A stretch of DNA of 20,000 bases from Pseudomonadota bacterium (GTDB lineage Bacteria; Pseudomonadota; Alphaproteobacteria; Paracaedibacterales; CAIOTO01). The stretch is taken from NCBI GenBank assembly GCA_040387495.1, contig JAZKDQ010000009.1:52465-72464 (forward strand). The letters are read 5' to 3'. A program made the translations under genes and the position numbers. Positions 1-20,000 of this stretch are shown piece after piece. Position 1 is the first letter of the stretch. Every line of letters begins with the position of its first letter. The notes beneath the pieces were generated by a model, which was not told the DNA's origin, did not search any database, and worked only from the letters and a program-made list of their open reading frames with translations.

Positions 1-710
1 AAGTTATGCATCAACATCAGCTTCAGCAGAATTTCTGGCTTGGGTTCAAGAATTGTAAAAGGGGAATCCACATCATCCGTTGTCGCTAATGCATCAACAA
101 ATGGTACCAATTGACGCACCTCGATCGGTTGGCTGATAATGCTTTTTAAGTGACCTGTAACAACATGCACGCTACTCACGCGCTCTACTTGCAATAAACC
201 TACGATTTCTTCAGCGATGCTGCCTATTTGGTTAAAATCTGGCGTTGCTTGCGCAAGGGTCATTGATGTTTTAAAGTCAAAAAACGTTGCATTAATCCTG
301 CGTGCTTCGCATTCACGTTGGAGTGTGGTTCTAATTTTACGTCCAATAGCCGCTATCAAAATGGGATTGCCATTCATGCTTTGTGCCATGCGATTCGCCA
401 ACGCTTTTACTTCACGTATGATTGATCCGTTATATCCACCGCAAAGGCCTCGATCGGCTGCAATGGCAAGGATAAATGGCACACCTTGATTGCTACCCGT
501 GAGCAAAACGGGAAGGGTGTCTAAATCCTGGAAATTTTGTAATGCATGATGTAACGTGCGCTTGAATCTATAGGCATATGCACGGCTATTTTCAAGGCGA
601 TCTTGTGCCTTGCGCAGCTTTACCGTGGCTACCATCTTCATAGCAGATGTGATCTTTTGCGTCGATTTTACCGATTTAATTCGAACACGAAGATCTTTTA
701 GTGTGGTCAT
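1..710 (-). CDS. atpG: ATP synthase F1 gamma subunit (3' part runs off the window)
   Basis: Not in the ORF track. Manual translation from the ATG at 710, which overlaps the atpA stop as ATGA, gives [36 protein letters not shown], the AtpG N-terminus. An [10 protein letters not shown] motif follows. Confidence 0.97.
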
Positions 711-2287
711 GCGCTGACGCCTTGTTCAGTAGTGCCATGTTCATGCAAAAAGCGTACGCAAAATTCCGTTAAATAGATGGATAGTTTTTCTTCTGTTTCC
801 ACCGAAACTTTAACGGTGGTTTCGATAGCGGCTACGACGTCGGGTAAGAAAACGTGGATTGATTTCAGCAGTTCCGTTTCGAATTTCGAAATAAGATTCA
901 CTGGGATTGTGTCTAAATAACCGCGTACACCCGCAAAGAGTGAGATAACTTCGTCGGTGCTTGATAACGGAGACTGGTTAGGTTGCTTGAGCAATTCGGT
1001 GAGTCGTTGACCGCGTTCTAACAATTGACGTGTGGAGCCATCAAGATCGCTTGCAAATTGCGAGAATGACGCCATTTCACGGTACTGAGCAAGTTCAAGT
1101 TTAATCGAGCCCGCGACTTGTTTCATGGCTTTTGTTTGCGCGGCAGATCCTACTCGGCTTACAGAAAGACCCACGTTAATAGCTGGACGAATACCTTTGT
1201 AAAACAGCTCGGCTTCAAGGAAAATCTGGCCGTCGGTGATCGAAATCACATTCGTTGGAATGTATGCTGATACGTCGCCTGCTTGTGTTTCAATAATGGG
1301 CAGCGCCGTGAGCGAGCCGCCGCCACACGCATCACTTAATTTTGCTGCACGTTCAAGCAAACGGGAGTGTAGGTAAAACACATCACCTGGGTAGGCTTCA
1401 CGTCCTGGTGGGCGACGAAGCAGAAGTGACATTTGACGATACGCAACCGCATGTTTCGACAAATCATCATAAATGATTAACGCATGCATGCCATTGTCAC
1501 GGAAATATTCACCCATGGCGCACGCGGTGTAGGGCGCTAAATATTGAAGGGGGGCAGGGTCAGAGGCTGTTGCTGCCACAACGATGGTATATTCCATGGC
1601 GCCTTCGTCTTGCAGCATTTTAACAAGACGCGCAACGGATGAACGCTTTTGCCCGATCGCCACGTAAATGCAGTACAGCATCTTAGATGGATCACCGGAT
1701 TGATTGATTTTCTTTTGATTGAGAATAGTATCAATGGCGATGGTTGTTTTACCCGTTTGGCGGTCACCAATGATAAGTTCGCGCTGACCGCGCCCAATGG
1801 GCACAAGAGCATCAACGGCTTTAATACCGGTAAGCATCGGTTCGTTCACAGATTTACGTTGAATAATGCCAGGGGCATCGCGTTCAACTTCGGCAAATGT
1901 GACATCCTTAAGCGCGCCTCGGTCATCGATTGGATTACCCAAACCGTCAACAACGCGACCTAAAAGACCCATGCCTACATTCACGTCAACCACTTTATTG
2001 GTCCGTTTGACAAGATCACCTTCTTGAATATCACGGTCATTACCAGCAATCACAACGCCGACATTATCTGTTTCAAGATTGGATGCAATACCGCGCACCA
2101 CAACACCTGTGCGGCTGGATACGATGTCGACCCATTCACCTGATTTTACATGATCAAGGCCATAGACACGCGCAATACCGTCGCCGACGGAAAGAACGCG
2201 ACCTGTTTCGGAAACTTCAGCATGTGCTTGAAAATCAATAATTTTTTCTTTAATGAGTGCAGAAATTTCTGAGGCACGTGCTTGCAT
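707..2287 (-). CDS. atpA: ATP synthase F1 alpha subunit
   Basis: GDRQTGKT P-loop, [25 protein letters not shown] and [13 protein letters not shown] motifs; 526 aa. Confidence 0.99.
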
Positions 2288-2359
2288 TAAGCGGATCCTT
2301 TAGTTTTTTGTTTTTATGACAAGATATACACATCCATTAGTAGCATATTAGAAACCGCC

Positions 2360-2388
2360 TTGCAAATCCGTCTTCTTCTTGTGACAAT
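2360..2388 (+). promoter_or_regulatory. putative sigma70 promoter of the LRR gene
   Basis: TTGCAA (2360-2365), N17, GACAAT (2383-2388), plus TATAAT at 2390-2395, upstream of the ATG at 2422. Confidence 0.45.
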
Positions 2389-2421
2389 ATATAATGTTTT
2401 AATAAGATTGAATGTTTTTAT

Positions 2422-3309
2422 ATGGATAAAATGAAATTGAAAAGAGCTTTTTTAATTGCAATAACAACATGCACTATTAGTGCCCCAATTTTTACTATGA
2501 CAGATACGGCAGTAAATGAAACAAACTCATTAGGACTACAAGCAGCACTAGTGGCTCATGAACACTCCTATATAGAATTACTTGATACTCTTGCGCTATC
2601 TAAGGAAGCCGTTATACCTAAACACATCATTGCAACCGAAGCTGAGCTTAGATGCAGAGCATACATTAACGCGATGCATGCTTTATTTACAACTTATCCA
2701 GATCACGAGTTAGTTGTGGATTTCGAGGCGGCTAAGAGGGTGAATGATTATTTTGGGTATTTGCCTAATGGGTATTTTCCTGATCATTACCCCATACTTC
2801 CTTCTTCCCTTCGTAACATCTCAATTGTGGGTGAAAACCTCACAATCGTCGGAGATGAGTTTCTTACGCGCACATGCCTGAGATCCGTCACGATATCAAA
2901 CGGCGTCACAACTATTAGAAATAATTTTCTCATGTATGGCAGCCTGAGATCCATCGCAATCCCAAACAGCGTCACAACGATTGGAGATCGTTTTCTCTGG
3001 AATTGTCCATTTGTGACCTCTGTCACGATACCAAACGGCGTCACAACCATTGGGACGTATTTCCTCCACAATTGCTCAGGCCTGACATCAGTCACGATCC
3101 CAGACAGCGTTACAACCATTGGGGATTTTTTCCTCACCTATTGCCTAAGTCTGACATCAGTCACGATCCCAAGAAGATTCCAGGACTCTGTCCGTCATCT
3201 TCCAAGTACGGTTCAGATTATTTTTAATAACGACATGGGAACGTTAGAAAATAATGACATAGGAACGTTAGAAATTGACAAAAACCTTGGCAGGAATGAC
3301 GCTATCTAA
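2422..3309 (+). CDS. secreted BspA/TpLRR-type (LRR_5) leucine-rich repeat protein
   Basis: N-terminal signal-like segment (MKLKRAFLIAITTCTISAPIF) and tandem 22-23 aa repeats LTSVTIPxxVTTIGxxFLxxC. Confidence 0.88.
   Translation: MDKMKLKRAFLIAITTCTISAPIFTMTDTAVNETNSLGLQAALVAHEHSYIELLDTLALSKEAVIPKHIIATEAELRCRAYINAMHALFTTYPDHELVVDFEAAKRVNDYFGYLPNGYFPDHYPILPSSLRNISIVGENLTIVGDEFLTRTCLRSVTISNGVTTIRNNFLMYGSLRSIAIPNSVTTIGDRFLWNCPFVTSVTIPNGVTTIGTYFLHNCSGLTSVTIPDSVTTIGDFFLTYCLSLTSVTIPRRFQDSVRHLPSTVQIIFNNDMGTLENNDIGTLEIDKNLGRNDAI
2878..3171 (+). repeat. 66-69 bp LRR-coding tandem repeats (about 4.3 units)
   Basis: Units start at 2878, 2944, 3013, 3082 and 3151. CTGACATCAGTCACGATCCCA is exact at 3082 and 3151. 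Confidence 0.9.
3226..3273 (+). repeat. 24-bp tandem duplication (NNDMGTLE/NNDIGTLE)
   Basis: AATAACGACATGGGAACGTTAGAA followed by AATAATGACATAGGAACGTTAGAA, 22/24 identical. Confidence 0.9.
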
Positions 3310-3881
3310 GCAGCGCCTTTAAGAGTAATCTCGCTCAGATTCTTCTGCAGCGTATCGATCTGTTTTTTAAGACTTGCGTCAACCCGCAAGTTCTCAGCCT
3401 GAATGACAACACCACCCAGCAAATCAGGAATTGATTCATATTCATAATCAATTCTCTTGCCAAACATGGAAAACACCTGTGCTTGAATTTTCTTTTTTTG
3501 CAACATCGTTGGCATAGTCGGCACTGAAATGCGCGCCATCATGCGGTTCTCGGCGTGATTATAACAGCTTTCAAATACATCAATAATTTCTTTAAAAATC
3601 GACAAACGTTGACGGCTATGCAGTATTTGATAGAAATGAACAAGATACTTTGGCCATTCTAATTTAGTTGCGATAGTCGCCAGAAAATCAGCAAATTCCT
3701 GTTCTTTGAAAAATGGCAGCGTCTTTTTGACATCCATATCTTGAAGACATGCACGATCAAACTCTTTTAGTTTTTCCAGTATTGAAAACGTTTCGTTTTG
3801 CTCGGAAGCAACCTCGAACAATGCGCGCGCGTATCGCCCTGGAATCGATGTTTGAAGACCTTTTAAAAGTGCTATATCCAT
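3306..3881 (-). CDS. atpH: ATP synthase F1 delta subunit
   Basis: RYARALFEVA at the N-terminus and PDLLGGVVIQ...VDASLKKQID at the C-terminus; lies upstream of atpA. Confidence 0.93.
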   Translation of the reverse strand: MDIALLKGLQTSIPGRYARALFEVASEQNETFSILEKLKEFDRACLQDMDVKKTLPFFKEQEFADFLATIATKLEWPKYLVHFYQILHSRQRLSIFKEIIDVFESCYNHAENRMMARISVPTMPTMLQKKKIQAQVFSMFGKRIDYEYESIPDLLGGVVIQAENLRVDASLKKQIDTLQKNLSEITLKGAA

Positions 3882-3894
3882 GATTTCTTTTGCT

Positions 3895-3910
3895 TTAACT
3901 GTTTGTTAAC
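3895..3910. promoter_or_regulatory. CtrA-box-like site upstream of atpH
   Basis: TTAA-ctgtttg-TTAAC, matching TTAA-N7-TTAAC. Confidence 0.35.
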
Positions 3911-4190
3911 ATCTTATCTTTATTAATAGCATATTTGAATGAATAGAGACAAGTCATACGGGATCATTACAGGTATGTTAAAAATTCTAGCCTACAATAT
4001 TCCATATATGACAACAATTATGAATAGTAATGCCCTTCACGTTATAAGCTATGGCATTCAATAAACCACATCACCTTGGATGCTCTCAGTAGCATTCAAT
4101 TTTAATAGCCCCCCCCCTAAATCACATTACGTCCCGGTGAAGCTATAGAAACTCTTGCTTAGAACGCCTAAAAAGACTTATGCAGAGAGT

Positions 4191-4391
4191 CTAATGAATT
4201 CTTTTTGAAAGTATAGATTGCGGATCAAAAAGGTCATTGATTTTTATGCCGGAATTCATTGAAAAATTTACAAGTGCAAAGTCAGCGGTTTCTTCTGGTA
4301 AGTCTGCATCCAATAAAAGCTGATGTGCCATTTTCTCTTGTGACATTAAGATGGCCAATTCGTTCTTGTTAATAAAGTTTGTAATGTTCAT
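4191..4391 (-). CDS. small hypothetical protein (66 aa) divergent from the luxR genes
   Basis: ATG preceded by a GAGAG RBS-like sequence; protein-like composition; no family recognised. Confidence 0.6.
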   Translation of the reverse strand: MNITNFINKNELAILMSQEKMAHQLLLDADLPEETADFALVNFSMNSGIKINDLFDPQSILSKRIH

Positions 4392-4703
4392 AACTGATCT
4401 CTCATATAATTTTTAATTTAGTTAGCTATTCCAATTTCATCAAAACTTAAATATTAAAAAAAATTTTAAGTAATAAATATTCTTATACATATTTTATTTG
4501 CTTATATCAACATATTTTTTTGCAATATACACTATTTTATTTTCCAAGTGTAATTAAATTGTATTTTGAAAGTTGGATGCATAAATGAAAGAATATTAGA
4601 AAAATCATGCAGTTTCAACTAATATTATTTTAGTTATTTTGAAATATATGTTATTTTTCATTTGCATTTAAAAATTGGAGATGCTAAATAGATTTTAGTT
4701 TAC

Positions 4704-5255
4704 ATGTGGTGGAACTATGTAGTGAATGTTTCTTGCAATTTTAAATACAATATTATATTAGATTCTTTGCGTAATGCAGATTCTATGAATAATTTAAATT
4801 CAACGTTCAAAAGTATTTGTGGATATTATGATATTGAAAAATTTGCCTTGAGTGAGCTTATTGGTATTAGAAATAAAAAGATGAATTTTAGCCTTTATTC
4901 AACCTACCCAGCTGAATGGACGCAGCATTATCAAAAAGAAAATTATCATCAGTTTGATCCCGTTTTCTTAAATATTGGGAAAATCCAGTTGCCATTTTTT
5001 TGGAATAGTAATTCTTTTAAGAAAATGAATTATCATCAAAAAAAGGTTTTCACTGAGGCATATGATTTTAATATAACGTATGGAACCACAATTCCATTGG
5101 CACCTGAGGGGAATCGGCACGCGTATCTTACTATCTTAAATGCAGAGGTTGCAAAAAGTTGGCCAATGATGAATAAATTAGCCCTTGCCGCAAATATGTA
5201 TTATTCGAGAAAGAGTTATTTTGAGTTCATAGAATTTAGGAAATTAATTAGTTAA
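4704..5255 (+). CDS. LuxR-family autoinducer-binding-domain-only protein (no HTH)
   Basis: YPAEWTQHY...YHQFDPV...PFFW...AYDFNITYGTTIP retains the W/Y/D/P/W/G AHL-pocket residues. It ends in TAA TAA before any HTH. The true start may be the GTG at 4722 (GGTGGA RBS). Confidence 0.9.
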   Translation: MWWNYVVNVSCNFKYNIILDSLRNADSMNNLNSTFKSICGYYDIEKFALSELIGIRNKKMNFSLYSTYPAEWTQHYQKENYHQFDPVFLNIGKIQLPFFWNSNSFKKMNYHQKKVFTEAYDFNITYGTTIPLAPEGNRHAYLTILNAEVAKSWPMMNKLALAANMYYSRKSYFEFIEFRKLIS

Positions 5256-5272
5256 TAATTTGGAGTTTTGCT

Positions 5273-5989
5273 TTGTTAATACTTTCGAAATATCAAATAA
5301 ATGGCCTATTGGAAGACATGTTTTGCGCAGACTCAGCGGATTCGTTGCAGTGTTCGTTGAAAAAATTATGTGGTGAATACTTTATTGATACTTTTGCGCT
5401 TGCTGCATTAACGGGACTTCGTAATGCAGAAGCTGCCTTTGATGTGTTTGATAATTACCCAATTGTATGGAAAAAACGATATATTGAGAAAAAGCATTAT
5501 TTAAACGATCCAGTTTTTTCCGATTTAAACAAAACAAACCTTCCTTTTTGCTGGAATGTTGAAAAATTTAAAGATATAACAAAAAACCAAGAAAAATTTC
5601 TTTATGAAGCACATGATTTTGGAGTAAATGTTGGAACAACCATTCCTTTATTGCCAGATGGAAAATTTAACGGCTTTATAACGTTACTTGGTGCAAATAT
5701 TCATCATCCGGAGCTCTTATATATATTTTCCCTGGCTGCTAATTTTTATCTAAAACAAAAGAAGCATTTTGATTTGCAACAGCAGTTCAAATCATTAACT
5801 AAACAAGAAATGAAAGTATTGTTACTAAAGGCAGATGGCCTCAGCGTTAAAATAATTTCTTCAGAATTGCACTTGTCAGATGCTACAGTTATTTTTCATT
5901 TAAAGAACCTAAGAAAGAAATTAAATTCAGTTACCACTGAGCAAGCTATTTTTAAATTTGGTTTAGCACGTGGAGATAATTTTTTGTAG
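5273..5989 (+). CDS. luxR: LuxR-family AHL-responsive transcriptional regulator
   Basis: YPIVWKKRY...DPV...PFCW...GTTIP ligand domain plus a LuxR HTH (LTKQEMKVLLLKADGLSVKIISSELHLSDATVIFHLKNLRKKL). TTG start with GGAG RBS. Confidence 0.95.
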   Translation: MLILSKYQINGLLEDMFCADSADSLQCSLKKLCGEYFIDTFALAALTGLRNAEAAFDVFDNYPIVWKKRYIEKKHYLNDPVFSDLNKTNLPFCWNVEKFKDITKNQEKFLYEAHDFGVNVGTTIPLLPDGKFNGFITLLGANIHHPELLYIFSLAANFYLKQKKHFDLQQQFKSLTKQEMKVLLLKADGLSVKIISSELHLSDATVIFHLKNLRKKLNSVTTEQAIFKFGLARGDNFL

Positions 5990-5994
5990 GTGTA

Positions 5995-6654
5995 TTAGGG
6001 AAGAGTCAGTGATGTGTGGAGCGAAGTATGAATGTTGAAATCATTCGCATTATTGCTTAGTTTGTTTATTTTCAGACTTTTTGCTATCTTATCGTAAACA
6101 TGGCTCATTGGCTGAAATGCCCAAACATCTATGTCCTCCTGATTAATCTTTGCGGAAGAAACTACATATGTAAGTAATCCATATTTCTTGCACAGTTTTG
6201 TTAAAGATGGATAAGTCAGTGTTAAGAAGCACTCTACTCTTTCAATAGTTAATCCAAAATCTATTAATCCAGCCATGATAGATTTTGCAACTTTTTGGTG
6301 CATATGCACCTTGTAGTCTTCGCTTGCACTAATATCCACAGAATATCGACTTAATTCCCAATATCCTGGCCGTTTAAATTCATCAAGGTTAGGCAGCGTA
6401 AATTTAAAGGGTCCATCAAACATACAATCATTGATCATTTCAACAAAGCGTATGCAACCACGAATAATTCCGTTGTCATCTTTGTATATTAAATAATACA
6501 TATTTTTTTCGTCATATTGATCACGTTCCATCCCGTTTTCAACAGAAACATCCCATTTAAGACTTTCATAAAAAACACGATAACGTAGACGATACATACT
6601 ATCAAGGTCTTGCCGATAGAGATCATATTCTCCTGGTTGAATCAGATACAACAT
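5995..6654 (-). CDS. luxI: acyl-homoserine-lactone synthase (LuxI family)
   Basis: MYRLRYRVF...LKW...GMERDQYD...GCIRF...WELSRY motifs. AAGGGAAG RBS. Convergent with luxR, 5-bp gap. Confidence 0.96.
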   Translation of the reverse strand: MLYLIQPGEYDLYRQDLDSMYRLRYRVFYESLKWDVSVENGMERDQYDEKNMYYLIYKDDNGIIRGCIRFVEMINDCMFDGPFKFTLPNLDEFKRPGYWELSRYSVDISASEDYKVHMHQKVAKSIMAGLIDFGLTIERVECFLTLTYPSLTKLCKKYGLLTYVVSSAKINQEDIDVWAFQPMSHVYDKIAKSLKINKLSNNANDFNIHTSLHTSLTLP

Positions 6655-6758
6655 ATTAGCTTCCCTTAATTATATGTACTTCAATATTTTATATAGTTCG
6701 AAATAAATATATTTCAATGCCTATTCAATATTAATATCGAATAAATTAAATTATAAAT

Positions 6759-6778
6759 AGCTATCAAATATGATAGGT
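6759..6778 (-). promoter_or_regulatory. lux-box-like palindrome 1 (luxI promoter)
   Basis: Minus strand reads ACCTATCATATTTGATAGCT, a 20-bp imperfect palindrome about 105 bp upstream of luxI. Confidence 0.75.
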
Positions 6779-6911
6779 TAATACAAAATTTATTATGTTG
6801 ATGTATAATTCACTTTTTCTTAATGATAAATGTTAATATTTTGTAATTTAATAATTACAATTTACAATGATGATATTTAAAATATTCTTATAAAAGGAGT
6901 TTTAGTCAAAA

Positions 6912-6931
6912 ACCTATTATATTTGATAGGT
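6912..6931 (+). promoter_or_regulatory. lux-box-like palindrome 2 (divergent promoter)
   Basis: ACCTATTATATTTGATAGGT, 18/20 identical to box 1 in inverted orientation. It abuts TTGTTC-N17-TAGAAA (6931-6959). Confidence 0.75.
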
Positions 6932-6992
6932 TGTTCATGATCAGAAAAGAGTGTAGAAATCCTTTATCAACCAATCAGAAAAAGATATTTTT

Positions 6993-7211
6993 GTGTCAGA
7001 AAAAAACAAAAATTCAACTTACAAAGCAACAAGCACGCAAACATCAAGAGATAGTGCTCAGGAGTCCTTATTTTCGACTCTTAGTTTTTTAAATACATTA
7101 CTAATAAAAAAATTAATTAAAAACGAATCATTTTCTGGGTGTTGTATTGATTTAACACGCATAGAACATTTTGCGTGTTCGAGGAATTTAATCGAAAAGC
7201 TATTTTTATAA
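6993..7211 (+). CDS. possible small hypothetical protein (72 aa) directly downstream of lux box 2
   Basis: GTG-start ORF just after the predicted promoter; weak RBS; no family recognised. Confidence 0.3.
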   Translation: MSEKNKNSTYKATSTQTSRDSAQESLFSTLSFLNTLLIKKLIKNESFSGCCIDLTRIEHFACSRNLIEKLFL

Positions 7212-7302
7212 GATAAATATTAAAACTAACGAGCATCATGCTTATTGTCTTTTGAAATATTAGCATGTGAATTTCTTTTAGAAGGTTTTTGAAATAGTTT
7301 TT

Positions 7303-8450
7303 ATGGGATGCAAAAAAATGGCAACGATCGCAAACAATGAAATTAAAATGAATAAAGAAGAACGTTTGTTGGCAAGTGTCATAATGCACGCGCCCACGCC
7401 GGTTGCCTTGTTTGATACACACATGCGTTGTTTGAATGTGAGCAGCGTATGGGCTAAAGAATTAGGATTTGGTGCAGATGTAGAATTTATAGGCAAATCA
7501 CACCATGATGTTTTTCCTAAGCAACTAATCCAGCACCAAGACATATATGCAGAATGTTTAAAAGGAAGTCCTTACAGAGGAAGAAAAAAATACATTGTAC
7601 CTATAAATGATAAACACATTTTGTTGGCAATGAGCATTACTCCATGGAAAAATGCCGATGACTCAGTTGGGGGGCTTATTGTATATGTAAATGAGTTATC
7701 CGAAAGAAATGAGTCAACTGTTCATATTAATGAAATGATAAATAATTTGAAGCGCTCAAATGTAGAACTAGAATGTTTTGCATATGTTTGCTCACACGAC
7801 TTAAAAGAGCCTCTACGAAATATATCGTGTTTTATACAACTTTTACTGAAACATAATTCAGCTTGTTTTGATGAAATATCGATTAATTACATTGGGCATG
7901 TTTTAAAAGGTGTTGACCGTATGTGCTCATTGATTAAAAACATTCTTTTATATTCACGTGTATCTACACAAAATATAATTACGGTATTGTTGATATAAAT
8001 AGTGTTTTAGATGACGTGAAAAAGAATTTAATGTTTAAATTACAAGAAGCAAAAGCAGAAATTCATATTGCTGAAATGCCGAATATCATAGGGAACACGA
8101 CTCAAATCAATCAACTTTTTGCAAATTTAATTGATAACGCAATCAAGTATAAATCAGATCAGCCTTTAATTATTGATATTTCTGCTAGAGATACAGGATC
8201 ATTGTGGGAAATAAGTATCAAAGATAATGGAATTGGTATTGCAGAAGAACATCAGTCAAATGTTTTTAACATGTTTAAACAACTGGATAGCAGAACTCAT
8301 TGTGATAGTTCTGGCGTAGGTCTTGCCATATGTAAGAAAATTGTGAAGGCTCATGATGGAGATATCTTTGTCCGATCAAATTCTGCCGGAGGTTGTGATT
8401 TTGTATTCACTTTGCCAAAAATAAGTAAAATGAAAAATGCAGCAACGTGA
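7303..8450 (+). pseudogene. PAS-domain sensor histidine kinase split by a 1-nt frameshift (pseudogene or sequencing error)
   Basis: ORF 7303-7998 carries a PAS domain (HAPTPVALFDTHMR...IGKSHHDVFP) and the H-box FAYVCSHDLKEPLR. ORF 8016-8450 carries N, G1, F and G2 boxes (NLIDNAIKY, DNGIGI, VFNMF, GVGLAICKKIV). The second frame is open from 7938. Confidence 0.88.
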
Positions 8451-8527
8451 ATGTATTTTTTTGTTAATCAAAATTTAGCAAGTTTAATGACATAATAAAC
8501 CATGTAATAAATTCATACATGTATTAA

Positions 8528-9565
8528 ATGACCATCACTTTTGACATCGAACAGAAAAATCTATTACGCGACATTCAGCGTCATTTAGCGGTAATGTGCG
8601 CAGATGGCTTCCGAAAATCTGTGTTGTCATTATTCTCACACAAATCTGCACGTAGTGGCATTTATATATATGGCGATGTTGGCCGGGGCAAGACAACGCT
8701 TGTGAGACATGTGTTTGATCAAGTGCACGTTACCAAGCAACGCTATCATTGTGATACTTTTTTTGCAGAACTCCACCGCGCGTTACAGTCACAAGACATC
8801 GACTCACTTGCCCATAACATTCAGCATAAATATCGCATGATTTGGATTGATGAATTGCAAATCTATGATGTAGCGACAGCGATGTTGTTGCGTCGCTTAA
8901 TTCCTGCATTAGTTGAACTTCATGTGATTGTGTTAATGACCGGCAATATTGCGCCTGATGATTTTTATAAAGGTGGGCTAAACCGCGAACAATTTAGTGA
9001 TTTTATCTCATATTTCTGCAGGCATTTTCATTGCCTGGCGTTGGATGGAGCGCTGGATTATCGATTGCAGCAAAAGGCTAGCCAAGATAATACAAGCGCA
9101 GAAAAGCTGTGTCATTTCTGGCTAGCATCACCAGCAGCAACAGTGGCAATGGAAAATATATTTAATGCCTTTGCAGTTGAATCTATTGCGCAAAATGGTA
9201 TCCCTACAAAAATGCCCCCTTCACCCTTTACATTGCAGCTTAAGCATCGGACGTGGGTACTTGCTAAAACACATGCCAAGGCGGCCTTTATTGATTTCTC
9301 CTCACTCGCTCAAACGAGTTGTGCCTTTGATGACTATCGGGCGCTGGTTCAAGAATTCCCTACGATTTTTGTGACGGATGTGCCGATCTTTAATCACACA
9401 AACAGAGACGCCTGCCGGCGGTTTATGGCATTTATTGATATTATGTATGATGGCGGGGCAGAACTTTACATGTCAGCACACAGAGCACCAGCTGAACTGT
9501 ATCAAGATTCAGGGCAGAAATTGCCTTTTGCACGCACGGCTTCGCGCTTGGCTGAGATTTTGTGA
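8528..9565 (+). CDS. zapE: AFG1/ZapE-family ATPase
   Basis: GIYIYGDVGRGKT Walker A, IWIDELQIYDVATAMLL Walker B, LYxxGLNRE-like FYKGGLNRE and RRFMAFIDIMYD...FARTASRLAE. Confidence 0.93.
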   Translation: MTITFDIEQKNLLRDIQRHLAVMCADGFRKSVLSLFSHKSARSGIYIYGDVGRGKTTLVRHVFDQVHVTKQRYHCDTFFAELHRALQSQDIDSLAHNIQHKYRMIWIDELQIYDVATAMLLRRLIPALVELHVIVLMTGNIAPDDFYKGGLNREQFSDFISYFCRHFHCLALDGALDYRLQQKASQDNTSAEKLCHFWLASPAATVAMENIFNAFAVESIAQNGIPTKMPPSPFTLQLKHRTWVLAKTHAKAAFIDFSSLAQTSCAFDDYRALVQEFPTIFVTDVPIFNHTNRDACRRFMAFIDIMYDGGAELYMSAHRAPAELYQDSGQKLPFARTASRLAEIL

Positions 9566-9613
9566 AATTCATATAGACAAAATTACCACAGTTCGGTTAG
9601 ACTATTAGTATAG

Positions 9614-10651
9614 GTGGGGGTAATTACATTGACACGTTTTAGTGCATTTTCAATAATATTTTTCTTTTCTTTTTCTCTGACTAATACTGCGCATAGTGGT
9701 AGGCATGTGGTTTCCGCTATTGTCATCGATGCCAAGAATGGGAATGTGTTACATAGTGAAAATGCTGATCTGCCAAGGCACCCTGCATCGCTTGCAAAAA
9801 AAATGACATTATTTTTGATATTTGAAGCGCTGCAAAATAAAAAGATTAGCCTTAATACAACATATAATGTGTCACCACAAGCAGCCCGCGCGATTCCGTG
9901 CAAGCTTGGTATTTCTGCGGGAAAAGCAGTTACAGTTGATACTATTATCAAAGGACTAGTTACAAAGTCAGCAAACGATATGGCTGTTGTTGTGGCCGAA
10001 GGGCTCTCTGGTAGTATGTCAAAGTTTGTTGAAATGATGAACGCCAAAGCACGCGAGTTGGGCATGAAAAACACAACGTTTACAAATCCTTCAGGCGTGC
10101 CTGACCGGGGGCAATCTTTCCTCAAACGTGGCGTCCAACGACAAACAACTACAGCACGCGACATGGCAATTTTATCACAAGCGCTTTACAATAAATTTCC
10201 GGAACACTGGAAATATTTCAAAATCAGAACCTTTAATTTCTTAGGCAGTGCGCATCATAACCACAATCATTTGATGAAATCATTTCCTGGAATGGATGGC
10301 ATTAAAACAGGTTGGGTCAATGCATCTGGCTTTAATTTGAGCACATCAGCCATACGGTATACACAAGCTGGCAATCCTGTACGGTTATTTGCTGTGGTAT
10401 TGGGTGGCACAACACGTCATGTGCGCGATCGTCGCATGGCAAGTTTGCTGGAAACACATTTCAAGAAATTGGGTGCGACCGTGGTGAAAAATAACAACAC
10501 TACCGATGAGTTGTTTACCCAAACGAATGCACCTGCGGTGAATAATAATGCGAACACCAATAAACTTGATGTATTGTTCAAACAAACAAGCACATCTAAG
10601 ATTAAGAGAAAAAAAAGTAAGTTAGATGTGTTGTTTAACCAGCCTGCATAA
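9614..10651 (+). CDS. D-alanyl-D-alanine carboxypeptidase (peptidase S11)
   Basis: SxxK (HPASLAKKM), SxN (KSAND) and KTG (DGIKTGW) motifs; signal peptide. Confidence 0.95.
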   Translation: MGVITLTRFSAFSIIFFFSFSLTNTAHSGRHVVSAIVIDAKNGNVLHSENADLPRHPASLAKKMTLFLIFEALQNKKISLNTTYNVSPQAARAIPCKLGISAGKAVTVDTIIKGLVTKSANDMAVVVAEGLSGSMSKFVEMMNAKARELGMKNTTFTNPSGVPDRGQSFLKRGVQRQTTTARDMAILSQALYNKFPEHWKYFKIRTFNFLGSAHHNHNHLMKSFPGMDGIKTGWVNASGFNLSTSAIRYTQAGNPVRLFAVVLGGTTRHVRDRRMASLLETHFKKLGATVVKNNNTTDELFTQTNAPAVNNNANTNKLDVLFKQTSTSKIKRKKSKLDVLFNQPA

Positions 10652-10660
10652 TTTTATTTT

Positions 10661-10924
10661 TTATTGCTTAGTTATACATCCCCAGACAGTAGTCTGAACA
10701 CCATTTAGCATTGCCTTGCCGGATAGACAAGATTCTCCTTTGTTAGGGCAGTACCCAGAAAAAGTGCCCTCACAACGAGTCTGACATGCACCTTCACGAC
10801 AAGACTGATGAGTATTGGCACATGTTCCCGTAGGATTTCTGGAACTGCAATGACCAGCAAAACTTTGGCCGCAGATAAAAGCACTTGCGAACATAAGTAT
10901 GAAAAGTCGTATTTTTTTAGTCAT
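10661..10924 (-). CDS. small secreted cysteine-rich protein (87 aa, 8 Cys in mature part)
   Basis: Likely start is the ATG at 10924 rather than 10972. The signal peptide MTKKIRLFILMFASAFICGQSFA precedes a 64-aa domain with 8 Cys. Confidence 0.75.
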   Translation of the reverse strand: MTKKIRLFILMFASAFICGQSFAGHCSSRNPTGTCANTHQSCREGACQTRCEGTFSGYCPNKGESCLSGKAMLNGVQTTVWGCITKQ

Positions 10925-11226
10925 AGCATTTATCCAATATAAAAAATTATTTAAATTTAAATTACACTTCATTATACATGGATAAATATTAACAAATAGT
11001 AAATTATAGTTTTACTATTTTTATTTATGATATATAATCCTGAAATTTAAAATGAATTACACGCCATGGGATAACAAAACTGCGTGCAAAAATATGTGCA
11101 AAATGATATGATTTTCTTTATGTACCGCATATCACATTAGGGCATACATATTTTAGATGTGTTTAGCGCTGGTCAAACCAGTTAAAAGCACGAATGATAA
11201 CACTTATTTTTTATTGAATAGGCAAG

Positions 11227-11832
11227 ATGGAACACACATTGCTTACAAAAACAGCATCACCAACGATAAGTTTCATGCCTCCAAAAACGATAGTTCTTGT
11301 GGGATTAATGGGTTGTGGAAAAACAAGTATTGGGAAACGTTTAGCAAAACGGCTCGAGCTTCCTTTTCATGATTCGGATCATGCAGTAGAAGACGCTGCT
11401 GGTTGCCCCATAAAAGATATTTATAATATCTATGGAGAAGAAGCATTCTTAAGCGGCGAACAACGCGTTATCGCCAGACTTTTAGAGCAGCCAACACATA
11501 TCCTTGCAACTGGTGGCAGTTCATTTGCGTATGAACCTACGCGTGAGTTAATTAAGAACAGTGCCATCTCTGTATGGTTAAATGCTGATCTTGACACCTT
11601 GGTCGCGCGCGTATCACGTCGTAATGATCGCCCATTGCTTACAAACGGGAATCAACGTGAAGTGCTTGAAAAAATGATTGAGGATCGCTATCCGCTGTAT
11701 CAACAAGCCGATATTCACGTACAAACATTGGACGAGCCAACAAACACAACGGTTGATCGTGTGATTCAAGCCATGACGGATTTTATTCGCGAGAAGTATC
11801 CATCATATTATGTTTTGAAATCGGTCATGTAG
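11227..11832 (+). CDS. aroK: shikimate kinase
   Basis: IVLVGLMGCGKTSIGKRLA P-loop, D-S-D, GEEAF, ATGG and RPLL motifs. Confidence 0.95.
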   Translation: MEHTLLTKTASPTISFMPPKTIVLVGLMGCGKTSIGKRLAKRLELPFHDSDHAVEDAAGCPIKDIYNIYGEEAFLSGEQRVIARLLEQPTHILATGGSSFAYEPTRELIKNSAISVWLNADLDTLVARVSRRNDRPLLTNGNQREVLEKMIEDRYPLYQQADIHVQTLDEPTNTTVDRVIQAMTDFIREKYPSYYVLKSVM

Positions 11833-11862
11833 TACCAATTACATTAGGATTTAAATGACGTG

Positions 11863-11891
11863 CCTCAGGTTTTGTGCCTGAGGTTTTTTTT
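11863..11891 (+). terminator. rho-independent terminator after aroK
   Basis: CCTCAGG-ttttgtg-CCTGAGG stem followed by T8. Confidence 0.8.
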
Positions 11892-11966
11892 GTTTATTTA
11901 AATAGCCCTTGAATTTCTTAAATTCGTTATTACATATAGATATATACATCCAAATACATCAGAATC

Positions 11967-12947
11967 ATGAAACATCGATACATATTAAGATTATTAATTA
12001 TTTTATCTATTCAATTTTCTGCTGTAACTGCTATAGCATCGGATCAAGAAACGGACACACAAAGGACTGTGCGCGAAGTTTATAGCGTTCTTAATGGTTC
12101 ACATTACGAATTTTCTGCTCCAGATGAAGGAGGCCACCCTACTTCATTACCAGAAAATATTTTTGAAAAAAGAATTAACGAAAAAAACAATGCGCCTTCC
12201 TTTTATTCCCGTAATACTGTGCTTCCTGCTGATGCAATTGAACAACTTATTACACCGAAAAGTGGGGAAACCCACTACATTGAATGCAATATTGCGGCGT
12301 CAATATGTCAAAATGCTCTGTTTATGCACGCTTTGGGGGGAGAGGATTATTTCAATCATTTTTCTTTAAATGCTTCGGCAACATGGAAAACTATGTGTCC
12401 GTCAGAACCTTCGTATAAATTTCTTTCGAATATAGTGTTAAGTAATAAGGCGGATGAAAATGAAAATTTTGCGAACGATCTATTGATTGCCCCGTTACCT
12501 CTTAAGGGGGGCAAGTTAGACCTAACCAAACTGTCCACTGGAGATATCCTGTCACTTGAGAATGATTCTTTATATTACCATCGTCATCCATATGGAAGAT
12601 GCGGAGCAGAAAATGTGGTTTTTTATGGGTTCAATGAAGATAGAAAGCCTTTATTTTTTGGATTTAAAGGAATTTTTGAAGATGGGAAGCCCCATACATT
12701 AAATGAAATCCAAATAGCAATGTTAGAAGATTTTTTAAAAGAACCAAATGAATTTGAAAACAATTATCATGCCTACTACCCACTTTCTAGTGATGTAAGC
12801 GATAGAATAGAAAAACAAATTACTGTCATAAAAGAAATAGGAAACAATAATCTTGCAAGCGAGATTTACCAACCAGAAATTGGAATAACTTTAGCAACTG
12901 AAAATATTGAACGTATAAAAACAATCATAGGGGGAGGAGAGCTCTAA
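11967..12947 (+). CDS. secreted Tgl-like (transglutaminase/papain-fold) protein
   Basis: Signal peptide. Motifs PADAI, HYIECNIA, LGGEDYFN, GDILSLEN and GAENVV are colinear with Bacillus Tgl motifs as I recall them. Confidence 0.6.
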   Translation: MKHRYILRLLIILSIQFSAVTAIASDQETDTQRTVREVYSVLNGSHYEFSAPDEGGHPTSLPENIFEKRINEKNNAPSFYSRNTVLPADAIEQLITPKSGETHYIECNIAASICQNALFMHALGGEDYFNHFSLNASATWKTMCPSEPSYKFLSNIVLSNKADENENFANDLLIAPLPLKGGKLDLTKLSTGDILSLENDSLYYHRHPYGRCGAENVVFYGFNEDRKPLFFGFKGIFEDGKPHTLNEIQIAMLEDFLKEPNEFENNYHAYYPLSSDVSDRIEKQITVIKEIGNNNLASEIYQPEIGITLATENIERIKTIIGGGEL

Positions 12948-12970
12948 ATAACTTGCCCACAAACCGCGCA

Positions 12971-13006
12971 TGGGGTCGTTTGACACCCCACCAATAATTT
13001 TTTTTA
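12971..13006 (+). terminator. putative terminator hairpin
   Basis: TGGGGT...ACCCCA stem at 12971-12990 with a T-run shortly after. Confidence 0.5.
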
Positions 13007-13101
13007 ATTTCCATCCATCGCCAAATCATAAAATATTTATACAATTTAATTGAAAAATATCATACAATTATTTCAATCAAATTTAATTAAAAAGGTCTTT
13101 T

Positions 13102-14421
13102 GTGAGAATACAATCTATCATATGCGGATTATCAATCCTTTTTTATGTAACAACCATACATGCCGCAAGCTATTCCGTTGATGACCCACACGCGATCCCC
13201 ATGCGTTACAATCTGATGACTGCCAATGAATTAGATACATATGATCCAAAAATACGCTGCGCAGAAGAGGCACGAAAAGCCAGCATGGTTTGTGAGGCGG
13301 CCACGAGATGGTCAAACGAATATAAGTCAGCGATTATCGATAATGCACAAAAAATAAGATCCAATATGTTGGATTTGTATAAAAGTGATTTAAATGAATT
13401 GGATGCACATATTAATGATATGAAATGGGACTTAATAAGCATAGAGCTATATATTGATTGTAAAAAACACATAGCTCACATCATTCAACATGCACACCTT
13501 GGCATAACAATAGTATCAGAAGATACTTGGTATCCTTATAATTATAACTTATATGTGCCTTGTAAACCAAAAAAGATGTCAACTGAGGACATAACATTTG
13601 GAAAATTAAAATGGGGGTCTGACTATGAAGTCTTTGAATTCTCAGAGTTAGAATACAATGAATATCATAAGATTCGAAACTCAGGATCAACTGATGATTC
13701 AACTGTTTTTGAGATATTCAAGAAACGAAAAGCACCTGGAACCAATAATGAAATAGAAATAAAGGAAAAAGAAGCATGTGTGCTGAATGCTAAATTGGAG
13801 GCTCTTAAGATAAAAAAAGATGAAACAATTAAACGTATGAATGCGAAAATTGGGGAATTACAAGATACCCAAGCGGCGCTTTATAGAAGAAAATGGCCAG
13901 AAAATGTGTCTCAGATATCAACTTTAAACCAATTTTTTGGACAATATCTTGGGGTCCTTAACAAATATGTATACGAAAACCCACATGCACCCTTTATTCC
14001 AATGCTGGAATCAGCAATGGCATTTTATTTCCAAGGCTATCATGAGGAGGAATCCAAGAGCTATCACCACAAAAATATCATTTCTTGTATTAATGACATT
14101 AATACTTTCTTACCAACTCTTGATATGTATACATCGTCATGGTTATCCAGCATTCTTGGCCCGATTCTACACCCACGCATTCTGACAGTGCCAATTACAG
14201 CAACACCAACGACGCTAGCTATGGGAATTTCAGCACTTTTAGAAGCAAGTGCTATAATTGCAGGGCATACCCCACCAAAGCAATACAATCGGCAAAATGA
14301 TAAGAGGCACATTCAGCAATGCAATACAGTCTCGCCTAATAGTTCACCTGAGAATGCCAGCAAAGTTCGAGGAAAACAAAACCAGCGACCTAATTTAAAC
14401 CAAAGACGGGTAGCTTTTTGA
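13102..14421 (+). CDS. secreted hypothetical protein with coiled-coil segments
   Basis: 439-aa ORF, AAAGG RBS, signal peptide ending IHA, K/E-rich helical stretches and a polar, probably disordered C-terminus. Confidence 0.8.
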   Translation: MRIQSIICGLSILFYVTTIHAASYSVDDPHAIPMRYNLMTANELDTYDPKIRCAEEARKASMVCEAATRWSNEYKSAIIDNAQKIRSNMLDLYKSDLNELDAHINDMKWDLISIELYIDCKKHIAHIIQHAHLGITIVSEDTWYPYNYNLYVPCKPKKMSTEDITFGKLKWGSDYEVFEFSELEYNEYHKIRNSGSTDDSTVFEIFKKRKAPGTNNEIEIKEKEACVLNAKLEALKIKKDETIKRMNAKIGELQDTQAALYRRKWPENVSQISTLNQFFGQYLGVLNKYVYENPHAPFIPMLESAMAFYFQGYHEEESKSYHHKNIISCINDINTFLPTLDMYTSSWLSSILGPILHPRILTVPITATPTTLAMGISALLEASAIIAGHTPPKQYNRQNDKRHIQQCNTVSPNSSPENASKVRGKQNQRPNLNQRRVAF

Positions 14422-14471
14422 AGTTGTTTTGCGCCGTACAGTTGTCTATCCACCAACTGCATAATGGACTT

Positions 14472-15029
14472 TTACCCACCAACTGCGCAGGAAACTGTTT
14501 GGCACCCCACGGGGATAATCGCGTAGTTGGGATGGGCAAACGTAGGGCTAATTGTAGACATTAGACCTGAAAACGCCAATGTCGGCGGGAATAGAGTCAC
14601 CAATTTTGGCTCGATCATAACGCGATAGGGAAGCGTCCAAATACTCATATGCACAGTTGTATTTTTATGATCGCCAGCATATGTCTGCACAAAGCACGAT
14701 TGGGGTTGTAAAACCAATGTATTGTATCTAATTGATGTGGTAAGCGGGATAGAAATGGTTCGTGTGCGATTCATTTTTATTTCAATCACGTTGAAAATAG
14801 CCGCCGTGCACATATGAGGAGGGGGAGCCCACGCGGATTGCGGGTGAATTAGGTTTTGCACACTATTAGGTTGTGTCTGGAGTTGATTTGGGTCTGGTTG
14901 AGCAAATGCTGGCTGTGGTGCAGCATTTATCGGTTGCATAGCATGTTCTGGTGCCGTTGATGGTACAGGCAGCTGCGCGTATACATCAACGGCTTTGAGT
15001 GAGATGAGTAGCAATAAAAATTTACGCAT
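14472..15029 (-). CDS. DUF2155-like secreted protein with P/Q-rich linker
   Basis: Signal peptide and a C-terminal pattern ...QSC...FSGLMSTISP...HPNYAIIPVGC resembling DUF2155 (FSGWMFAxSP...HPxYDVWxxxC). Confidence 0.65.
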   Translation of the reverse strand: MRKFLLLLISLKAVDVYAQLPVPSTAPEHAMQPINAAPQPAFAQPDPNQLQTQPNSVQNLIHPQSAWAPPPHMCTAAIFNVIEIKMNRTRTISIPLTTSIRYNTLVLQPQSCFVQTYAGDHKNTTVHMSIWTLPYRVMIEPKLVTLFPPTLAFSGLMSTISPTFAHPNYAIIPVGCQTVSCAVGG

Positions 15030-15060
15030 TAACGTGATTTATACCCATTACAAATGATTA

Positions 15061-15579
15061 TTAATCTGCTTTCACAGTCTTAAGACGAGTAATTACTTCT
15101 TTATCATTCAAGAAGCGTACTACGTCTGAATCAGTCGCTATAACAGATACAGCATAAAGAAGCTGACAAACATATGACATTGAATCAGACATTGCCTTAC
15201 CAGGATTTGCTATTGCGTTGCGTCCCTTAGCAATAAGAGCCAAACCATGATTACAAAAAACTGCAGGACGTTTGAATATGGACTTAGATTCGCTAGTTTC
15301 TTTAACAAAAAATGCTACATATTCAAGTGCCTTTCCATTAGTAACGTCGGTGATTATGGCCCATGTAACTTCTCTTCCATTCCAAACAACATCTGTAACG
15401 CCATATACAGAACCTAATAATTTTCTTTCTTTAAATTGTTCACATAGACCTTTAACGCTGCTTACTTCTGAAATTGCCAATGTTGGAAGAGCTTTTAATG
15501 TATCTATATCTGCACACATTGCATTTGATCCCGCAACCAAACCAGCCAATAAGACGGCCATAATCTTTATTTTATTCAT
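15061..15579 (-). CDS. secreted hypothetical protein
   Basis: Signal peptide MNKIKIMAVLLAGLVAGSNAMCA; purine-rich GGAAAGAAAAG RBS region. Confidence 0.8.
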   Translation of the reverse strand: MNKIKIMAVLLAGLVAGSNAMCADIDTLKALPTLAISEVSSVKGLCEQFKERKLLGSVYGVTDVVWNGREVTWAIITDVTNGKALEYVAFFVKETSESKSIFKRPAVFCNHGLALIAKGRNAIANPGKAMSDSMSYVCQLLYAVSVIATDSDVVRFLNDKEVITRLKTVKAD

Positions 15580-15965
15580 TCTTTTCTTTCCACTTTTGCT
15601 ACTAATATTATTTATTCATAGCGTGATGTCATTCACACTGAATCTTTAATACACGAAATGTATACTAAAAACCAGAAAAATTTATGATTAATGTTGATAA
15701 AAAAAATTACATCTACTTTCAATAGGTATTTGTATTTAACACATAAAATACTACACTTGTGTGATTTCTAGTATGTGATGCCTGGCCCGCGACATAACTT
15801 CCCTCGGGTGATCGTTTGATAAAAACTGATGGAGACCTAATGGCGTATAATGGGAACTGATAGGGAATAAACAATCAATTAGAGCATCAAATTATAAGAT
15901 GAAAGACTATATTAGCTGTCACATAGAAACGAGCATGAACTGAATTAATTTTGGCTTACATTAAA

Positions 15966-15981
15966 TTAAATTAGAATTAAC
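15966..15981. promoter_or_regulatory. CtrA-box-like site
   Basis: TTAA-attagaa-TTAAC about 40 bp upstream of the ORF at 16022. Confidence 0.35.
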
Positions 15982-16021
15982 CGAAAATAAAATATAATAG
16001 TACACGCACACACTGCATTAA

Positions 16022-17260
16022 ATGATAAGGAAATGTACCGTGAAAGTTAAGACTCGTTCTATTTGTGCGTTATCTATTGTCATTGTTTTTTTTACTGCTA
16101 CCTTTTCCACGGCTATAAGCGCAATGGAGAAGGGATCTGTAAATCCTGCTCATCTTATCGAGGCAGGTCAGACACGCTCAGACAGGTTGTTTTCACGTGT
16201 GAGTAATCTTGCATCAAGTTTCATATCTAAAACACCTTCTCTAAAAAAATCAAAAATTGCTGCCATAGAGAATTTAAGTGAGACAGAAATTTGGACGTCG
16301 TCACAAAGTTCTATTTCCAACAAACCTAGCGTTGATCAATACACACTGTTCGTGCCGGAATTTAACCTTTTCACACCTGAGATAACCACGTTGATTGCTG
16401 AAAAGGCATTATCCTTTGAAGCTAAATTTTACCACCATGATCTAGTTGAAGTGTTTCTTTATGGAAACGCACCTGCATTTAGCACAAAAACATCCCTTGC
16501 ATATATCACCATTAACGGAGTTTTCATTCACGAAGATTGCCGTCAGGATGTAAGGGATTGCATAAAACCACTCACCAATATATTAAAAGTCATCTTAGCT
16601 GAATCAAAGATACAGGGCAGAAATATACAAGGTGAAGAAAAGCTTCATCAATTATCGCATATTTCACGCTTTTACCGGCTTTCAAAGATACAGGAATTAT
16701 CGCAGACAGGCGATGAAATGCCTGTTGATTTACCTGAAACAAGGGATGTAAGCACCAAAAGTAGAAAAATGATAACACTTAATTTGCATACGCTTTGGCA
16801 CTATTATCAAAGGATTCAGCGCTTGTGCGGAGAGATCACGGGTGTGTCAGACCAAAGTCAATGGGCCTCGATGCGAATTATGTCGTGTGATTGTGTTGAC
16901 CCTGAAAAAGACCAGATTGCTGCGAATGGTGCCATTGCCGTTGAGTGGCACATGGGATTTCCGAATGCATTTCTGACGCCACTGGGACGTCTTAACGTTA
17001 CTCGACCAGAATTTAATAATATGAATTCTAGTGGTTCTAAATTCCCAGAGTTTAGCAATCAAAAGATTCGTTCAGGTAAGGAGAAAGTTAAAAATTTACT
17101 CGGTTCTAAACGTCATACATGGTCTTTTAGCAGTATCGAAGGGCTTAACGAACTGGAAGATGCATCATCACCAGAACATCCTTTAATGTCAGATCTGATT
17201 TGTGCTACTGATGCCAAGCAGGTTTGGTCGCTTGTTAAGCCAAGATGCCGCAATGGTTAG
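16022..17260 (+). CDS. secreted hypothetical protein
   Basis: 412-aa ORF with a hydrophobic signal ending AISA-ME. The start may be the GTG at 16040. Confidence 0.8.
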   Translation: MIRKCTVKVKTRSICALSIVIVFFTATFSTAISAMEKGSVNPAHLIEAGQTRSDRLFSRVSNLASSFISKTPSLKKSKIAAIENLSETEIWTSSQSSISNKPSVDQYTLFVPEFNLFTPEITTLIAEKALSFEAKFYHHDLVEVFLYGNAPAFSTKTSLAYITINGVFIHEDCRQDVRDCIKPLTNILKVILAESKIQGRNIQGEEKLHQLSHISRFYRLSKIQELSQTGDEMPVDLPETRDVSTKSRKMITLNLHTLWHYYQRIQRLCGEITGVSDQSQWASMRIMSCDCVDPEKDQIAANGAIAVEWHMGFPNAFLTPLGRLNVTRPEFNNMNSSGSKFPEFSNQKIRSGKEKVKNLLGSKRHTWSFSSIEGLNELEDASSPEHPLMSDLICATDAKQVWSLVKPRCRNG

Positions 17261-17417
17261 TCTAAGGATTTAAGTGTTATAACACCTCTGCGCTATTCTT
17301 TCGCTAGATGAGATACGAAAAATTAAAAACTCTTGAAAAATAAATATAATTATTATATTAATTTAAAAAATTATCACATAAAATTATTTATATTAATACC
17401 ATACCGCAGGAGCACGT

Positions 17418-17999
17418 GTGCATATCTTTAAAAAAACAATTTCTATCGTGGTTTTTTCAGCAGTCCATGTCGCCACAACATATGAAAGTTATGCTATTGA
17501 TTCATTTTTTGAAACATATAAAAGAATATTTTCAAACGATTATTATCCTTTGATTACACAACAAAATCAAAATAATTTTTCTTATTCTTCCAATAAAGAG
17601 CACCCCGGAACAAACCCAGAAGTTGAACTATATCAGAGTTTTCCTCATTATGACCAAACGCGCGCCGATGAATACCTAGAAGTTAATGAAACGTTTTCTA
17701 AGAAACATGGTCTTTCAAAGCTTGTTTCTAATCAATTATGCACTTGTGCAGAAAGAAATTATCCAGATGGTGTAAACGAAATCATTGATACGTTGAATTA
17801 TTTGAGAAAAAACGAAAAAATTAGAGATCCATCATTAAAAAAGAATGGGATTCGCTTTGTAGGCATCAAGGCTTTACATATAGCCAAAAAGAGAGTCAAC
17901 GGCCGTATCGATAAAAATAATTATCATGAAATCATAGATATATTTGCTCATCACGGTGTTGTGCTTGGAGGAAAACAGGGCCCAGAGAAAAGGAATTAG
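17418..17999 (+). CDS. secreted hypothetical protein
   Basis: AGGAG RBS, GTG start, signal peptide ending SYA. Confidence 0.75.
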   Translation: MHIFKKTISIVVFSAVHVATTYESYAIDSFFETYKRIFSNDYYPLITQQNQNNFSYSSNKEHPGTNPEVELYQSFPHYDQTRADEYLEVNETFSKKHGLSKLVSNQLCTCAERNYPDGVNEIIDTLNYLRKNEKIRDPSLKKNGIRFVGIKALHIAKKRVNGRIDKNNYHEIIDIFAHHGVVLGGKQGPEKRN

Positions 18000-18067
18000 A
18001 ATGTCCCTGCTAATGGCAGGTCGATGAATCATCTTCATTTTGTAACAGCATCTAGAAAGGAAAAACT

Positions 18068-18412
18068 ATGTCACATTCTTTTAAAATTCCCCTTATTTTG
18101 ATGATAGCAATGTCACCAGGTTTTAGCGTAAATGGCAATGATGCAATTAATGATGAAATCATGGGTGCGTATCATCTTCCATCTTTATCCAGAGCGCTGA
18201 GCAATCTTTGCGAATGGTTCGTTCATACAATGGATGCGGTCGAGACGGCTGTATACAAGGTGCCTAGTGATTATATCGAAAAGCAATGCACGCCGAATGT
18301 ATGTGAAGAGTCATGCAGTGACATTTTACTAAATTTACGTGTTGATGGAGGAGACGATGCCCTGCCTTGTGTCGTATATCAAAAGCTGTGGACGAATCGC
18401 TTAACGCAATAA
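18068..18412 (+). CDS. small secreted hypothetical protein
   Basis: AAGGA RBS and signal-like N-terminus; 114 aa with 5 Cys. Confidence 0.65.
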   Translation: MSHSFKIPLILMIAMSPGFSVNGNDAINDEIMGAYHLPSLSRALSNLCEWFVHTMDAVETAVYKVPSDYIEKQCTPNVCEESCSDILLNLRVDGGDDALPCVVYQKLWTNRLTQ

Positions 18413-18522
18413 TTGAGGTTAAACAGCGCGTTTTCGTTAAAGATAAAATTAACCTAAAATTAAATATATATGAATAATTTCAAGTTAGAACATCCCATCG
18501 TTTCTCTTGAAAGGTCCACATT

Positions 18523-19657
18523 ATGAAGTATATATCCACACATCTTTGCGCATTATTAATTCTGACTGGTTTTTGCTCTGCCTCTTCTGCTATGCAAAAA
18601 GACGTTGTTGAAGATCTAACAGTCAGTCTTGCAGAAACTTCCTTAACGCCCGTCTCAACACGCACGGAAGAAGAGCAAGTAAAACTTAATAACGATTTAT
18701 ATACAGCGTGCAAGGGAGCCGACCCTGTGGTGGAAGGACAGCCTCGAGTTGTCGATCTATCACGTGTGACAGAACTGCTTGATCAAGGCGCAGACATAAA
18801 TACGCGGGGAATAGGATTTAATACTCCACTGCACGTAGCATGTTCTTCTGGTTTCGAAAATCTTGTGGACGTATTACTTGGTTACAATAACATTAGGATT
18901 GACGCCCAAAACGATAAACGTTTTTCAGCATTGTATATGGCAAGTGGAAATGGCTTTGAAGGTATTGTTCGAAAATTACTTGGTAAGGGTGCAAATCCAG
19001 AACTCCAAGATGTGAATGGAATCTCGGCTCTCCATTCGGCGGTTCAATTTAATCGTTTAGGTACAGCTACGTTATTAATTGATGCTGGTGCAATTGTTGA
19101 TTCCCCAAATAATGAAGGCGTAAGACCCATACATACAGCACTTCATGCTGAACCTTTAAACCTCGATCTTGATCAATTGTTGCTCAGTAATAAATCGGAT
19201 TTAAGTAAACCAGATGATACAAGCGTGACACCACTCAACATTATATTCACTTCTAAAAACATAGATTTGCACTTATTGATCATTAACGCCGATGTAAATG
19301 AAGACGTTAGAAGGGCATTTGAGCCATTCCTTTTATATGCAATGTTCTGTGTAAATAAAGATATACGTATCTCCCAGGCACTGCTCGCATATTGTGCTTA
19401 AAAATGGCTGGACGCCACTCCATTTTGCATGTGGCATGGGCTGCATGGATATTGCCGAGTTCTTGATACGTGAAGGTGCTGATTTACAAGCTGAATCAAT
19501 GCCCGATAATAAAGAGATAATACGTACACCGCTGGAGTGCATTACAAAACCTGAGCATACGAAACATTTGCTTGGTGTTGTAGCTAGATTGCGTACTGGT
19601 AGAAATGCAGAAGGTGTAAGTAATGCTGTTGATGACGGTGACCAAGTGACACTTTAA
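18523..19657 (+). pseudogene. secreted ankyrin-repeat protein interrupted near 19400
   Basis: Signal peptide and repeats TPLHVAC, SALYMAS, SALHSAV and RPIHTAL. TAA at 19399-19401, then NGWTPLHFAC continues in another frame (19394-19657). Confidence 0.8.
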
Positions 19658-19691
19658 TGTTCACCATAATATCAAAAGGATAATGACACGG

Positions 19692-19722
19692 ATGGGGGGA
19701 GTGATTCATCGCCCTCCCTCAT
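19692..19722. terminator. imperfect GC-rich hairpin after the ankyrin gene
   Basis: ATGGGGGGAGTGAT-TC-ATCGCCCTCCCTCAT; no clear U-tract. Confidence 0.35.
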
Positions 19723-19864
19723 TCGTGATCGTTCTAAAATCTTTGATGATTAAAACCAGGAATTTCATCTGCAATGGGTATAAGTCTGAAAGAAATGGTA
19801 TATAATTACTTTCATAAATTAAATTACGTGGTAAACCCAACGCATTTAGAGAAAGAAATCACCT

Positions 19865-19978
19865 ATGTTTAAGCTTAATAGTAATGCGCTTAGAATGGTC
19901 TTTTTAGTGTCATCGATTGTGGTGATAAGTAACGGTTATGCAACAATGTATCTGGTAATTAAGCTTATAAAGGAGTAG
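19865..19978 (+). pseudogene. signal-peptide-only 37-aa ORF, possible remnant of a secreted-protein gene
   Basis: Manual translation MFKLNSNALRMVFLVSSIVVISNGYA-TMYLVIKLIKE*; the window ends just after. Confidence 0.3.
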
Positions 19979-20000
19979 CTATTCTTTATAGGCTGGAAGA

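Follow-up and report, generated by a model that had tools for sequence, protein, structure and literature searches.

A predicted acyl-homoserine lactone circuit of an order-resident LuxI/LuxR subfamily in a Holosporales-type intracellular bacterium

We analysed a 20,000-nucleotide stretch of DNA (the window) from the 1.66-Mb genome G000, which carries a luxI-luxR cassette between atpH and zapE. From the sequence, we lean towards an acyl-homoserine lactone (AHL) circuit whose LuxI/LuxR subfamily is long established in the order; this circuit would count kin in the host and arm an interbacterial toxin while being damped by a CerN/TrlR-like partner. That a working AHL circuit is encoded at all appears very probable. 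LuxI, a synthase by family membership, would make AHL from acyl-ACP and SAM; the SAM would come from the host, so that the signal would be made mainly inside the host cell. As kin multiply in the closed host compartment, the signal would build up and LuxR-AHL would bind a 20-bp box. Twin boxes would provide feedback on luxI, and a third box, on contig C14, would switch a pair of toxin and immunity-like genes. A LuxR without HTH, with the anatomy of CerN or TrlR, may bind AHL and/or LuxR and so raise the threshold, and a neighbouring kinase would be a broken passenger.

Table 1 Features of the inserted block, in window coordinates
Feature	Position	Strand	Evidence
Inserted block between atpH and zapE	3954..8485 (approximate limits)		DNA similarity to G001/G002/G003 stops at 3937-3953 and resumes at 8486
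66-aa ORF, function unassigned, divergent from the luxR pair	4191..4391	-	No Pfam/NCBIfam match
HTH-less LuxR ligand-binding domain, 183 aa, candidate antagonist of the CerN/TrlR type	4704..5255	+	PF03472 81 bits, no GerE
Full LuxR-type AHL receptor, 238 aa from TTG	5273..5989	+	PF03472 71 bits, GerE (PF00196) 49 bits
LuxI-type AHL synthase, 219 aa, convergent on luxR	5995..6654	-	PF00765, 102.7 bits against a cut-off of 24; no internal stop
lux-type box 1, imperfect 20-bp palindrome, 104 nt upstream of luxI start	6759..6778		Near-identical boxes before luxI in G007 (L024, L025)
lux-type box 2, imperfect 20-bp palindrome, 257 nt upstream of luxI, kinase-facing	6912..6931		Twin layout in G007, G016; degenerate in G002, G042, G048
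N-terminal kinase piece, PAS_4 + HisKA	7303..7998	+	Five paralogues of 648-672 aa, all intact, at 38-43% identity: three on C10, one each on C4 and C8
C-terminal kinase piece, HATPase_c	8016..8450	+	Frame differs from that of the PAS_4 + HisKA piece

Components of the cassette

The preliminary description of this DNA had claimed a complete AHL cassette. The small ORF, the HTH-less luxR, the full luxR, the convergent luxI and the twin boxes are all in place, but the kinase is split, and because it is not a single gene, "complete" applies to the AHL core only. The synthase and receptor do look intact, as had been claimed, both in their domains and in their key residues. LuxI has R24, F28, W34, E43, D45, D48, R69, E100, S102 and R103, nearly invariant in the 19 members of its clade, and can be aligned to synthase structures, among them LasI and EsaI. 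The full LuxR, which adjoins luxI, keeps all the pocket residues (W66, Y70, D79, P80, W94, G121) and matches the structures of RhlR, QscR, LasR, SdiA and TraR. This suggests that LuxI makes an acyl-homoserine lactone. A basic helix at LasI 146-173 marks the LuxI subgroup that uses acyl-ACP, according to PMC4234381. K153, K156 and K157 of LuxI fall on the matching helix, at residues that vary in the clade, and the profile alignment spans this helix for LasI, 3p2f and EsaI and ends near position 136 for 5w8a and 6wn0, which hints at a preference for acyl-ACP.

The short LuxR retains all six pocket residues (W-Y-D-P-W-G) and is 35% identical to the neighbouring full LuxR; its 92% identical relative in ENA is likewise short. 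Short forms also adjoin the cassettes in G002 (where the gene is split), G007, G016, G042 and G048, and cluster with the full LuxR of their own family (support 0.87-0.90). As they group by family, they seem to have arisen separately in families f1 and f8. Complex prediction without alignments for the short LuxR and the ligand domain of the full one gave no verdict (score 0.00) and was counted for neither side. The earlier proposal of a decoy LuxR is plausible for an HTH-less protein with an intact pocket beside a full LuxR, and its anatomy makes an inhibitory role fairly probable.

The kinase is interrupted by a frameshift near 7970-7975, so that HisKA and HATPase do not share a frame; this rests on protein look-ups, and both truncated products are present in NCBI and Logan sources. 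Programmed frameshifting is unlikely, since the ENA relative P0201, 96% identical, reads through the junction in one frame. No related kinase loci were confirmed in metagenome contigs. The phosphorelay output that had been proposed is thus not supported, no intact PAS histidine kinase being encoded in the block. Nor did we find evidence in G000 for the suggested control of lysis or infectious-form differentiation, the predicted target being a polymorphic toxin. Among sequencing runs, two DNA data sets from one study and no RNA data set were listed as containing this sequence.

Two further ORFs were considered. The 66-aa ORF is present in one of 62 genomes of the order, namely G000 itself; a near-identical 66-aa ENA protein exists, and an Atlas search returned no usable match. 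By this distribution, it is not a conserved part of the module. A 72-aa ORF (6993-7211) was rejected as spurious, having no family, no homologue in the compared loci and no trace of the N-terminal PAS of the kinase paralogues.

lux-type boxes and the candidate toxin target

Canonical lux boxes end in ACCT...AGGT. Scanning the genome for the box gave three sites at one mismatch, none at two and nine at three, and the twin boxes are beyond chance. Across the 12 genomes that carry this LuxI clade, the pattern occurred at 27 sites, four of which had been used to write it, against three for a reversed control; the other 50 genomes gave 21 sites against 21. Enrichment follows the LuxI clade and not the genus. 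Twenty of the 27 sites are intergenic, and several precede solo luxR genes. The twin lux boxes reported earlier therefore stand, being conserved before luxI in relatives and enriched with its clade, and we consider it highly probable that LuxR-AHL of G000 binds this box. Two box-like sites (C1, C13) fall within ORFs and were left out of the target list, and a sigma-70 scan of 6600-7350 found seven sites where 6.4 were expected.

The genes behind boxes are mostly regulators and toxins. In G048, G051, G052 and G053, the box precedes a receiver protein of 333-337 aa that matches PDB 6SY9 (E 1e-46), which we take to be LqsR. The literature searched, including PMC10653808, yielded no statement of 6SY9 as LqsR. 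G000 has no such LqsR-like receiver gene.

Outside the island there is a single strong box, 104 bp ahead of the gene for a 2,593-aa polymorphic toxin with an 88-aa immunity-like gene. When a matrix is built from 12 boxes next to luxI or luxR and from no others, this site comes third in the genome (22.6 bits), while 20 shuffled matrices gave 0.05 sites at 20 bits or more. Five of eight toxin homologues with a placeable start carry a box of 19-28 bits, compared with three of 1,313 ORFs in G000 at 17 bits or more. The boxed homologues span two families; because a single homologous promoter within one genus accounts for four of the five, they represent two independent lineages, not five. The copy in the other family (G051) has a different promoter and has kept the box. 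This footprinting in two families suggests that the toxin is probably a target of the circuit, with activation the more likely sign of control.

An unlikely alternative is a working circuit in which some other regulator, such as an XRE-receiver protein, reads the toxin box, or in which this box is a terminator, so that the toxin is no quorum target. Three of the five belong to G001 (95% complete, 240 contigs) and G006 (75% complete), two genomes in which neither luxI nor an AHL-binding LuxR was found, and an XRE-receiver gene adjoins the cassette in G002 and lies upstream of the toxin in G006. G002 and G054 have luxI and luxR and toxin genes without a box (best 5.5 and 10.2 bits). The box also lies 41 bp (G000) and 39 bp (G001) past the stop of a Tn3 transposase and is followed by a T run, as a terminator hairpin would be. 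However, conservation sets in at the box and persists in promoters with neither transposase nor T run (G006, G001 C202, G051). In G006 the box is moreover doubled and inverted, as at luxI; its mismatches would break an RNA stem. The enrichment with the LuxI clade likewise argues against another reader.

The toxin family has a common body and unrelated C-termini. Similarity of the G000 protein to its homologues ends at residue 2096-2259 of 2593, and a small ORF follows. WHH/LHH nuclease tips and SUKH immunity genes occur in G006, G009 and G051; in G000, neither the tip nor the immunity ORF has a Pfam domain. Atlas leads (<0.9) connect the toxin to MafB/EndoU/CdiA-CT clusters, and a single-sequence fold of its tip had a pLDDT of 35. 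A search for a TpsB partner via ShlB gave no matches, its controls being silent as well.

Host dependence and history of the cassette

G000 has three near full-length matches to TLC nucleotide translocases, and the closest named homologues belong to Ca. Paracaedibacteraceae; homologues from the same genus and order carry the source labels Ca. Paracaedibacteraceae and Ca. Odyssella. This bears out the Holosporales-type intracellular lifestyle proposed at the outset and supports an energy parasite within an order whose members live in single-celled eukaryotes. As the assembly yielded no 16S, taxonomy relies on GTDB kinship labels and source names. MetK (SAM synthetase) was not detected in G000 by Pfam or tblastn and is missing from 15 of the 20 luxI-bearing genomes of the order. 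Without a detectable MetK, the SAM for signal synthesis is probably host-derived. No SAM importer was identified in G000; it lacks the order-wide EamA orthologue and has four EamA genes.

Without SAM the synthase would be idle, and the cassette might be decaying or unused, its genes looking intact while no signal is made or used in G000. This is rather improbable, although several observations favour it: the kinase is frameshifted, neither MetK nor a SAM carrier was identified, only one strong target lies outside the island, luxI was not found in five of six congeners searched, and G004 holds luxR fragments. The broken kinase and the split short luxR of G002 indicate that parts of such cassettes do decay. 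On the other hand, luxI, luxR and both boxes of G000 are intact with every key residue, and many relatives that lack MetK have also kept these genes whole, consistent with import of SAM. LuxI has also diverged from that of G002 about as much as ZapE (51-52% and 51-53%) and has gained no stop.

Of the order's 62 genomes, 20 carry luxI; among the 49 of high quality the count is 18, and nine of 20 genera are represented. The order's LuxI proteins form two order-restricted lineages that cluster by family; a single origin was rejected (p-AU 0.013, quick LG+G4 tree of 28 order rows against 30 outside representatives, G038c excluded). The G000 clade comprises 19 sequences from four families (SH-aLRT 93-97), all placed members being from its own order, and G000 groups with same-family copies (support 93; FastTree 0.993). 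Identity is 39-58% within this subfamily and mostly at most 35% outside it. RefSeq annotates AHL synthases in Ca. Odyssella, of which we found no account in the literature, and luxI-luxR cassettes are present in two named Acanthamoeba symbionts. No related luxI loci were confirmed in genome contigs.

At the homologous site, G002 is empty (zapE-atpH distance about 270 bp) and G001 has another gene, confirming the insertion that had been described. The ENA relative (92-96% identical) carries the small ORF, short LuxR, kinase and zapE, and together with the same-family grouping of LuxI this indicates that the block is not chimeric. Its AT-richness was also borne out by sliding-window GC: the block has 0.305, whereas the 3,162 genome windows of its length average 0.394 (sd 0.023) and all lie above it. 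As proof of foreign origin we rejected it: intergenic DNA and amino-acid make-up account for the low GC, native kinase paralogues are equally AT-rich, and luxI and the short luxR have unremarkable GC3 values (41st and 44th percentile). The block thus has the atypical composition and the absence from relatives expected of a recently acquired genomic island, while a search found no integrase, transposase or terminal repeats and the nearest homologues lie in the same family or order rather than outside the lineage. Together, the comparisons identify the block as one local insertion of a mobile module that has long been resident in the order, rather than an isolated foreign acquisition.

The cassette might instead mainly count plasmid or transposon copies, as TraI/TraR-like systems do, and have been stranded on the chromosome in G000. 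Both G007 cassettes are indeed on contigs of 11-15 kb beside a TraA-like relaxase or a resolvase, cassette position differs in nearly every genome of the order, and the toxin of G000 and G001 has a Tn3 element next to it. We nevertheless consider this improbable, given that the G000 block lacks mobility genes, cassettes of families f8, f10 and f5 retain their chromosomal neighbours within each family, and boxed genes are seldom transfer genes. Recent import from a free-living alphaproteobacterium, with kinase output timing lysis or differentiation, as the claim of rarity and foreign origin implied, is largely refuted and very improbable despite the lowest-GC stretch of the genome and a site lacking the cassette in congeners, as only 10 of 1.84 billion representatives reach E 1e-30 to LuxI, most full-length matches beyond the clade are at most 35% identical, all placed clade members are from the order, GC3 is ordinary and the kinase belongs, as a broken copy, to a family of native paralogues. 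The presence of luxI in 20 of the order's 62 genomes likewise speaks against rarity.

Comparison with known systems and implications

The favoured AHL circuit shares with LuxI/LuxR systems of the LasI/R, TofI, EsaI and TraI/R types the synthase motifs, receptor pocket, HTH, convergent luxR-luxI order and a 20-bp palindrome before luxI. It differs in forming its own subfamily in obligate intracellular symbionts, often with tandem luxI-luxI in relatives, and in probably needing host SAM. The short LuxR resembles CerN of CerN-CerM-CerR-CerI (Cereibacter sphaeroides) and TrlR (Agrobacterium) in its intact pocket and its place just before the full LuxR and luxI; CerN and CerM are 31% identical (PMC11655674). 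The likeness is one of anatomy; separate origins in f1 and f8 seem likely. AHL sensing in a host-cell-dwelling symbiont is described for SogI/SogR of Sodalis glossinidius and is kept in an obligate weevil symbiont (PMC2568817). Those are gammaproteobacterial insect symbionts with an oxidative-stress regulon, whereas here the lineage is one of ancient protist symbionts and the predicted target a toxin.

Polymorphic toxin systems (FilH/DUF637/PT-VENN) are described in the Ca. Paracaedibacteraceae-type symbionts Ca. Bodocaedibacter (PMC8163844) and, as intraspecific, Odyssella (PMC3482391). G000 resembles them in its large toxin, variable tip, adjacent immunity gene and a T6SS sheath gene in the genome. 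The accessible portions of those accounts name no regulator, whereas here a lux-type box precedes the toxin, whose tip has no recognised domain. In Burkholderia thailandensis, AHL is reported to control toxin-immunity pairs (PMC4868534). Legionella Lqs is similar in exerting quorum control inside amoebae and in the 6SY9-like receivers behind boxes, but relies on alpha-hydroxyketones and sensor kinases, not AHL/LuxR.

The circuit is built from familiar parts; what is new is its setting, how widely it occurs and its wiring. A wider reading, which we offer tentatively, is that Holosporales-type obligate protist endosymbionts widely use AHL made from host SAM, and that two old LuxI lineages, with HTH-less partners that evolved repeatedly, link it through one conserved 20-bp box to polymorphic toxins (f1, f10), to an LqsR-like receiver (f8, f10) and to a (p)ppGpp-hydrolase-like gene (f8). 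According to a 2026 survey, LuxI/LuxR has been almost entirely lost in obligate intracellular symbionts (10.64898/2026.01.11.698852). The cassettes described here qualify that view, and if the wider reading is true, quorum sensing would have been kept in a lineage thought to have lost it. Obligate intracellular alphaproteobacteria of protists have no genetics with which to study how they gauge their numbers and time fighting or leaving. A diffusible AHL would provide an experimental handle that needs none, the two Acanthamoeba symbionts make testing practical, and the predicted box yields a concrete candidate regulon. The toxin link would offer a regulator for polymorphic toxins that have been put forward as drivers of competition or host addiction in the family. 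On the wider reading, the signal would report both kin density and presence inside a fed host, and may act as a master switch governing competition within the host and exit from it.

Gene content and composition of the island

By every sequence test, LuxI and LuxR of the island between atpH and zapE are members of the LuxI/LuxR class. The ORF positions in the preliminary description agree with the ORFs found, and its AHL genes and boxes were confirmed, but its kinase is not one gene. PAS and HisKA share a frame that differs from that of HATPase, which leaves the proposed phosphorelay output without an intact kinase; both truncated products are contained in the NCBI and the Logan sources. An ENA relative at 96% identity continues in a single frame across the junction. 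As this relative is called from just past the phospho-accepting His, it may be broken elsewhere. The genome carrying the island (G000) keeps five intact kinase paralogues of 648-672 aa (38-51% identical, with an additional N-terminal PAS), two of them on contigs C4 and C8 and three in tandem on C10. These PAS-PAS kinases are the source family of the broken gene.

Features of the island, its surroundings and other loci (bare positions refer to the window)
Feature	Position	Strand	Description
BspA-type leucine-rich-repeat ORF	2422-3309	+	between atpH and atpA
HTH-less luxR	4704-5255		Pfam autoinducer-binding domain alone
Full luxR	5273-5989		Pfam autoinducer-binding domain and GerE
luxI	5995-6654	opposite to luxR	Pfam autoinducer synthase
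Two 20-bp palindromes	6759-6778, 6912-6931		between luxI and kinase
Ankyrin-repeat gene	18523-19657		apparently split, two overlapping ORFs (292 aa, 87 aa)
Tandem kinases	G000:C10:44217-52120		three PAS-PAS histidine kinases adjoining XRE-receiver gene
DUF637-type polymorphic toxin	G000:C14:64887-76908 (L085)		2,593 aa, with 88-aa immunity-like ORF and adjacent Tn3 transposase and resolvase
Genes adjoining G002 cassette	G002 L023:3506-5705		weak box before alpha/beta hydrolase, HATPase-only gene and XRE-receiver gene

The block is indeed more AT-rich than its surroundings, with a GC content (0.305) under that of all 3,162 same-length windows of the genome. Low GC is nevertheless not proof of foreign origin, because the gaps are AT-rich (0.18-0.24 compared to 0.33 in coding parts), the GC3 of luxI is ordinary (41st percentile) and the native kinase paralogues are just as AT-rich.

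The HTH-less LuxR retains six of six pocket residues, according to the residue set in the available text of PMC11655674. A relative 92% identical to it is also short, and short counterparts adjoin cassettes in five further genomes. The short forms cluster with the full LuxR of their own family (support 0.87-0.90), which suggests that they arose repeatedly and are hence under selection. By analogy with CerN and TrlR, the HTH-less protein is a candidate inhibitor; a ligand sink or a positive partner are possible alternative roles.

Distribution and origin of the cassette

Among the 62 genomes of the same GTDB order, luxI was found in 20 (18 of the 49 high-quality genomes; 9 of 20 genera) and AHL-binding domains in 29. 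In quick trees, LuxI formed two lineages restricted to the order: the first, including the G000 copy, with 19 sequences from families f1, f6, f8 and f10 (SH-aLRT 93-97), and the second with nine from f5 and f7 (SH-aLRT 96). A single clade for all LuxI of the order was rejected (p-AU 0.013). Clustering within each lineage is mostly family-wise, with G000, G002 and G007 placed together. A LuxI search of 1.84 billion representatives returned only 10 at E 1e-30.

The insert, delimited by homology to ~3954-8485, is missing from this site in G002 (~270 bp from zapE to atpH), while G001 has an unrelated 509-aa gene there. The two cassettes of G007 adjoin a relaxase-like gene and a resolvase. Together, the order-restricted, family-clustered lineages, the empty or otherwise occupied site in congeners and the relaxase-like and resolvase neighbors in G007 indicate that the cassette is an old resident of the order, mobile within the lineage. 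Insertion at this site is supported. For the lateral acquisition proposed in the preliminary description, a recent foreign origin is not supported, given the nesting of G000 LuxI among same-order copies and the spread of luxI through the order.

The atp operon carries one more insertion, the BspA-type ORF; atpH and atpA are adjacent in G002 and G003. Tandem luxI-luxI pairs occur in G002, G007, G053 and G054 (L023, L024, L025, L077, L078), and the two genes of a pair belong to separate subclades, which suggests either two signals or a two-enzyme synthase. Three LuxI-clade relatives of 374-420 aa (P0032, P0033, P0034) have long extensions at the N-terminus, signal-peptide-like at the start in two of them, and are possibly secreted synthase derivatives. 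An arrangement of luxI divergent from a luxR-type domain, a RadC/JAB gene and an HlyD gene is conserved in f5 (L029, L030, L032). AHL-binding LuxR domains are expanded in G042 (11 matches), G014 (7) and G048 (6), symbiont genomes of 1.5-1.9 Mb.

Lux-type boxes and the predicted toxin target

Twin boxes before luxI are near-identical in G007, occur also in G016 and are degenerate in G002, G042 and G048; no close twin boxes were found before luxI in f5 or f7. A pattern built from the G000 and G007 boxes matched 27 sites (20 intergenic) in the 12 genomes with the first LuxI lineage, compared to 3 for the reversed control pattern; in the other 50 genomes taken together, pattern and control both matched 21 sites.

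The sole strong G000 box outside the island (C14:73040) lies 104 bp 5' of the 2,593-aa toxin gene, which the 88-aa ORF follows. With a matrix trained on 12 luxI/luxR-adjacent boxes it scores 22.6 bits; at a 20-bit cutoff, the yield of shuffled matrices is 0.05 sites per genome. Contig C27 of G001 repeats the arrangement of toxin, immunity-like ORF, Tn3 transposase and resolvase. Homologues have a common body up to residue ~2,100-2,260 and divergent ends, and those of relatives carry DUF637 or PT-VENN and WHH or LHH nuclease tips with SUKH immunity genes, characterizing a polymorphic toxin family. No Pfam domain was recognised in the tip of the G000 toxin.

Eleven toxin loci were examined, and the start could be placed in eight. 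Five of these promoters contain a 19-28-bit box (G000, G001 twice, G006, G051), against a background of 3 in 1,313 ORFs, and promoter conservation starts at the box. The C14 toxin is a predicted target of the AHL circuit. Several points weigh against this. Four of the five boxed promoters represent one promoter family, and neither luxI nor an AHL-binding LuxR was found in G001 and G006. The promoters of G002, G005 and G054 lack a box; G002 and G054 possess the circuit, yet their toxin is unboxed. The toxin box could also double as a terminator in G000 and G001.

Boxes in other families precede solo luxR genes, an HD/RelA-hydrolase-like gene and a HigB-like gene. A box also lies 5' of an atypical receiver protein of 333-337 aa in G048, G051, G052 and G053 (L125, L128, L130, L131) that matches PDB 6SY9, which we take to be LqsR. 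In G016 (L118), a box stands ahead of two genes, one amidinotransferase-like and one for a LuxN/LqsS-like kinase. AHL may feed into a network of the Lqs type. The alpha/beta hydrolase behind a weak box in G002 could be a signal-degrading enzyme.

Probable intracellular life and SAM supply

We infer that G000 leads an intracellular life. Its genome, 1.66 Mb in size and 99.9% complete, contains a T6SS sheath gene and gives three near full-length matches to TLC nucleotide translocase. Proteins identical to LuxI of its congener G002 are labelled Ca. Paracaedibacteraceae, a Holosporales family, and f7 includes Ca. Odyssella thessalonicensis and Ca. Odyssella acanthamoebae, described as cytoplasmic symbionts of Acanthamoeba in the accessible part of PMC11909080. 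RefSeq annotation already names LuxI-type synthases in Ca. Odyssella. Nonetheless, we found no description of quorum sensing or a LuxI or LuxR system in the open literature on Holosporales or its genera: quorum, lux, autoinducer and homoserine do not occur in a 2025 review, nor quorum in the Bodocaedibacter paper (PMC8163844). The available portion of a 2026 LuxI/LuxR survey reports loss in intracellular taxa and does not mention Holosporales (10.64898/2026.01.11.698852); AHL sensing is known in the insect symbiont Sodalis (PMC2568817, in part).

No MetK was found in G000, which is one of 15 among the 20 luxI-bearing genomes that lack it. In Rickettsia and Chlamydia, SAM is imported by EamA/DMT proteins, according to the accessible text of PMC3104491. 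An additional EamA/DMT paralogue adjoins all four f7 luxI-luxR cassettes of the second LuxI lineage (L033, L034, L035, L083; G034, G038, G059). Identity to the L035 copy is 47-62% for these paralogues and mostly 42% or less for other copies; f10 cassettes adjoin another EamA paralogue. The cassette-linked EamA proteins may import SAM or export AHL. Four EamA genes are present in G000, but the order-wide orthologue is not among them.

We lean slightly towards the full mechanism, in which an AHL circuit damped by the HTH-less LuxR would control the toxin and draw on host SAM. As judged from sequence, the island LuxI/LuxR form a subfamily of their own in a lineage where this class was not expected; the toxin is a predicted target, and host SAM is probably required.
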